DNA of 64,000 bases from Candidatus Hodarchaeum mangrovi. GTDB taxonomy: Archaea; Asgardarchaeota; Heimdallarchaeia; Hodarchaeales; Hodarchaeaceae. Below the pieces are notes generated by a model. It did not search any database. It worked only from the letters and a program-made list of their open reading frames with translations, and was not told the origin of the DNA. This document shows, piece after piece, positions 1 through 64,000 of this stretch (the stretch's first letter is position 1; every line of letters starts with the position of its first letter). The stretch is from the NCBI GenBank assembly GCA_016839515.1, contig JAEOUE010000254.1, positions 20,932 to 84,931 on the forward strand. Direction: 5' to 3'. The position numbers were made by a program, and so were the translations under genes.

Positions 1-1514
1 GTAATTCTGTCCTGATCAATCTTTACGAAAATTGGAAAGGTTTCATCACAGGTATAGATAAATTGAGGTCCTAAAATGTCTTGATGTGGTCTTATAGCTT
101 CTTCAAGGTATTCCTTGATACTTATGATTTCGAAGTTAAGAGTAAAAATTCCACGTTCAATTTTGGTTAATTCACTTACTCCTGAGACTAATCTATTCAA
201 TCTCTCAATATTCTTTTGAATTATCTGAAAGCTTTTAGATCTTTCTTCTTCTGAGAGGGTAAATAAGCGCTTTCCTAAGAGATCGATATATCCTTTAATA
301 ATAGAGAGAGGTGTACGAAGTTCATGACTAGCTAAACTAATGAACTCAGCTCTCCGCTGTTCTAAATCTCTTCGTGCTTCTTCAGTACGTTTTTCAGCAG
401 TAATATCGCTTATTACTCCAAAAGATCCAATAATTCGATTTTCTGAATCCAATAAAGAAGAAGCTGCAACACGTGTAATCACCTCATCGCCGTTTTTATG
501 GACAAACACAAGTTCATAAGCACCAGCAGACTTTTCGTGACGTTCTTTATTTACTCTAACAAATGTACTAATTGAATCTTGAGAAATAAAGTTGATTACG
601 TTTATACCAATCATTTCATCTTGGGAGTAACCCAACATTTTCTCTATTGCAGGATTGACATAAATTGTGATGTTATTAATATCAGTAAGCCAGATTCCCT
701 CACTCATTTTAGTAATTAGTTTACGGTAACGCTCCTCACTCTCGACTAATTTATTTTCTGCAAGAATTCGCTCTGAAACATCAGATAATGTCACAACAAG
801 ATGATTAGGTTCAGTTTGAAACGCATTTACTTCAAAAACTCCTTTAATTCTTTCGTCTTTATAGGTGATAATTTGATTTCGCCATGGTTTTCCATTTGCT
901 GCCACTTTTAGAAAAGCATCATGAGCTTCTTCGCTAATTTTGGGGAACAGATCTTCAATACCTTTTCCAATATAGAGATCTGTTTCTATTCTTAAAATAT
1001 TATCAGCGGCTAAATTTGCTCCAGTGAAGATTAAAGTTTTATCATCTGGTAATAATTCGAATAATAACATTCCTAAAGGTGAGGAGGCCCAGATATTCCG
1101 GTACCGTTCTTCTGAAAGAAATAATTCAGCTTCTGCTCTCTTTTTAGCTGTTATATCTCGACTCACTCCACGGTACCCTTCAAATTTATCCTCATGAAGT
1201 ATAGGTACTGCACTTGTTTCTAATACAATTTTATCTCCATGCTTATGATTAAAATCAGCTTCAAGATTATCAATAGGTTGAGTTAATGATATATGTTTGT
1301 CAATCCTATCCATAATTGCTTTCATATTATCATGCATTAAAAAAAAACTGAATTGTTGGCCTACAATTTCTTCAGGGAGATATCCAAGGATTTTTTCTAC
1401 TTGAGGACTTGAATAAGTAAATTCCCCAATTTTATTAATTTCCCAGACCCAGTCATTGATTGTTTCAACTAATGATCGAAATCTTTCCTCAATATTTTTA
1501 GTTGTTTTAGTCAT
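1..1514 (-). CDS. Multi-PAS sensor histidine kinase, truncated by the window edge (not in ORF track)
   Basis: Manual translation from ATG at 1514 (MTKTTKNIEERFRSLVETINDWVWE). It shows three PAS/PAC repeats (EERFR/EERYR...DIT/DVS) and the HisKA H-box SHELRTPL, and stays open to position 1. Confidence 0.9.
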   Translation of the reverse strand, partial: MTKTTKNIEERFRSLVETINDWVWEINKIGEFTYSSPQVEKILGYLPEEIVGQQFSFFLMHDNMKAIMDRIDKHISLTQPIDNLEADFNHKHGDKIVLETSAVPILHEDKFEGYRGVSRDITAKKRAEAELFLSEERYRNIWASSPLGMLLFELLPDDKTLIFTGANLAADNILRIETDLYIGKGIEDLFPKISEEAHDAFLKVAANGKPWRNQIITYKDERIKGVFEVNAFQTEPNHLVVTLSDVSERILAENKLVESEERYRKLITKMSEGIWLTDINNITIYVNPAIEKMLGYSQDEMIGINVINFISQDSISTFVRVNKERHEKSAGAYELVFVHKNGDEVITRVAASSLLDSENRIIGSFGVISDITAEKRTEEARRDLEQRRAEFISLASHELRTPLSIIKGYIDLLGKRLFTLSEEERSKSFQIIQKNIERLNRLVSGVSELTKIERGIFTLNFEIISIKEYLEEAIRPHQDILGPQFIYTCDETFPIFVKIDQDRI

Positions 1515-1785
1515 AAAAATACGGTATCCTATACATATTTTCCCTGGGAATCATCTAGTATAAATTAAATTCTCCTAGTCTTATTTCTTTTTCATCATTA
1601 ATTATCATTTTCTTTGATAATTATATTTATTTACATTTTGATCTCTTATCAAAGCTATCATCGAATTATTCATTATAATAATTCTTGCAATATACTTTTG
1701 ATTGACCCTAGAATATTCTTTGTGATGATTCTAAAAAATCCAATCAATTTTCAGGAGATCAACCTTTCAAAATGATAATCAAGTG

Positions 1786-3027
1786 TTATTTTGAAATTAT
1801 TTCAAGTAGAGCTTCAATTCGAGTCATTGCTTGTTCCTCAGAGAAACTCCTTGCATCACACATATCTCCTTCAATTAAAGTCCCTGGTATCCCTGTTAAT
1901 TCAGTAACCTCTCTTTTAGTTACTGGTTGACCAAGTGAATATCGCTTACATGATCTCATACTATGATAAAGTATCCCATCACAGGAATAATCTTTAGCAA
2001 GTGAACTGATAAGATCAATTTTATGCTGAAGGGTTTTATTTAAGTATATATTTGAATACATAATCGCCACATCTTTCAATAATTCACCAGTCTCTTGAAA
2101 TTCCATAGACCATGCATGTGTATAAGTATCCACTGGGAATACTACTCCTTTCTCAGCTAAAGTATTAAAAAAATCATATAAATTAAACCAGATAGGGATA
2201 TTATCGAATAAGAGTCTATATCGCTCCTCCACAGTGATAGCACCGAGATTCTGATTAATTCGATCTTTAATTTCTTCCAATGCATTCTCGTACAAGGCTA
2301 TAATCTCAAATGTTCCTCTTTGAGACACTATGGGAGCCATAAGAAGAAAACGATCGGCACAATTTAAAGGACTAGGTTTTTTCTTCCCTTGAACAAGAAT
2401 TTCACTCCATAGCTCGATTCCTCTTTTAGAATTTTGCATAACTTCAGTAAGCTTTTCTTCATCGAATTTTTTATTAACCTGATTCTCTATAAACTTCATA
2501 TATTCATCTAATTGAACCATAATATATTCTAAATAGTGTGAGGGAATTTCATCACTATTTAGTGGAGGGGTGTCAAATAAAAAAAGTGGAACATTAAAAA
2601 TACGTGATAGTTCTTGATACCATTTTAAAACAGTGCCACAAATATTATTCCCAGCAACTAAAAAGTCTGGTTTTGCTAATCCACCTGTTCCATCTATTTC
2701 ATGAAGAGGTGTAGGAGGAAGTGTAGAAAAAATGCTACCAAATGATGTTCTAGCATAAGCACAAAGATCAGCTGAAAAACCATGTTTTTCTGCAACTTGA
2801 CATAATCGAGTTGAATCCTTAGCTGCTCCTGCTATCGCTCCATACTGTTCAGGATATAAAGGTAGGATATCCATAGCATAGAGAAATTCAACTGGTGCTC
2901 CTGAGGTAATCCAAGCAATTTTTTTTATTTCATAAGGGTTTTTTGACTGTAAATAATAAAGCGCTTGATTATTCTTAACTTCTTGTAAACAATTTAATCG
3001 ACGATACACAGGTTCTTTTTCTGGCAT
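1786..3027 (-). CDS. 2-hydroxyacyl-CoA dehydratase / benzoyl-CoA reductase-type subunit (HgdA/BcrB-like)
   Basis: PEQY, DLCAY, NNICG, RSCK and EGDMCD motifs with three Fe-S cysteines. The ATG at 3027 (MPEKEP) avoids overlap with the upstream gene. Confidence 0.85.
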   Translation of the reverse strand: MPEKEPVYRRLNCLQEVKNNQALYYLQSKNPYEIKKIAWITSGAPVEFLYAMDILPLYPEQYGAIAGAAKDSTRLCQVAEKHGFSADLCAYARTSFGSIFSTLPPTPLHEIDGTGGLAKPDFLVAGNNICGTVLKWYQELSRIFNVPLFLFDTPPLNSDEIPSHYLEYIMVQLDEYMKFIENQVNKKFDEEKLTEVMQNSKRGIELWSEILVQGKKKPSPLNCADRFLLMAPIVSQRGTFEIIALYENALEEIKDRINQNLGAITVEERYRLLFDNIPIWFNLYDFFNTLAEKGVVFPVDTYTHAWSMEFQETGELLKDVAIMYSNIYLNKTLQHKIDLISSLAKDYSCDGILYHSMRSCKRYSLGQPVTKREVTELTGIPGTLIEGDMCDARSFSEEQAMTRIEALLEIISK

Positions 3028-3037
3028 TAAATACACC

Positions 3038-4156
3038 TTAAGATAATAATTCAAGAAAAGCAGCTAATCTAGTGTGAATCTGTTCACGATTTGAAAGATC
3101 TGGAGTGGTTTCAATTATTAAAGAAGGAATTTCTATCTCTCTAAGCTTATTTTGGAGATGTACAAATTCAAAAGCTTCTGGATCACACCATTTTGTATTT
3201 AGAAGAATCACTCCATCAATCTGATTGTCTTTAATTAATTTCTTCAGATACTCCATTCTTTTATGCATGTCTAATGCTGTTGGATCAGGAATTCTTTCCA
3301 TATATGCTTGAGTTAATCCTTCTAAGAATTTTCCAGTAGGAACAACAAAATTGAAGTTTCTGGTCCCAAAACTAAGATCATCTGCTACAATATGATTGAA
3401 ACCTTGAATTTTCCAAATATCAAAATTATCAACTCCCATTCCTCCAGTAACTAATAATCGTGGAGATTTGGGAATTTTTGATGAATCTATGTCTCTCAAG
3501 CTCTGTAGATATTCTTCTAAAAGACTTAAAACTTCTTCAATTGGTAAAATATCACCTAAATAAAGTAATTTTGCCATATCAAGATACAAAATTTCTCTTT
3601 GTGAAACTAATGATGCCAGTTTTTGAAAATATACCCTTCTTTGGTTATATAACTTTATACTTTCAACTAGCTTGAGCTCATGTTGTGAATCTACAAATTT
3701 TGAATGTAGTGAATTGATTAGATTTTCAAATTCAGTTTGAAGGTAACTTCTAGCTGCCTTAGTAGATGTTAAAACTGGAAAGGTTAGATTATATATCCAT
3801 TGTTTTGGAAAAACTTTTCTCCAGAGATCTGAAACGTTCTGTAATGAATCGCACGTACCTGCTGAGAAAATAATACCATCTAATGTCCTAAAACCACCAT
3901 TTAATGCTAGATCCATAATTTGACGAAGCCAAGAACATCCAAAAGCTTGTATATATTGCTCTGATGCACCAGTCTTTGTGATTCCCATTGACACAATTCT
4001 TATAGGATGTAACCCTAAAGCATGGATTATTTCTACTGGAACACGGTTAGTAAAATAACCAATGAGTTTTTTTCCATCAGTCTCTAATCTTTCCAAAGCT
4101 TCTGTATAATTATTATAAAGGATGGAATGTTTTTCTCCATTTATCATTTGTATCAC
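3038..4156 (-). CDS. 2-hydroxyacyl-CoA dehydratase / benzoyl-CoA reductase-type subunit (HgdB/BcrC-like)
   Basis: VPVEIIHA, FGCS, TCDS, KWCDP and TRLAAFLE motifs. Confidence 0.85.
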   Translation of the reverse strand: MIQMINGEKHSILYNNYTEALERLETDGKKLIGYFTNRVPVEIIHALGLHPIRIVSMGITKTGASEQYIQAFGCSWLRQIMDLALNGGFRTLDGIIFSAGTCDSLQNVSDLWRKVFPKQWIYNLTFPVLTSTKAARSYLQTEFENLINSLHSKFVDSQHELKLVESIKLYNQRRVYFQKLASLVSQREILYLDMAKLLYLGDILPIEEVLSLLEEYLQSLRDIDSSKIPKSPRLLVTGGMGVDNFDIWKIQGFNHIVADDLSFGTRNFNFVVPTGKFLEGLTQAYMERIPDPTALDMHKRMEYLKKLIKDNQIDGVILLNTKWCDPEAFEFVHLQNKLREIEIPSLIIETTPDLSNREQIHTRLAAFLELLS

Positions 4157-4953
4157 TATTTTATCGATAATCCACCATCTAATACTAAATATTGACCAGT
4201 TATTCCAGCAGAGGCTTCACTTGCTAGATAACAAATTGCTGCTTTAAGATCAGAGGGATTAATAAATCTTTGAAGAGGGATCGTCTCAAGTAAAGCTTCT
4301 CTTACAGGACTTCCTTCGACTGTGAACATCTGAGACATTGAATCAATTCCTTCAAAGAAGCTTGGAACTATGCTATTTACTCGAATCTGTGGAGCCCATT
4401 CTACTGCTAATTGCCGTGTTAATCCCAATAATGCAGCTTTACTTGCTGTATAACCTATTTGAGGGATTATTGCTGTCCCTTGTAACGCGAGAAGAGAACT
4501 TATTAAAATGATCTTTCCACCATTTGGATTAGGTTTGATTAATTCACGAGAAAAATCACGAATGATCAAAAAACTTCCAGTAAGATTGGTATCAATGACC
4601 TTAGACCATGTTTGCAGTGTTTGTTCATTTGTTGGTGCAGCCCATGTTACACCCGCGTTACATATCAAAATATCCAAATATTTAATAATATTTTTGAGTT
4701 CTTTAACAATTTGTTTAACCTGTTCTTCAATACTTATGTCACAAGTAAATCCTTTTATCTTAGCATCGGGAAACTTCTCTTTCAATCGTTTTTCTTCATC
4801 CTCAATTGATCCATGACGCCCTCTTCCACAAAAGAATATTGAACTTACTCCTGCTTCCAATAAACCTTCATTAATACTTCTTCCTAGACCTTTAGCACCT
4901 CCTGTCACAAAAGCAGTCTTTCCTGATAAACTAAATAAATCTAAAACCTTCAT
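4156..4953 (-). CDS. Short-chain dehydrogenase/reductase (SDR)
   Basis: TGGAKGLG, CNAG, YTASK, DGG. Confidence 0.9.
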   Translation of the reverse strand: MKVLDLFSLSGKTAFVTGGAKGLGRSINEGLLEAGVSSIFFCGRGRHGSIEDEEKRLKEKFPDAKIKGFTCDISIEEQVKQIVKELKNIIKYLDILICNAGVTWAAPTNEQTLQTWSKVIDTNLTGSFLIIRDFSRELIKPNPNGGKIILISSLLALQGTAIIPQIGYTASKAALLGLTRQLAVEWAPQIRVNSIVPSFFEGIDSMSQMFTVEGSPVREALLETIPLQRFINPSDLKAAICYLASEASAGITGQYLVLDGGLSIK

Positions 4954-5732
4954 TGACTCATCAATCCTCCATCGACAGGAATTACCACCCCTGTAATATA
5001 GGATGAAGCATTACTTGCTAAAAATACAACGACTCCTTTAAGCTCCCATTGTTCTCCCAATCTACCCATAGGATTTTGATTTTCAAGTGTTTTTCTCATG
5101 GGGCTTTCCTTGTCTGTAAAATACCGTGACATATAAGAGGGAAACCAAGATGGTGCAATAGCATTCACCCGAATTCCATTAGAAGCATATTCAATGGCTA
5201 GTTGTTTAGTTATTCCAATAACTCCAGCTTTTGATGAATTATATGCTACAACACCATATTCTCCTCCTTTATAACCAGCAACACTAGATATATTAATAAT
5301 AGAGCCACCTAATCCACGTGGTAACATAAGACTTGTTATCACTTCACGACACATTAAAAAAGTCCCAGTCAAGTTAATATCAATGACCATTTTCCATTTT
5401 TCCAAGGATAAACTTTCACTAGGATGTCCCCAAGAAACTCCAGCATTATTTACAAGAATATCAATATTTATTGACATTTCAGTTAGGGATTTTACTAATT
5501 TTTGTACATTTTCTTCATTACTTACATCGCAATTTAAAGCAATAACCTCAGGTCCTATTTGGGCAAGCTTGTTTGAAGCAGCTTCTAAAGACCCATGACG
5601 ACCTCTTCCACAAATTATTACTTTAGCTCCTGCTTCCAATAAACCTTCAGCCATTGAATATCCTATCCCAGAGGCACCCCCAGTCACTAATCCAGTTTTA
5701 TCGTTCAAAGAAAACAGTTGAGATATATTCAT
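4950..5732 (-). CDS. Short-chain dehydrogenase/reductase (SDR), paralog of the adjacent gene
   Basis: TGGASGIG, NNAG, YNSSK, VDGG. Confidence 0.9.
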   Translation of the reverse strand: MNISQLFSLNDKTGLVTGGASGIGYSMAEGLLEAGAKVIICGRGRHGSLEAASNKLAQIGPEVIALNCDVSNEENVQKLVKSLTEMSINIDILVNNAGVSWGHPSESLSLEKWKMVIDINLTGTFLMCREVITSLMLPRGLGGSIINISSVAGYKGGEYGVVAYNSSKAGVIGITKQLAIEYASNGIRVNAIAPSWFPSYMSRYFTDKESPMRKTLENQNPMGRLGEQWELKGVVVFLASNASSYITGVVIPVDGGLMSQ

Positions 5733-5868
5733 GAATTATCTTCTTCCTTATCAGATAGCAAATAATTATTACAAGAGATTTTAAATCACTTATGGACAGT
5801 TGAATTTTATACTAAATAATAGTCTTATTTGAATTAGAGAGAATTTATTCAATTCCTCTATACATGTT

Positions 5869-6966
5869 TTATCTGTAAGGTTTTTGAAAATTTAATAAAA
5901 GTTTACCCCAGATTCTCATTACTCTTTCATCCCTATTTAAATCTGTTAGCGTTTCATCATCCCCTACAAACGTATCTAGTAGCATAGCAGCACTCAAAGT
6001 GTTTAGTCGTGATTCATGATACTGAAGAAGCTCTTCTATTAAGAGTTTTTTTATTCCAGGAGACATATCTTTTAATATAGCAAATGGGGTCGAAAGAAAT
6101 TTACGCTGAAAATCTTTGACAAGAAGTAAATCTGAAGTAAACCCAGTATCAATAGCCATAAAGTAATTTTTTCCAAAAATAAATCGCAATTTATGAATAT
6201 AGGTCGTACCAAATGAAATATATTTGGGCTTTGAATCAAATAATGACTGAATGAATCCAACAATCGCGGAGAAAAATCCAGCCCAAATACCCTGATTTGT
6301 CAAGTTATAAGAAAAAGGAATTTCAAAACCATCAAGATTCGCAATTATTGCCCATCCCTGTGTCTGAATTAGGCTAGTGCGTTCTGCATGCTTTCTTAGA
6401 TAATAATGAAGAAGTAATAATTCCTGAAAAGATAAAATACTAAAATTACTACCCGCAATACCAACTATATTGTCTAAAAGATTGTTATCTAGATATCTCT
6501 CATTAATATCAAGAATAATGTCTCTAAAGTGTTGTTCTATTGCCTCTTTGGTTTCTTTATCAGCATCAGTTACTAGATTGCTATATAAAATGGAAGCCTG
6601 ACCAACCATCACAGCTCTCATAATTTGTTTGATATCTTCAGGGAGGCCTCCTTCAGCATCAATCAATAATAATGTAACTGCGGGATCTGATATAATTAGA
6701 AAAAATTTTTCTTCCAAGGAGACAATGAAGATTTCAGAGGATTTTAATCCTGAATGAGCTGGTCGGTCAAAATTAATTGATGCAATACCTTCAGTTCCAA
6801 AAAGTTCTTTTCCTAATTTTCCCAATCCCATCAAAAAATTTGAAACGACCTCTAAAAACTCATGACTAGGATTTCCATAAGACCATTTTACTTCTGTTCC
6901 TTCAATAAATAAAGCCCAGTGTTCTTGAACCCTCGCAGTTACTCTTTGCATTTCCTCACAGCTCAT
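5869..6966 (-). CDS. Hypothetical protein with two longin-like domains
   Basis: Two beta-beta-helix-beta-beta-beta segments: WALFIEG...VVSNFLMGLGKLGKELFG and WAIIANLDG...WAGFFSAIVGFIQSLFD. Confidence 0.55.
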   Translation of the reverse strand: MSCEEMQRVTARVQEHWALFIEGTEVKWSYGNPSHEFLEVVSNFLMGLGKLGKELFGTEGIASINFDRPAHSGLKSSEIFIVSLEEKFFLIISDPAVTLLLIDAEGGLPEDIKQIMRAVMVGQASILYSNLVTDADKETKEAIEQHFRDIILDINERYLDNNLLDNIVGIAGSNFSILSFQELLLLHYYLRKHAERTSLIQTQGWAIIANLDGFEIPFSYNLTNQGIWAGFFSAIVGFIQSLFDSKPKYISFGTTYIHKLRFIFGKNYFMAIDTGFTSDLLLVKDFQRKFLSTPFAILKDMSPGIKKLLIEELLQYHESRLNTLSAAMLLDTFVGDDETLTDLNRDERVMRIWGKLLLNFQKPYR

Positions 6967-7217
6967 TGTTCTTTCTTAATTCATTTATTTTTTTTGAAAG
7001 CGTGTCTAATTTGAAAGATATTGAAATTAACATTTCTTAAATTAACTCGAAACCTTTTCGTATTAAATAATTTCAGGAAATTTAGAATGACTTCTTCCCT
7101 TTAAAATTTATACATATTAACTAAAGAAAATATAAAGTAAATATAGGAGTTGATGCAAGTTATTACTATTAAAAGCTTTTTGACAAACTAAAAAAGGGGG
7201 ACAGATAGAAGATCTCC

Positions 7218-8645
7218 TTAAAAAGATGGTTGAGGAATCTTTCTACGAGCACCTCTTTTCTCAAGATCTACGATCACTTGACTAAATTCTCCTTTAAGTT
7301 CAGCTGGAAGTCGAGAAGGATGTTTAAATCCTGATTCACGATCTAAAGCATATGCGTATAAGAAAGTTTTGAAAGCAGTTCCCATAGGATAAGTTACAAT
7401 AGACATAGGAATTGTTGAAAATATAATAGCAACTATTCCGATAACAAATGCACCTTCTACTGTGGAAAAGACTAAATATCCTACATAGGCTCCAGTGGCG
7501 CCCCATAACACAAAATTAATGATGTTAAAAAAGAACATTGCTAATCCAAAACCTGTTTCGCCAACCATGAGATCCAACCAATTATTCCAAACAATTTTAG
7601 CTGAATCGCGAATTGAATCTCTTACACCCTTCTTTTTAACTACAATTGCAGGTAGTGTGAAGTAAGTAAAGAATCTATATAGACCTATAATTATACTTAC
7701 TATTACTGATGTAATTAGAAATAAAAAGACTGTAAATATCTGTTCATTCCGTCTTTTTCCTGTAGTAGTAGCTGATCGCCGTGCTCCACGTCCAAGGACT
7801 CTCGTAATCATTTCTAAAGTTGCCCTGATGATACCAAACCAAAGTAAAGGAGATAAAACCTGTCGTACATCATTCCATGCAGTTTTTAAACTGGGATCTT
7901 CTTTTCGATACCAATCAAATGCGTAAGAAACAATAAATCCACCAATGATATAATATAACCCAAAATAAACTATTAAATAAATATATTCAATAAAAAGACC
8001 TACAAATGAACCTAATTCAGATAATTCTACTGATCCCTCAGTAAATACTCCCCAACTATCATATATTTCTAGAAAACTGAAACCCATAATCATCCCAGCA
8101 AATATTGTAAAGAGAGCGACTATAATAGGAGCAATCAACAATGCTTTTTCTTCAAGAACTAAGCGAGCAGCAAACTCAACAAATTTTCCAGCTCTTCGCA
8201 ATCTACGTTGGTTCCATATAGCAAATAATAAAAGGAGAACCCCAAAAATGAGAACTACATAACCAACAAGAGCAATGGGAGCTAATAAAGAAATAATTAT
8301 TCCAATCCATATCATTACCCCAGGAATTAGAAATGACATGAATAATACAACAGGAGTAGCTAAATGACGCATTAATTGTAGTATAATCCATCCTAAAATA
8401 AGACACAATACAAAAAAAATCACTAATGCCAATAGTAGGTATGGTATACCTTGTGAAAGAAAAGGAATAATAGTTCCTAGTACTATTAAGATTGAATCAA
8501 ATTCTGCAGGATATTTAATGATTATAAGATCATAAATGGAATAGATTCCAAATCCATAAAGAACTAGTACCAAAAGCAGAAATAAAAATAGAGAAAACTT
8601 TCCATGATTTGCAGTTTTAGTTTTTGACATAATTTTGAACCTCAT
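7218..8645 (-). CDS. Polytopic membrane protein, choline transporter-like (CTL/SLC44/Pns1) or DUF6159-like
   Basis: About 10 TM segments. RLRRAGKFVEFAARLV and FFTYFTLPAIVVKKKGVRDSIRDS match the layout of CTL-family motifs. Confidence 0.55.
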   Translation of the reverse strand: MRFKIMSKTKTANHGKFSLFLFLLLVLVLYGFGIYSIYDLIIIKYPAEFDSILIVLGTIIPFLSQGIPYLLLALVIFFVLCLILGWIILQLMRHLATPVVLFMSFLIPGVMIWIGIIISLLAPIALVGYVVLIFGVLLLLFAIWNQRRLRRAGKFVEFAARLVLEEKALLIAPIIVALFTIFAGMIMGFSFLEIYDSWGVFTEGSVELSELGSFVGLFIEYIYLIVYFGLYYIIGGFIVSYAFDWYRKEDPSLKTAWNDVRQVLSPLLWFGIIRATLEMITRVLGRGARRSATTTGKRRNEQIFTVFLFLITSVIVSIIIGLYRFFTYFTLPAIVVKKKGVRDSIRDSAKIVWNNWLDLMVGETGFGLAMFFFNIINFVLWGATGAYVGYLVFSTVEGAFVIGIVAIIFSTIPMSIVTYPMGTAFKTFLYAYALDRESGFKHPSRLPAELKGEFSQVIVDLEKRGARRKIPQPSF

Positions 8646-8772
8646 CCTCTATTATTTATTGGTCTTTTTATGTTGTTTCGCATCAAAGAGAATTTAAGCT
8701 GTTAAAGGTGAATTTTCATAATAAGCATTTAATCAAATACTCCATCAAATTTTTAATCTGTTGGTTCATTCA

Positions 8773-9594
8773 ATGGCTAATACAATTGAAATAATTTTTT
8801 TAGGTGCAATGGCCTCTTTAGGAGCTGGCTTAGCAACAACGATTGGAGCTACTCCCGTATTATCTGGTAGAGAAGTTTCTGATAAGAATCTAGACATCAT
8901 GCTAGGGTTTGCAGCAGGAGTAATGTTAGCAGCTTCAGCTTTTAGTTTATTAGTTCCTGCTCTGAATATGAATCCAGTATTCACAGTATGGGAGCTAGAA
9001 CCTGTGGTTTTAACAGTTTTAGGATTCTTTATGGGAGCATTTTTCATACATATAATCGATCGTTGGGCTCCTCATCAACATTTTATCCACGGACCAGATA
9101 AATCTGTTGTATCTATTAAAGAAGGATCAAAAAAGATGTCTAAGAGATTAGCAGCAACTTGGTTATTTGTCATAGCGATTACTATTCATAATTTTCCAGA
9201 GGGTTTAGCAGTAGGAGTGGCATTTGGTGCAGAAAATATCTCCACTGGTTTTATAGTAGCATTAGCTATTGGATTACAAAATATACCTGAAGGAACCGCA
9301 GTAGCTTTACCTCTTCTACGTGAAGGATATTCTAAATTCGATGTTATTAAGATAACATTAGCTACAGGATTAGTGGAACCACTTGGAGGTCTCCTAGGTG
9401 TAGCTGCTGTTTCTTTTGTTGGTGGTATTTTGGGTTTTGGGATGGCTTTTGCTGCAGGAGCGATGATATTTGTTGTTTCAGATGAAATAATACCTGAAAG
9501 TCATAGAAAAGGGCATGAACGTGCTGCTACATTTGGGGTTATATTAGGCTTTATCATAATGATGTTTTTAGACAATTTCATTGTCGGAGCATAA
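8773..9594 (+). CDS. ZIP family metal transporter (GufA/ZupT type)
   Basis: GFAAGVML, HNFPEG, QNIPEG, EIIPE and a His-containing loop. Confidence 0.92.
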   Translation: MANTIEIIFLGAMASLGAGLATTIGATPVLSGREVSDKNLDIMLGFAAGVMLAASAFSLLVPALNMNPVFTVWELEPVVLTVLGFFMGAFFIHIIDRWAPHQHFIHGPDKSVVSIKEGSKKMSKRLAATWLFVIAITIHNFPEGLAVGVAFGAENISTGFIVALAIGLQNIPEGTAVALPLLREGYSKFDVIKITLATGLVEPLGGLLGVAAVSFVGGILGFGMAFAAGAMIFVVSDEIIPESHRKGHERAATFGVILGFIIMMFLDNFIVGA

Positions 9595-9814
9595 AACTAC
9601 CAATAGAAAATAAAATTGATTATTGAATGTTATAGAATAATTCAAAAATAGCATTAGGTGTAAAAAGTCTAGGATTATTTTTCAACCTCTCTAAATTGAT
9701 ACTTTGTTCTATTATTTCCCAGTGATTTTTTAAATTTATATTTAATTCACTGAGCTTTGTTTTAAGATTTAGATCTTTCAGTTTCCAACATAATCAAGGA
9801 GAATTATCAGCTCG

Positions 9815-10771
9815 ATGCAAGCATTTTACAATAGAATTGTGACATTTATTGTTTTAAACAGATTATTAATAGGTGTTCTCTTTGGAGTACCCTTTATGCT
9901 ATTTGGTTTTTTCACAGAATTAGCTATAATGGGATGGGAAGGGTCAGTATTAGCGGATTCTTGGATACGCTTATTATCAGCCCTTGGAGTATCCGTGTTT
10001 CTACTACCGTATATTTGGATGAGTAATGATTACTATGATGCACCCTTTGATCGACTTGATGAAAAAAAACGAGAACTTAATTATTTCTGTAAAACAAATA
10101 TCCAGAAAAAACCGATATTGGCTTTTTCATTACTTTTAACACCAATTATCATAAGTTTGGTTTTTAGTTTCATAAATGGAATTGAAAGTGTTTTTTTATG
10201 GGGTATTATTCTAATAGTAGGCCATTTTTACAATGCCCCTCCTATTAGATTTAAAGAGCGTCTCTTTTTTGATTTCTTCACCCATGGATTATATGCATCA
10301 GGACTATTTTTTCTCTTAGGAGGAGTTGTTTTAACCTCGATTTCCCAATTACTTCAGCAACCGATTTTTTTACTTTTATTCGTTTTTTCAATAATAGATG
10401 GATCTTGGATTCAATTTAGTGCACAGCTAAAGGATTATGAAATTGATAAAATTGGCAAACAAAAGACAACTAGCATTTTAATTGGTAAAAACTCAAGTCT
10501 CATTCTTCTACAAGGTTTAGTATGCAGTATGCTTCTCATACTACCATTATATTTGATTATCAATACTACTTTGAGAAAATTTTTTCCAGATTATCTAATC
10601 TTATTTGCGTTAATTATTTCAATTATTTCTATAATACTCTATATAAAACAGTTATACATGGTACGAGAAGATTTTATGAAGATACGCAAAATGTCTGGAT
10701 GGGTAAGAAGACATTTTGTGTATAGTTTTGGAATCATTGCTGTACTGTTCATTAATTGCCCTTTTGGGTGA
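9815..10771 (+). CDS. UbiA-family prenyltransferase
   Basis: NDYYDAPFD, YNAPPIRFKE, QLKDYEID and multiple TM helices. Confidence 0.85.
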   Translation: MQAFYNRIVTFIVLNRLLIGVLFGVPFMLFGFFTELAIMGWEGSVLADSWIRLLSALGVSVFLLPYIWMSNDYYDAPFDRLDEKKRELNYFCKTNIQKKPILAFSLLLTPIIISLVFSFINGIESVFLWGIILIVGHFYNAPPIRFKERLFFDFFTHGLYASGLFFLLGGVVLTSISQLLQQPIFLLLFVFSIIDGSWIQFSAQLKDYEIDKIGKQKTTSILIGKNSSLILLQGLVCSMLLILPLYLIINTTLRKFFPDYLILFALIISIISIILYIKQLYMVREDFMKIRKMSGWVRRHFVYSFGIIAVLFINCPFG

Positions 10772-11045
10772 ATTGTCTTTATATTTTGTCAGGAATTCAT
10801 GATCCTGTTACTCTACCTCCAGAAACTCTAGATGAGAGTCAATAATCACCACATTTAATCCAGTGTACTCTTTAATAATGATCTCCTAAGATTGCAAGAT
10901 TTAACGTATTAATGAAATAATTTTACCACATAGAAAATCTAAATAAACATTCACAAACTTTAGGGTTAAATGAGTAATTTAAATTCATTTATTTCAACCA
11001 GAGTCTCAAGTTCGAGATTAAAGATGCAATCTGAAGGGTTTAAAT

Positions 11046-11954
11046 ATGGTAATTATCTATAAAACTTTTGAACCAGATCAAGGGCTCGAAGAAATTCAGG
11101 CTAGATTATACACCAAAGCAACTGGCATTAATGTTACTGGTGAGGAAATAAAAAAGAGAATTATAAAAGAGAGAATTAATCCCAATTTTCTTCGTTATGC
11201 ATTCTCAAAAGAAGGAGAACCTTTGGCGTATATTCAGGCTCGAAAGGAAAGAAGTCATATTTACGCGATTGGTTATCCTTGGGCGACTCCAAATTGTCCT
11301 TCAGATGTACAAGACAAGTTATTTGATGATCTGAGAAATTATCTCCTTGAAAAAAATCCAGATGAACTTAGATATTGGATTCATCACTCCTGGAAACACG
11401 TTGAATCGTTTTTTCTTAAAAAGGGCTTTAGAAAAGCTTTTAGTGGTTTTAGGTATGAGTTTGATGTTACAGAACTCTCTAAGCGGGATGTATCACTTCC
11501 TGGTTTTACCTCACGCCTTGCAACTATTCAAGATCTAGAATTATTGATCAAGCTTGCACGAGAAGATGAGGAATTGGGGAAGGTACCTGAATTAACTGAA
11601 GAAGCTTTAAAATCTTATTTCACTGATAAAGTCCTGAAAGATGGTCATTGTATAGTGATCTCTAATGAAAAAGGAGAAATTATTAATGCAAGTGCCCCAT
11701 TAAGAGATTTCCCTAATCCTGAACCTGATAATAAATATATGATTTTACGATTCACTGCAACGCGTCCTGGTTATCATGAGACATGGAAATTACTATTAGT
11801 TGAAATCGCTAAGGAGTGTATTAAAGCGGGGTGGATTAATCTTCCTTTAGGTGTTAATATTAGTGAAAAAAGTCTTCATGGACCAATTTTTGAAACTTTA
11901 AATCCACGAAAAATTCCTGGATATAATTTGTTTACCTTTACGGTTAAGAAATAA
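11046..11954 (+). CDS. Hypothetical protein, probable tandem GNAT-like fold
   Basis: FFLKKGF and SRLATIQD patterns typical of double-GNAT proteins. Confidence 0.45.
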   Translation: MVIIYKTFEPDQGLEEIQARLYTKATGINVTGEEIKKRIIKERINPNFLRYAFSKEGEPLAYIQARKERSHIYAIGYPWATPNCPSDVQDKLFDDLRNYLLEKNPDELRYWIHHSWKHVESFFLKKGFRKAFSGFRYEFDVTELSKRDVSLPGFTSRLATIQDLELLIKLAREDEELGKVPELTEEALKSYFTDKVLKDGHCIVISNEKGEIINASAPLRDFPNPEPDNKYMILRFTATRPGYHETWKLLLVEIAKECIKAGWINLPLGVNISEKSLHGPIFETLNPRKIPGYNLFTFTVKK

Positions 11955-13062
11955 CCTGATGTCTTTTTTTACACTTTTGAAAAACTAGACAATAATGATG
12001 ATGAACGTTTGAAACATAGGAATAAGGATACCCCCATATACCCATAAATTTCTGATCCTGCAACCAAATAAATTCTTGTTTTAACTTGACATTAGGAAGC
12101 TCACGTAATTTTAGAGCAAATTCCCAAGCCAAAGGACACATTTTTCCATCTACTTGACGAATATTCTGAAGAATAACGACTATATAACCACAATCCTTTA
12201 TTATTTTACAAAAATTGATAAATAGAGAAATTAATTGACCTAAATATTGATTATACTGTGGAATATTCCCTAAGTCACGTGAATCAGTACCATAGGTCTC
12301 ATCATAGCCGTTTTCAACTCGTTGTTTAAGAGTTGATTTTACACCACCCCTCGATTCAGCTAAGATATTCCAATAAGGGGGTGATGTAAGTAATAAATCT
12401 GCTAAGGGAAATTCCTGTTCAAAAAAAATCTTCTTACAGTTATGTGAGTCATCATTTGCTAAATAATAAGTATTGGATCCATTTTCTATGTTTTCAATAC
12501 GCTTTTTAGCATAATTAGCATATTTACTATTTAATTCAATCCCCCAACAGTTTCGATTTAACTCCTTTGCAGCAGCAAGTGTACTTCCTATTCCCATAAA
12601 GGGATCGAATACCCATCCATCTTTTTTAGTAAAAAATTTGATGAAATGTTTTGCTAATTCAGGCGGAAAACTTGCGGGATGATCCTTGATCTCATATGGA
12701 AGATCTGAAGGTTTTCCATCAACAATCATCCAGCTTTTTGTGTGTCTTAACCATTCCTTTCCTGTTAGATCATTTAACTGATTTTTTTCAGAGTATTTTC
12801 CTTTGAATTCAATATTGTATTCCAGATTTCGTGTTATACGACCTAAAGTGCGAAAAATTCGGGCAGTTTCAATGAAATTCCCTTGAAGAAAATATTCTTC
12901 AGCAGTTTTTAGTAATTTTTTAATATCAAACTGAGTCTTTTTAATCAGTTCAGACGAATTAGTCCTATTTGGAGAAATTTTGATTATTTTCTCCAAAACT
13001 GTAGCATTTAATGTCCAAGAACTTTCTTTAGGAGTAGTTCCTTCTTCTTTAGAATTTTTCAT
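11944..13062 (-). CDS. Orphan amino-DNA methyltransferase (N4-C/N6-A family)
   Basis: HPASFP, motif I DPFMGIGST and motif IV TSPPY. No nuclease gene is adjacent. Confidence 0.85.
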   Translation of the reverse strand: MKNSKEEGTTPKESSWTLNATVLEKIIKISPNRTNSSELIKKTQFDIKKLLKTAEEYFLQGNFIETARIFRTLGRITRNLEYNIEFKGKYSEKNQLNDLTGKEWLRHTKSWMIVDGKPSDLPYEIKDHPASFPPELAKHFIKFFTKKDGWVFDPFMGIGSTLAAAKELNRNCWGIELNSKYANYAKKRIENIENGSNTYYLANDDSHNCKKIFFEQEFPLADLLLTSPPYWNILAESRGGVKSTLKQRVENGYDETYGTDSRDLGNIPQYNQYLGQLISLFINFCKIIKDCGYIVVILQNIRQVDGKMCPLAWEFALKLRELPNVKLKQEFIWLQDQKFMGIWGYPYSYVSNVHHHYCLVFQKCKKRHQVIS

Positions 13063-13194
13063 TATGATTTTAATCTTTGCATAATGATTCTTATAACTCT
13101 CATGATCACTATTGAAAAATGAGAAATAATAACTTTACTTAAAAGAATATAGTGTTTTAAGAGGAGAAAGGTTTCCTAAAGTTTTTGGATAGAA

Positions 13195-13680
13195 TTATTT
13201 GTTTTTTATTAACAAATTATTATTCTCTGACAAGATTCCTTTATCAATCAAATGATTAATTGCTTCTTCTAATTTAAGATTGTCTGGAGGAGAATTTCCA
13301 TTAGAAATTGCTTTTATTGTAGCATTCATTACAATTGCTGCTTTATTCTCGAATTTACCTTGAAAAGCACCTAGAACCATCGATTCATATTCATCAAAAT
13401 CACCTATAGGTTTTATTATTTCAACTTCTTTTTCTTCATCATCCGAATCAACATTTATTTTTGTTTTATTCTTTAAGATTAATAAGTCCCCTTTCGATTC
13501 AATTGTGCCTTCTGATATTAACTCGTCAATTACCTCATTAATCTTATCTTTTGAAGGGAGTTTTTCCCCTCTTTGTGCTTTCTCTACCACAAATTGCATA
13601 ATAAATGCTTGACGTTTTTCCATTTTGCTAGGAAAAGTATTTAATAATTGTTCCTTTAATTTTTTAGTCAATTTGCACAC
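13195..13680 (-). CDS. Hypothetical protein with two internal winged-helix-like repeats
   Basis: Two alignable ~60 aa repeats ending IDELISEGTIESKGDLLILKNK and INHLIDKGILSENNNLLIKNK, separated by an acidic linker. Confidence 0.6.
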   Translation of the reverse strand: MCKLTKKLKEQLLNTFPSKMEKRQAFIMQFVVEKAQRGEKLPSKDKINEVIDELISEGTIESKGDLLILKNKTKINVDSDDEEKEVEIIKPIGDFDEYESMVLGAFQGKFENKAAIVMNATIKAISNGNSPPDNLKLEEAINHLIDKGILSENNNLLIKNK

Positions 13681-14241
13681 CTATTCTATATTCAGCTGAC
13701 TTCGTTTCATCCTAGCCTTTAAAATCGTCTGAGACAATATTTCAATTGCTTCATGAACATTAGTTCCCATTCGAGCTGAAGTAGGAAGATATGGAATTTC
13801 AAATGGAATATTCGGATTACTATCAAGAAACTCTTGTAATAATTCTTTATTGTATACTGCTGGTAAATCACATTTATTTCCTAATACGATAAATGGTACT
13901 TCAGGTCCTGCATTGGTATGAAGTTCTTCACGCCATAATTTTAAGTTCTCCATAGATAGGGGTCTGGTAACATCAAAAACCATAATACAGGCTCTTGAAC
14001 CCTTGTAGAAAGGCCCCCGAACTAAATCAAATCGTCGTTGTCCAGCTAAATCCCAGAATTGGTATCGAAAAAGCTGGCCACTTGCACTTGTATATGGATA
14101 TGTAGCAATATTTGCTCCAATGGTCAACAAATAAGTGGAATGAAACTCTCGTCCTAGTAAATATTCAATAATACTGGTCTTTCCTACAGCTCCATCTCCA
14201 ATTATTGTTATCTTGTAGTATTGACCAATATGAGGTTCCAT
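13681..14241 (-). CDS. Rab-like small GTPase
   Basis: G1 GDGAVGKTS, G2 TIG, G3 WDLAGQ, G4 NKCD, G5 TSA. No C-terminal prenylation Cys. Confidence 0.93.
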   Translation of the reverse strand: MEPHIGQYYKITIIGDGAVGKTSIIEYLLGREFHSTYLLTIGANIATYPYTSASGQLFRYQFWDLAGQRRFDLVRGPFYKGSRACIMVFDVTRPLSMENLKLWREELHTNAGPEVPFIVLGNKCDLPAVYNKELLQEFLDSNPNIPFEIPYLPTSARMGTNVHEAIEILSQTILKARMKRSQLNIE

Positions 14242-14493
14242 TGTTATGCTTCACAACAACCTATTAGTTCCAATTATTTGAGAGCTCTAGAAGAAAACCA
14301 ATCCTCATTTCTTATATTCATTTGCAATTAAATTTCAAAACTAAATCTATTTCAAATAACCCAAAGCGGTAATTTCCTAGATTTTCTCTTCTTTTGTGAA
14401 AAAAACGTTTTAACGCTATTCAATCCTCTACAAGGAATTGTGAATGCTTCAAATTAATGATTACGGAATAGAATATATTCATTTAACACTAAT

Positions 14494-14730
14494 TTATCCT
14501 TCTTCATAATCTGGGGTTTCAAGCTTATAAAAAACACCTGTTCCTTTCAATGTTTCGTGAATTTTAATTGATAATTCCAAGATATCATGAACAGTAATAT
14601 CTCTTCCCCAATCATATTCTAAATCATATTTACCTGTTATAGGTTTGAATCCTAGTCCAGTTAATCGTTGCATTACTAATAAAGGATTTTCTCCACTTGA
14701 TGAATGAAAAAGGATTAGAAAAGTTTTCAT
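14494..14730 (-). CDS. Small hypothetical protein
   Basis: Clean 78 aa ORF with ATG and normal globular composition. Confidence 0.7.
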   Translation of the reverse strand: MKTFLILFHSSSGENPLLVMQRLTGLGFKPITGKYDLEYDWGRDITVHDILELSIKIHETLKGTGVFYKLETPDYEEG

Positions 14731-14807
14731 AATTATCTATTTCTGAGTGATGATCTTAAAAAATATTCTATTTTAATTTAGATAAAAAATCAAATTTCTA
14801 TAAAATG

Positions 14808-15293
14808 CTAGGGTGTTGAAAATTCACATGAATAAAAGCTAAAAGGTCTTGGATAAGGAAAAACAGGACGAATAAGTATCTTAAATGATCTAGGAGTGTC
14901 TTTTAATATGAAATCAACTTTTGATTTTTCTCTACCTTTTAATTCAATCGTTTGCAAGTATTTTTCATCATGAAATACTTGAATTGAATTCTGAGTTTCT
15001 TCTGCTTTTATAGATAGACTGATTTTAAGTAATTCATACTGTAAATTGCCAGAAACTTTGATTTCAATGTATGAATAGTTCCAATAATCCTTCTCAAGAA
15101 GGTTTGAATTTTCATAATTTAATCTACCCATAAGGACTACTTTATTCTCATTCCATTGATCAGTTATTGAATACTCCTGACCATAGGAATACCCTCCATA
15201 TGTAATTAACATTGCTGTAAACATATTTCCCATTATACAAGGAAATTGGGGAGAAATTGTTAATCTTGGTTCATCATTTAGCATAACAATCAA
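14808..15293 (-). CDS. Hypothetical, probably secreted beta-rich protein; true start may lie upstream
   Basis: The frame stays open upstream to ~15355, encoding a signal-peptide-like LRKKKINLTLSFLFLIVML. Confidence 0.6.
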   Translation of the reverse strand: MIVMLNDEPRLTISPQFPCIMGNMFTAMLITYGGYSYGQEYSITDQWNENKVVLMGRLNYENSNLLEKDYWNYSYIEIKVSGNLQYELLKISLSIKAEETQNSIQVFHDEKYLQTIELKGREKSKVDFILKDTPRSFKILIRPVFPYPRPFSFYSCEFSTP

Positions 15294-15404
15294 AAAAAGG
15301 AAAGATAAAGTTAAATTTATTTTCTTTTTTCGTAAGTAATCCCTTTTGTAAACAACTTATTTTAGTCAGATTGATAAATAATAATTAAATCTGGTGGACA
15401 AGAG

Positions 15405-17213
15405 CTGATAGAGAGTCATCATATAGATAAAACGTTTCTTCATCCACGTTATTACCGGAATTTTCTGACATGGATACTTGGACATTTATTATCTCATAAA
15501 CAGTTATTTATTTTAGGATATTTTCTGCTTTTTATAGGAACAAGCTTAGGGATCATCATTCCATTAATACTACGCTATTATTTTGATGAAGCAATCTATT
15601 CAGGAAGAATAAATGTTATTTTACTTGTTTGTTTTGTCTTTCTTGGCATTTATCTTTTCAATTTCGTATCTCAAGCCTTTGGTGCTTACATCAATGCACG
15701 TTTCAGTGAAAAGGTAGTGAGGGACGTTCAGGTTGAATTTTTTCAGTCAATTCATTCGAAATCCATGGCTTTTCATGACTCTGCTCGGATTGGAGAACTC
15801 CTTGCTATGGCAACATCAGACTCACGTCAATTATCTTGGATGTTGATTAGTATTCTAATGTTTGCTTTGGCGATCTTTACAACCTTCGCTAGTCTATTAG
15901 CAATGTTCACATTAAATATTCAGCTTTTTTTCATCTTTCTAGGCTTTATTCCATTTATTCTCTTTAGTATGTTCACTTATGGCAAATCATTAGGCCCTGT
16001 GTCAATTAAAAGGCAAGAACTATTTGCAAAATGGCAAGCAACACTCCAAGAAAATCTAGCAGGTATTAGGGTTTTACGTACCTTATCAAATCGAAATCAA
16101 GAATTCAAAAAATATGATGAGGATTTAAAAGCTGTACGAGAAGTTTTAACTGAACGAGGGATAAAATCAGCTCGTTATTATCCAATTTTGATTTTATATA
16201 TCGCTTTAGGGATCGACTTTATTATCGGGGGTTATTTAGTCTTTTTAGGAGAAATTACACCAGGAACTTTAATTGCATTCAATAGTTTGATCCTTCTCCT
16301 TCAAGGTCCTAGTGAATTTATCCGATTTACTGTATTTCTAGGGTCAATGGGATTTGCAGGTGGAAACCGTGTATTTTCAGTTATTTCTAAACAGCAACAA
16401 TTAGTTGATGGTAAAATAGACTTGGAAAAAGTTCATGGTGATATTGAATTCAAAAATGTTACTTTTCGGTATAATCCAGAAGGCCCTGATGTTTTAAAAA
16501 ACATCAATTTAAAAATTCAATCTGGTCAGATGGTAGCTATCATTGGACATACTGGGTGTGGAAAAACTACCCTCTCAAAACTTGTTCAAAGGCTTTATGA
16601 CCCTGTTGAAGGAGATATCTTGGTTGATGGTAAAAATATTAAGAATTTTCCTATTGATCAATATCGAAGACAAATTGGTGTCATTGAGCAGGATATTTTT
16701 CTTTTTTCAGCTTCAATTCGAGAAAATATCCTTTATGGATGTGGAAAACTCCATCCTGAATTAGAGAAGAGAATGATTGAAGTAGCTAAATTAGCACAGA
16801 TTCATGACTTTATTTCTACCTTACCAAATCAATATAATACTGTTATAGGAGAGCGAGGGGTCACATTATCGGGAGGACAAAGACAAAGATTAGCTCTTGC
16901 TCGAGCTTTTATGATAGATCCTCCTATTTTAATTTTAGATGATTCAACTAGCGCAGTTGATTCAAAAACGGAAGTTAAAATTCAAAACGCAATAAATAAT
17001 CTTTTATATGCTCGGACAACCTTGATTGTAACCCATAGACTCTCTACAATAAGAAAAGCTGATTTAGTAGTTTTAATGAAAGGAGGAGAAATTGAAGATA
17101 TAGGTACTCATGACGAATTATACCTACGGAATGAAGAATATGCAAGTATTTTCAAGCAGTTTGAAGATCTTCCAGCTATTCCAACAGAACTATTAGTAGA
17201 GGAGGAGATTTAA
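15405..17213 (+). CDS. ABC exporter, fused permease/ATPase (heterodimer subunit 1); proposed CTG start
   Basis: GHTGCGKT, LSGGQ and a degenerate Walker B (ILDDSTS). The frame is open for 104 codons upstream of the track's GTG at 15717 and encodes TM1-TM2. Confidence 0.88.
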   Translation: MIESHHIDKTFLHPRYYRNFLTWILGHLLSHKQLFILGYFLLFIGTSLGIIIPLILRYYFDEAIYSGRINVILLVCFVFLGIYLFNFVSQAFGAYINARFSEKVVRDVQVEFFQSIHSKSMAFHDSARIGELLAMATSDSRQLSWMLISILMFALAIFTTFASLLAMFTLNIQLFFIFLGFIPFILFSMFTYGKSLGPVSIKRQELFAKWQATLQENLAGIRVLRTLSNRNQEFKKYDEDLKAVREVLTERGIKSARYYPILILYIALGIDFIIGGYLVFLGEITPGTLIAFNSLILLLQGPSEFIRFTVFLGSMGFAGGNRVFSVISKQQQLVDGKIDLEKVHGDIEFKNVTFRYNPEGPDVLKNINLKIQSGQMVAIIGHTGCGKTTLSKLVQRLYDPVEGDILVDGKNIKNFPIDQYRRQIGVIEQDIFLFSASIRENILYGCGKLHPELEKRMIEVAKLAQIHDFISTLPNQYNTVIGERGVTLSGGQRQRLALARAFMIDPPILILDDSTSAVDSKTEVKIQNAINNLLYARTTLIVTHRLSTIRKADLVVLMKGGEIEDIGTHDELYLRNEEYASIFKQFEDLPAIPTELLVEEEI

Positions 17214-19064
17214 TTGGCTTGGCACATAATGGGAGCATTACGCTCAGAGAAATATGACAAAAAATATTCAGAAAAGGAAATATCAAAACGGCTAGCTCCA
17301 TACATGCTAAAATATAAGAAATTATTGGCATTAATTACTATTTTTTCCCTTTTAGGAGCTCTAACATCTATTATAGCTCCTCTAGTTATGGGAATAGGAT
17401 TTGATGAACTATTCAAAGGAGTGGAGAGTCAGTCTCTTGATTTAATCATTCTTATTTCCATTACATACTTCTTACTCCTTACTTTCGAATGGATTTTCAA
17501 TTACTTCTCTCAAATAAATAGTTCAATTCTTCAGGCAAATGTTACATATGATCTTCGTCGCAAATTATTTGAACGTATTAATCAACATGAATTAGCTTTT
17601 TTTGATGCAAATAAAACAGGAAAAATAATGTCTCGAGTCAGTGGAGATACATTTCAGCTCGGGGGAGTCTTAACTTCTATTATGGATCTTGGCTCAGTCA
17701 TTCTACGAGCAGGGTTAATTCTCACAACAATGTTTTTTCTAGATTGGCAATTAACACTATTTTCGTTATTGATCTTTCCTTTTCTTTTTCTGATTGTTTT
17801 TGTATTTCGTAGAGTATTCAGACAATATTCTTTACTCCAGATGCGAGCTGAAGCGACATTAAATGCCTTTGTTGAGGAACAGATAAGTGGAATTCAGATT
17901 ACTAAATCCTTTGGTCAAGAACAAAACGTTTTACAAAGTTTTGAAGAACTTCAGAACACCAAAGTTAAGGTAAATATTAAACAAGCGACTCTTTTCAGAG
18001 CTGTTGGACCTTTATTTGATTTAATTGCTGCAATAGGATTAACACTTATATTATTTGGAGGAGGTATTACAATAACCCAAACTCCTTCTTTGTTAACTCC
18101 AGGTCTTCTTTATTTATTTATCACATATCTTCGACAACTTTTTCAACCTTTGATTGCACTATCTACTTTTTATGCTTCTTTACAAGGAGGATTTGCTTCT
18201 GGAGAAAGGATCTTTTCATTAATGGATGTACCAGTTGAATTAAATGAAGGTCATCTAATATGTCCTCCTTTAAACGGTGAAATAGAGTTTAAAGACATTA
18301 ATTTTGGATATAATTTAACCACTTCAGTTCTAAAAGACTTTAATCTTCACATACCATCAGGTCAAACATTAGCGATTGTAGGCGAAACAGGAGCTGGGAA
18401 AAGTACTATAACATCTTTGTTAGCCCGGTTTTATGAATACAATTCTGGGGAAATTATTTTAAATGGAAATCTTTGTCTTAAAGATTTAGATGCAGATTCA
18501 TTAAGAAATCAATTAGGCTATGTACTTCAAGAACCATTCCTGTTTTCTGGAACCATTAGAGATAATTTACTCCTTGGATCTCCATCAGCTACTGAAAATG
18601 ATCTACAATGGGCCATTAAAACCGTCAATGCTGACTCTTTCATCAGTATGCTCCCCAAAGGATTAGATACACCGATAAAAGAACGAGGACGAGGACTATC
18701 TCAAGGACAAAAGCAGTTACTCTCTTTAGCACGAATATTACTCAAAGATCCTAAGATATTATTGTTAGATGAAGCAACAGCGTCAGTAGATGCATATACT
18801 GAACATATGATTCAAAAAGCATTGGAGATTGTATTCAAAGATAGAACAACAATTGTGATTGCGCATCGATTATCAACTATCTTAAAAGCAGATCGAATTA
18901 TAGTCCTAGATAAGGGCCAGATTATTGATTCTGGTACTCACCAAGAGCTAATCAATAAGCCAGGAGCATACCGAGATCTATATTATACCTATTATGCTCA
19001 CCAAGGTGCTCTTGAGGAATTAAAATTAAAACAGAAAGAAATACACATACTAGTGGAGGATTAA
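17214..19064 (+). CDS. ABC exporter, fused permease/ATPase (heterodimer subunit 2)
   Basis: GETGAGKS, degenerate signature LSQGQ, LLDEAT, IAHR. This is the TM287/288-type asymmetry. Confidence 0.92.
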   Translation: MAWHIMGALRSEKYDKKYSEKEISKRLAPYMLKYKKLLALITIFSLLGALTSIIAPLVMGIGFDELFKGVESQSLDLIILISITYFLLLTFEWIFNYFSQINSSILQANVTYDLRRKLFERINQHELAFFDANKTGKIMSRVSGDTFQLGGVLTSIMDLGSVILRAGLILTTMFFLDWQLTLFSLLIFPFLFLIVFVFRRVFRQYSLLQMRAEATLNAFVEEQISGIQITKSFGQEQNVLQSFEELQNTKVKVNIKQATLFRAVGPLFDLIAAIGLTLILFGGGITITQTPSLLTPGLLYLFITYLRQLFQPLIALSTFYASLQGGFASGERIFSLMDVPVELNEGHLICPPLNGEIEFKDINFGYNLTTSVLKDFNLHIPSGQTLAIVGETGAGKSTITSLLARFYEYNSGEIILNGNLCLKDLDADSLRNQLGYVLQEPFLFSGTIRDNLLLGSPSATENDLQWAIKTVNADSFISMLPKGLDTPIKERGRGLSQGQKQLLSLARILLKDPKILLLDEATASVDAYTEHMIQKALEIVFKDRTTIVIAHRLSTILKADRIIVLDKGQIIDSGTHQELINKPGAYRDLYYTYYAHQGALEELKLKQKEIHILVED

Positions 19065-19067
19065 TTT

Positions 19068-19253
19068 ATGACTCAGATGTTAAAATGTAAAGAATGTGAT
19101 GAAACACAACCTATTCCATTACATTGTGGGAAAGCAATGCATATTGAGAAATATGAAGGAAAAGAAATGCTAATTTGTTGGATGGGGGCTAATTGTGGAA
19201 TCAAGGAATTACCAATTCATCACGGTAAGCCAATGATGATAGTAGATATATGA
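19068..19253 (+). CDS. Small Cys/His metal-binding protein with a duplicated motif
   Basis: CKEC...PLHCGKAM and CWMGANC...PIHHGKPM; starts 4 nt after the ABC gene. Confidence 0.75.
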   Translation: MTQMLKCKECDETQPIPLHCGKAMHIEKYEGKEMLICWMGANCGIKELPIHHGKPMMIVDI

Positions 19254-19275
19254 AAACATATTCATTATATTATTT

Positions 19276-19944
19276 CTAATCCTTGAATTGTTTAGAGATG
19301 TCTTTATAAACTTTTTCAAGTTTTTTATCTGTTTCTACAACAATTTTCAGGTATTTTTCTATCTTTTTTATTTTCTTATCAACTTCGCTGAATTTTTTTT
19401 CAACGTTCTTCTGATGAGAATTAATTTTTTTGAGATGATCCTCTATTGATTTGAATTGCTTTTCAATGTCACCGATAGGAACAGTAATTCCTGATTCATC
19501 TTTGATAGTCATAACAGAAAGCTTAGGAGGAGTTGGAGGAGGCATTTGCTCTATCTCTTGTTCCATGCTCAAAGGAGGAAATTGTTTTGGCATTACTTGG
19601 GATTGGGGTTTAGAAATTATTGGCTGTGAAGCACTAGGTGGAGGAGATGAATAAGATGGTTTTACTGGAGGAGGTTTACTAGGTGGAGGAGGAGTATAAG
19701 GTATTGGTGATTGAGGAGGAGGTTTTGGAATTTCTAGAGGTTCAGAAGAACGAAGAAGAGGACTGGGCGAAGTTTCATGACCTTTTATTGGTGGTGGAGG
19801 TTCTTTAAAAGATTCCTGAAGATCTAAAGGAATAATCGGCTTTATCTCATTAGCTTCACGATCTGTTAAAGCTTGCTGAGCCCCGCAATGAGGACAGGGA
19901 AAGTCCATTACATAATTCCGACATTTTTTACAGACTGGACTCAT
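19276..19944 (-). CDS. Zn-ribbon / proline-rich / coiled-coil protein
   Basis: N-terminal CKKC...CPHC, a central polyproline region and a C-terminal heptad-rich segment. Likely start MSPVCKKC. Confidence 0.75.
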   Translation of the reverse strand: MSPVCKKCRNYVMDFPCPHCGAQQALTDREANEIKPIIPLDLQESFKEPPPPIKGHETSPSPLLRSSEPLEIPKPPPQSPIPYTPPPPSKPPPVKPSYSSPPPSASQPIISKPQSQVMPKQFPPLSMEQEIEQMPPPTPPKLSVMTIKDESGITVPIGDIEKQFKSIEDHLKKINSHQKNVEKKFSEVDKKIKKIEKYLKIVVETDKKLEKVYKDISKQFKD

Positions 19945-20089
19945 GGTTATTACATAATTCACCTTATTAATAAACAATTTTTTTCTGGATTTTATTATTT
20001 ATTTTTATATTCAATATTTTTAGCAAAGCTTGAACACAATTTTTCCGACAATATCCTATTTACTGGATAAAACGAAAATAAAATACTTA

Positions 20090-20390
20090 TTAATATAGTA
20101 AAAAATGAGTAGGGGAACTATTAATATATACAAAAACTATCTGATACCTCTTCACTCCATTGAAACTGAAAATGCTTTCGAAGGTAGCTACATATTCTAT
20201 GTCAAGAATCTTTTCACTATATCTTCTTTGATTCCACGTTCCAAGGCATTCTTAGTTTTTTCTCCAAATATTACTCCTCCTCCTAAGGGTTTGTACAATC
20301 TCATTTTCTTTTCAGGATCGTAACCTTCAGAAACAAGGATTGAGTTATATTTTTCATCATAAATAGATGTATATAAATGACTCTAATTGA
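20090..20390 (-). pseudogene. NUDIX hydrolase pseudogene
   Basis: The minus strand reads ILVSEGYDPEKKMRLYKPLGGGVIFGEKTKNALERGIKEDI (degenerate Nudix box). After a 1-nt frameshift near 20216 it continues EKILDIEYVATFESIFSFNG, and a further shift lies near the 5' end. Confidence 0.75.
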
Positions 20391-20592
20391 GTTATTTTTT
20401 TAAAATTCTCTCCAGGAAGAAAGAAGAAAATAATCAATGAATTTCTTTTGACACTGGTAATCTTAAAAGAATATCTAATGACGAACTTGGCCCTTTCCTT
20501 TCTGCTTCAACTTTATTTTGTAAAACCTATTATAAATCGAACTGTGTAAGAAGAAGAACTTAATAATAGGTTAAGATACTAATTTAAACAAC

Positions 20593-20862
20593 TTACTTTC
20601 GAATTCTTCTCACTTCATAAATCACTGGGTTCCAAGCGTCAGGACAAGCATGAGTACTTACATCTGGATTTTCTAACCAAGGAAATTCAGCTCCATATGC
20701 CATTGCAAATACTTTAGGCATAATTGAGTAAAGAGCGTGTAGACAGATTTTCCCACTTATCTCATTCCTTTCAAACGAGATTAAAACTTCGTCTCCGATT
20801 TTATGTCCTGCTACGCAAGTTCCTTCTTGATTTTTTACGATTAATTTGATATTATAGGTCAT
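20593..20862 (-). CDS. TIGR04076-like small Cys-containing protein
   Basis: CVAGHKIGD, ICLHA, CPD pattern. Confidence 0.8.
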   Translation of the reverse strand: MTYNIKLIVKNQEGTCVAGHKIGDEVLISFERNEISGKICLHALYSIMPKVFAMAYGAEFPWLENPDVSTHACPDAWNPVIYEVRRIRK

Positions 20863-20953
20863 TTTTGAATCCCAATTGCTTAAGAATATGTAGTGATCTC
20901 TTATTAGGAGCTTATATTTACATCTACAGTCTTAATATAATTATATCTATGAC

Positions 20954-21565
20954 CTATTTTTTATTAACTAAAAAATCATCTAACAGTTTTGAATTACTTC
21001 TTTTCATTGTTACTTTAGTATCCCACTTCTTAGAAAGATTAAGGATAGAACTTGACTCCTTTTTACCTTGTATTAGTTGTGATAATGCAAAACTTTCCCA
21101 AAGTTCATGAAAGTTTCCATCTGTTAAATTTTGCAAAAGAGGATTCAATGGCATTCGTGATTCGTATTCTTTTAATACATAGTTTAATTCTTTTTTTGTC
21201 ATTTTTATCCTATTTGAGTTATCGATAATAAAAACACCCCTATTAGACTCGAAAAGGATAATAAAGAGTGGAAATCGTTTCTTAAGAAAATATAAAAAGG
21301 GTTTTTCATTATGATGGACTAGTTTTTTAGAAGAGGCATATAAAATTCCATGAGGAGAGACAGATAATCGTAAAAATGCTTTATGAGAATGAAGATCTGT
21401 ATCCACCTCTCTACTCATCCGTACGGCCTTTTTGGCAATTGGATTGCCAATATTTTCTAAAATTTCCTTTGATAAGGTCTTTACTTCTTCAAGAAATTTG
21501 TCGTCAACTTCCTTATGACGACTTAATGCCCTGATAACCTTCTTCTTGTGAATTCTCCTTATCAT
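20954..21565 (-). CDS. DUF4130 / TIGR03915-like putative DNA metabolism protein
   Basis: EVDTDLHSHKAFLRL, KRFP and FHELWESF; directly downstream of its usual radical SAM partner. Confidence 0.75.
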   Translation of the reverse strand: MIRRIHKKKVIRALSRHKEVDDKFLEEVKTLSKEILENIGNPIAKKAVRMSREVDTDLHSHKAFLRLSVSPHGILYASSKKLVHHNEKPFLYFLKKRFPLFIILFESNRGVFIIDNSNRIKMTKKELNYVLKEYESRMPLNPLLQNLTDGNFHELWESFALSQLIQGKKESSSILNLSKKWDTKVTMKRSNSKLLDDFLVNKK

Positions 21566-21589
21566 ATTCTTTACCCAAAGAAAGAGGAT

Positions 21590-22744
21590 TTAATTGAAAA
21601 ATCCATTTAAATTGGTTTGTTTTCTTCCATTTACAATTAAAAATGGTTTAGCTCTCTTTAAAACAACTCCGAGTTGACAAAGATCTTTATAACTCTTAAT
21701 TTTATGATTTATTTTTCTTAAATTACAAATCCGTTTTGCGGAGACTTCTCCTATTCCTGGGCATCTTAATAACTCCTCATAGCTCGCTTCATTGACATCT
21801 AAGGGAAATATTTTATCTTCAAATGCGATTGCTAGTTTCGGATCGATATGTAAAGGTAACATGCCATCCTCATTGAGAATAGAAATTATTTCTTCTTTTT
21901 TATAGGAATATTTTCGGAATAACCAGTCAATTCGATATAGAAAATTCTCTCGCTTTGATATTGTATAGGGAAGTTTAACTTTCTCTAGTGGAGTTTCTTT
22001 CATTGGAGTAAAAGCAGAAAAATATCCTCGCTTAAGGTTAAGATGCTTATATTCCCAAACAAGTCTTTCAAAAATCTCTTTGTCTGACTCACTTGAAGCC
22101 CCTATAATAAATTGCGTTGTGTGGCCTGCAGGAGTTAAGCCAGATTCAATCAACTGCATAATGATCTTTTGAGGTCTAATAATATCTAGAATGTAATCTT
22201 TTGTACTTGAAACTTCTGTTAGTCTTGTAGCGCTGGGAACTTCTATATTTAGACTAACTCTATCAGCAATTTCCATAATTCTTCTAATCTGATATTTTTC
22301 AGTTCCAGGTAATATCTTAATATGGATATATCCTCTGAATTTATACTGATATCTAATTAAATCAATTGCTTCAATTATTTTCTCTGTAGTTTCATATACA
22401 CTTTTTAAAACCCCCGATGACAGAAAAAGTCCTTCAACGTAATTTCTAATATATAACCCAATAAAAGCTTTAGCTAATTCCTCTGGTGTGAACATAGTTT
22501 TTAATTTGGCTTTAGAACACCGATTTATGCAATAAAAACAGTCATTAAGACAATAATTTGTCATAAGAACTTTAAAAAGACTAATACACCTTCCATCAGG
22601 GCTAAAAGCGTGACATATACCAGCATGATGCGGATTTCCAATTCTATCTCCATTAAATACGTTTCTAGGTGAAGCCATGGATGCACATATATCAAATTTG
22701 CTTGCATTACCTAAAATTTCGATTTTTCTTTGTAATTCACCCAA
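21590..22744 (-). CDS. Putative DNA modification/repair radical SAM protein (TIGR03916-like) with HhH domain
   Basis: GICHAFSPDGRCISLFK, CLNDCFYC, EGLFLSSG, HhH LLRCPGIG. Confidence 0.92.
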   Translation of the reverse strand: MGELQRKIEILGNASKFDICASMASPRNVFNGDRIGNPHHAGICHAFSPDGRCISLFKVLMTNYCLNDCFYCINRCSKAKLKTMFTPEELAKAFIGLYIRNYVEGLFLSSGVLKSVYETTEKIIEAIDLIRYQYKFRGYIHIKILPGTEKYQIRRIMEIADRVSLNIEVPSATRLTEVSSTKDYILDIIRPQKIIMQLIESGLTPAGHTTQFIIGASSESDKEIFERLVWEYKHLNLKRGYFSAFTPMKETPLEKVKLPYTISKRENFLYRIDWLFRKYSYKKEEIISILNEDGMLPLHIDPKLAIAFEDKIFPLDVNEASYEELLRCPGIGEVSAKRICNLRKINHKIKSYKDLCQLGVVLKRAKPFLIVNGRKQTNLNGFFN

Positions 22745-22936
22745 ATGTAATCCAACATCTAGATAAGGTTTTTATTAAATGAAATCATGAAACTCATTTT
22801 ATATCCTATATTCTATTACCTCAAAATAAAAAAAGGCTGAATTTCTTACTAGTCTAATCATACGTATAATCAATAAAAATTCTTGTAAATAAAATACCGA
22901 GATTCCATTTCTAAATCGTTAATAAGAGGATTAATC

Positions 22937-23644
22937 TTGAGTAAACACCCAATAAATAAAAATGATAAAAATTTAGGGTGGCGTTGGGAGTTGGTCACAA
23001 ACATTGATGAATGGAAAATTCCTGATGGACAGGTTATGAGATTGGCTTTTATTCTAGAAAAAGAGAAAGAGAAGAAGATCCTTGATATAGGATGCGGATT
23101 AGGAAGACATATTGTCTATTTCGCAAGACAAGGCTTTCAGGTATGTGGGATTGATATATCAGAACATGCAGTATCACATACTAATAAATGGTTAAGAGAA
23201 GAAAAATTAGAAGCTGATGTCCATAAAGGGGCATTTACAAGCATAAATTACCCAAATAACACATTTAACCTTGTAATTGCTTTAAATGTAATTTATCATG
23301 GATTTAAAAAAGAAATTATAAAAGGATTCTCCGAAGTTTTACGTATTCTTAAACCTGGGGGGATATTTTATGGAACCCTTAAGACAAAAAGTAAAGATGA
23401 ACCTTTCGATAACGAAGGTATAGAAATAATTAATAACCAGACGATTATTTTGAGAGAAGGAATAGAAGCTAATGTTCCTCACTACTTTTCTTATAAAGAG
23501 GATTTGATTGAATTTTTTCAGGGTTATGAAGTAGACAAAATAATCTATTGTGAATATTTTTACCCCCCACAATTAGTAAAGTCATTTATTAAAAAAGCTG
23601 GATCTGGTTATTTTCATTATTTTCTAAAAAAACCCGCAAATTAG
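22937..23644 (+). CDS. Class I SAM-dependent methyltransferase
   Basis: ILDIGCGLGRH, GIDIS, LKPGG. Confidence 0.9.
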   Translation: MSKHPINKNDKNLGWRWELVTNIDEWKIPDGQVMRLAFILEKEKEKKILDIGCGLGRHIVYFARQGFQVCGIDISEHAVSHTNKWLREEKLEADVHKGAFTSINYPNNTFNLVIALNVIYHGFKKEIIKGFSEVLRILKPGGIFYGTLKTKSKDEPFDNEGIEIINNQTIILREGIEANVPHYFSYKEDLIEFFQGYEVDKIIYCEYFYPPQLVKSFIKKAGSGYFHYFLKKPAN

Positions 23645-23675
23645 ACTTAAAAATCTATGCTCAATAATAAATATT

Positions 23676-24278
23676 ATGGCATTTATCTATAAACCAGGAT
23701 ATCTACACACCATCATTGGCCCAATGAAGAGTGGAAAAACAGAAAAATTTATTGAAATTTTCGCAAATCTAAAATTTAGTGATATTCAAGGGATAGTTTT
23801 CAATCCAGCTATTAATACACGTGATCCAGTAATTCGAAGTCGGATTTCTAATAGATGGCTCGAAACCATTAGAATCGATGAATTACACCCTGAGAATGTC
23901 TTTAGACATGTGTCTGATTCACAGAATGTGATGGTTGGATTTGATGAGACACAATTTTTTGCTATGAGTATTATTACGGTGATTGATAAACTTTTAGAAC
24001 AGGATTTTCATATTGTTGCTTCAGGACTGTTGTTAGATTTTCGTGGTGAACCATTTGGCCCGATGCCAACATTAGTAGGTCAAGCACATGAAATCACGAA
24101 ACTTTCAGCTATTTGTGAATATCCAGGCTGTAACAGACATGCAACACAAACCCAGAGGTTAATTAATGGAAAACCTGCCGATTACAATAGTCCAACTGTT
24201 TTAATTGAAGGAGGTGGATATAATGAAGAGTATCAGGCACGTTGTCTTCGTCATCATCATGTTCCTCGCTCTTCTTAA
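23676..24278 (+). CDS. tdk: Thymidine kinase
   Basis: GPMKSGKT, DETQF, GLLLDFRGEPFG and Zn-binding Cys/His residues. Confidence 0.93.
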   Translation: MAFIYKPGYLHTIIGPMKSGKTEKFIEIFANLKFSDIQGIVFNPAINTRDPVIRSRISNRWLETIRIDELHPENVFRHVSDSQNVMVGFDETQFFAMSIITVIDKLLEQDFHIVASGLLLDFRGEPFGPMPTLVGQAHEITKLSAICEYPGCNRHATQTQRLINGKPADYNSPTVLIEGGGYNEEYQARCLRHHHVPRSS

Positions 24279-25393
24279 TTCATCGCACATCGATTCGGCC
24301 CGATTTCCAAGTCATTGATCTGGTTTGGGGCCAAAATTGTCTTACCAGCATTAATATTACGTATTTTTTGATAAGAAGGTGGATGAGGTAGCGTTTCTAC
24401 ACGATTTACTGCATATTCGATAAATTCGTTTTCTGTTTTGTCAACTATTGGATTTTGAATGAAAGTTCTTACATCAGTTAGTAATGGTTTATTAAAGTGC
24501 TCTAGTGTGAATTTCCCGTGATGAGCTGGAGCAATAAACATATCTTGAGACAAAGATTTGTATAAAGTCATACTCCTATATAAATCGCTGGCAAATTCTC
24601 TTGCTTTGTTTGCTAGATCAGGTCTACCAACACCATCAGCAAAAATTGTATCCCCAGATAGAATACCATATCCATCGATAGAGAAAGAATATGAACCAAA
24701 GGTATGACCTGGAGTATGGAGACTTTTTAAATACGTACCATTTAACTGAAATTTATCATTGTGTTTGATAGGTGTATATTCTATCGATTTAAATTCATAT
24801 GGGTCTTGACTTGAAAGAAATAGTGAAGCATCACATTTTTCAGCAAGATTTATTGCCCCGCTCACATGATCGGCATGCAAATGAGTATCAATAACCTTAG
24901 TTATAGTTAGATCATTAGTACGAGAGTATTCTAAATACGGGTCAAGATTAAATGCAGGATCGATAACCAAGGCTTCATCTTTTCCAATTAACATGTACGA
25001 AAGACAACCCTTTGCGATACGACGAAATTGTATCATTTTAACCCCATCATTCCTCAAAACTTCCTCATGATCAAATATACTATTCCATAGGGTTAATCCA
25101 CCTTCAAGAGATAATGCATTCAAACCTTTCTTTTGAAGGTCCTTTGCAGCTATTTTTGAATCATTCCCTGATCCACATACTGTGATAATTTCTTGACTTT
25201 GAAATTCAGGTGGTAATTCTTCCTTCTTGGTCGAAAGAAGAGTCATTATAGGGATATTAAGGCTATCAAAGATTGTCCACTCCTTATGTTTTTGGATTCC
25301 CCGTACATCTAATAAAAGGGGCCTGTAACCATTGCGTAGTTGTTGATAAAGTACTTTAGGGGATATTTCAATCCTCAATTCAGATTGTGGCAA
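24275..25393 (-). CDS. Rhodanese + MBL-fold hydrolase fusion (persulfide dioxygenase-like)
   Basis: LLDVR, VCGSG, THLHADH, TPGHT, GRPDL, C-terminal GPNRCA. Confidence 0.88.
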   Translation of the reverse strand: MPQSELRIEISPKVLYQQLRNGYRPLLLDVRGIQKHKEWTIFDSLNIPIMTLLSTKKEELPPEFQSQEIITVCGSGNDSKIAAKDLQKKGLNALSLEGGLTLWNSIFDHEEVLRNDGVKMIQFRRIAKGCLSYMLIGKDEALVIDPAFNLDPYLEYSRTNDLTITKVIDTHLHADHVSGAINLAEKCDASLFLSSQDPYEFKSIEYTPIKHNDKFQLNGTYLKSLHTPGHTFGSYSFSIDGYGILSGDTIFADGVGRPDLANKAREFASDLYRSMTLYKSLSQDMFIAPAHHGKFTLEHFNKPLLTDVRTFIQNPIVDKTENEFIEYAVNRVETLPHPPSYQKIRNINAGKTILAPNQINDLEIGPNRCAMN

Positions 25394-25800
25394 TTTTACT
25401 CACTTTTTTTAATTAAATTGACTTTTAATAATAAAAATTTATATTTTCTTTTACGATTGTAGTTGGAAATTTCAGTTCTTACAAGGATCGCTAAAAAAAT
25501 GTAAAATTTAATTCGCTGGTTGATAGAAAACAATATTTGTTCTTGAATTAAGAAGTCAAATGTAGAGGCTTAGATATTTTGATTAGAATATATGATGAAA
25601 ACTCATCTGAAATATCCCTTTCATATTTTCTATTCCTGACCTTTAAAGCTCTCCATATGATTGGTTATCTCACGATCAGAATATATTTCATTTTCTCAAC
25701 TTTTTGGATTTAATTTGCTTTTTTTTGTCCTTTCTGTTTTCTACAGCAGTAGGTTTCCTTTACATTAGGATAGTGGAGCTAAATTATTAATTAATCATCA

Positions 25801-26121
25801 TTAAGACCGATCAAAAGGTTCTCCGCATTTTGGACAGAAATTTCCTTTAAAGTTAGCCCCACAAATCCCGCAGCTGACCCATCTTGATGGTGAAGGCTTC
25901 TCCTTTTCATGTGGTGAAGAGGAATATTCCCTAACATTCATTAAACCTTTTTCATCGGTAAAAAACTGTGTGTATCCACATTCAGCACAGATATAAATTT
26001 CAAGGGTTGCAGTTTTAGGAAATGCTATTGGTACAGAAAATGTATACATTCCTGGGCTAAATTTAAATGCTCCACGGATGTCAGAAGCTCCACAATTCGG
26101 ACAATGCTGGACAAATCTCAT
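25801..26121 (-). CDS. Multi Zn-ribbon protein
   Basis: Four CxxC pairs. Confidence 0.75.
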   Translation of the reverse strand: MRFVQHCPNCGASDIRGAFKFSPGMYTFSVPIAFPKTATLEIYICAECGYTQFFTDEKGLMNVREYSSSPHEKEKPSPSRWVSCGICGANFKGNFCPKCGEPFDRS

Positions 26122-26249
26122 GTTTAATATAATTGATTCTTTAGGTTAATATTCCTGTTGATTCCAGAAGAGTATTTGTATAGAAGTTAAATAAAGATCT
26201 TGGCTTCTATTTCTTTTTGCAATTGAAATTTAGATTTTTAAGAAATCTA

Positions 26250-26747
26250 TTAGGTAAAGGAGGGTTTTGAATATAAATTAATTAAATAATAAATTTGGCC
26301 CCTATGATAATTATCATGGTCATACCATTCTTCCAACAATTGAAATATTTTCATCTTTTCTCCCCAAGGTGCCTTTGTGTCCTTTTCATAAGAGGAATCT
26401 TCTGCTTCTAGAATATGTTCTGAAAAATCTTCAGTGACTAGGAATTTTTCCTTAATTTCTTCTAATGAATAATGTACTCTCTCTTCTATTCGGAAAAAGA
26501 CATTTCTGACCCATTGTGCTCGCACACTTAAATCAGTTTGACTACGATTTGGATCAAAACTTTGATGAATATACCGAATTTCAGAACCAAGGATATGCCG
26601 TAATATTTCGTCTATTGACCATAAATTTTCTTTTGGTCTTTTTTTAAATTCATCTTCATTAAATTGTGTCAAATTTTCCCATAATTGTTGACGATGTCTT
26701 AATATTCTTGAATAACGACCTTTCCAAATTTTTCTATATGAATCCAA
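26250..26747 (-). CDS. DinB family protein
   Basis: WSIDEILRH and HDNYHRGQ. Confidence 0.85.
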   Translation of the reverse strand: MDSYRKIWKGRYSRILRHRQQLWENLTQFNEDEFKKRPKENLWSIDEILRHILGSEIRYIHQSFDPNRSQTDLSVRAQWVRNVFFRIEERVHYSLEEIKEKFLVTEDFSEHILEAEDSSYEKDTKAPWGEKMKIFQLLEEWYDHDNYHRGQIYYLINLYSKPSFT

Positions 26748-26748
26748 A

Positions 26749-27564
26749 TTAAAACACCTTCTTTTTTCGACAAGAAATTATCAATGAAAAAGGAATAATT
26801 TGATTGACCCGAATGAATTTTTCATTAATTTTTCTATCGTAATATGCAAGTTCCTTAAAATTTGATTGTCGAAGCTGTTCTCTGTTAAAACCTTTTGGTT
26901 CTACAATTCTTTCAATTAGAAAACCAGAGTTAATTAGACCATTAATTAACTCTTCAAAGCGTCTATATCGTTGACCAAATGAAGCGATTTTTTGTTGATT
27001 TTCATCCTCCCAATTCCATATGTCACGTGATTCATTAAAATATGAATATATTTTCTCGAAGTTGTATTCTTCTAAGGCTTCCCATAAGACAAATTGAATT
27101 GGATGTAAAATACAGATTAGAAATTGTCCATTATTCCTTAAAATTCTAAAACTCTCATTGAAGACTTTCTGAATATCTTCTACATAACTGATTGCATGTA
27201 CGGAAATAATTAGATCAAATGATTCATCTAGAAAAGTTGTGGAAAGATTTTCCATATCTTGCCTTATAAACTTTATATTCACATTTTCTCTTGAAGCAAG
27301 ACCTTGAGCATAAAGTAATTGTTTTTCAGAGATATCTAATCCAGTGACAGATTTAGCTCCCCACTTTGCTAAAACAATGGATATTTGTCCTCCTCCACAC
27401 CCTAATTCGAGGCAATCTTTACCTTTGACACCATCTAATAACTTCAAATGCTTTTCACTGGGAGCATAAGGACCATAATGAACATCCTCTAGAGATATAA
27501 TTGTTTGAGCTTGATAATAATCGCTTAATTTATCCCAAGAAATTCTATTATCTTCATTTGACAT
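26749..27564 (-). CDS. Class I SAM-dependent methyltransferase
   Basis: LELGCGGG, GLDIS. Confidence 0.9.
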   Translation of the reverse strand: MSNEDNRISWDKLSDYYQAQTIISLEDVHYGPYAPSEKHLKLLDGVKGKDCLELGCGGGQISIVLAKWGAKSVTGLDISEKQLLYAQGLASRENVNIKFIRQDMENLSTTFLDESFDLIISVHAISYVEDIQKVFNESFRILRNNGQFLICILHPIQFVLWEALEEYNFEKIYSYFNESRDIWNWEDENQQKIASFGQRYRRFEELINGLINSGFLIERIVEPKGFNREQLRQSNFKELAYYDRKINEKFIRVNQIIPFSLIISCRKKKVF

Positions 27565-28042
27565 AAATTGGCCTCTAATCTAAGATATTCGATAAAAATT
27601 ATTTATCTTATTGAATTGTTTAAAGTTTTTCCCTCTAATATGTCTTGAAGGAATTTTTCAACCGTATCAAAATCATTTTTAGGCTTTTTAGATGCATCTA
27701 GGGTTTTTAGAATACCTTCTCCCTCTTCAATGAGACATGAGAGATTGCTTTTTAGTTCTATTATAGTTATTGAATTAATTGTAATTAATCTTTTTATCAT
27801 TACATTTTTGAATAAAAAGATGAAAAAGTTCACTTTTACTAAAATGTCGCGATCCTACAATCATTAATGGGAGTCCCTTCTGACCTTGAAAGAGAATGAA
27901 ATATCCAAGCTCACCAAGTAAGGAAAAAATAATTTTAGCTCAAGTGGAAATTCTAGTCAATTCAATTGTTAAGCTAAAATAATATTAATAGTTCTTAAAT
28001 GCTTCCATCGGATTTTTAATTAATAAAAAGAGTGATGAAAAC

Positions 28043-28468
28043 TTGATAGAAATTCTTTCAATTGAGCAATATTCGCAAATATTAGATCTTTGGCATCTTA
28101 CCAATTTACCATTGAAAGAAAAAGGACGTGATAGTTATTTAAGCCTTGAAAAACAACTAAATACAGGATCAATTATTATTATAGGTTATTTTTCAGAGAA
28201 AACTTTGGTAGGTGTTGTATTAATAAGTCAAGATGGGAGAAAGGGATGGATAAATCGACTCGCAGTTCATCCAAATTATCGACGACAGGGTATTGCTTCT
28301 CAATTAATCCAATATTGTGAAAATTATTTTAAAAGCCTTGATATTACCGTTTATGGAGCTCTAATTGAAGCAGATAATACCCCAAGTAAAAATTGCTTCG
28401 AGAAAAACGGATGGAGCTGTTGGCCAGAGATTCAGTATTATTCAAAACGTAAAAGTGATCAGAGTTAA
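28043..28468 (+). CDS. GNAT acetyltransferase
   Basis: DGRKGWINRLAVHPNYRRQGIA. Confidence 0.9.
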   Translation: MIEILSIEQYSQILDLWHLTNLPLKEKGRDSYLSLEKQLNTGSIIIIGYFSEKTLVGVVLISQDGRKGWINRLAVHPNYRRQGIASQLIQYCENYFKSLDITVYGALIEADNTPSKNCFEKNGWSCWPEIQYYSKRKSDQS

Positions 28469-28478
28469 AATAGCTATT

Positions 28479-29528
28479 TTATAGATGAATAGGGAACCCG
28501 AAAGTTAATAATAATGTCATTATGATTAGGGGAATTATTCTAAGATAACCAACCTCACGTTCAAAACCCCATAAATATTCAATTGCCAAAAATAAGTAGA
28601 TTATAATAAAAACAAAGGAAAAAAATTCAAGTATTATTCCGAATGTTCCTGCATAATCTGTGATGTTAAAAATCAAAAAGCGAGCTTGATCAAAAGAAAC
28701 ATTATAATTTAGCACATATGTTTCATAATTACTCAATTGATTTATAAGAGCTAATATAGGAAGAAAAATCACTTTAGGCGCTATTAATACTGAAATTATT
28801 TTAAGAGTCTGTAAATATTCAATCTTCAAGGGAGCATCATAAGTTATTAAGTATATAACTGTTGTATATAATAGAAATAAGATTAAGTTAAGTATCAAGT
28901 ATCCAATTATACCATCACTAATTATTTCATTTTGAAGCGGTACCCATTCCATTTGTTTTACTGGATTTCCATAAACAAATCTTGGCACTGTGATAATTGT
29001 AAAGATTATTAGAATAATACTTGAAATTGTATAAAGAATGAGGAAAGGAATCCATGTATCAATACCATAACGAAGATAATTGAAAATCTTCTTAGGGAAA
29101 ATAAACATTTGAAATTGATAAATTGTTCCTGAAATAGAATCTCTTTTATTAGGGACAGGAATATTTTCCTTTTGACTAACGCCCCGAAGTTGAGAAAGAG
29201 GCATTCGACATGAAGGGCAAGTTTTCTTTTCAAGATCTCCTTCAGATAGACTTTTCAGACAAACTTGACAATACTCATAATTTAGGATTGAATCAAGTTC
29301 TTTACTAGAAAAATCCAACGAATCCTGTACAAATTGAGCCAATCCATGAACTGCCGTAAAGTATTGATAAGCAGTAATTTTTTTCTCCTTATAACGAATT
29401 TTTTGCTTTTTTAACCATTTAATCCAGCTATAAGTGGTTTTCTTATATTCAATCTTTTCTGGTGTCTTTTCCAATTCATCTGTTATGAAATTAATAATTG
29501 CTTCTAGTGGTATATCATTGCTACTCAT
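28479..29528 (-). CDS. Zn-ribbon + Yip1-like membrane protein
   Basis: CQVC...CPSC, then MFIFPKKIFNYL and about 5 TM helices. Confidence 0.55.
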   Translation of the reverse strand: MSSNDIPLEAIINFITDELEKTPEKIEYKKTTYSWIKWLKKQKIRYKEKKITAYQYFTAVHGLAQFVQDSLDFSSKELDSILNYEYCQVCLKSLSEGDLEKKTCPSCRMPLSQLRGVSQKENIPVPNKRDSISGTIYQFQMFIFPKKIFNYLRYGIDTWIPFLILYTISSIILIIFTIITVPRFVYGNPVKQMEWVPLQNEIISDGIIGYLILNLILFLLYTTVIYLITYDAPLKIEYLQTLKIISVLIAPKVIFLPILALINQLSNYETYVLNYNVSFDQARFLIFNITDYAGTFGIILEFFSFVFIIIYLFLAIEYLWGFEREVGYLRIIPLIIMTLLLTFGFPIHL

Positions 29529-29731
29529 TAAAAGCCCTCATTTGACTCTATTTAGCTTGAAATTATCAGGTTTTTAAAACCTAAAATAAAATATCCCTTA
29601 AAGATTTTAATTGTGATTTTTAATTGAATAAAATGCTTTTCAGAAAAACTATATAATATTTTGTTAAGCAGCACTTATTCTTTTCTTATTTTATTCTAAA
29701 TAAGAAGTTTTATTACGAATAAATACTAAAA

Positions 29732-30961
29732 ATGTATGGAGTCATTAGATTTATGTTCCAAATCCAATTATGCGGATTAATTATTTTTTTCTGTGAAGTG
29801 GTTTCTAACATTACTTTATTCTATTTTATAGCAAAAAGATACCGAAGAACGAAACTTCTTGTAGTAGCTATTCTTTCTAGTTTATATATCGTATTTATCG
29901 CTTTTATTGCTATAGAATTATTCTTTTTCCTTATAAACTTTAATAATCCTGTCAATGCTTATCTTGATGTGGGAAATAATTTTTTCACTTCCCTTTTACC
30001 CTTTTTTGGGGGTATATCTGCTGGGATTTTTCTTCTTTTCATAGAATATTTTCGTAATGAACGAATAAATCCAATTCACATGGGTATTTATGGTGTCTTT
30101 TTAGGAGCATTTATTCTAAATCTTCTTTATCATTACATCATCCCAGAAACAGTTAATATCAGTGAATTAACTCCGCCTTTGATGACCAATGATGTACAAG
30201 AGTTATTTTATTTTTTTCTAAGCTTTTTATTTTCTACTAATTTTCCTGCACCCTATTTTGTGGGTTATGTTGTCATTATAACTTTACATTCATTGAATCA
30301 AATAAATAAATTAATTGCTCCTCATGAAAAAATACAAAAACGTCAAATAAAGTTAATGGAATATTCGATCATTTTTTATTATCTTTTCACCCTTCTTTTA
30401 GTCGTTTCAGGCAATATTCTTAGAAACATTACACCCCCTGACGTCCAAGTTTTTTTGAAACATTTTGCTCCTCATATAACAGTTCTTTTAGGGCATTATA
30501 CAATGTTTCAAGCATATGTTAAAGCTCCTATTGGATTCTTGCAATTTCAACGAAATGAAAAAATTCTTGTTATGAACCAATCAGGTATTCCTTTATTTTC
30601 ATATGATTTTGAAGATTTTAATCAGGAAAAAATTTTTAGCACTCATCTAAAAGGGGAGCAAGATCTTCTCTTATCTGGGGGAGTCTATGCGGTTCTATCG
30701 CTTTTTCGAGATATGATCCAAACAACCAATATCAAATTAATTCAATTTGAAAAGAAACAACTCATGCTGGCTTATAATGATAATTTCATTACCTTTCTTA
30801 TAGTAGATAGAGTCTCTCAGTTTCTTTGGTCAGCATTAGAATCTTTTTGCCGTATGTTTAATCTAAGATATGGCAATGAAGCAGGAGAATTAACAGTGGT
30901 TCCTGTTTATATTTTTGATGATGCAGTTGAATTAGTAGCCTTAGCATTTGGTCGAAAGTAA
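29732..30961 (+). CDS. Multi-TM (~7) membrane protein with C-terminal longin-like domain
   Basis: About 7 hydrophobic helices, then ILVMNQSGIPLFSYDF...LLSGGVYAVLSLFRDM...FCRMFNLRY. Confidence 0.7.
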   Translation: MYGVIRFMFQIQLCGLIIFFCEVVSNITLFYFIAKRYRRTKLLVVAILSSLYIVFIAFIAIELFFFLINFNNPVNAYLDVGNNFFTSLLPFFGGISAGIFLLFIEYFRNERINPIHMGIYGVFLGAFILNLLYHYIIPETVNISELTPPLMTNDVQELFYFFLSFLFSTNFPAPYFVGYVVIITLHSLNQINKLIAPHEKIQKRQIKLMEYSIIFYYLFTLLLVVSGNILRNITPPDVQVFLKHFAPHITVLLGHYTMFQAYVKAPIGFLQFQRNEKILVMNQSGIPLFSYDFEDFNQEKIFSTHLKGEQDLLLSGGVYAVLSLFRDMIQTTNIKLIQFEKKQLMLAYNDNFITFLIVDRVSQFLWSALESFCRMFNLRYGNEAGELTVVPVYIFDDAVELVALAFGRK

Positions 30962-30976
30962 ATTTCGGATCCTTAT

Positions 30977-31987
30977 TTATGTTTTCCATTGATATTTAAG
31001 ATTTTTACCTTCAAGAAAACTTAAAATATCAGAGACAATCATTTCAGTTTGGTGTCGGATTACATCTTGAGTATTTCCACCAAAATGAGGCATAACTGTA
31101 ACATTGGGAAGTTTTAAGAAACGGTTATCTGAATCAACTGGTTCATCATCGAAAACATCGAGGCCAGCACCTGCTATCTTCTTTTTTACAAGAGCTTCAT
31201 AAAGAGCATCTTCATCGATGCAAAAGGAACGAGCAAGATTAAAAAAATGCGCTGTTGGCTTCATTAATGCAAACAATTCTTTGGTAATGAGTCCTTCTGT
31301 TTCCTCTATCGGAGGAGTATGAATCGTGATCAGATCAGATTCTTTCATCAACTCTTCTAGCTCAACAGCTTGAGCTAGGGTTTCTTTAACAACTAGATGA
31401 TTTGAATCTATATAAGGGTCATAATAGATTATTTTCGATCCAAAGCCAAGATGTAGACGTTTAGCTACTCTTTGGCCAATTTGGCCAAATCCTATTATCC
31501 CAATTGTCAATCCACCCAATTCAATTCCAATGAATTGGTTATAGAATTCCGCAAATCCGCTTTCATCTAATTCTGATATGTCAAACTCTCCACTTCGCAG
31601 AAATCTATCCAATTGAATAATTTTCCTTGCTTGAGATAGCATCATACCAACTGTTAAATCTGCTACTGCATCAGCATTTCTATGGGGTGTATAAATAACA
31701 GGGATTCTTTTTTCTTCAGCTGCTTCAGCATCAATATTAACAGGAGTTCCTCGAGTTGACGCAATCAATTTTAAATGGGTTTTCTCTATTACCCAAGCAT
31801 CAATTTCATCAGCTTCTGTAATAATGATTTCTATGTTCTCATTATTTAATTTTAAAATTAGTTCTTCATCATCAAAAAATAATTTGCCTGTTTTCCTCCA
31901 ATTTTCATATTGAATATCCAATTGAGGGTGATTTTGGAGTATTCTAAGACCATTCTCATGAAATGGAGCCGTTATTAAAACTTTCAT
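30977..31987 (-). CDS. D-isomer-specific 2-hydroxyacid dehydrogenase (SerA-like)
   Basis: NADAVAD, GFGQIG, NLAR, DVFDDEP, PHFGG. Confidence 0.9.
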   Translation of the reverse strand: MKVLITAPFHENGLRILQNHPQLDIQYENWRKTGKLFFDDEELILKLNNENIEIIITEADEIDAWVIEKTHLKLIASTRGTPVNIDAEAAEEKRIPVIYTPHRNADAVADLTVGMMLSQARKIIQLDRFLRSGEFDISELDESGFAEFYNQFIGIELGGLTIGIIGFGQIGQRVAKRLHLGFGSKIIYYDPYIDSNHLVVKETLAQAVELEELMKESDLITIHTPPIEETEGLITKELFALMKPTAHFFNLARSFCIDEDALYEALVKKKIAGAGLDVFDDEPVDSDNRFLKLPNVTVMPHFGGNTQDVIRHQTEMIVSDILSFLEGKNLKYQWKT

Positions 31988-32013
31988 TCATTGGATCTCC
32001 TAAAATACAGAGT

Positions 32014-33525
32014 TCACTCTTCAGTTCGTGACTCTTGGTAAATCTCTTTCCATCGCGGATATAATGACTCATATTCAGCATTTTCAGCTTCTTGAGGATA
32101 GAAATAAATATGTTCTCTGAAGAACTTGCAAGCTTCCTCCATATCCTTGTACACTCCAAGACCAATCATGCTTGCAATCGCTCCAGCTAGAGCTGCACCC
32201 TCAGGTTCTAATACTCTGATCTCAGAATTAAGAACATTCGATAAAATTTGGGCAAAAGCTTTTGAACGACTTAATCCTCCAACTAAATTAATTTCAGAAG
32301 AAGGAACACCAGTTAGATCGCTGATTTGTTCGTAATTTGCCCTGACAGCATAACTAAGGTTTTCAAGTAAAGCTCGAGCAAAAGAACCAATATTTATAGG
32401 ATTATCAAAAGAATAAGCAATGGGAGTAAATTGATACCCCCCTCCACTAGGAATTAGCAACATTTTCTGAGCTGAGAATATTTGAGGACCTAAATCTGCA
32501 AACACTCCACCTGATCCAGGAGCTTCAGACAAAACAAGCTGTTCAAATTTTTCCCATGGATTATGAACCTCTAGAGGGGATAAAATTGATTCAATAAACC
32601 AATGGTGAATGTCTCCACCTGACCCTGCATTCGATTCAATTACCCAACGATGAAGAGGAAAAGCACCAGTCCATATATTCTGATCTGGATCAATTAAAGG
32701 TTTTTGTACGACAAATTGTAATGGCATTGTTGAACCAGCGACAACACCCATAGAATTAGGATGAATAGCTCCACATCCAATCAAAGAAGCTTGGGTATCT
32801 GCAGCACTCATAATCACGGGTATCTGGCTAGAGAATCCTAACTGTTGGCTAATTTCTGGGTTAATTGAACCAATAACCTCCCCGAATTGTAAAAGTTCAG
32901 GAAGAATCTCATGAGAAAAATTAAATTCTTCCATAATTTTATCAGACCATTTTCTTGCAGTGATATCAAATAATAGTGTTTCAGCTGCTGCAGTATCATC
33001 ACTAGTATATTTTCCAGTTAAACGATAATTTACCCATCCATCTATTGTTAATAGGTGTTTAATCATATTATATTTTTCTTCTTCATTTTCTTTAAACCAG
33101 AGTAATCGTGGTAGTGCGAATAAAAATGGAGCTCCATGGCCAGTTATTCGGAAAAGTTCCTCATTAGTCATGTATTCTTCAACATCAACTTCTAATCCTC
33201 TAGCATCACGATTGGGTCCTGCATATATCTCTTTTCCTTCTTTATTGAGAAATACACACCCATGTCGTTGAGATGTTGCAGAAATTGCCTTTATTTCACG
33301 TGCTTCAACTGATGCATTCTCTAATGCTTGTTGAATACACTTTACAAGAATATTCCAAAATAGATCAGGATTGAATTCGTGACCATAAGGCTCAAGACCT
33401 TCAGGTATCAAATAATGTTGACTCCATGGAATCTTTGAAAATCCTTTAATTTTTCCTATTTCATCAATAATTACCGCTTTTCCTCCACTAGTTCCTGCAT
33501 CAAGCGATAAATAATAAATATTCAT
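32014..33525 (-). CDS. FGGY carbohydrate kinase (LsrK/XylB-like)
   Basis: LDAGTSGGK, TSQRHG, ADTQ, VGGLSRS. Confidence 0.9.
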   Translation of the reverse strand: MNIYYLSLDAGTSGGKAVIIDEIGKIKGFSKIPWSQHYLIPEGLEPYGHEFNPDLFWNILVKCIQQALENASVEAREIKAISATSQRHGCVFLNKEGKEIYAGPNRDARGLEVDVEEYMTNEELFRITGHGAPFLFALPRLLWFKENEEEKYNMIKHLLTIDGWVNYRLTGKYTSDDTAAAETLLFDITARKWSDKIMEEFNFSHEILPELLQFGEVIGSINPEISQQLGFSSQIPVIMSAADTQASLIGCGAIHPNSMGVVAGSTMPLQFVVQKPLIDPDQNIWTGAFPLHRWVIESNAGSGGDIHHWFIESILSPLEVHNPWEKFEQLVLSEAPGSGGVFADLGPQIFSAQKMLLIPSGGGYQFTPIAYSFDNPINIGSFARALLENLSYAVRANYEQISDLTGVPSSEINLVGGLSRSKAFAQILSNVLNSEIRVLEPEGAALAGAIASMIGLGVYKDMEEACKFFREHIYFYPQEAENAEYESLYPRWKEIYQESRTEE

Positions 33526-33534
33526 TCAATTCAC

Positions 33535-34155
33535 CTAATCCCAATCAGGAAAACGACGAAGTTTTCCTTCGAACTGCTTTGCATTTAAATAAAGTTGTAA
33601 ATATTCCTCTAAAGCTCTGGTTTTTATAGCTGCTCTCTGAAAGGATTCCTCACTGACAGAAATCACTCCATGATTTTGGAGTATAAGAACCTGACTGTCC
33701 CAAAGAGCTGTTGCAACTGCTTCACCCAATTCTTTTGATCCACTTCTCTCATATGGAACAATCACCACCTCTGGAACAAGAAAAGCTAATTCCGCAGTAA
33801 AAGGTTGAAATTCAGGTGGATTTTCTAGAATTGAGACCGCTGTTGCTAAAGGAGCATGAGAATGAATAATAAAGCGGAAATCTTCATCTTCTTGATAAAC
33901 ACGGAGATGCATAGGCCATTCTACACTCGGTGAATAGGTAGAATGTTCCTTTACTATTTCACCATGCAGTGTCATTTGAATGAGATCTTTCGGTTCAACT
34001 AAGTCTTTTTTCAATCCTGAAGGAGTTATCCAAAATTTATCAGTTTCTTCAACAGACCGAAAACTTAAGTTTCCCCCTATATCGGTCAAGATCTTTTCTG
34101 AATAAAGCTCCTTCATTGTCTTACATAATGATTGTTTCAATAATTGATCGTCCAA
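33535..34155 (-). CDS. Class II aldolase (FucA-like)
   Basis: GGNLS, ITPSG, PSVEWPMH, HSH, NHG. Confidence 0.9.
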   Translation of the reverse strand: MDDQLLKQSLCKTMKELYSEKILTDIGGNLSFRSVEETDKFWITPSGLKKDLVEPKDLIQMTLHGEIVKEHSTYSPSVEWPMHLRVYQEDEDFRFIIHSHAPLATAVSILENPPEFQPFTAELAFLVPEVVIVPYERSGSKELGEAVATALWDSQVLILQNHGVISVSEESFQRAAIKTRALEEYLQLYLNAKQFEGKLRRFPDWD

Positions 34156-34179
34156 ATGAAAAACCTCTTTTGTAGGTAT

Positions 34180-34527
34180 TCATTTCATCAATTTTTGAAG
34201 TTTTAATAAATCAGGCATACTTCCTTTTACTTTCAACTTTTTAGCAGTATAAGCTTTCATCCCACCTATCTCCCCAGACATGATTCCAACCCATGTTTCA
34301 GAATCAGTGGTGATTTTGACATCTGATTTTTCAGGTTCTCCTTCTTGGATCTCGCTAGGAGTACCATTTTCAATTTTGAAATAATAATGTTTTCCAATAT
34401 CACTGAATTCAAACGACATTACTTTATTCCACTTTCGAAATACTTTTTGAGACTTTTCAGTTAAAAAGTTTTCACGGAGTTTGTTAACGCTATCTACATA
34501 ATCTTCAGTCATTGATTTCACTTCCAA
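34180..34527 (-). CDS. SCP2 sterol/lipid-binding domain protein
   Basis: DVKIT...GGMKAYTAKKLKVKG C-terminal SCP2 pattern. Confidence 0.85.
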   Translation of the reverse strand: MEVKSMTEDYVDSVNKLRENFLTEKSQKVFRKWNKVMSFEFSDIGKHYYFKIENGTPSEIQEGEPEKSDVKITTDSETWVGIMSGEIGGMKAYTAKKLKVKGSMPDLLKLQKLMK

Positions 34528-34696
34528 ATGATTGTTGGGTTAAGAAAGGAATTATTCCTATTAAATATAGATTCTTTGAAAAGGATTGTGTCATAAAAAT
34601 ACAACTTTTAATTTTTACTAAAATCTTCTGTAAAGCGACAAATTATTTATATATTTGGAACAGGTCGAAAAATATTATTTTTATTATATCTGAAAC

Positions 34697-36643
34697 TCAA
34701 GAAGGAGTATCAAGCAGATTGGAATATTCAATTAATCCTAAATCTTGCAAGTGATTTTTATTAGGTAATGAAGTCTCTAAATCCCATTTCAATTTATTAT
34801 AAAAATCACGTATAATCTGATTTTCTTCTTCGACAGTAATACCTTTATTTGGGCCACTAATTGCTGTTTTAAGAAGTCGAGTAGGTAATTTGAATGCTAA
34901 AGGATTAATTCCTTCTCGAATGTTGAACAAATGTTTAAGAGTAAAAATTCTTTCACCAATTATTGCAAGTTCTTTTCCTGAATAGGTTGAACCCAGAGTT
35001 AATTTTAAGAATTCAGCTATTGGGAAATTTCCCGTTACTAAAGAAAATTGACATAACCCCAGTGACGAAGTGAGTTGATTATAAAAATAAAAATTAGAGA
35101 TTTGATCCTTCTTATCTAATTCAGGATACATTTCGTTATATTTAGATAATCCAATCATCAACTCCATAAAAGCAGTATGTCGACCAGGAGCTGGATCTAT
35201 TCGATAGGGTAAAACAAGTGTTTTAGAATAACGGGGATCATGAGCTGGAATTGGTTGATTTTGGATATGCATCGCATATTCTTCTCCCAATTCCTTTTCA
35301 ACTGCTTTTAATCCTTCTGCAAACCGATCCCCAAGGCCTCTACGATGAACTATTAGCTCTAAAAAGGCCAAATAGTTTTGCGGGTGTCCCCAATCTAGGA
35401 TTAAACCTTCTAAATCTTGAGCTGTTAACCGTCCTGTTTCCTGTGCCTCTATAGCATAAGCTATTAATGCACCAGCTGCGATTGTATCCACTCCCTGTCT
35501 ATTACAAAAGTCATTAAGCTGAAAAATTGATCCTAGATCATCATTCAGGAGATTTGATCCCAGCATTGCTAATGTTTCATATTCAGGCTTATGGGTATCT
35601 TCAAAAGTATATCTTTCATCTGAATAACGCATTATTCCTCCACAAGCCATTGGACAGGAATGACATCCATAGCTTTTGATCTGATATTGTATTACATTAT
35701 CTCCAGTTATTTTTATACTATTTTTTAACGGAAAATCCTTATGAGAACCACCCCAATTTTTTACTGGACCATCTCCTGTTTCTACTGCAATAGCCGTTCC
35801 AGCACAAGTTCCCCACTTTCTATACCCCTCTATCACTAGATTAGAAGGACTCATAGAGCCGAAGTTTTTAATCCTGAAGCGTCGAATCCATGGTGCAAAT
35901 ATCGTTGAAGCTTTTAAAGCAGGTTCCATTAATGAACTAATTCCTTTATTTATCCGTTTATTAACCAATTTTCTAAGCTCGGTTAATCCATCTGGGTCAC
36001 TTACTGGTATATCCTTTGTTCCACTAACGACAATAGCTTTCAAATTTTTAGACCCCATGACTGCACCTAAACCACTTCTAGCCGCTATTCGTCCTTTATC
36101 GGTCACAATACCACTAATTAATACTTTATTCTCTCCAGCTAATCCTATAGAAGCAACATGTACCTTTCCATATTGATTCTGCAGTATTTCCTCAGTTTCT
36201 AAACAATCCTTCCCTTTTAAATGAGGTGAGGAAATAATCTCTACTGAATCATCAGTAATACGTAGAATACTTAGCTCTTTAGATTTTCCTTTAATTATAA
36301 GACCATCAAATCCAGATTTTCTTAATTCTGGCCCAAAACGTCCACCACAGTTAGCCTCTCCCCATGTATTAGTCAGTGGAGATTTAGATGCAACAGTAAA
36401 CCGTCCAGAAAAAGGAATTCGTGTTGCACTAAATATTCCTGTAATAAAGCATAAAAAATTATCTGGAGAGAGAGGATCAACTTTAGCAGGCATATTTCTT
36501 AAGAGATAATCAATAACTATGCCATGACCACCTAAAAATTTTAAAAATTTTTCTTCACTAAATCCAATTGACTCTAATGAAACAGATTTATTTGTTAAGT
36601 CAATTATTGCAAGACGATATAATCTAGAATTAGAAATACTCAA
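34697..36643 (-). CDS. aor: Aldehyde:ferredoxin oxidoreductase family (tungstopterin)
   Basis: KSPLT, GLGAVMGSKNLKA, CHSCPMACG, PEYET, HDPR. Confidence 0.92.
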   Translation of the reverse strand: MSISNSRLYRLAIIDLTNKSVSLESIGFSEEKFLKFLGGHGIVIDYLLRNMPAKVDPLSPDNFLCFITGIFSATRIPFSGRFTVASKSPLTNTWGEANCGGRFGPELRKSGFDGLIIKGKSKELSILRITDDSVEIISSPHLKGKDCLETEEILQNQYGKVHVASIGLAGENKVLISGIVTDKGRIAARSGLGAVMGSKNLKAIVVSGTKDIPVSDPDGLTELRKLVNKRINKGISSLMEPALKASTIFAPWIRRFRIKNFGSMSPSNLVIEGYRKWGTCAGTAIAVETGDGPVKNWGGSHKDFPLKNSIKITGDNVIQYQIKSYGCHSCPMACGGIMRYSDERYTFEDTHKPEYETLAMLGSNLLNDDLGSIFQLNDFCNRQGVDTIAAGALIAYAIEAQETGRLTAQDLEGLILDWGHPQNYLAFLELIVHRRGLGDRFAEGLKAVEKELGEEYAMHIQNQPIPAHDPRYSKTLVLPYRIDPAPGRHTAFMELMIGLSKYNEMYPELDKKDQISNFYFYNQLTSSLGLCQFSLVTGNFPIAEFLKLTLGSTYSGKELAIIGERIFTLKHLFNIREGINPLAFKLPTRLLKTAISGPNKGITVEEENQIIRDFYNKLKWDLETSLPNKNHLQDLGLIEYSNLLDTPS

Positions 36644-36694
36644 TTAATTACCATCCATTGAAGATATACAATTCAAATAGCTCTATATTTTTAC

Positions 36695-37534
36695 TCATTT
36701 GAGACCAAAACCCATTTGCATTAATTCCGAAAGCTTAGCGAGGAATCGAGTCGCGGGAGCTCCAAGGGACACCTCCTCATCAAACATCACAGTCATACTG
36801 AGGTATTCGCCAATGTCGACAGGGTTAGCTAGATCTCTTCGCTTCTTAAAGATTCCCCCCAATGCGAACACAACAGGATGCAAACCGATTGGGATGGCCC
36901 ATCCCCCGCCTTTTCCGAACATACCTACTGCTGTGACACCAACAGTACCCATGAGACGCTTCCTTAGAAAAGGATCTGATCTAATTTTCCACCAAAAAGG
37001 CTTCTTCAGGAAGCCTGGTAAGCGAAGAAAGACACTGACTGACTCAGGAATCCCTTCACCAGCTATGAAACGTCCACTGGTTTCTAACCTCTGGACCCGA
37101 CGAATCTCATCATTAATCTGCCTGAAGCTCTTCTCATTCGCCTTCCTCACGATGTATTGAGTAGGAACCTTTTCTGAATTCACCTGCCGCTCGATTATCA
37201 TGCCAACATCAACATCCTCGAAGACAATGAGCTTTATTTTTCCTTTCTTAAAGGCTTGAATTTCTCTATGCTCGCCTATGGCTTGAGCAATACATTTTAT
37301 CACCCAAGCTGTGAAAGAAAGCTTCTCTCCAGTCTTTACTTCATTCTCTATGATAAACTTCCGTGCTTCTGTGACATCAATCTCAACTAGCCCATAGATA
37401 CGGTTTTTCGGTGCTAGGTTGTTAAGAAGGTCTATGGGCCAAGTAGATCTGCGGGTTATTTCTCTGAAAGGAACAGTACTTCCTAATTCTTCGGGTTTCA
37501 TATCTGGGTCCTGCTTTTTTGAACTCATAAACAA
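36695..37534 (-). CDS. Stand-alone 2-oxoacid dehydrogenase E2-like acyltransferase domain with altered active site
   Basis: EIDVT, KLSFTAW and GTVGVTAVG are present. DHxxxDG is replaced by DEEVSLG, and there is no lipoyl domain. Confidence 0.8.
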   Translation of the reverse strand: MFMSSKKQDPDMKPEELGSTVPFREITRRSTWPIDLLNNLAPKNRIYGLVEIDVTEARKFIIENEVKTGEKLSFTAWVIKCIAQAIGEHREIQAFKKGKIKLIVFEDVDVGMIIERQVNSEKVPTQYIVRKANEKSFRQINDEIRRVQRLETSGRFIAGEGIPESVSVFLRLPGFLKKPFWWKIRSDPFLRKRLMGTVGVTAVGMFGKGGGWAIPIGLHPVVFALGGIFKKRRDLANPVDIGEYLSMTVMFDEEVSLGAPATRFLAKLSELMQMGFGLK

Positions 37535-37599
37535 TAAACCTCATTTCCATCCGTTAGAACCAAAATACTAGAGCACTTTGTCCCTGTTGCGTATAGGCA

Positions 37600-37650
37600 T
37601 ATTATATATAAATGTATACTAAATGTACATTAATCGTTCTATATATAAAC
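37600..37650. promoter_or_regulatory. Divergent promoter region with TATA-like boxes and an inverted repeat
   Basis: TATATATAAA occurs twice, flanking AATGTA-N9-TACATT (37611-37631). Confidence 0.4.
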
Positions 37651-37666
37651 CACAGGGTGAATCAAA

Positions 37667-38863
37667 GTGACCAAAAAAAGTGTGATTTCAGGGTTTGTCA
37701 AACCTAGGTTTGAAGCTGTACAGGAAGCCTTCGCTGAGAACTTTGAGCAGCGAAATGAACTAGGGGCAGCCTGTTGTATTTACCACCGAGGAGAAAAAGT
37801 AGTCGACTTATGGGGTGGCATTAGAAACGAAACTACTGGAGAACCATGGGAAGAAGATACCATGGTGATTGTTTGGTCAACTACAAAGGGATTAGCTGGA
37901 TTAGCTATGGCACTTGCTCATTCACGGGGATTATTTGACTTCGATGAATGTGTCTCAAAGTATTGGCCTGAATTTGCTCAAGAGGGTAAAGAGAATATCA
38001 CTATTCGACAGCTACTAGCACATCAAGCGGGACTCTTTGAATTCGATGGACAAGGTGACAAGAACACGATAGCAGACCTTGATCGTCTAGCAGAGAACTT
38101 AGCACGACAAAAACCTGCATGGGAGCCAGGAACGAAGCAGGGATATCACGCTATCAGCCTTGGATACTACCAAAGCGAGCTCTTGCGCCACGTTGACCCC
38201 AATGGCCGTAGCCTAGGGCAGTACTTCCAAGATGAAATTGCTACTCCACTTGGTCTCGACTTCTACATTCGACTTCCTGAAGAAATTCCAAATTCCAGAC
38301 TAGCTACCCTTCGAACTGCCAAGATTGGCCTTTTGGCGATACGAGGTATGCCATTCCGCTTGGTTCTTGCATCGATGTACAAAAATTCTACATTCCGTAG
38401 ATCGCTATTTGGGAGTGACATTTCCTTGGACAAAGAACATATTTATGCTAGGAATTTCGAAGTTCCTTCAGGAGGAGGTGTGGGAACAGCCCGTGCCATT
38501 GCTCATGCATACAGCGTTTTTGCGACCGGTGGAAAGGAACTTGGACTGCGAGAGGATACACTTCAACAATTAATGGCACCCCCCGTTGCTCCATTACAAG
38601 GATCCAGAGATCTAGCCCTAAAAGTGGAGATACCATTCTCTCTCAGTTTCACGAAACCCTCTCCAAAGACCCCCTGGGGTTCTCCTAGCTCATTTGGGAT
38701 GCCAGGAACAGGAGGTTCATTTGGATTTGCGGATCCACAAGCTAAGATAGGATATGGGTATGTCCTCAATGGGATGGGTATGTCACTTACTGATCCAAGA
38801 GACCTCGCTCTACGTACAGCAATGTACCATTCAATTGGCATAACAGATCCGTACTATGAGTGA
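37667..38863 (+). CDS. Serine hydrolase, beta-lactamase class C / EstB-like family
   Basis: SxxK (STTK), LLAHQAGL, WEPG, GYHA; GGGTGA lies 6 nt before the GTG. Confidence 0.9.
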   Translation: MTKKSVISGFVKPRFEAVQEAFAENFEQRNELGAACCIYHRGEKVVDLWGGIRNETTGEPWEEDTMVIVWSTTKGLAGLAMALAHSRGLFDFDECVSKYWPEFAQEGKENITIRQLLAHQAGLFEFDGQGDKNTIADLDRLAENLARQKPAWEPGTKQGYHAISLGYYQSELLRHVDPNGRSLGQYFQDEIATPLGLDFYIRLPEEIPNSRLATLRTAKIGLLAIRGMPFRLVLASMYKNSTFRRSLFGSDISLDKEHIYARNFEVPSGGGVGTARAIAHAYSVFATGGKELGLREDTLQQLMAPPVAPLQGSRDLALKVEIPFSLSFTKPSPKTPWGSPSSFGMPGTGGSFGFADPQAKIGYGYVLNGMGMSLTDPRDLALRTAMYHSIGITDPYYE

Positions 38864-39889
38864 GGAGACAATCCAACACTAGGAACCAAGAGATTCAAAA
38901 CGATACAAATTTTAACAAGTCTGCAAATTCTAATACTTCCTATTGTATTTTGCCTTCACATTTGAATATGAAAACTAACATACTTATAGGTACTTTGTGG
39001 TAGGTTACAGTTTCATTACTGCGTACAGATATTGATTTCGTCTCTACCCAATCGGAACTCTTTTATATTCCTCGTGTTAGGTATCTTGGGATTCTTAATA
39101 GATCCCTAGATTCTGAAAGGATAATTATTGTGGTTAATCAGGATTCAGGGACATATTATAATCTATGATTGTATAATATTGGCGACAGTGCAAGTCATTG
39201 TCCTCCTACGTGGAGATGAAAACCAAGTTTGATTAGCAAAACAGATCTATACCACAGGACCAGCTAGAACATACCTGAAATAGAAAAGGAGCAAACAGAA
39301 TCGTCCCAGAAAAAATCAGTAATAAACAGATTACAACCAGATAATAGAATAGGGCTATAGGGAACAATATAAGTAATTGCAAATTATATAAGTCACTACA
39401 ATACAAGTGATTTAATATTATAGGACAGTGTTACAGTGATTATTAATAAAGAAATTCTAGAGGTTGTTGTTAGCATAAACAACCATCAGGAAGATCTATT
39501 CATTTGCAATATTATTTTTAGTTTTCTACTTCATTGATAGACCATTTTTGCAAAGTGTTGAAGTATTTAAAAGAGATAATTGTTTCCTTTTGAATCGCAC
39601 AAAAGAGAAAAGATTCTCAGCGGTGTGCAAAGCATTAATTTTGTTGACTTCCTGATGGAAGGAATTTTCACCTCTCCCCTATCCTATAGCTATTAAGACG
39701 GTGTGAAACCTATATTTTAAATTATAACCTTTTCCTTTGTTTACAATCGATACTTTAACCTTAATACTATTGTTTTTAATTGCTTATTTGTTATATCACT
39801 ATTTGTGACAATATAACTTAGGATCAAGTATACTCAAGCAGTTAACATCCATTGGAGATATATAGTATAACACCAATGAATCATATATT

Positions 39890-41551
39890 ATGAGTCTTCT
39901 CTATATGAAAGTTCTTGAAAAATCTCCTGACCAGTATGATAAAGAATTTCAAAAATTATTTCCAGAAAGCGCAGAAATATATGAATTAATATTAAAGACA
40001 ATCGGGAAAACGGGAAAAGTGCTGGAGGTTGGGAGTGGAACAGGAAAACTAGCGATTCAATTGAATAAACTTGGATTAGATGTTACTGCTGTCGATACCT
40101 CGAAAGATATGATTGATTTTGCCTTAAAAGAAGTTCAATTAAATAATATAGATGTTAAATTTATTCTGGGAGACTTTACTTCTCATATTATTTATCAGCA
40201 ACTAGAAACAGAAGGACCATTTGATTTTATTATTTCTACCTTTGTCTTATCAGAACTCACACCTCTTAAACAAATACTCTTCCTTAAACAAATATTTAAT
40301 CTCTTATCCCCAAAAGGACAAATTTTTATTGCAGCAGAAACATTTCCGAAGACAAGATTTGCGAAATATTTCTATAAACTAAAAATAGGTATTCTTAATC
40401 AAATTAATATTTTTCGTGAAGGGTATAGTACTTATCCTATCCTTGACTTCAAGAAAAGATTAGAATATTGGTTTCAAGGTGACTTTTTACTGGAAAAAAG
40501 GAATATTCAATTATATAATGGAACAAAAAAAGATTCTGAACCTGAAATTACACCTTTACTTTCTTTAGAAAGTCAACTGGGACGATTTCGATGGTTAAAA
40601 GTATTTTATTGTATTCTTAATGGAGTTTTAACCCGTAAAAGTATTAAACCAGGTTTATATAAAGTCGGGAATCCAAATAACCAATCTCCATTGTTGGTTA
40701 CCTCAAATTACTATTGGACCGCTTCAACAGTCTCTAAAACTTTACAAAACTTTCAAATTGACTGTTATGTACTCGTTGCAGATACCAAAGGAATTAATGT
40801 TTGGTGTGCTGCTGGAGGAGGTCATTTTACCCATCATAGTATTATCGATGCACTCAGACTCTTTGATGTGGATAAATTTCTGACCCATAAAGAAATTGTT
40901 ATTCCTCAACTTGCAGCAACAGGAGTTGATAGAAAAGAAATAACAAAATTCAAATGGGAACCAAAATTTGGACCAATAAGTATTAAAGAAATCCATAATT
41001 ATCTGATTAATGGTCGAAAAAAATATCCTTCCCAATCCAAAATTAGATTTGATATTGTTAACAGAACATTTATGGGAACTCAACATACAATATTTCTATT
41101 AATAATGTATTTTCTCCCAATTTTCTTATTAACTGGATTTCTGGGTTTTTTAGGATTGGATCGATCATTCTTTTGGTTTAATGTGTCGTTTCAAGGTGCT
41201 ATTATTGCATTATCCCAAAGTCAATTTTTTGCTTGGTTTTACCCCCTTTTCAATTATACACGATCCTTTTTCATTAAAGGACTTACTTTTGGAACAATTT
41301 CTAGCGTAGGAATCTTGTTTCTCATGACTGGTTTAAAAACCTCATATAACCTCTCCACCATTATTTTCTGGTTTCTGCTTATAATGCTCCTTGGTCTGCT
41401 CGTAAGTTTGGATTTTGCTGGACAAACACCCTATTCAAATCATTTAGAAGTCGAAGCTGATTTGATATTGTTTCTTTTACCAGCGATTCTCATAATAATC
41501 TTTTTAATAACAATGTTGATATTATTTCCTCCTATTACGCTATTATTTTAA
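39890..41551 (+). CDS. SAM methyltransferase fused to HgcA-like corrinoid-binding and membrane domains
   Basis: N-terminal VLEVGSGTG. Central PGLYKVGNP, LLVTSNY, DTKGINVWCAAGGG, PQLAATG and FGP. About 5 C-terminal TM helices with DFAGQTP. Confidence 0.88.
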   Translation: MSLLYMKVLEKSPDQYDKEFQKLFPESAEIYELILKTIGKTGKVLEVGSGTGKLAIQLNKLGLDVTAVDTSKDMIDFALKEVQLNNIDVKFILGDFTSHIIYQQLETEGPFDFIISTFVLSELTPLKQILFLKQIFNLLSPKGQIFIAAETFPKTRFAKYFYKLKIGILNQINIFREGYSTYPILDFKKRLEYWFQGDFLLEKRNIQLYNGTKKDSEPEITPLLSLESQLGRFRWLKVFYCILNGVLTRKSIKPGLYKVGNPNNQSPLLVTSNYYWTASTVSKTLQNFQIDCYVLVADTKGINVWCAAGGGHFTHHSIIDALRLFDVDKFLTHKEIVIPQLAATGVDRKEITKFKWEPKFGPISIKEIHNYLINGRKKYPSQSKIRFDIVNRTFMGTQHTIFLLIMYFLPIFLLTGFLGFLGLDRSFFWFNVSFQGAIIALSQSQFFAWFYPLFNYTRSFFIKGLTFGTISSVGILFLMTGLKTSYNLSTIIFWFLLIMLLGLLVSLDFAGQTPYSNHLEVEADLILFLLPAILIIIFLITMLILFPPITLLF

Positions 41552-41556
41552 GAAAG

Positions 41557-41835
41557 GTGTATATAGTGACTGCTAAAATCTTTCAAGAAAAATGCATCGG
41601 ATGTACATGGTGTGTTGAGGTCTGTCCTCATCAAATAATAATTATTTCAAAAGAAAATAATAAAGCTGAGATTATAAATGCAAAATTCTGCATAGAATGT
41701 GGAGCCTGTGCATTACAATGCCCTGTTGAGGCAATTCGCTCTCATCCTATAGGTTGTGGATGTATAGGTGGAGTATTAAGAAAAAAGATTAATAAAATTT
41801 TACGAAAAGAAAACCCTAAATCTTGTTGTAATTAA
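41557..41835 (+). CDS. hgcB: HgcB-like 2[4Fe-4S] ferredoxin
   Basis: CIGCTWCVEVCP and CIECGACALQCP, then GCGC and terminal SCCN; 5 nt after the hgcA-like gene. Confidence 0.85.
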   Translation: MYIVTAKIFQEKCIGCTWCVEVCPHQIIIISKENNKAEIINAKFCIECGACALQCPVEAIRSHPIGCGCIGGVLRKKINKILRKENPKSCCN

Positions 41836-41857
41836 TTATCCAAAGAGGGAAATTATA

Positions 41858-42853
41858 ATGGAATACAAACTATTAGGAAAGACTGGTATTCGAGTTAGTC
41901 GAATTTGTTTAGGAATGATGTCTTTTGGCGATCCCAATATATCTAAATGGACCTTGGGGATTGAAGAAGCAAAATCAATAATTTTGAAAGCAATCGATTT
42001 AGGAATTAATTTTTTTGACACAGCAAATGTCTATTCTGCTGGGAAATCAGAGGAAATAACTGGTGAGATCTTAAAGGATTATAGAGATGAAGTTGTGATT
42101 GCTACTAAAGTCTTTTTCCCCTTAAGTGGCTATAGTCGTGATCCCGAACCAAAACCAAACACTAATGGACTCTCACGCTATCATATTAGACAAGCAATCC
42201 GTGATTCGCTAAAAAGGCTACAAACTGATCACGTTGATTTATATCAAATTCATCGGTTGGATCCATCTTTACCAATTGAAGAGATTCTCATATCACTTAA
42301 TCATCTAATTCAACAAGGAAAAGTCCTTCATATAGGAGCCAGCTCGATGTTTGCATGGCAGTTTACAAAAAGTCTCTGGATGGCAGAAAAATACAATTTG
42401 GAACCGTTTAAAACAATGCAAAACCATTACAACCTTTTATATAGAGAAGAAGAACGAGAAATGATTCCATTGTGTCAAGACCAAGATATTGGTCTTATTC
42501 CTTGGAGTCCCCTTGCCCGAGGATTCTTAGCTGGTAAATATCAACGTGAAGAAGAAGAGACATCAAATCGAAGTAAATATGATCGTTATTTAAAGCTGAG
42601 ATATTTCAAAAAGGAAGACTTTGATATTGTTGACCGAGTTGTTGAAATCGCAAAAGAAAAAGACGTTGAACCTGCTCAAATTGCTTTAGCATGGCATTTT
42701 AGTAAAGATTATATTACTGCACCTATTTTAGGTGCAACCAATATCAGCCATGTCGAAGATGCTGTAGAAGCGTTACAAATTAAACTTACAGACTATGATA
42801 TTGTACGTTTAGAAGAGCTCTATAAACCTCAACTGATCAGTGGTCATTCCTAA
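41858..42853 (+). CDS. Aldo/keto reductase
   Basis: DTANVYS, IATKV, DLYQIH, PWSPLARG. Confidence 0.93.
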   Translation: MEYKLLGKTGIRVSRICLGMMSFGDPNISKWTLGIEEAKSIILKAIDLGINFFDTANVYSAGKSEEITGEILKDYRDEVVIATKVFFPLSGYSRDPEPKPNTNGLSRYHIRQAIRDSLKRLQTDHVDLYQIHRLDPSLPIEEILISLNHLIQQGKVLHIGASSMFAWQFTKSLWMAEKYNLEPFKTMQNHYNLLYREEEREMIPLCQDQDIGLIPWSPLARGFLAGKYQREEEETSNRSKYDRYLKLRYFKKEDFDIVDRVVEIAKEKDVEPAQIALAWHFSKDYITAPILGATNISHVEDAVEALQIKLTDYDIVRLEELYKPQLISGHS

Positions 42854-42939
42854 GAATTATCTCTAATAAAATTATCTTTAAATGAAAAAATACTGAATCT
42901 TTTTATTAGGTAGGATTCAGTGAAGAGGCTAAAACTGAT

Positions 42940-43890
42940 TTGGAAGAAGAACAATTTCATATACACACAACACGTTTATTCGCTGTGTTTGTAATGATGA
43001 TTGCAGCTTTTTTCTGGGGTACAACATATATAATAGTAAAAATCGGTCTTTCCTATCTTGATCCTCCTCTTCCACCCCTTGGTTTTTTATTTTTAAGGTT
43101 CTTAATAGCTTTGATAATTATTTTCATTCCTATAAGCCTTCTCAATCCTATTAATGATTTCTTTGTCTTATTAAAAACCAAATGGATTATTTTTTTGGGA
43201 GTAGTTAATGCTATTGCCTATATACTTCAGTTTTTAGGTCAAGGCGGGACTACTTCCGCCATAGCAGCTTTATTCATAAATATATATCTAATATCCACCC
43301 CATTCATTGCATGGGTGATTTTAAAAGAACAAATACCGAAAAAACTTATAGGAGCAATATTTTGTGGATTGATGGGAGTAATAATGGTTTCAACTGCAAA
43401 TATATTAATCGAACCACCTCAGGATTATACAATCTTCTTTTTAAGCACGATATCGGTCTTTTTCTCGGGAATTATTTGGGGAGGATATTCTGTTATCTCT
43501 AAAAAAATAAATATTCTAGCTAATGAAACAAACTCTATTCAAATGAAAAATGCCCCTTTGATCTTTACAACCTCAAATTTCTACACAGTCTGCATAATAT
43601 TTTTTTCTATGCTTTTCTTTCACCATTTACCAAATATTTCCATTTTTACATTAAATTCATGGTTAATAATTCTATATCTTGCTATATGCGGGACTTTAAT
43701 TCCATTTGTTCTTATAATTTATGCTTCTCGTTCGTTGAAAGCATCAGAGATTAATCTAATCACTCTTTTAAATGTAATTGTTGGATTAATACTTGCTTCC
43801 CTCGTATTAGCAGAGGATTTTACATTGTTAAGTGTGATAGGGAGTTGTTTAATTATAATAGGCATTATTACCTCTATCAATACTAAGTAA
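42940..43890 (+). CDS. EamA/DMT transporter
   Basis: FFWG, LRF, 10 TM helices in two repeats. Confidence 0.88.
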   Translation: MEEEQFHIHTTRLFAVFVMMIAAFFWGTTYIIVKIGLSYLDPPLPPLGFLFLRFLIALIIIFIPISLLNPINDFFVLLKTKWIIFLGVVNAIAYILQFLGQGGTTSAIAALFINIYLISTPFIAWVILKEQIPKKLIGAIFCGLMGVIMVSTANILIEPPQDYTIFFLSTISVFFSGIIWGGYSVISKKINILANETNSIQMKNAPLIFTTSNFYTVCIIFFSMLFFHHLPNISIFTLNSWLIILYLAICGTLIPFVLIIYASRSLKASEINLITLLNVIVGLILASLVLAEDFTLLSVIGSCLIIIGIITSINTK

Positions 43891-43974
43891 TTTGAATTTA
43901 GTTGTTTTTTTTGTTAAATAAAGCGAAGAGCTTTTATTTTTATTAATAAAGGCTCTGATTAGTGGTGTCACCAT

Positions 43975-44880
43975 ATGATATGGTCTCGCGAAGAATTACA
44001 TGACCTTCAATTATCAGGAAAAATCGCTAAATTAACATTAGATCAGATTGAAGCTTATATCAAACCAGGAATTTCGATTGGGGCATTACATGATACTTTA
44101 GTTAAATTAATACAGAAACGTGGAGCTGATTTAGCTTTTCCTCCAAATATTAGCTTAGACAATTGCGCAGCGCATGATACAGCAAATATTGATGAAAAGC
44201 GAGTAATTCCTAAACGAGGCTTAATTAAAATTGATATAGGTGCTAATGTTAATGGGATGCTTTCTGATACTGCCAAAACATTTTCTACCGACGGAAAGAA
44301 TGTTCGACTTATTAAAGCATCTCAGGAAGCTCTTGATAAAGCTATCGAGACATTAAAACCTGGTATCAGAATTAGTGACGTTGGATCAGTTGTACAAGAA
44401 ACTATTGAACGTTTTGGATACAAGCCGATTTCAAATTTGACAGGCCATCAATTAGAAAAAGCTCGTCTTCATGCAGGAGTATCAATTCCAAGTGTCAAGG
44501 CGATGCCTTTTTCAAAGCGTACAAAAATCAAAGAAGGTATGATTCTAGCAATAGAACCGTTTGCGACTGATGGCAAAGGACTTAATTCTGGGTATGTTGA
44601 TAATTTTGGTGAACCGCTGATTTTTTCTTCTAGTGGAAATCCCCGAACAGAGGTAGGAAAAATTTTAACCAAACGTTTTGAGTTATTACCTTTTTCTCTT
44701 AGGTATGCGAATCAATATTTAATTGAAAAAGAGAGTAAAGTTTCTAATCTAGCTCAAATTTTGACTCAAGACCATTTTCATGGGTACCCACCTCTTGTTG
44801 AAAAAACAGGTGGACTTGTCAGTCAGGCAGAACATTCAGTCTTGATTACTAAATCAGGTATAAAGATCTTAACTGAATGA
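43975..44880 (+). CDS. map: Methionine aminopeptidase type II
   Basis: AFPPN, AAH, KIDIG, SDTA, NLTGH, AIEPF, QAEH. Confidence 0.93.
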   Translation: MIWSREELHDLQLSGKIAKLTLDQIEAYIKPGISIGALHDTLVKLIQKRGADLAFPPNISLDNCAAHDTANIDEKRVIPKRGLIKIDIGANVNGMLSDTAKTFSTDGKNVRLIKASQEALDKAIETLKPGIRISDVGSVVQETIERFGYKPISNLTGHQLEKARLHAGVSIPSVKAMPFSKRTKIKEGMILAIEPFATDGKGLNSGYVDNFGEPLIFSSSGNPRTEVGKILTKRFELLPFSLRYANQYLIEKESKVSNLAQILTQDHFHGYPPLVEKTGGLVSQAEHSVLITKSGIKILTE

Positions 44881-44933
44881 ACTATATCTTACCAGAATGA
44901 TATTGCTTATAAATATGTAATAAATTCAAAGAT

Positions 44934-46274
44934 TTGTTTTTTATAACTATTGTTCAATATAAACTTATAGGTGCTACTAAATTGTCCTCAATGAATCAAG
45001 ATGAAGATCAGAAACAATCATCTAACTTGATTGGTTATCTTATTTTTCTTTGTGGCCAATGGATATCAATTTTAGGATCAAATATAGTCAATTTTGTAAT
45101 TATATGGTTCTTAGCATTAACTACAGAAAGTGAATTTGTTTTAGGTCTTTCCGCTTTTCTTGGTTTTATGCCATTCATTCTTGTAACCCCCATTGCAGGA
45201 GTGTTTGTGGATAGATGGAGTAGAAAGAAAGTAATTGTTTTCGTTGACTTTATGCAGGCATTCTTTACATTAATCCTGATAGCTGCCTTTATATCAAATC
45301 TTTTCACTGATATTCAGCTTGTACTCATTCTTCTTTCCTTGAATTTTATTAGAGGAATCTTTGGGGCATTTCACACTTCAGCAACTGATACTCTTCTACC
45401 AATCATGGTTCCACGGGATCAACTAAGTCGAATAAATGGTATGAATTACTTTGTTAATGCTGGAATAAATATTATTGGTCCAATTATCGCTCCTATATTA
45501 CTTGAGATTTTTCCAGATATTACTCAAATACTCTGGCTAGATGTTATTACCTTTCTTCTAGCTATTGTACCAACATTATTAATAACTATACCAAAAATTA
45601 TTAAGAAAGTTGAAAAAATTGAAAAACCTTCTTTCGGACACGAATTCATCGAAGGAATTCGATTCATAATTAAAACACCTGGGTTATTCCCTCTTCTCTT
45701 TGTTTTTGCAGGTGCAAATTTCTTTTTGACTCCACTCTTCACTCAACTTGCTTTTTTCATCAAATTCATCCATGGAGGTCAGGCTCAAGATTTCGGATTT
45801 ATAGCAGCTTTACAGCAAACAGGTCTGCTTATTGGTTCATTCATTATGACATTCTGGAAAGGCTTCAAGAATCATGCTTTAGGTGTTGCATTTGGATTGT
45901 TTTTAGGCTACTTAGGACTAGTTATAATGCTTCTAGCTCCTATTGGTTTTTTCCTAATATTAGGTATTGGAATTTTTATTACAGGATTTGTATTACCAGT
46001 TGCTAATGTCTCAAGTGAGGCAATCTGGGGAGCTACTGTTCCACGAGAAGTATTAGGCCGCGTTTATGCGGTTCGTCGGACATTGGCACAATTTAGTGCA
46101 CCTGTTTCAATGCTCCTCTCTGGAATTTTTGCAGAATTATATGGTTTAACCATCATTCTCTGGGTAGCTTCGATATTGGGACTAACTGTCTTAGGATTCA
46201 CATGGTTTTTCACTCCACTACCAGAAGTCGAGAAACGTATCAGTATACAGAGATCAAATACTAAAGATGCTTAA
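44934..46274 (+). CDS. MFS transporter (MefA-like); start may be ATG 44991
   Basis: GQWISILGS, AGVFVDRWSRK, 12 TM helices. Confidence 0.88.
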   Translation: MFFITIVQYKLIGATKLSSMNQDEDQKQSSNLIGYLIFLCGQWISILGSNIVNFVIIWFLALTTESEFVLGLSAFLGFMPFILVTPIAGVFVDRWSRKKVIVFVDFMQAFFTLILIAAFISNLFTDIQLVLILLSLNFIRGIFGAFHTSATDTLLPIMVPRDQLSRINGMNYFVNAGINIIGPIIAPILLEIFPDITQILWLDVITFLLAIVPTLLITIPKIIKKVEKIEKPSFGHEFIEGIRFIIKTPGLFPLLFVFAGANFFLTPLFTQLAFFIKFIHGGQAQDFGFIAALQQTGLLIGSFIMTFWKGFKNHALGVAFGLFLGYLGLVIMLLAPIGFFLILGIGIFITGFVLPVANVSSEAIWGATVPREVLGRVYAVRRTLAQFSAPVSMLLSGIFAELYGLTIILWVASILGLTVLGFTWFFTPLPEVEKRISIQRSNTKDA

Positions 46275-48253
46275 GCTTGTATTCGATTGGTTTTATATTT
46301 TAATTGACTTTCAAGAATATCTAGGAGAGAAAGACAGGAAAAATAACGTATACTAGGATCTTTCTCAATCTGTGGATCAATCAACTTGAATAGCTCTGGA
46401 ACGATACTAGGATTGCTACGATATCCTAAGGCTTCTGCTGCTAATTCACGTACGCTATAAATCTTCTCTATTTGAATTGCTTGAACTAAAAACTGATCTA
46501 TCTTGATATCGCTATTTGGGATATGACCCAAAGCATGAGCAGAGGCTGCTCGTACGGTATTTGCTGGATCATGAAGAAGGTGATGAATTAACCTTTCTAA
46601 GATCGGATTTAGACTAAATGACTCATCTAAGTCGTCTATTTTGTTGATAAATACTCTAAATGCTTCTATTATTTGTTGACGGACTTCAAGGCGATCAGAA
46701 TGCAATAGAGAAAACATTAAATCTAGATCAGAATATTCAATCCAATTAGTTAAAATCTCAAGATAATTCAAGTTTAATAATAAATCTCTACTATTCTTTA
46801 TTCTATCTAGAATATGATTCTTAAAAATTCTTTGGTCTAACTGTGATATAGCCCATGTGGCTTGTCTTTTGACCCATGGATCTGATTCTTTTTCTAAACA
46901 TTCTAATAGAGCCTCAAAACTTAAGTTTTCCTTTAAATTTCCTAGAAATGTGCAAATAGAAGCTTTAAGTGAAAAAGAAATTGATAGTTGAAGATTTTTA
47001 AGAATTAACGGCAAATATTTTGATAAAAACTCTATATCTTTCTTTAACAACGGTATAAAGCTTTCTAATCCCTCTAAGATGGACTCTTTTAAGGAGGATG
47101 ATTGAATTTTGAAATACAGATCTATCAAGCAAGCCATTGATTCTTCATAGCTATTCAATTGTGCAAGTAAGGAGATAATATTCTCCTTTACTTTGAAATC
47201 AACTTCTTGAGAAAGACAGGTTTGACATAATCGCTGCATTAATTTACCTCTTTCGGCCTCATCAAGATAAAGTTGCTGAATTGACCATGCACTAACAGAC
47301 CTGACGTATGAATCTTCATCAATTAATCCTTTTAATAGAGATGAAAGAGCTTCTTGACTTTTAATTATACCTAGTGCCTCAGCAGATGCTTCTCTTACTG
47401 AAAAACTAACATCAGTCTCCAGACTTTCAGCTAAATCTCCTAACGCTTCATAAACTTTTAAGATTCCTAGTGCTTCTGCAGCTGCTGCTCTAATTTTAGA
47501 ATTACTATCAAATTTTAATCGTTCTATCAAAATTGGATATAAATCATATAAATTCTTCTTTCCTATTAATTTAACTGCTTTTAACCGAATCGCTGGATGT
47601 TTTTCTGTCTCAACGATAACGTCGAGACTATTATTAACTTCAGTGGTCTCTAACCACTCAAAAGAGTCTAAGGCTCGTTTACGAAGGCCGATATCTTCAT
47701 AAGATGAACTGTTTAATGTTAATAGAAGGTGTTCTAATTGTTTTGAGATTTTTTTTGCTTTTTTAGAATAGAACTGTAAACCCTCAATAATTCCCTTCTT
47801 TATCTTTTCATTATATCGATTTATATTCCATTGATGAAGAAAAATATCTTCCACAATTGGAAAAGGAAAATTTCCTAGTAATTCTAAATAAGTTGGTAAT
47901 TTTTCTCTAATATTGATTTGTTGTTGAATTTCGGTAAAAAGTTCTTCTTCATTTGGGATTATACCAGATAATGTCTTATTTAATGAACTTTTAATTGAGT
48001 TGATCACATCAGGATCTTCCTCCCTTCTTAGCCATTGCAATAACTCATTAGAGATTACAGTTTTTCCAGTAAAGTTATTTGCAAGAATTATTCTTTGAAT
48101 TTTATTATTTGAGTATGTTAAAGGAATCAGCTTCTCCGGAAATATAGCAGCCAATCGTGTTATAAGTAATGATACAATTTGATGATCAGGATCAACTTCA
48201 ATAAGGTTTATTAATGAATTTTGGATTAAATTAACATCTAACGTTTTTTTCAT
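46271..48253 (-). CDS. HEAT (PBS-lyase type) repeat protein
   Basis: Repeated xVRxxAAxALG units. Confidence 0.85.
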   Translation of the reverse strand: MKKTLDVNLIQNSLINLIEVDPDHQIVSLLITRLAAIFPEKLIPLTYSNNKIQRIILANNFTGKTVISNELLQWLRREEDPDVINSIKSSLNKTLSGIIPNEEELFTEIQQQINIREKLPTYLELLGNFPFPIVEDIFLHQWNINRYNEKIKKGIIEGLQFYSKKAKKISKQLEHLLLTLNSSSYEDIGLRKRALDSFEWLETTEVNNSLDVIVETEKHPAIRLKAVKLIGKKNLYDLYPILIERLKFDSNSKIRAAAAEALGILKVYEALGDLAESLETDVSFSVREASAEALGIIKSQEALSSLLKGLIDEDSYVRSVSAWSIQQLYLDEAERGKLMQRLCQTCLSQEVDFKVKENIISLLAQLNSYEESMACLIDLYFKIQSSSLKESILEGLESFIPLLKKDIEFLSKYLPLILKNLQLSISFSLKASICTFLGNLKENLSFEALLECLEKESDPWVKRQATWAISQLDQRIFKNHILDRIKNSRDLLLNLNYLEILTNWIEYSDLDLMFSLLHSDRLEVRQQIIEAFRVFINKIDDLDESFSLNPILERLIHHLLHDPANTVRAASAHALGHIPNSDIKIDQFLVQAIQIEKIYSVRELAAEALGYRSNPSIVPELFKLIDPQIEKDPSIRYFSCLSLLDILESQLKYKTNRIQA

Positions 48254-48371
48254 CAGTTATAAACCCTGAGACATTCATAATGGTGCGTTTAATAAAATTC
48301 TTGTCCTATAAACTTTAAAATCTAGATTATAATGATAATCTTACTCTAAACAAGATTCAACGATTATAAAG

Positions 48372-48477
48372 AATCATTCGTTTGCTCCACCTGAGGTTTA
48401 GCATGCTCTAAAGCATCAATAGTATACTAATCGGCTTTAGTTGAGCATTCAGAGCTTGGATATTCGCCTCAATGATT
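48372..48477. other. Nested inverted repeat / candidate structured RNA between divergent genes
   Basis: ATGCTC-TAAAGC (48403-48414) pairs with GCTTTA-gtt-GAGCAT (48434-48448) around the palindrome TAGTATACTA, with an outer AATCATT/AATGATT pair. Confidence 0.4.
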
Positions 48478-48496
48478 AAGTGAGATTGAAAAACAA

Positions 48497-49312
48497 ATGA
48501 AAACACCCCAATTTAACCCATTTCGCTCTCCTCATCGACCTTTAGTCATGGGACATCGAGGTGATCAAACAGTTTCTCCTGAAAATACTTTATTAGCTTT
48601 AAAAAATGCTGCTCTGTTAGAACTAGATGTTATTGAAACAGACATTCGTATGACTAAAGATAATGAATTAATATTATTTCATGATGAAACTTTGGATCGA
48701 ACGACTAATAAAACGGGCCCTGTGAAGAATTACACCCTAGATGAACTCAATCAGGTAGATTTAGGTTATTCATTCACATTAGATGGTGGAAAGTCTTTTC
48801 CTGCTCGTGGTCAAAATTGGAAAGTTGTTACTCTCCGTCAAGCATTTGATTTATTCCCTAAAATGCATTTTAATTTGGATATAAAAAATGTTGATCCTAT
48901 TGTTCCAGAGCTTCTAGCGAAAATAATAATAGAATATTCTCGTGAGGATTCGATATTAGTGGGATCATTTCATCATTTTCAAATAAAAAAGTTCAGAAAA
49001 ATCCTTCCACATGTTCATACGTCAGCATCACCTCAAGAAGTCAGAAGATTTTTAACTTTTCAAACACTATTTCTGGAGAGAATAATTACTCCGAGATATT
49101 CTGCATTTCAGGTCCCTATCACTCATCAAAATCGCACGATTGTGACAAAACGATTTGTAAGAGCTGCACATGCCAAAAATATTGCAGTTCATGTTTGGGT
49201 TGTTAATGACCGGCTATCATTCGAATATTTAATTCAACTCGGTGTTGATGGGATTTTTACTGACGATCCTTGGCTTCTCTTGGAAGTACTACAGGAAAAA
49301 GAATTAATTTGA
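48497..49312 (+). CDS. Glycerophosphodiester phosphodiesterase
   Basis: GHRG, PENT, ETD, HD, LDIK, GIFTD. Confidence 0.92.
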   Translation: MKTPQFNPFRSPHRPLVMGHRGDQTVSPENTLLALKNAALLELDVIETDIRMTKDNELILFHDETLDRTTNKTGPVKNYTLDELNQVDLGYSFTLDGGKSFPARGQNWKVVTLRQAFDLFPKMHFNLDIKNVDPIVPELLAKIIIEYSREDSILVGSFHHFQIKKFRKILPHVHTSASPQEVRRFLTFQTLFLERIITPRYSAFQVPITHQNRTIVTKRFVRAAHAKNIAVHVWVVNDRLSFEYLIQLGVDGIFTDDPWLLLEVLQEKELI

Positions 49313-49320
49313 GGTTTTAA

Positions 49321-50100
49321 ATGGAGCATCCTACACCTGATGATCAGAAAGTATTAAAACACTTAACGCAAATTCTATTCTTCCCTTCTTGGTCAAAATT
49401 AATAGGTTCAGAATATTATTTGGGTTCTTATTTAAATCAACCAGTTATTGAAATATTAAAGGATAATGTTGTGTTTTTACCCGATCAAATACTAACAGGC
49501 GAAGAAGAAGATTCTGAAGAAGCTTTTGTTGTTTTAACTGGAGTTGGTCTTTATTATACCCAATTTCGTGTCACTCCTAAAATGATTAACACTGATTTTC
49601 GAGAATTGACATGTCTTTTAATTTCATTAGATGATTATGAAAAAGCTCAAGATATATCAACTTCAATCATTAATTCTGAAAATCTCCGTATGACTGAATT
49701 GATGATTTCCATTCCATTTGCACTTATTTTGGCACGACAAACCACTCAAATGTTTATGAGAGGGGTCATTGCACGGAATGTAGTTCATCCATACAAAGAT
49801 TGTTTTGATGAGTTAGTCCGAATGTGCAACAATCCAAACACTCTTTCCTCTGAAAATGGATATAAATTACTTTCAGGAGGGGGAAAATTTACTAATCATC
49901 TTTTAACAGAAAAAATTTTAGATAGATATTCTCAAGTCACTGCAGGTTTGAAAGCAGTTGAAACCTCAGCTAATATAATTTTAGATTCTCTTCAATTAAC
50001 GGAAAGTAGGATAAGATTAGCAATTTTTGAAAAAATAAGGTTAATCAAACGTGATTTTGTTGATGTTGGGTATCCCAGACTAATGGATTGGACGCCTTGA
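49321..50100 (+). CDS. Hypothetical protein
   Basis: 259 aa ORF 8 nt after the GDPD gene with a GAGG motif upstream; no recognised motif. Confidence 0.7.
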   Translation: MEHPTPDDQKVLKHLTQILFFPSWSKLIGSEYYLGSYLNQPVIEILKDNVVFLPDQILTGEEEDSEEAFVVLTGVGLYYTQFRVTPKMINTDFRELTCLLISLDDYEKAQDISTSIINSENLRMTELMISIPFALILARQTTQMFMRGVIARNVVHPYKDCFDELVRMCNNPNTLSSENGYKLLSGGGKFTNHLLTEKILDRYSQVTAGLKAVETSANIILDSLQLTESRIRLAIFEKIRLIKRDFVDVGYPRLMDWTP

Positions 50101-50301
50101 TAAAAAAGTCCATAATTGTTTAAGACAGCTTAATTATTGAAAATCACTCATTCTTAATAAAACAGATTTCATTCTTATTTATCAAAGAATTCTCAATCCT
50201 CGATTTAGATTTTCGGTTATTATGACTACGTTTCCCTAGACAGGTATAGGAACTATTATCTTTATATAGGATAAAGGCAATTTAGTGTCATTAGTTGAAT
50301 C

Positions 50302-51981
50302 ATGCAATTAGCTAAACTTAGTCTTAGAAACTTTAGAAGCATCGCCAACCTCTCTCTAAGTGATCTAAAGAGTTTAAATTGTTTTATAGGTCCCCATAAT
50401 TCAGGTAAGAGTAATTTATTGGAAGGTATTTCTGTTTTTTGGGATGGAGCTTTTCGTGCTGAAAATCAGCTACAATTCCCACAAGAAGAAGTCATTTCAA
50501 GTTATAATTTTGAAAATCTCCTCTCATATTTTGGAGATTCCAAATCCATATCTGGAGAATTTCATCTAAGAGTAAATGATGACATTCAATCATGGCAAGA
50601 TAATGAAATTCTACGTAATATTTTTGTTGAAACTGCGAAATTTTATCGTTATTCTCAAGCAAATCAAATTTTTGATGAATTTTTAGATCTATTAACCCAG
50701 ATCACTTCACATGGAGAAATAAGTCATTTTGTATTTAATTTGTCCTTGCAAAAAGAATTATATACCATACTAGAAAAAAAGATCTATCTCCAACTCCGAA
50801 ATGGAGAAAAGATTCCTTTTCCCGAGGAAAAAGTAGCCCCTGAAATCGTTCAAGAGTTCTTTTCACGAGCATTCTTTAGCTACTTTCAAACAGATTCCGA
50901 TTTCAATAGATCTCTCCATACGAATTTATTAGATTTACTACATGAAAAGAATTATCAAATACTATCTTTAATTGAAGAATTTCTTCAGGATGTCCTCTCT
51001 CAAAGATTTCATTTTGAACTTGGGGCACGAACACGGAATAACCATCAAATAATTGATGTTACTATAGAAAATGCTTTTACAAATCCGCTGTGGAAAATTT
51101 CATCCAGTACAAAACGGATAATTTCTCTTGCTTGGCTTCTAACTTGCAGTCCTATAGGTAGAATTGTTATTGTTGATGAGCCCTCCTTATTTCTCCATCC
51201 ACGCGGGGAAAGAGCTCTTGCAAGGAAACTTGAACAATTCTCTCGGAATCACCAAATATTCTTCTCAACTCACTCCACACGGCTTTTAATTGGTCACGCA
51301 TATCTAGTTGATCTTCACAATGGGTGGACTCGCATTAGACCTATAAAGGGAGAAAAAACCATGAAAAAGGTTGTTAATATCCTAGGGATCCAACCTTCTG
51401 ATTCCTTTGGATCTGATGTGGTAGTTTTTGTTGAAGGACGAACAGATGAACGAGTTTATCGAGTGTTTGAAGATATAATAATAGGTTCTGGAATACGAGC
51501 AGCAAAAAATCGTGTAAGTTTTATTCCTGTTGGGGGATGGACTAATATGAAATTTGTCATTTCTATAGAACTCTTGAAGAGTAAATTTGTTCGTTCCCGA
51601 GCTGTTGCAATCACTGATGGAGATATATTAAATTCTGATAATTATGATAGAGTTCGAAATAACTGGGAGATGGTTTTCCCAAAAAATACCTTCTTTTCTC
51701 TTACTGAAGAAAGTATTGAATCATTATTCCTTAATAATAGCGTTATTTTTCCACGATGTTTCACTAATTCTGATTCTATTACTATAGATCAGCTTAATGA
51801 ATACATCCAAAAACGAAGAAATCGTGGGATTCCTGATAAAGCTATTTTAATTGAATTATTAGAAATATATTACGGTAAACGCTATAGAGCACCATTAGCA
51901 GAAGCTCTTGCCAAGAAATTTACAAAAGAAGAAATCCCAAAGGATCTTCAAAATTTTTTTATCTCACAGATATTGTCATAG
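50302..51981 (+). CDS. OLD-family ATP-dependent nuclease (ABC ATPase + TOPRIM)
   Basis: NFRSI, GPHNSGKS, VDEPSLFLHP, STHS, TOPRIM FVEGRTD and TDGD. Confidence 0.88.
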   Translation: MQLAKLSLRNFRSIANLSLSDLKSLNCFIGPHNSGKSNLLEGISVFWDGAFRAENQLQFPQEEVISSYNFENLLSYFGDSKSISGEFHLRVNDDIQSWQDNEILRNIFVETAKFYRYSQANQIFDEFLDLLTQITSHGEISHFVFNLSLQKELYTILEKKIYLQLRNGEKIPFPEEKVAPEIVQEFFSRAFFSYFQTDSDFNRSLHTNLLDLLHEKNYQILSLIEEFLQDVLSQRFHFELGARTRNNHQIIDVTIENAFTNPLWKISSSTKRIISLAWLLTCSPIGRIVIVDEPSLFLHPRGERALARKLEQFSRNHQIFFSTHSTRLLIGHAYLVDLHNGWTRIRPIKGEKTMKKVVNILGIQPSDSFGSDVVVFVEGRTDERVYRVFEDIIIGSGIRAAKNRVSFIPVGGWTNMKFVISIELLKSKFVRSRAVAITDGDILNSDNYDRVRNNWEMVFPKNTFFSLTEESIESLFLNNSVIFPRCFTNSDSITIDQLNEYIQKRRNRGIPDKAILIELLEIYYGKRYRAPLAEALAKKFTKEEIPKDLQNFFISQILS

Positions 51982-52083
51982 CTATATAAAAAGATTAAAT
52001 GCTGTAATTTTGGTAATGTCTTTATTTATTAAAAACTATTTTATCTAAAATCCAAGATAATTTTACAGAACTAAACCAAATCT

Positions 52084-53247
52084 CTATTTTAGCATTTCAA
52101 TTTGACCAAAATCACGGTTCAATGTAAATTCACTTAAAATCTCCAAATCTAGAGGAGTTGTCTTATCTAATATCAATCTAGCCAAGACATCACCTAAGCC
52201 AGGGCCTATCATATAACCTTGTCCACACATACCTACTGCTAATAACATACCCTCGATATTTTCTACCTTTCCTACAATTGGTGAACCATCAGGTGTCATA
52301 GGATATAAACCACGCCATGTTCGTCGGATTTTAATATTTTTTAATCGAGGTAAGAGGTGAATCATTCTTTTAGCTATTTGAGGTAGAAAAGAACTAGTTT
52401 CTCTCCTATCGGTTCCGAGTATAGAAGGGTCTGGAGTCAAACAAAATATGATTTGTCCTTCCTTATTTTGATAAAAATAAAAATTCTTAGAATTTCCCCA
52501 TTTAGAATCGATAGCAGGTCTAATATCTACTACCATAGGGGAAAAAAAGTACTGGACAGGTTCAGTGATTCCAGCTTCATGAGAATCAGGAACGACTGGA
52601 ATATCTAATCCTATAGGACGCATTATTTCCGAAGCTTCTCCACCAGCTGCATTTAAAACTATCGAGGTTTGATATTTTCCTTTATTTGTCCTAATTCCTG
52701 TAATTTCTCTTTCTTGAAGGAGGATTTCTTGTACGTGTTCTTTGAAATGAAACTCTGCATCAAGTTCTAGAGCTCTTCGATAAAAAGCATGTACTGAAAG
52801 TAGTGGAGAAGCATTTCCATCTTCAGGGGAAAATGTTCCTCCCCGAAGGTTTTCAATATTAATGCCAGGTACTAATTCTTTTATTTTTTCAGGAGTAATA
52901 AAATCAATATTCAGACCATAATTCTTTTGTAGTTCTACAGTCTGTTTTAATAAACGTTCATGTTCAGGTGTATAAGCAACAAAGGTGTATCCACCTTGGA
53001 TCCATTGAATATCATCCCCATATTTTTCTTCCCATGTACTGAAAATTTCAATAGAACGTTGACAGACCTTGATTTTACTTTTTTGAGAATGAGTAGCACG
53101 AATCCCCCCAATGGCATGTTTGTTATCCGCTTGTCCAACTGAGGCATTTTTCTCAATAACTAAGGTCTTTAGACCGTTGTTTACGAATGAAAGGGCAGCT
53201 GGTACCCCAACACTTCCAGCACCAATAATTATAACATCATAGATCAT
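52084..53247 (-). CDS. FAD-dependent oxidoreductase, sarcosine oxidase / proline dehydrogenase beta-like
   Basis: GAGSVG, NAAG, TPDGSPIVG, GMCGQG. Confidence 0.88.
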   Translation of the reverse strand: MIYDVIIIGAGSVGVPAALSFVNNGLKTLVIEKNASVGQADNKHAIGGIRATHSQKSKIKVCQRSIEIFSTWEEKYGDDIQWIQGGYTFVAYTPEHERLLKQTVELQKNYGLNIDFITPEKIKELVPGINIENLRGGTFSPEDGNASPLLSVHAFYRRALELDAEFHFKEHVQEILLQEREITGIRTNKGKYQTSIVLNAAGGEASEIMRPIGLDIPVVPDSHEAGITEPVQYFFSPMVVDIRPAIDSKWGNSKNFYFYQNKEGQIIFCLTPDPSILGTDRRETSSFLPQIAKRMIHLLPRLKNIKIRRTWRGLYPMTPDGSPIVGKVENIEGMLLAVGMCGQGYMIGPGLGDVLARLILDKTTPLDLEILSEFTLNRDFGQIEMLK

Positions 53248-55328
53248 TAATTTTTCCCTCCGTGTGATTTTGTAAAATCTCCCATAGGAACTTCAACAAA
53301 AAGTGGGCGTAAGGTGCCTGGTGTAAAGTTATGGAGAGAAATTCCCTCCTCTGTAAACAGACGCTCAATTAAACTAGAACATGTTTTGCCACCACAAGCT
53401 CCCATTTGAACCCGTGTCAATGTTTTGAGCTCATTAACATCAGTAACGCCTGTTTTTATCCATTTTCGTATATCTCCTGCAGTAACCCTTTCACAACGAC
53501 AAATAATTGCTTCATCTGGATAAGTAGGTTTGTGAAATATATCCATAGGTTCAATTTTTGTATCAGCTTGTAACCTAAGATTAACTGCAAGTTTAGCAAT
53601 TTTATTTGGTAATCTTATTGTAATTAGCTGCGTTCGAGGAAATTCTTTTAAAATTCGTACCCTTTCTACAGGAAACTGTCCTAATAATCCCTCATCCCCC
53701 ATTACAGTTACTAATTTTCCCTTCTGAAGTTTTGTGGTTGCTATTTCAAAAGGGAATGTGACAAACGGATTATCCTTATCTTTTCGATAATCAAGGAGGG
53801 TAATAGCTAAGCCTGGACACACAGCTATGCAACGTTCACAGCCTATACACTCTTTTTCTCCTTTGAAATAAGGTAAATGTGTTATTAAATCATCCTCTGT
53901 ATGTATTTGATCCTGTGGGCACACACTTGCACATGGATTACATGGTATTTCTTGATCACAATGAAATAATGGAAAGATATCAGCCTTAACATCAGGCAGA
54001 GGTCGATTAATAGGAGGAGGAGGGTGTATTTTCATCAAATTTGCTTTTGCTTCTAGCACCATTAAATCTTCGGTTGTTTTAATTCCCATTTCATTTAGAA
54101 GACGAATTGCTTCAACACGTCCAGTAAAGATTGCAGCACTTGCTTCGGCTATCTCTTGTGCATCCCCTGCTACTACTGCTTTAAATCCAAAAATTCCAGC
54201 TTTTTTATAAAATTCATCAACTGGGGAAAGACCAACAGCAATTAGGATTGTATCGCATTCAAAAGTTTGTTCTGTACCTTTAATGACCTTCCACTTATCA
54301 TCCAATTGGCCTATTGTTACACTTTCGACACTATTGATCCCATTTGCAGCTATAATAGTATGGTTTGTGTAAATTGGTACTCCCAGACGTCTCAGCTTAT
54401 TTTCATGAACTTTATAACCTCCACATCTTGGAAGAGCTTCAACAAGACCAACAACGTTAATATTAGCTTGAATAGCATGGTATCCAGCTATTAATCCCAC
54501 ATTCCCACCTCCTACAATAAAGACTTTTTCGGATGGTTTCACTAAATCTCGATTTACTAGAGTCTGAAAAGCCCCTGCTCCATATACCCCAGGTAATGTG
54601 TCTCCTGGAAATGCAAGCATTTTTTCACGTGCTCCTGTAGCCACAAAAATATATTTAGGTTTAATCAAAGCATAAACCTGTGAATCTTTCCACACTCCAA
54701 CCAGTCCATCTGAAAAAACTCCAATAGCAATACTATTTAACCAAATATTTATTAATTTATGATTTTGTACTTGTTTCCCTAAAATTTCTGCTATTTCAAT
54801 CCCCCGTTTTCCAGCATAAACATCCTCTTGAGATCCAAAAAATTTATGCGTTTGTAGTATTAATTTTCCTCCAAGACGATGTTTATCATCTATTAATAAT
54901 ACTTTTACGCCATAATCAGTAAATATTTTAGAGGCTGAAAGTCCTGATGGCCCTGCACCTATTACTAAAACTTCAGTTTCATAAATTAAAGGATCACCCA
55001 CACCCTTATCTTGATCATCCTCAGGTAAAGCAGGTAACCCAATACATGGTTCAATTTCCATATTAGGTCTTAATACCGTCATACATGCTTTTACAGGACG
55101 ACCATTAACTATCACGGTACATTGTGCGCATTGTCCATTTGCACAGAATATCCCTTGGGGACTATTATCCTTTGGATGATTTCCAAATACTTTTATTCCA
55201 TGAGAAAAAAGAACAGAAGAAATTACCTTACCCTCTTCTCCTATCAAGGTCCTACCCTTCCAAGTGAATTCAATATGCTGTAATTTTGGAATGTTAAGAA
55301 TTGGATGTTGAGTAATTCGATATTTCAT
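53247..55328 (-). CDS. Sarcosine oxidase / proline dehydrogenase alpha-like multi-domain Fe-S flavoprotein
   Basis: 2Fe-2S CANGQCAQC, GAGPSG, GGGNVG, two 4Fe-4S motifs and a BFD-like CRCE...CGGKTC. Confidence 0.88.
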   Translation of the reverse strand: MKYRITQHPILNIPKLQHIEFTWKGRTLIGEEGKVISSVLFSHGIKVFGNHPKDNSPQGIFCANGQCAQCTVIVNGRPVKACMTVLRPNMEIEPCIGLPALPEDDQDKGVGDPLIYETEVLVIGAGPSGLSASKIFTDYGVKVLLIDDKHRLGGKLILQTHKFFGSQEDVYAGKRGIEIAEILGKQVQNHKLINIWLNSIAIGVFSDGLVGVWKDSQVYALIKPKYIFVATGAREKMLAFPGDTLPGVYGAGAFQTLVNRDLVKPSEKVFIVGGGNVGLIAGYHAIQANINVVGLVEALPRCGGYKVHENKLRRLGVPIYTNHTIIAANGINSVESVTIGQLDDKWKVIKGTEQTFECDTILIAVGLSPVDEFYKKAGIFGFKAVVAGDAQEIAEASAAIFTGRVEAIRLLNEMGIKTTEDLMVLEAKANLMKIHPPPPINRPLPDVKADIFPLFHCDQEIPCNPCASVCPQDQIHTEDDLITHLPYFKGEKECIGCERCIAVCPGLAITLLDYRKDKDNPFVTFPFEIATTKLQKGKLVTVMGDEGLLGQFPVERVRILKEFPRTQLITIRLPNKIAKLAVNLRLQADTKIEPMDIFHKPTYPDEAIICRCERVTAGDIRKWIKTGVTDVNELKTLTRVQMGACGGKTCSSLIERLFTEEGISLHNFTPGTLRPLFVEVPMGDFTKSHGGKN

Positions 55329-55601
55329 TAAAGTTCCTCAATAAATCATCATCAGTCAAGAAAGAAGTCAAGATTTAGGATGAATCTAGGGAAGAAGAAA
55401 GATATTTAAGTAATCTGACTTGAAACCAATCGTATCCAACGTTGTTTACTTTTATATTTGAATTTCTTTATGGTATTTTTGGTAATATTCGTATAGATGA
55501 ATGTAATTTCATAGTGATATTGACTTCCAAAAGATTAAACCACTATCTTCTCTCAAGATGAAAAACAAATTAGTAAGTGAAAATATGTTGAGGAAGAAAA
55601 A

Positions 55602-56276
55602 ATGGTAATTACTCCAGATACACAGACTGCATTAGACATTCTTCGTGTATGGCCTGAGGATTTTAAATGGTATCTAATACCTATTTTTGCTCTCGTTATC
55701 TATGTCTATTTTAGTGAAATAGAAAAAGGAAATTGGAACCGCGTATTTGCAGGATTAGCATTTTGGGGAATGGATTGGCTTAATGAAATTGCTAACGCTT
55801 TAATCCTTGTTTTCACTCAGGAATCAGCCTTATGGACTTGTGGAGGAGAAACAGGATTCCTGATTTTTGTTGGATTAAATATTGAAATTTCATTAATGTT
55901 TGCTATGGCTGGTGTTGCCTTTGTAAAGGTACTTCCAGAGGATCGAAACCTTAAATTTTTTGGTTTAATACCTAATAGATGGGGATTAGCAATTGGAAAT
56001 GCAATATTTTGCGTATTTGTTGAGTTAATCCTCAATTATGCTGGAGGATTACTTTGGCATTATCCTTTTTGGAATAATCCCTTGCTTGGTTTTCAATATA
56101 TTCTGAGCTGGATCCCTATTGTTATTTTTGGTTATTTACATTTCATGATAGTCTGTTTCTGGGTCCATGATATGAAATCGCAAAAAAATCAAATTATTGC
56201 TGTTTCAGTTATTTATACTATTGCTATAAGCGCAGTAATCCTTTTTGGTATTGTTTTAAAACTACCATATTTCTAA
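55602..56276 (+). CDS. Hypothetical membrane protein
   Basis: About 6 TM helices; GAGG upstream of the ATG. Confidence 0.75.
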   Translation: MVITPDTQTALDILRVWPEDFKWYLIPIFALVIYVYFSEIEKGNWNRVFAGLAFWGMDWLNEIANALILVFTQESALWTCGGETGFLIFVGLNIEISLMFAMAGVAFVKVLPEDRNLKFFGLIPNRWGLAIGNAIFCVFVELILNYAGGLLWHYPFWNNPLLGFQYILSWIPIVIFGYLHFMIVCFWVHDMKSQKNQIIAVSVIYTIAISAVILFGIVLKLPYF

Positions 56277-56509
56277 CTTTTTATTTATTCTCAAATTTTG
56301 AGTAGAATGTTCGCTCTTTACTGAAATGGTGGTAATTAATCTAATGATCTGTAAAACCTTCTGGATTATGAAAATCTTCAGTAGAAAGATACAATCAAAT
56401 CATAAGTTTCGGGTATATATCACCCTATATTCTGGAATCGTGTAGAAATCAAAAATTAACCTTAAAGAACATTAAACTTAAAACCTAAAAATAGATCGTA
56501 CAAAAAAAA

Positions 56510-57907
56510 GTGATTTATATGACCTTTGAGAATCTTCATTATCCTGAAGCTCCAAAAATTATTGATAAGCTTCCAGGAAAAAAAGCGCGAGATATACTCA
56601 AAAAACAATATGAAATTGAAGGTAAAGCTGTCTCTTACCCAAAAGCTATTCCATTAGTAATTGGTGAAGGTAGAGGAGCAACTATTAAGGATAGCGATGG
56701 TAATATCTTTATTGATTTTTTTGCAGGGGCTGGAGTGGTTGCATTAGGCCACTGTAATCCAATTATAATAAAAGCAGTAGAAGAACAGCAAAAAAAGATA
56801 ACACACACACTAGATTTTCCTACCGAAATACGTATCAGACTAGTTGAGAAAATTCGTGGAATTTTACCTGATAAACTTAGAGATAAAATGAGAATTCAAT
56901 TTGGGGGACCCACAGGTTCAGATGCTGTGGAAATGGCAATCAAATTTGCTAAATGTATGACTCAACGAAGAGCTTTTATCTCATTTGAAGGAGCGTACCA
57001 TGGCATGACATCAGGAGCTCTCTCATTAACCTCAGGAAGATTTTGGAAGGAACAATATTTACCATTACTCTCAGAAATACATTTTCTTCCCTATGCTTAT
57101 TGTTATAGATGTCCTTTCCAAAGGATACCAGACACTTGTGAGAGAATTTGTGCTCAATATTATGATTATAAACTGAATGATCCTCATTCAGGTGTTACCC
57201 AACCTGCAGGTACAATAATCGAGCCAGTTCAAGGTGAAGGAGGATCTATTATCCCACCAAAAGGATTTATTAAACAAATTCAAGAAATAAGTCAGAATTA
57301 TGATATCCCAATCATTTTTGATGAGATACAATCAGGTTTCAATAGAACTGGTAAATTTTTTTCATTTGAGCATGATGGAGCAGTACCTGACATCATAACA
57401 ATGTCTAAAGCTCTGGGGGGTGGTTTCCCATTGTCAGCAATAGCATATAGGGAAGAATTTGATGAAAAGGAAAAATGGGTTAAAGGAGCTCATATCGGAA
57501 CTTTTAGAGGAAATGTCTCAGCTATGGCTGCAGGTGTTGCAACTATTGATTTCATGATTGATTATAATCTATCCGAACATGTTAAAAAATTAGGAACCTA
57601 CATGGTACAATCATTGAAAGATTTAGAGAGAAATTCAGACATTATTGGTGAGGTTCGAGGAAAAGGGTTAATGATAGGGCTAGAAGTAGTAGTTAATAAG
57701 GAAACCAAACAACCTTCGGAAGAGCTAGCTAGACAGATTAGAACAGAAGCATTCAACCGAGGAGTATTAGTAGAAATAGGTGGCCATTATAACAATGTAG
57801 TACGGTTACTGCCACCATTAGTAATAACACAAGATCTAGCAGAGAAAGGGATTGAAATTTTAAAAACAACTATTGAAATGGTTCAGAATACTTCTAACTA
57901 TGTGTAA
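56510..57907 (+). CDS. Class III aminotransferase (diaminobutyrate/4-aminobutyrate transaminase-like)
   Basis: GSDAVE, YHG, EPVQGEGG, DEIQSG, MSKALGGG, GTFRGN. Confidence 0.92.
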   Translation: MIYMTFENLHYPEAPKIIDKLPGKKARDILKKQYEIEGKAVSYPKAIPLVIGEGRGATIKDSDGNIFIDFFAGAGVVALGHCNPIIIKAVEEQQKKITHTLDFPTEIRIRLVEKIRGILPDKLRDKMRIQFGGPTGSDAVEMAIKFAKCMTQRRAFISFEGAYHGMTSGALSLTSGRFWKEQYLPLLSEIHFLPYAYCYRCPFQRIPDTCERICAQYYDYKLNDPHSGVTQPAGTIIEPVQGEGGSIIPPKGFIKQIQEISQNYDIPIIFDEIQSGFNRTGKFFSFEHDGAVPDIITMSKALGGGFPLSAIAYREEFDEKEKWVKGAHIGTFRGNVSAMAAGVATIDFMIDYNLSEHVKKLGTYMVQSLKDLERNSDIIGEVRGKGLMIGLEVVVNKETKQPSEELARQIRTEAFNRGVLVEIGGHYNNVVRLLPPLVITQDLAEKGIEILKTTIEMVQNTSNYV

Positions 57908-59087
57908 AAGATCTAATTAATCGAATATAAAATTCTGTCGCTTTAATTAACTGATTTATAGCCACTTGGTCTTCTGGAGTATGTGCATGTTCTTCTTTTC
58001 CTGGGCCAAATCCTATTGTTGGAATATTAAAAATACCTTTGGTTGCTGCTCCATTTGTAGAAAAAGGCCAATATTTCAATTTAGGTTCTTCTTGGAATTG
58101 TTCACGATAAACCCCCATTGCCTGTTGAACGAAAGGATGCTTTTGATCCATTATCCAAGAGGGATAATAGGATTTAAAAGTAAATTTTTTTCTTGAATTT
58201 AACTGTACAGTATATTCAGGAATAAATATACGAGTCTGAATAGTTTTAAAGGATTCTAAGTTCTTTAATTGTTCAATTGCAGTAATATCAGATTCATTAG
58301 AAACCAATCGTCGATCAACATATATGATTGCTTTATCAGGGGTTGCATTAATATTAGGACTACTTGACTCTATTGCTGTGACACTTATTTGAGCTTTTCC
58401 TAACAGAGGATCTATGTGAAGATTCTTCTGAAGTTTTCTTATGTCCTCAATAATAGGGAGTAGGTTATAAATGGCATTAATACCTTGGTCAGGATTAGCT
58501 CCATGGGCCGAAATTCCATTAGTTGTTATTTTTAGATCAACTCGTCCTTTTTGACCGATAGCAATCTGAAGATTCGAAGGTTCTGTTAATATAACTTTAT
58601 CTGGTTTAATTCTTTCCACTTCAATTAAATGTTGCCAATTAAGTCCTTCATGTTCTTCTTCTCTTACTGAACCTACGAAAATTATCTGCAAATTGTCAGG
58701 AATACCAATTTCAGTCAAAATTTTTAATGCATAAAGAGTGGTAGCAAGACCTCCTTTTTGATCTGAAGCACCTCTTCCATAAATTATTTCATTCTCAATT
58801 TTTCCATTAAACGGTTCATGTTTCCAATTTTCAGGATTACCCACATCAACCGTATCCATGTGACTATCAAAGGCAATAATTTGCGATCCATTTCCTAAAC
58901 TCCCATAAAGATTACCTATTGCATCAATAGTAATATCATCAAAGCCAATATGCTCCATTTCACCTTTGATAAGTTTTCTAACATCATCTTCCTTTCCAGG
59001 CGGTGAAGGTATACTTATTAGCTCTTGAGTAAATTTAATCAGCTTATCTTTCTTTTCATTAACTAAAAAATTAATTTTATTATTCAT
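57894..59087 (-). CDS. M20 family metallohydrolase (YgeY-like)
   Basis: DSHMDTV, GRGASDQKGG, EE, TEP, FSTNG, AH. Confidence 0.88.
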   Translation of the reverse strand: MNNKINFLVNEKKDKLIKFTQELISIPSPPGKEDDVRKLIKGEMEHIGFDDITIDAIGNLYGSLGNGSQIIAFDSHMDTVDVGNPENWKHEPFNGKIENEIIYGRGASDQKGGLATTLYALKILTEIGIPDNLQIIFVGSVREEEHEGLNWQHLIEVERIKPDKVILTEPSNLQIAIGQKGRVDLKITTNGISAHGANPDQGINAIYNLLPIIEDIRKLQKNLHIDPLLGKAQISVTAIESSSPNINATPDKAIIYVDRRLVSNESDITAIEQLKNLESFKTIQTRIFIPEYTVQLNSRKKFTFKSYYPSWIMDQKHPFVQQAMGVYREQFQEEPKLKYWPFSTNGAATKGIFNIPTIGFGPGKEEHAHTPEDQVAINQLIKATEFYIRLIRSFTHS

Positions 59088-59270
59088 AATACCGTCTCAA
59101 ATGAAGGATTTTTGATTAGAAGTATTATGTTCTAGTTGAAAAAATTTTAGATAAAATTTTCTTTTCAATAATTTTCATGACTGCTTACTTGATTTAAAAT
59201 TACTGATAAGTGTGAACATTCCGAATTTCAAATCTAAAAATACATATTAGACTCTTTAGTTTGTTTTATC

Positions 59271-60605
59271 ATGAAAAAATTGAGTAGCTATTTTTATTTG
59301 GTTATTTTATTAGGAATTACCCTATTTTCTCTTATTTTATTTTCTCAATCTTCCCAATTTCAACTTAAAGGTGAATATCTGCCTTCAGTAAAGTTTGAAC
59401 TTATGAAAGTATTTTCCAACCTTACATTCACGAAGCCTTTAGGCCTTTATTCCGACACAAAAGATTTTTTATACGTTGTTGAACAAGAAGGATTAATTAA
59501 AAAATTTAAAAATCAGTATAATACCTCATCCACAGAGATTTTTATCGATTTACGTGATAAAGTCCTTTTGGGAGGGGAACAGGGACTACTTGGATTTGCA
59601 TTTCATCCACAATTTCTATCAAATGGTCAATTTTTCGTGGATTACACCGCTGATAACCCTAGAAGAACTATTATATCTCGTTTTAGTCTTTTAGACACAC
59701 AATCTGTAAACTATAGCTCTGAGATGATAATTTTGGAAGTTCCTCAACCATTTAACAATCATAATGGAGGACAAATCGCTTTTGGGCCCGATGGATATCT
59801 TTACATAGCTTTAGGAGATGGTGGAAGTGGAGGGGATCCATATAATCATGGTCAAAATCGTTCAACGTTATTAGGATCAATTTTACGATTAGATGTGAAT
59901 TCAAAGACATTAACTACAAATTATACAATTCCTCCAGATAATCCTTTTGTTGGGAATTTATTAGGATATAGAGAAGAAATATTTGCATATGGATTGCGAA
60001 ATCCTTGGCGCTTTAGCTTTGATTCCTTTTCAGGAACCTTATGGGCAGCAGATGTGGGGCAGAATATGTGGGAAGAAATTAATATCGTTGAAAAAGGGAA
60101 AAATTATGGATGGAGAATAACAGAAGGATTTGAATGTTATAACCCTTCAGTCGATTGTAACCGTGCTGACTTAATTGACCCTATCTTTGCTTATGGACAT
60201 GACCTAGGAGCTTCCATCACAGGTGGATTTATATATCGAGGATTGGAACTCTCAGTTCTCTTTGGATATTATCTTTATGCAGATTTTATATCAGGAGTTA
60301 TTTGGGCTTTGAAATTAACAAATGGAATAGAAAATTATATTCTAGTTGATACTCCATTAAATATTGCTTCTTTTGGTTTAGATAAATCAAATGAATTTTA
60401 TCTTTGTGCATTTGATGGGTATATCTACAAGCTGATTTATGATCATTCATCATCAAATTTGACTACTAGTTCTGCATTAATAACTGAAAGTTCATTTCTA
60501 ATTAGTTCCACCCAATCCACATTCCCTACCTCAAGTCCATATCTGCAATTTCTATTAGGATTACTCTTCCTGTACATTATTTCTAGAAAAATTATACGCA
60601 AATAA
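59271..60605 (+). CDS. PQQ-dependent sugar (glucose/sorbosone) dehydrogenase-like surface protein
   Basis: Signal peptide, GLLGFAFHP, HNGG, GDGG, GLRNPWR, then an S/T-rich linker, a TM helix and a basic tail. Confidence 0.9.
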   Translation: MKKLSSYFYLVILLGITLFSLILFSQSSQFQLKGEYLPSVKFELMKVFSNLTFTKPLGLYSDTKDFLYVVEQEGLIKKFKNQYNTSSTEIFIDLRDKVLLGGEQGLLGFAFHPQFLSNGQFFVDYTADNPRRTIISRFSLLDTQSVNYSSEMIILEVPQPFNNHNGGQIAFGPDGYLYIALGDGGSGGDPYNHGQNRSTLLGSILRLDVNSKTLTTNYTIPPDNPFVGNLLGYREEIFAYGLRNPWRFSFDSFSGTLWAADVGQNMWEEINIVEKGKNYGWRITEGFECYNPSVDCNRADLIDPIFAYGHDLGASITGGFIYRGLELSVLFGYYLYADFISGVIWALKLTNGIENYILVDTPLNIASFGLDKSNEFYLCAFDGYIYKLIYDHSSSNLTTSSALITESSFLISSTQSTFPTSSPYLQFLLGLLFLYIISRKIIRK

Positions 60606-60757
60606 TTCGTGATTTTACCTTGAGAAAAGTTAGGTAATATAAATAAGAGTTGGGGGCAATTTTTAGTAAAATAATTTGAGTACTTTTTTTAACTATGAGG
60701 ACAGAAATTAATTTAGTATAAATCTCAATTTCAAAATATTCAGTGGGTGGATAAACT

Positions 60758-61534
60758 ACGTTCGGCCTTGATATCATCTCTAAACCTGGATTTTTATTAC
60801 TTTCCCATGAATTTGTCAAGGGTTGGTTATATGAAGTTAATACAGGAATTAAAGATCAGGACATTCATGCAAGTCTTATGAGTGCAGCTATCAATACACT
60901 CAAAGAGACTCAAGGTCAAACAATTACAGCTATTCGGCACGTAGGATTTACACTCTTATTATATGAGGGATTATTAACATATGGTATCTTAACAACTTCC
61001 GAGGCAGAATATGATCCTATTCAGTTTGAGTTCCTACGTGAGGTAATTTTGAAATTTGAATTAATGTTTTCATTTGAATTGTCATCGGGGACTCTGTTTA
61101 CCCGCAGTGATTTTGAGGTATTCCATCAAATTGTGGATGAAATGTATGATAAAATGGTGGGTATTGATGTTGATGGACTCAGGAAAATTTTGAAAGTAAT
61201 GAATTATTCAAAAATTAGAAATTTTATTGTCTACGAAAATCATCACTTTCAACCTGTTTTTACAAGTATCGTCGACCCGCTTGTTAATATCCCCCTTCAT
61301 AAAATCACTAAAATCTTCCGAGAAATGAATTATCTCTGCGAACCAGTTGATGGAGCTTCATGTGAGATAGATTTTGATGATATATGGATTTCTGGAGTAA
61401 GAATCCCAACTCATTGGCTAATTTTATTATCACCAGTTCAAAGGTTAAATCGTGCAAGTTTATACACTGAATTAAACGCAATCCGAGATACTTTATTAAG
61501 GAAAGAGAATAATTCATATATTTCAAATAATTAG
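60758..61534 (+). CDS. Longin-like domain protein; proposed ACG start
   Basis: A 40-codon in-frame extension upstream of ATG 60878 encodes FGLDIISKPGFLLLSHEF, the first longin strands. A second alpha/beta domain follows. Confidence 0.65.
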   Translation, partial: TFGLDIISKPGFLLLSHEFVKGWLYEVNTGIKDQDIHASLMSAAINTLKETQGQTITAIRHVGFTLLLYEGLLTYGILTTSEAEYDPIQFEFLREVILKFELMFSFELSSGTLFTRSDFEVFHQIVDEMYDKMVGIDVDGLRKILKVMNYSKIRNFIVYENHHFQPVFTSIVDPLVNIPLHKITKIFREMNYLCEPVDGASCEIDFDDIWISGVRIPTHWLILLSPVQRLNRASLYTELNAIRDTLLRKENNSYISNN

Positions 61535-61742
61535 ATTTTAAACGGACTGGTTAACTTCTGTATCAATGCATTCATACATAATAAGGATCTATTAGCCCTA
61601 TAAGGAAACTTCCTTCGTTTAGTTAATAAATTACTTTAGTTTTATTTAACATCAAGAAACTCATTTTGCTTTTCTTCAATCAATACTATTCTGCGAATAA
61701 CGTTAAGAGTAGATTTTTTAACTCAACTATTGTTAAGATTAT

Positions 61743-63002
61743 ATGAAGGTTTATACTTTGAAAGTATTTCTGGATAACAATTCTAGTTCCAAAGTTTCGG
61801 AAACAGTAGTAAAAGCTATGATACCGTACTTTACCGATATAGTTTCTCCACCAGGAAGTGAATATGGTATTTCAGCGGGAATTGAAGCTAAAGAAGCTCT
61901 TGATGAAGCACGTAGAGTCATTGCAGAGAAACTCAATGCTGATCCTGATGAAATTGTTTTTACAAGTGGTCAAACAGAGTCAAACAATTTAGCGATTAAG
62001 GGGGTTGCATTTGCAAACCTTAATAATGAAAATAAATATATAATCGCCTCTAGTGTTTCCCACTTCTCGGTATTAGACAGTTTGGAGTCATTAAAGAAGT
62101 ATTTTGGCTTTGAATATGATTTAATTAAGGTAGATTCAGAGGGATTCATCGATAGAACTCACTTATCTGAATTATTAGCCAAAAATCCTCTAATAGTCTC
62201 TATCCCTCATGGTAATCAAGAAATTGGCACTGTAGAAGATCTTGAGGACATTATTGCTCTTTGTCATAAATTTAATTCCTTAATTCATATTGAAGCGTCT
62301 TATAGTTTTTGTAAAGTTCCTTTAGATGCTTCTAAGCCAGATTTAGTAACAGTAACGAGTCACTTAATCCATGGACCAAAAGGAGTAGGAGCATTAAAGA
62401 TTGGAAAAAAAGTAAAAATTGTACGGCTCATGGATGGAGGTCTCCAAGAAAATAAAAAACGTGGAGGAACAGAAAATATTCCAGGAATAGTGGGTTTTGC
62501 TACAGCTGTATCTGAATATACACCAGAAATTAATAAATATACACAAGAACTTAGAGACTACTTATGGGAAAATTTAAAGAAAAATATTGCTAATTTTCAG
62601 CTTACAGGAGCAGTAGATAAAACAAAAAGATTACCAAATCATCTTTCCCTTGTATTTAACTATGTTGAGGGAGAATCGATCTTGCTTCATCTAGATATGC
62701 TAGGATTTATGATTGCAACAGGTAGTGCATGTTCTTCAAAACGACTTGAAGCCAGTCATGTTCTTACAGCCATAGGATTACCAACGGAAGTAAGTCATGG
62801 AAGTGTTCGGATTGCAGTTAGTCAATATAATACAAAGGAAGAAATAGATGCGTTTATTCCTGAATTAGCAAAAGTCATTAAACGTCTTAGAGAAATGAGT
62901 CCTGTTAATGCGGAATTTATGAAAGAATATTTTGAGATGAAAGCAAGTGGAAAAATACATGATGAACATGATCATCATGATGAAATAGAAGAGCATGATT
63001 AA
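61743..63002 (+). CDS. iscS: IscS/NifS-like cysteine desulfurase homolog lacking the PLP lysine
   Basis: FTSGQTESNN, GGTEN and TGSACSS are present; SxHK reads TSHL. His/acidic C-terminal tail. Confidence 0.9.
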   Translation: MKVYTLKVFLDNNSSSKVSETVVKAMIPYFTDIVSPPGSEYGISAGIEAKEALDEARRVIAEKLNADPDEIVFTSGQTESNNLAIKGVAFANLNNENKYIIASSVSHFSVLDSLESLKKYFGFEYDLIKVDSEGFIDRTHLSELLAKNPLIVSIPHGNQEIGTVEDLEDIIALCHKFNSLIHIEASYSFCKVPLDASKPDLVTVTSHLIHGPKGVGALKIGKKVKIVRLMDGGLQENKKRGGTENIPGIVGFATAVSEYTPEINKYTQELRDYLWENLKKNIANFQLTGAVDKTKRLPNHLSLVFNYVEGESILLHLDMLGFMIATGSACSSKRLEASHVLTAIGLPTEVSHGSVRIAVSQYNTKEEIDAFIPELAKVIKRLREMSPVNAEFMKEYFEMKASGKIHDEHDHHDEIEEHD

Positions 63003-63411
63003 GATGGCACATCTATATTCAAAAGAAGTTATAGATCTATTTATGAATCCCCAAAATATGGGTGAAATAGAAAATCCCGATGGGGTAGGTAAGATAGGTA
63101 ATCCTGTATGTGGAGACATTATGTGGATTTATCTTAAGATCAATCCTGAATCCGATGTAATTGAAGACATTAAAGTAAAAACTTTCGGTTGTGTAGCAGC
63201 TATTGCTACGAGCTCAAAGACAACAATGATGACCAAAGGAAAAACGCTAAAAGAGGCTTATAGATTAACAAAAAAGCAGGTAGCAGATGAATTAGGTGGT
63301 TTACCTAAACAAAAAATGCATTGTTCTAACCTTGCTGTTGATGCCTTACACAGAGCTATGGAAGATTATCTGAAGAAAAATGGCCGTTCAATGGATGAAT
63401 TGGTGGATTAA
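62995..63411 (+). CDS. iscU: Fe-S scaffold IscU/NifU-N
   Basis: GNPVCGD, TFGC, KMHCS. Confidence 0.95.
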   Translation: MIKMAHLYSKEVIDLFMNPQNMGEIENPDGVGKIGNPVCGDIMWIYLKINPESDVIEDIKVKTFGCVAAIATSSKTTMMTKGKTLKEAYRLTKKQVADELGGLPKQKMHCSNLAVDALHRAMEDYLKKNGRSMDELVD

Positions 63412-63416
63412 ACATA

Positions 63417-63671
63417 TTGTCTGGTCTATTAGTGGATGAAACTATTGATATAACAGGATTAATTTGTCCTGTTCCACTTATAGAAACACGACGAGCTATT
63501 AAAAGAGCAAAAGAAGGACAGTTAATCGAATTTATTGGCACATCAGCTGAATCTACATCACGAAAAGACATCTTATTGGCAATAGAAAATTTGAAACAAG
63601 AACTTCTTTCTAATGAAAACATTTTGGATTCAGATAAATGGCGTATAATAATAAGAGTACAAAAAGAATAA
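63417..63671 (+). CDS. tusA: TusA/SirA-family sulfur carrier
   Basis: DITGLICPVP. Confidence 0.85.
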   Translation: MSGLLVDETIDITGLICPVPLIETRRAIKRAKEGQLIEFIGTSAESTSRKDILLAIENLKQELLSNENILDSDKWRIIIRVQKE

Positions 63672-63789
63672 ATGATGTAATATTAAATCCTTATTCAAAT
63701 TAATGATTAATTCCGCAAAATACTGTGTTTTTAACGAATATAATTTTCAAAAAAATATTACAATCACTTACATTTGAAGCGGTGTAAAT

Positions 63790-64000
63790 ATGATTATTGA
63801 ATTGTTTCCTATTTTAATTTTTAGCCTAGTAACTTCTCTCAGAGAAGTATTAGAGGCTGCATTAATAATTGGTATTATATTAGGATATTTAAATGTTATT
63901 GATCATAGAGAAATGAAAAAAGATGTATTATATGGAATTCTGAGTGCTATTTGGGCTAGTATTTTATTGGCAATTATTTTTTTGACTTTTTTTTCTGGAT
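63790..64000 (+). CDS. FTR1-family iron permease, truncated by the window edge (not in ORF track)
   Basis: Manual translation MIIELFPILIFSLVTSLREVLEAALIIGIILGYL contains the RExxE motif. Confidence 0.85.
   Translation, partial: MIIELFPILIFSLVTSLREVLEAALIIGIILGYLNVIDHREMKKDVLYGILSAIWASILLAIIFLTFFSG

What the first reader, a model, noticed from the sequence alone, without database searches (positions are those of the whole stretch)
39890..41835. SAM-methyltransferase::HgcA-like fusion plus HgcB: a candidate self-contained corrinoid methylation system
Seen: one 553 aa ORF joins a class I SAM-MTase domain (VLEVGSGTG, aa ~1-215), a corrinoid-binding domain with cap-helix motif GINVWCAAGGG (Cys codon at 40805) and about 5 TM helices. 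Five nt later comes a ferredoxin with two CxxCxxCxxxC motifs, GCGC and terminal CC. Known: HgcA (N[VI]WCA[AG]GK, Cys-on cobalt) and HgcB form the mercury methylase, canonical HgcA has no methyltransferase domain, and SAM has been reported as its methyl donor. Inference: the fusion physically couples a SAM-using domain to the corrinoid, either loading the methyl group onto cobalt or acting on the substrate. The K-to-G change after the cap helix and DFAGQTP in place of NFTG[SC]T look, from memory, closer to fused HgcAB-like paralogs not shown to methylate Hg. The substrate may therefore be another metal(loid) or a thiol. As I recall, the N-terminus resembles stand-alone corrinoid-associated methyltransferases (CpaM), so the association may be known even if the fusion is not.
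Basis: partly seen in the sequence, partly recalled or inferred. Interest (0 to 1): 0.92.

Follow-up and report, generated by a model that had tools for sequence, protein, structure and literature searches.

The report
SAM-methyltransferase fused to HgcA-like corrinoid protein
An Asgard archaeon encodes one protein that joins a SAM-binding methyltransferase to a membrane-anchored, vitamin-B12-type relative of the mercury-methylating protein HgcA, followed by its ferredoxin partner; the fusion is real, common in this phylum and uncharacterised, and it suggests how SAM feeds methyl groups to this protein family.

Summary
ORF 39890-41551 (553 aa) joins a class I SAM methyltransferase domain, whose best family match is CpaM, to an HgcA-like corrinoid domain with the cap-helix Cys306 and five TM helices. 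Five nt later comes a ferredoxin with the three HgcB sequence hallmarks checked here. All four NCBIfam matches are below their curated cut-offs, and the cap helix (NVWCAAGG) fails the published HgcA motif. The junction is not an assembly artefact: contigs from other studies bridge it, and uninterrupted fused frames occur in roughly 140 of 400 genomes of the phylum. The three parts always travel together in four arrangements: [M][A][B], [M][AB], [MA][B] and [MAB]. None of 80 canonical hgcA loci has a CpaM-like neighbour. My best reading (confidence 0.5) is that the methyltransferase domain passes the methyl of SAM to Co(I) of the tethered corrinoid, the ferredoxin supplies electrons and a Cys-Cys substrate arm, and the methyl goes on to an unknown thiophilic acceptor. 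Mercury is possible but not favoured. This is a new fusion-state variant of the curated but unstudied CpaM/HgcAB-like module. I found no description of it in print. Interest is moderate to high.

The parts
39890..41551 (+). Fused gene, 553 aa including stop: CpaM-like SAM methyltransferase joined to an HgcA-like corrinoid membrane protein (alternative start at M6, nt 39905)
   Evidence: ORF; domain hits; full-length homologues P0002-P0024 (37-75% identity); independent contigs bridge the junction
39890..40534 (+). Class I SAM-methyltransferase domain (aa 1-215), CpaM-like, with no cysteine
   Evidence: NF043040 at 121.8 bits (cut-off 180), aa 2-192 on model positions 1-192 of 216. G48, G50, G52 and D69 invariant in 32 of 32 fused proteins. 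Cys only at 241, 292 and 306; fold neighbours are class I SAM methyltransferases
40019..40045 (+). SAM-binding motif I (VLEVGSGTG, aa 44-52)
   Evidence: Read; glycines invariant in A1
40535..40624 (+). Short inter-domain linker and start of HgcA homology (aa 216-245)
   Evidence: lower pLDDT blocks (81 at aa 211-220, 74 at aa 241-250). In split relatives the stop between cpaM and hgcA-like aligns here (stop at query residue 219)
40625..41044 (+). Corrinoid-binding domain (aa 246-385), CFeSP/HgcA type
   Evidence: PF03599 at 2e-15. CFeSP gamma subunits 2h9a/4c1n at 1.6e-8 over aa 251-371; top fold hit is the deposited HgcAB model 9a0b_A
40799..40819 (+). Cap helix (aa 304-310) with Cys306 (codon 40805-40807), the predicted lower axial cobalt ligand
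   Evidence: helix 304-310. N303, W305, C306, A308 and G310 invariant; aligned with WCAAGK of canonical HgcA
41054..41524 (+). Transmembrane domain with five helices (aa 389-545), including DFAGQTP where canonical HgcA has NFTG
   Evidence: helices; hydropathy peaks; motif comparison
41557..41835 (+). HgcB-like 2x[4Fe-4S] ferredoxin, 92 aa, with CIECGA, post-cluster GCGC and C-terminal CC
   Evidence: NF040864 at 72 bits (cut-off 99); the same three features are present in 70, 71 and 60 of 72 canonical HgcBs; an HgcB-like ORF lies directly downstream in 10 of 10 ortholog loci

Best explanation
The two genes encode a three-part, SAM-fed corrinoid methyl relay. Steps 1, 3 and 4 are inferred; only step 2 rests on sequence features shown here.

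1. Inferred: the N-terminal CpaM-like domain binds SAM and hands its methyl to Co(I) of a corrinoid held on the tethered HgcA-like domain. SAH is released and methyl-Co(III) forms. This is the role of a methyltransferase I, and it resembles the reductive remethylation done by the reactivation module of methionine synthase.

2. Shown by sequence, function inferred: Cys306 of the cap helix serves as the lower axial thiolate ligand, as in HgcA.

3. Inferred: the downstream HgcB-like ferredoxin delivers low-potential electrons to make or restore Co(I). Its post-cluster Cys and C-terminal Cys-Cys bring a thiophilic substrate to the site.

4. Inferred: the methyl leaves the Cys-ligated cobalt for an electrophilic acceptor at the membrane face of the five-helix domain. 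In this way the CH3+ of SAM becomes a CH3-/CH3-radical donor.

The acceptor is unknown. A soft metal(loid) ion is most likely. Hg(II) is possible, but I give it about one chance in four.
For: Obligate module. All 38 paralog loci examined carry a CpaM-like domain or ORF at 160 bits or more with my own HMM. Most of them were training rows. The rows not used for training were L027, L029, L035, L040 and L043-L048, and they scored 160-259 bits. Twenty of the 38 loci were fetched on their HgcA-like match alone; in 19 of these the CpaM-like ORF lies directly upstream, and in L027 it lies about 2.6 kb away.

Control. None of 80 canonical hgcA loci (827 kb, flanks up to 6 kb) has such an ORF. The best methyltransferase hit there is 45.7 bits, within the 35-69 bit range of generic methyltransferases of the window's own genome.

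Fusion in every combination. Found arrangements are [M][A][B] (L022-L030), [M][AB] (L031-L040, L044, L045), [MA][B] (L010-L021, L046-L048) and [MAB] (L043 at 595 aa, P0034 at 599 aa). The AU test rejects a single clade of all 37 MA-fused rows (delta lnL 39.3, p 0.0046; the group was named after I saw the tree).

Intact cofactor sites. G48, G50, G52, D69 and N303, W305, C306, A308, G310 are invariant in 32 of 32 fused proteins.

Ferredoxin hallmarks. CIECGA, a Cys at +11/+13 after cluster 2, and a terminal CC are present, against 70, 71 and 60 of 72 canonical HgcBs.

Precedent. Purified HgcAB takes its methyl from SAM through methyl-cob(III)alamin with Cys ligation (PMC11588087; abstract and Discussion read).

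Model and docking. The whole-protein model is confident across domains (pTM 0.81). The docking test of the methyltransferase domain (aa 1-225) against aa 246-553 gave ipSAE 0.35, best control 0.02, verdict 'weak support'. That mark was reached by 58 of 80 solved complexes and 2 of 110 mismatched pairs. At a score of 0.60 or under it was reached by only 7 of the 80 solved complexes and by both mismatches that passed. The runs agree in at least 60% of contacts and the partner's pLDDT is at least 74.

Corrinoid use by the cell. Nine PF02310 B12-binding hits in the own genome are over the cut-off.
Against: Canonical HgcAB uses SAM with no CpaM (PMC11588087; 0 of 80 loci). A separate SAM domain is therefore not required for SAM-to-cobalt transfer in this family and might do something else.

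I know of no class I SAM methyltransferase shown to methylate a protein-bound corrinoid cobalt (recalled, not searched exhaustively).

The nearest solved folds are small-molecule C-, N- and O-methyltransferases and TehB, which fits a small-molecule substrate equally well.

Docking support is only weak. I had no coordinates, so the SAM-to-cobalt distance is unknown.

All four NCBIfam matches are below their cut-offs, so function cannot be transferred by equivalog rules.

The nine 72-74-aa ferredoxins of the split sister clade lack the Cys arm, so the substrate-arm idea does not generalise to the whole module.

Neither CobS nor CbiB was found in the 91%-complete genome, so the corrinoid would have to be salvaged.
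Confidence: 0.5

Rival explanations
1. The methyltransferase domain methylates the substrate or product directly with SAM, for example a second methylation or a different atom of a metal(loid) or small molecule. The corrinoid domain gets its methyl in some other way or performs redox chemistry, and the fusion only channels an intermediate.
For: Fold neighbours are small-molecule methyltransferases, including TehB. Pfam TehB scores 2.1e-8. Stand-alone CpaMs give secondary hits to UbiE/MenG and ArsM-type models. Canonical HgcAB needs no extra domain to use SAM.
Against: The domain has no cysteine, whereas arsenite methyltransferases bind As(III) through cysteines (established knowledge, recalled; also stated in passages of 10.1101/2022.10.17.512643). 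The association with the corrinoid protein is obligate and repeatedly becomes covalent, which is more than expected for two enzymes acting in sequence on a diffusible molecule. All secondary family hits are far below their cut-offs.
Confidence: 0.2
2. It is simply an Asgard mercury methylase: a functional HgcAB whose SAM site has been made explicit by the fusion, with Hg(II) as the physiological or fortuitous substrate.
For: Cys306, the five TM helices and the adjacent ferredoxin with CIECGA, post-cluster Cys and terminal CC are all present. SAM is the donor for HgcAB. The stretch occurs in sediment metagenomes where canonical-type hgcA fragments also appear (loose ends).
Against: The cap helix NVWCAAGG is not one of the six high-stringency motifs, which all end in GK (PMC10087281 passages). 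It scores 172 bits against the cut-off of 275 for HgcA. It lies outside the canonical clade. Cultured carriers of the related fused HgcAB-like genes did not methylate Hg (PMC4646819 and PMC10087281 passages), although the authors note this does not prove inability.
Confidence: 0.15
3. The corrinoid part works reductively, for example as a halomethane dehalogenase as recently proposed for HgcAB, and the SAM domain is regulatory or only repairs oxidised cobalt.
For: A 2026 preprint reports CCl4 dechlorination by heterologous HgcAB (10.64898/2026.04.26.720869; abstract and Discussion read). A role limited to reductive reactivation would parallel methionine synthase (recalled).
Against: The strict co-inheritance of a SAM methyltransferase with intact SAM motifs in 38 of 38 paralog loci, against 0 of 80 canonical loci, points to methyl transfer as core chemistry of this branch. 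The preprint concerns canonical HgcAB, which lacks CpaM. Nothing in the window's neighbourhood suggests organohalide metabolism.
Confidence: 0.1
4. It is an assembly chimera or a decaying gene.
For: The genome is a 348-contig MAG with 6% contamination.
Against: Independent contigs from other studies bridge the junction. Ten of 10 ortholog loci keep the same two-gene layout. Of about 150 listed places, all but 7 are uninterrupted frames. Cofactor residues are invariant. The model is confident.
Confidence: 0.01

Closest known systems
HgcA/HgcB mercury methylase (Pseudodesulfovibrio mercurii ND132 type; NCBIfam NF040863 and NF040864)
   Same: CFeSP-type corrinoid domain with a cap-helix Cys, five TM helices, and an adjacent 2x[4Fe-4S] ferredoxin with C(M/I)ECGA, a post-cluster Cys and a terminal CC. 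SAM is the methyl source in HgcAB.
   Different: It has an N-terminal 215-aa SAM methyltransferase domain that none of 80 canonical loci has even as a neighbour. The cap helix ends GG, not GK, and DFAG replaces NFTG. It scores below both curated cut-offs and lies outside the canonical clade.
HgcAB-like fusion protein plus CpaM (NCBIfam NF043039 and NF043040; Pyrococcus furiosus-type 'fused HgcAB')
   Same: The same three parts and the same WCAAGG-type cap helix. Stand-alone CpaMs next to Asgard HgcAB-like genes pass the cut-offs (244-265 vs 180, and 402-441 vs 285). The window's parts hit these two models best.
   Different: The fusion partner is swapped. Here the methyltransferase is fused to the corrinoid protein and the ferredoxin is free. 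The window's parts are below both cut-offs (121.8 and 211.1). Its ferredoxin keeps the HgcB Cys arm, which only 2 of 7 Asgard HgcAB-like tails examined keep. The tree gives it a separate clade with split forms.
Methionine synthase (MetH) reactivation module with flavodoxin (recalled from general knowledge; not tested here)
   Same: The proposed logic is the same: a SAM-binding module tethered to a corrinoid domain, with a low-potential electron carrier, giving reductive methylation of cobalt.
   Different: The SAM-binding fold is unrelated (class I Rossmann here). The lower ligand is Cys and not His. The protein is membrane-anchored. SAM would be the catalytic donor here, not only a repair donor.
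CFeSP (AcsC/CdhE) with its methyltransferase MeTr
   Same: Homologous corrinoid domain (2h9a, 4c1n, 4djd at 1.6e-8 to 2.3e-7). A separate methyltransferase loads the cobalt.
   Different: MeTr is a TIM-barrel enzyme that uses methyl-tetrahydrofolate (PMC7305189 passage). The window's genome shows no other PF03599 protein, so no CdhD or CdhE was found (genome 91% complete).

Membership tests
HgcA (mercury methylation corrinoid protein, NF040863; Capo et al. 2022 criteria) | PF03599 corrinoid domain with a cap helix and conserved Cys | tested here: met
   (2e-15); Cys306 aligned with the canonical WC
HgcA (mercury methylation corrinoid protein, NF040863; Capo et al. 2022 criteria) | High-stringency cap-helix motif N[VI]WC[AS][AGS]GK (six listed variants) | tested here: not met
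   The window has NVWCAAGG; criterion read in PMC10087281
HgcA (mercury methylation corrinoid protein, NF040863; Capo et al. 2022 criteria) | Score at or above the NCBIfam cut-off of 275 bits | tested here: not met
   172.2 bits
HgcA (mercury methylation corrinoid protein, NF040863; Capo et al. 2022 criteria) | Five C-terminal TM helices | tested here: met
   helices; hydropathy
HgcA (mercury methylation corrinoid protein, NF040863; Capo et al. 2022 criteria) | Placement within the canonical HgcA clade | tested here: not met
   Quick ML tree, 93 rows: canonical clade of 24 rows (SH-aLRT 90) excludes the window. The window's clade of 24 fused rows has support 96
HgcA (mercury methylation corrinoid protein, NF040863; Capo et al. 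2022 criteria) | Methylates Hg(II) | not testable with these tools
   Needs an expression and isotope assay
HgcAB-like fusion protein (NF043039) | Score at or above the cut-off of 285 bits | tested here: not met
   211.1 bits over model positions 15-281 of 350
HgcAB-like fusion protein (NF043039) | Ferredoxin domain fused to the C-terminus of the corrinoid/TM protein | tested here: not met
   The ferredoxin is a separate ORF 5 nt downstream
HgcAB-like fusion protein (NF043039) | CpaM encoded alongside | tested here: met
   Present as the fused N-terminal domain; adjacency holds in all 38 paralog loci
CpaM (corrinoid protein-associated methyltransferase, NF043040) | Score at or above the cut-off of 180 bits | tested here: not met
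   121.8 bits, the best of 62 families, aligned over model positions 1-192 of 216. Relatives L021, P0025 and P0034 pass at 222-289 bits
CpaM (corrinoid protein-associated methyltransferase, NF043040) | Class I SAM-binding motifs intact | tested here: met
   G48, G50, G52 and D69 invariant in A1; class I fold
CpaM (corrinoid protein-associated methyltransferase, NF043040) | Association with an HgcA-family corrinoid protein | tested here: met
   Covalent fusion; 0 of 80 canonical loci as contrast
HgcB (mercury methylation ferredoxin, NF040864) | Score at or above the cut-off of 99 bits | tested here: not met
   72 bits
HgcB (mercury methylation ferredoxin, NF040864) | Two CX2CX2CX3C motifs and C(M/I)ECGA, co-located with an hgcA-type gene | tested here: met
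   criterion from PMC10087281
HgcB (mercury methylation ferredoxin, NF040864) | Post-cluster Cys (ND132 Cys73 position) and C-terminal Cys-Cys | tested here: met
   Cys at +11/+13 after cluster 2 and a terminal CC. Canonical HgcBs have a Cys at +12 in 71 of 72 and CC in 60 of 72. Equivalence to ND132 numbering is inferred, because ND132 HgcB was not aligned

The most novel reading that the evidence does not exclude
The CpaM/HgcA-like/ferredoxin triad, not canonical HgcAB, is the main form of this protein family in Asgard archaea. It would be a dedicated machine that inverts the polarity of SAM's methyl group through a Cys-ligated corrinoid, in order to methylate an electrophilic, non-mercury substrate at the membrane. 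CpaM would then be the first class I SAM:corrinoid-cobalt methyltransferase. The natural fusions would point to the native, pre-mercury function of the whole HgcA family.
Probability: 0.3. Interest if true: 0.8.

Novelty: new variant of a known kind. Interest (0 to 1): 0.6.

Why it matters
The finding bears on three open points.

1. **SAM delivery.** In 2024 SAM was shown to be the methyl donor for HgcAB, but the Discussion I read names no SAM-binding site on the complex. A natural, repeatedly evolved fusion of a SAM-binding domain to HgcA-like proteins is Rosetta-stone evidence that SAM-to-cobalt transfer is an old trait of the family. It also offers a well-defined domain to study.

2. **Metagenome surveys.** These genes share the cap-helix DNA with true hgcA and are present in roughly a third or more of the Asgard genomes sampled. 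Mercury-methylation surveys of sediments need to recognise them and bin them separately.

3. **Native function.** The native substrate of HgcA-family proteins is a long-standing puzzle. The obligate triad, with and without the ferredoxin Cys arm, gives a set of natural variants for testing it.

Tried and rejected
**Upstream gap.** An Rfam scan of 38700-40000 gave only chance-level sub-threshold hits (mir-1829 at 33.5 vs 60 bits; SmY), so no riboswitch was found.

**Conserved neighbours.** Beyond the module, neighbours are shared only within subclades. Examples are a methyladenine glycosylase in five loci and a radical SAM ORF in two loci. The window's own neighbours (AOR, acyltransferase-like, beta-lactamase-fold, aldo/keto reductase, EamA, M24 peptidase, MFS) are not conserved next to orthologs.

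**Expression.** No RNA holder was listed. This says nothing on expression.

**Methyltransferase-domain tree.** It recovered the same groups as the HgcA-part tree, but only two very long outgroup rows survived. I draw nothing from its rooting or deep order.

**Deep order of the four HgcA-part groups.** Unresolved in the quick tree. I did not run a careful search.

**Selenocysteine or pseudogene reading of in-frame stops.** Rejected for the cases I looked at. In L044, L045 and L129 the match is two same-frame genes separated by a stop. For L130 only the HgcA part matched in one frame.

**Geometry of SAM relative to cobalt.** Not obtainable. No model coordinates are delivered to the script box, and cobalamin is not among the ligands offered.

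**Literature.**
- 0 papers for CpaM + corrinoid.
- 0 occurrences of 'corrinoid protein-associated methyltransferase' or 'HgcAB-like fusion protein'.
- The only paper holding both hgcA and 'SAM-dependent methyltransferase' concerns an ArsR regulator.
- hgcA with Asgard names gave only a taxonomy review holding both kinds of term.
- The hgcA / Thorarchaeota / 'methyltransferase domain' search gave nothing relevant.
- Supplements are closed. The supplementary trees and tables of PMC10083202, and the Hg-MATE catalogue of PMC10087281, may list these Asgard sequences, and I could not check.

Full report
**What is there**

The window carries ORF 39890..41551 (+, 553 aa) and, five nucleotides later, ORF 41557..41835 (+, 92 aa, GTG start).

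Domain matches:

| Part | Library | Family | Score or E-value | Curated cut-off |
|---|---|---|---|---|
| aa 44-143 | Pfam | Methyltransf_25 (class I SAM methyltransferase) | 2.1e-14 | passed |
| aa 252-369 | Pfam | CdhD / PF03599 | 2e-15 | passed |
| N-terminus (aa 2-192) | NCBIfam | CpaM NF043040 | 121.8 bits | 180 |
| Remainder (aa 251-517) | NCBIfam | HgcAB-like NF043039 | 211.1 bits | 285 |
| Remainder (aa 251-545) | NCBIfam | HgcA NF040863 | 172.2 bits | 275 |
| Second ORF | NCBIfam | HgcB NF040864 | 72 bits | 99 |

Each NCBIfam hit is the best or near-best for its part, and every one is below its cut-off.

An AlphaFold2 model built on 32 fused homologues is confident (pLDDT 89.1, pTM 0.81). 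It shows a Rossmann-type domain, a short linker, the corrinoid domain with the cap helix at aa 304-310, and five long C-terminal helices. Its best structural match is the deposited HgcAB model 9a0b_A, followed by generic class I SAM methyltransferases. By sequence the only solved relatives of the corrinoid part are CFeSP gamma subunits.

**Is the fusion real?**

Yes. The stretch is held by 20 DNA runs from 8 studies. Contigs of two runs not flagged as possible sources bridge the domain junction without indels: X6 covers 39600-41115 and X12 covers 40282-40987.

The protein search found 23 further full-length homologues (37-75% identity, 543-556 aa). Their NCBI names come from Hodarchaeales, Heimdallarchaeota, Hermodarchaeota and Promethearchaeota MAGs, and all are labelled only 'methyltransferase domain-containing protein'. 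It also found a more distant set of 11 proteins with the same methyltransferase-plus-CdhD composition. One cluster of that set has a member named from an Anaerolineae bacterium.

In 400 genomes of the phylum, 202 have a match at E <= 1e-25. Every listed place spans the methyltransferase and corrinoid parts (query from <= 97 to >= 404). All but 7 of the roughly 150 listed places are uninterrupted frames, which makes about 140 genomes. They are concentrated in family f20 (105 of 135 genomes with a match) and also occur in f1, f3, f12, f19, f21 and f31. A further 114 matches were not listed.

**The module and its arrangements**

Fetching loci from relatives showed that three parts always travel together: M (CpaM-like), A (HgcA-like) and B (ferredoxin).

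| Arrangement | Loci | Details |
|---|---|---|
| [MA][B] | L010-L019 | Ten of 10 orthologs of the window gene are followed by an 87-92-aa ferredoxin |
| [MA][B] | L020, L021, L046-L048 | Second fused paralog group, same layout |
| [M][A][B] | L022-L030 | Nine loci of the same genus carry three separate genes |
| [M][AB] | L031-L040, L044, L045 | Loci of other families |
| [MAB] | L043 (595 aa), P0034 (599 aa) | Single ORF with all three parts |

NCBIfam anchors this picture. The stand-alone methyltransferases beside Asgard HgcAB-like genes pass the CpaM cut-off (244-265 bits) and their partners pass the HgcAB-like cut-off (402-441 bits). P0034 passes both. L021 and P0025 pass CpaM. The window's clade and the split clade are divergent and fall below the cut-offs.

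With an HMM I built from these methyltransferase parts, 38 of 38 paralog loci score 160 bits or more. That total includes ten rows not used for training, and 20 loci that were chosen on their HgcA-like match alone.

As a control I fetched 80 canonical hgcA loci (827 kb). None has a CpaM-like ORF. The five methyltransferase hits there score 20-46 bits, at or below the 35-69 bit range of generic methyltransferases of the window's own genome.

**Relationship to HgcA**

In an alignment of 93 proteins, the 24 HgcA rows (six of them named HgcA by NCBI) read WCAAGKGTF... and mostly NFTG[CSA][ST]. The window and its orthologs read WCAAGG[GK]HFTH and D[FL]AG.T. Most HgcAB-like proteins read WCAAGGGHFT.

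The published consensus protocol accepts only cap helices ending in GK as high-stringency hgcA, and the window fails this (PMC10087281 passages).

A quick ML tree on 308 columns, rooted on a CdhE from a relative, gave four groups:
- a canonical clade of 24 rows (SH-aLRT 90);
- a clade of the 24 Asgard fused rows (96) sister to the nine split rows (87);
- an HgcAB-like superclade (97) that also contains the ten distant fused rows and P0034;
- the FUS2 pair on its own long branch.

The order of these four groups is unresolved. Holding all 37 MA-fused rows together costs 39.3 log-likelihood units (p-AU 0.0046; the group was named after I saw the tree). The fusion state has therefore changed more than once, though gains cannot be told from losses.

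Lin et al. 2023 placed Asgard sequences in their fused-hgcAB clade and say they removed the first 327 poorly aligned alignment positions (PMC10083202 passages). I infer, but cannot show, that the methyltransferase domains were in that trimmed part.

**The ferredoxin**

The window's ORF2 carries CIECGA, two cysteines 11 and 13 residues after the second cluster, and a terminal CC. Among 72 canonical HgcBs recovered from the 80 control loci, these features occur in 70, 71 (at +12) and 60.

Orthologous partners keep the post-cluster Cys pair and one or two terminal cysteines in 10 of 10 loci (CC in 7). The nine 72-74-aa ferredoxins of the split loci lack both features. Of seven Asgard HgcAB-like tails examined, two have a CC.

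The window therefore combines a non-canonical HgcA-like part with a ferredoxin that keeps the cysteines reported as crucial for mercury methylation (introduction of PMC11588087).

**Mechanism**

The following is shown:
- intact SAM motifs (G48, G50, G52 and D69 invariant in 32 of 32);
- an intact cap helix with Cys306;
- no cysteine in the methyltransferase domain;
- obligate and repeatedly covalent linkage of the three parts;
- nine B12-binding-domain proteins in the genome, but no CobS or CbiB found at 91% completeness;
- no other PF03599 protein in the genome, so no acetyl-CoA-pathway context was found.

Known from the literature: purified HgcAB takes its methyl from SAM through a Cys-ligated methyl-cob(III)alamin, and HgcB relays the electrons (PMC11588087; abstract and Discussion read).

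From these points I infer the relay stated as the best explanation. The domain-docking test gave only weak support: ipSAE 0.35 against a best control of 0.02. That mark was reached by 58 of 80 solved complexes and 2 of 110 mismatches. At a score of 0.60 or under it was reached by only 7 of the 80 solved complexes and by both mismatches that passed. The runs agree in at least 60% of contacts and the partner's pLDDT is at least 74.

The main counter-argument is that canonical HgcAB manages without CpaM. The domain could instead act on the substrate, and its fold neighbours are small-molecule methyltransferases. The recent proposal that HgcAB is natively a halomethane dehalogenase (preprint 10.64898/2026.04.26.720869) does not explain an obligate SAM domain.

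**Novelty**

The CpaM and HgcAB-like families exist as NCBIfam models, so the association is known to curators, and the fused proteins sit unnamed in public databases. My five targeted searches of the paper library and the passages I read found no description of CpaM or of a methyltransferase-HgcA fusion. Supplements could not be opened.

I rate this a new fusion-state variant of a known but uncharacterised kind.

Noticed in passing
window 38864-39889: A 1,026-nt stretch upstream of the fused gene has no ORF of 60 aa or more on the + strand. It has only a 57-aa hydrophobic ORF on the - strand (39233-39406). Nothing in Rfam is above gathering score.
   Followed up: partly
window 40781-40816 (loose ends): Contigs from three other metagenome runs match only the 32-36-nt cap-helix stretch and then continue unlike the window. 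By my reading of the printed ends, three of them go on with KGTF-type codons as in canonical hgcA. If so, canonical-type hgcA carriers share these sediments, and short-read surveys could confuse the two.
   Followed up: no
G000 whole genome: Nine B12-binding-domain (PF02310) hits are over the cut-off, several in ORFs of about 220 aa. No CobS or CbiB was found in this 91%-complete MAG, which suggests corrinoid salvage.
   Followed up: partly
L043 (G099:C31), 1083-2870 +: A single 595-aa ORF carries the methyltransferase, HgcA-like and ferredoxin parts, giving a triple fusion in another family (f12) of the phylum. P0034 (599 aa) is a similar triple fusion that passes both the CpaM and the HgcAB-like cut-offs.
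   Followed up: partly
L044, L045, L129 (G208:C23, G270:C23, G015:C1): In the three loci I fetched and could resolve, matches that the genome search reported with in-frame TAA or TGA are cpaM and the next gene lying in the same frame, separated by a stop in the linker. They are not selenocysteine or decay. The other flagged matches were not fetched, and L130 was only partly resolved.
   Followed up: yes
window 34697-36643 (-): An aldehyde:ferredoxin oxidoreductase (AFOR_N and AFOR_C) lies 3 kb upstream. It could be a source of reduced ferredoxin, but it is not conserved next to orthologs.
   Followed up: partly
L017/L018 3160-4302 (-); L013-L016 and L019: Subclade-specific neighbours of the fused gene are a 380-aa radical SAM ORF (two loci) and a methyladenine glycosylase plus two unnamed small ORFs (five loci).
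   Followed up: partly
L022-L030: The split-type loci pair their HgcA-like protein (cap helix WCSAAGG) with 72-74-aa ferredoxins that lack the post-cluster and C-terminal cysteines. This is a natural 'armless' variant of the module within the same genus.
   Followed up: partly
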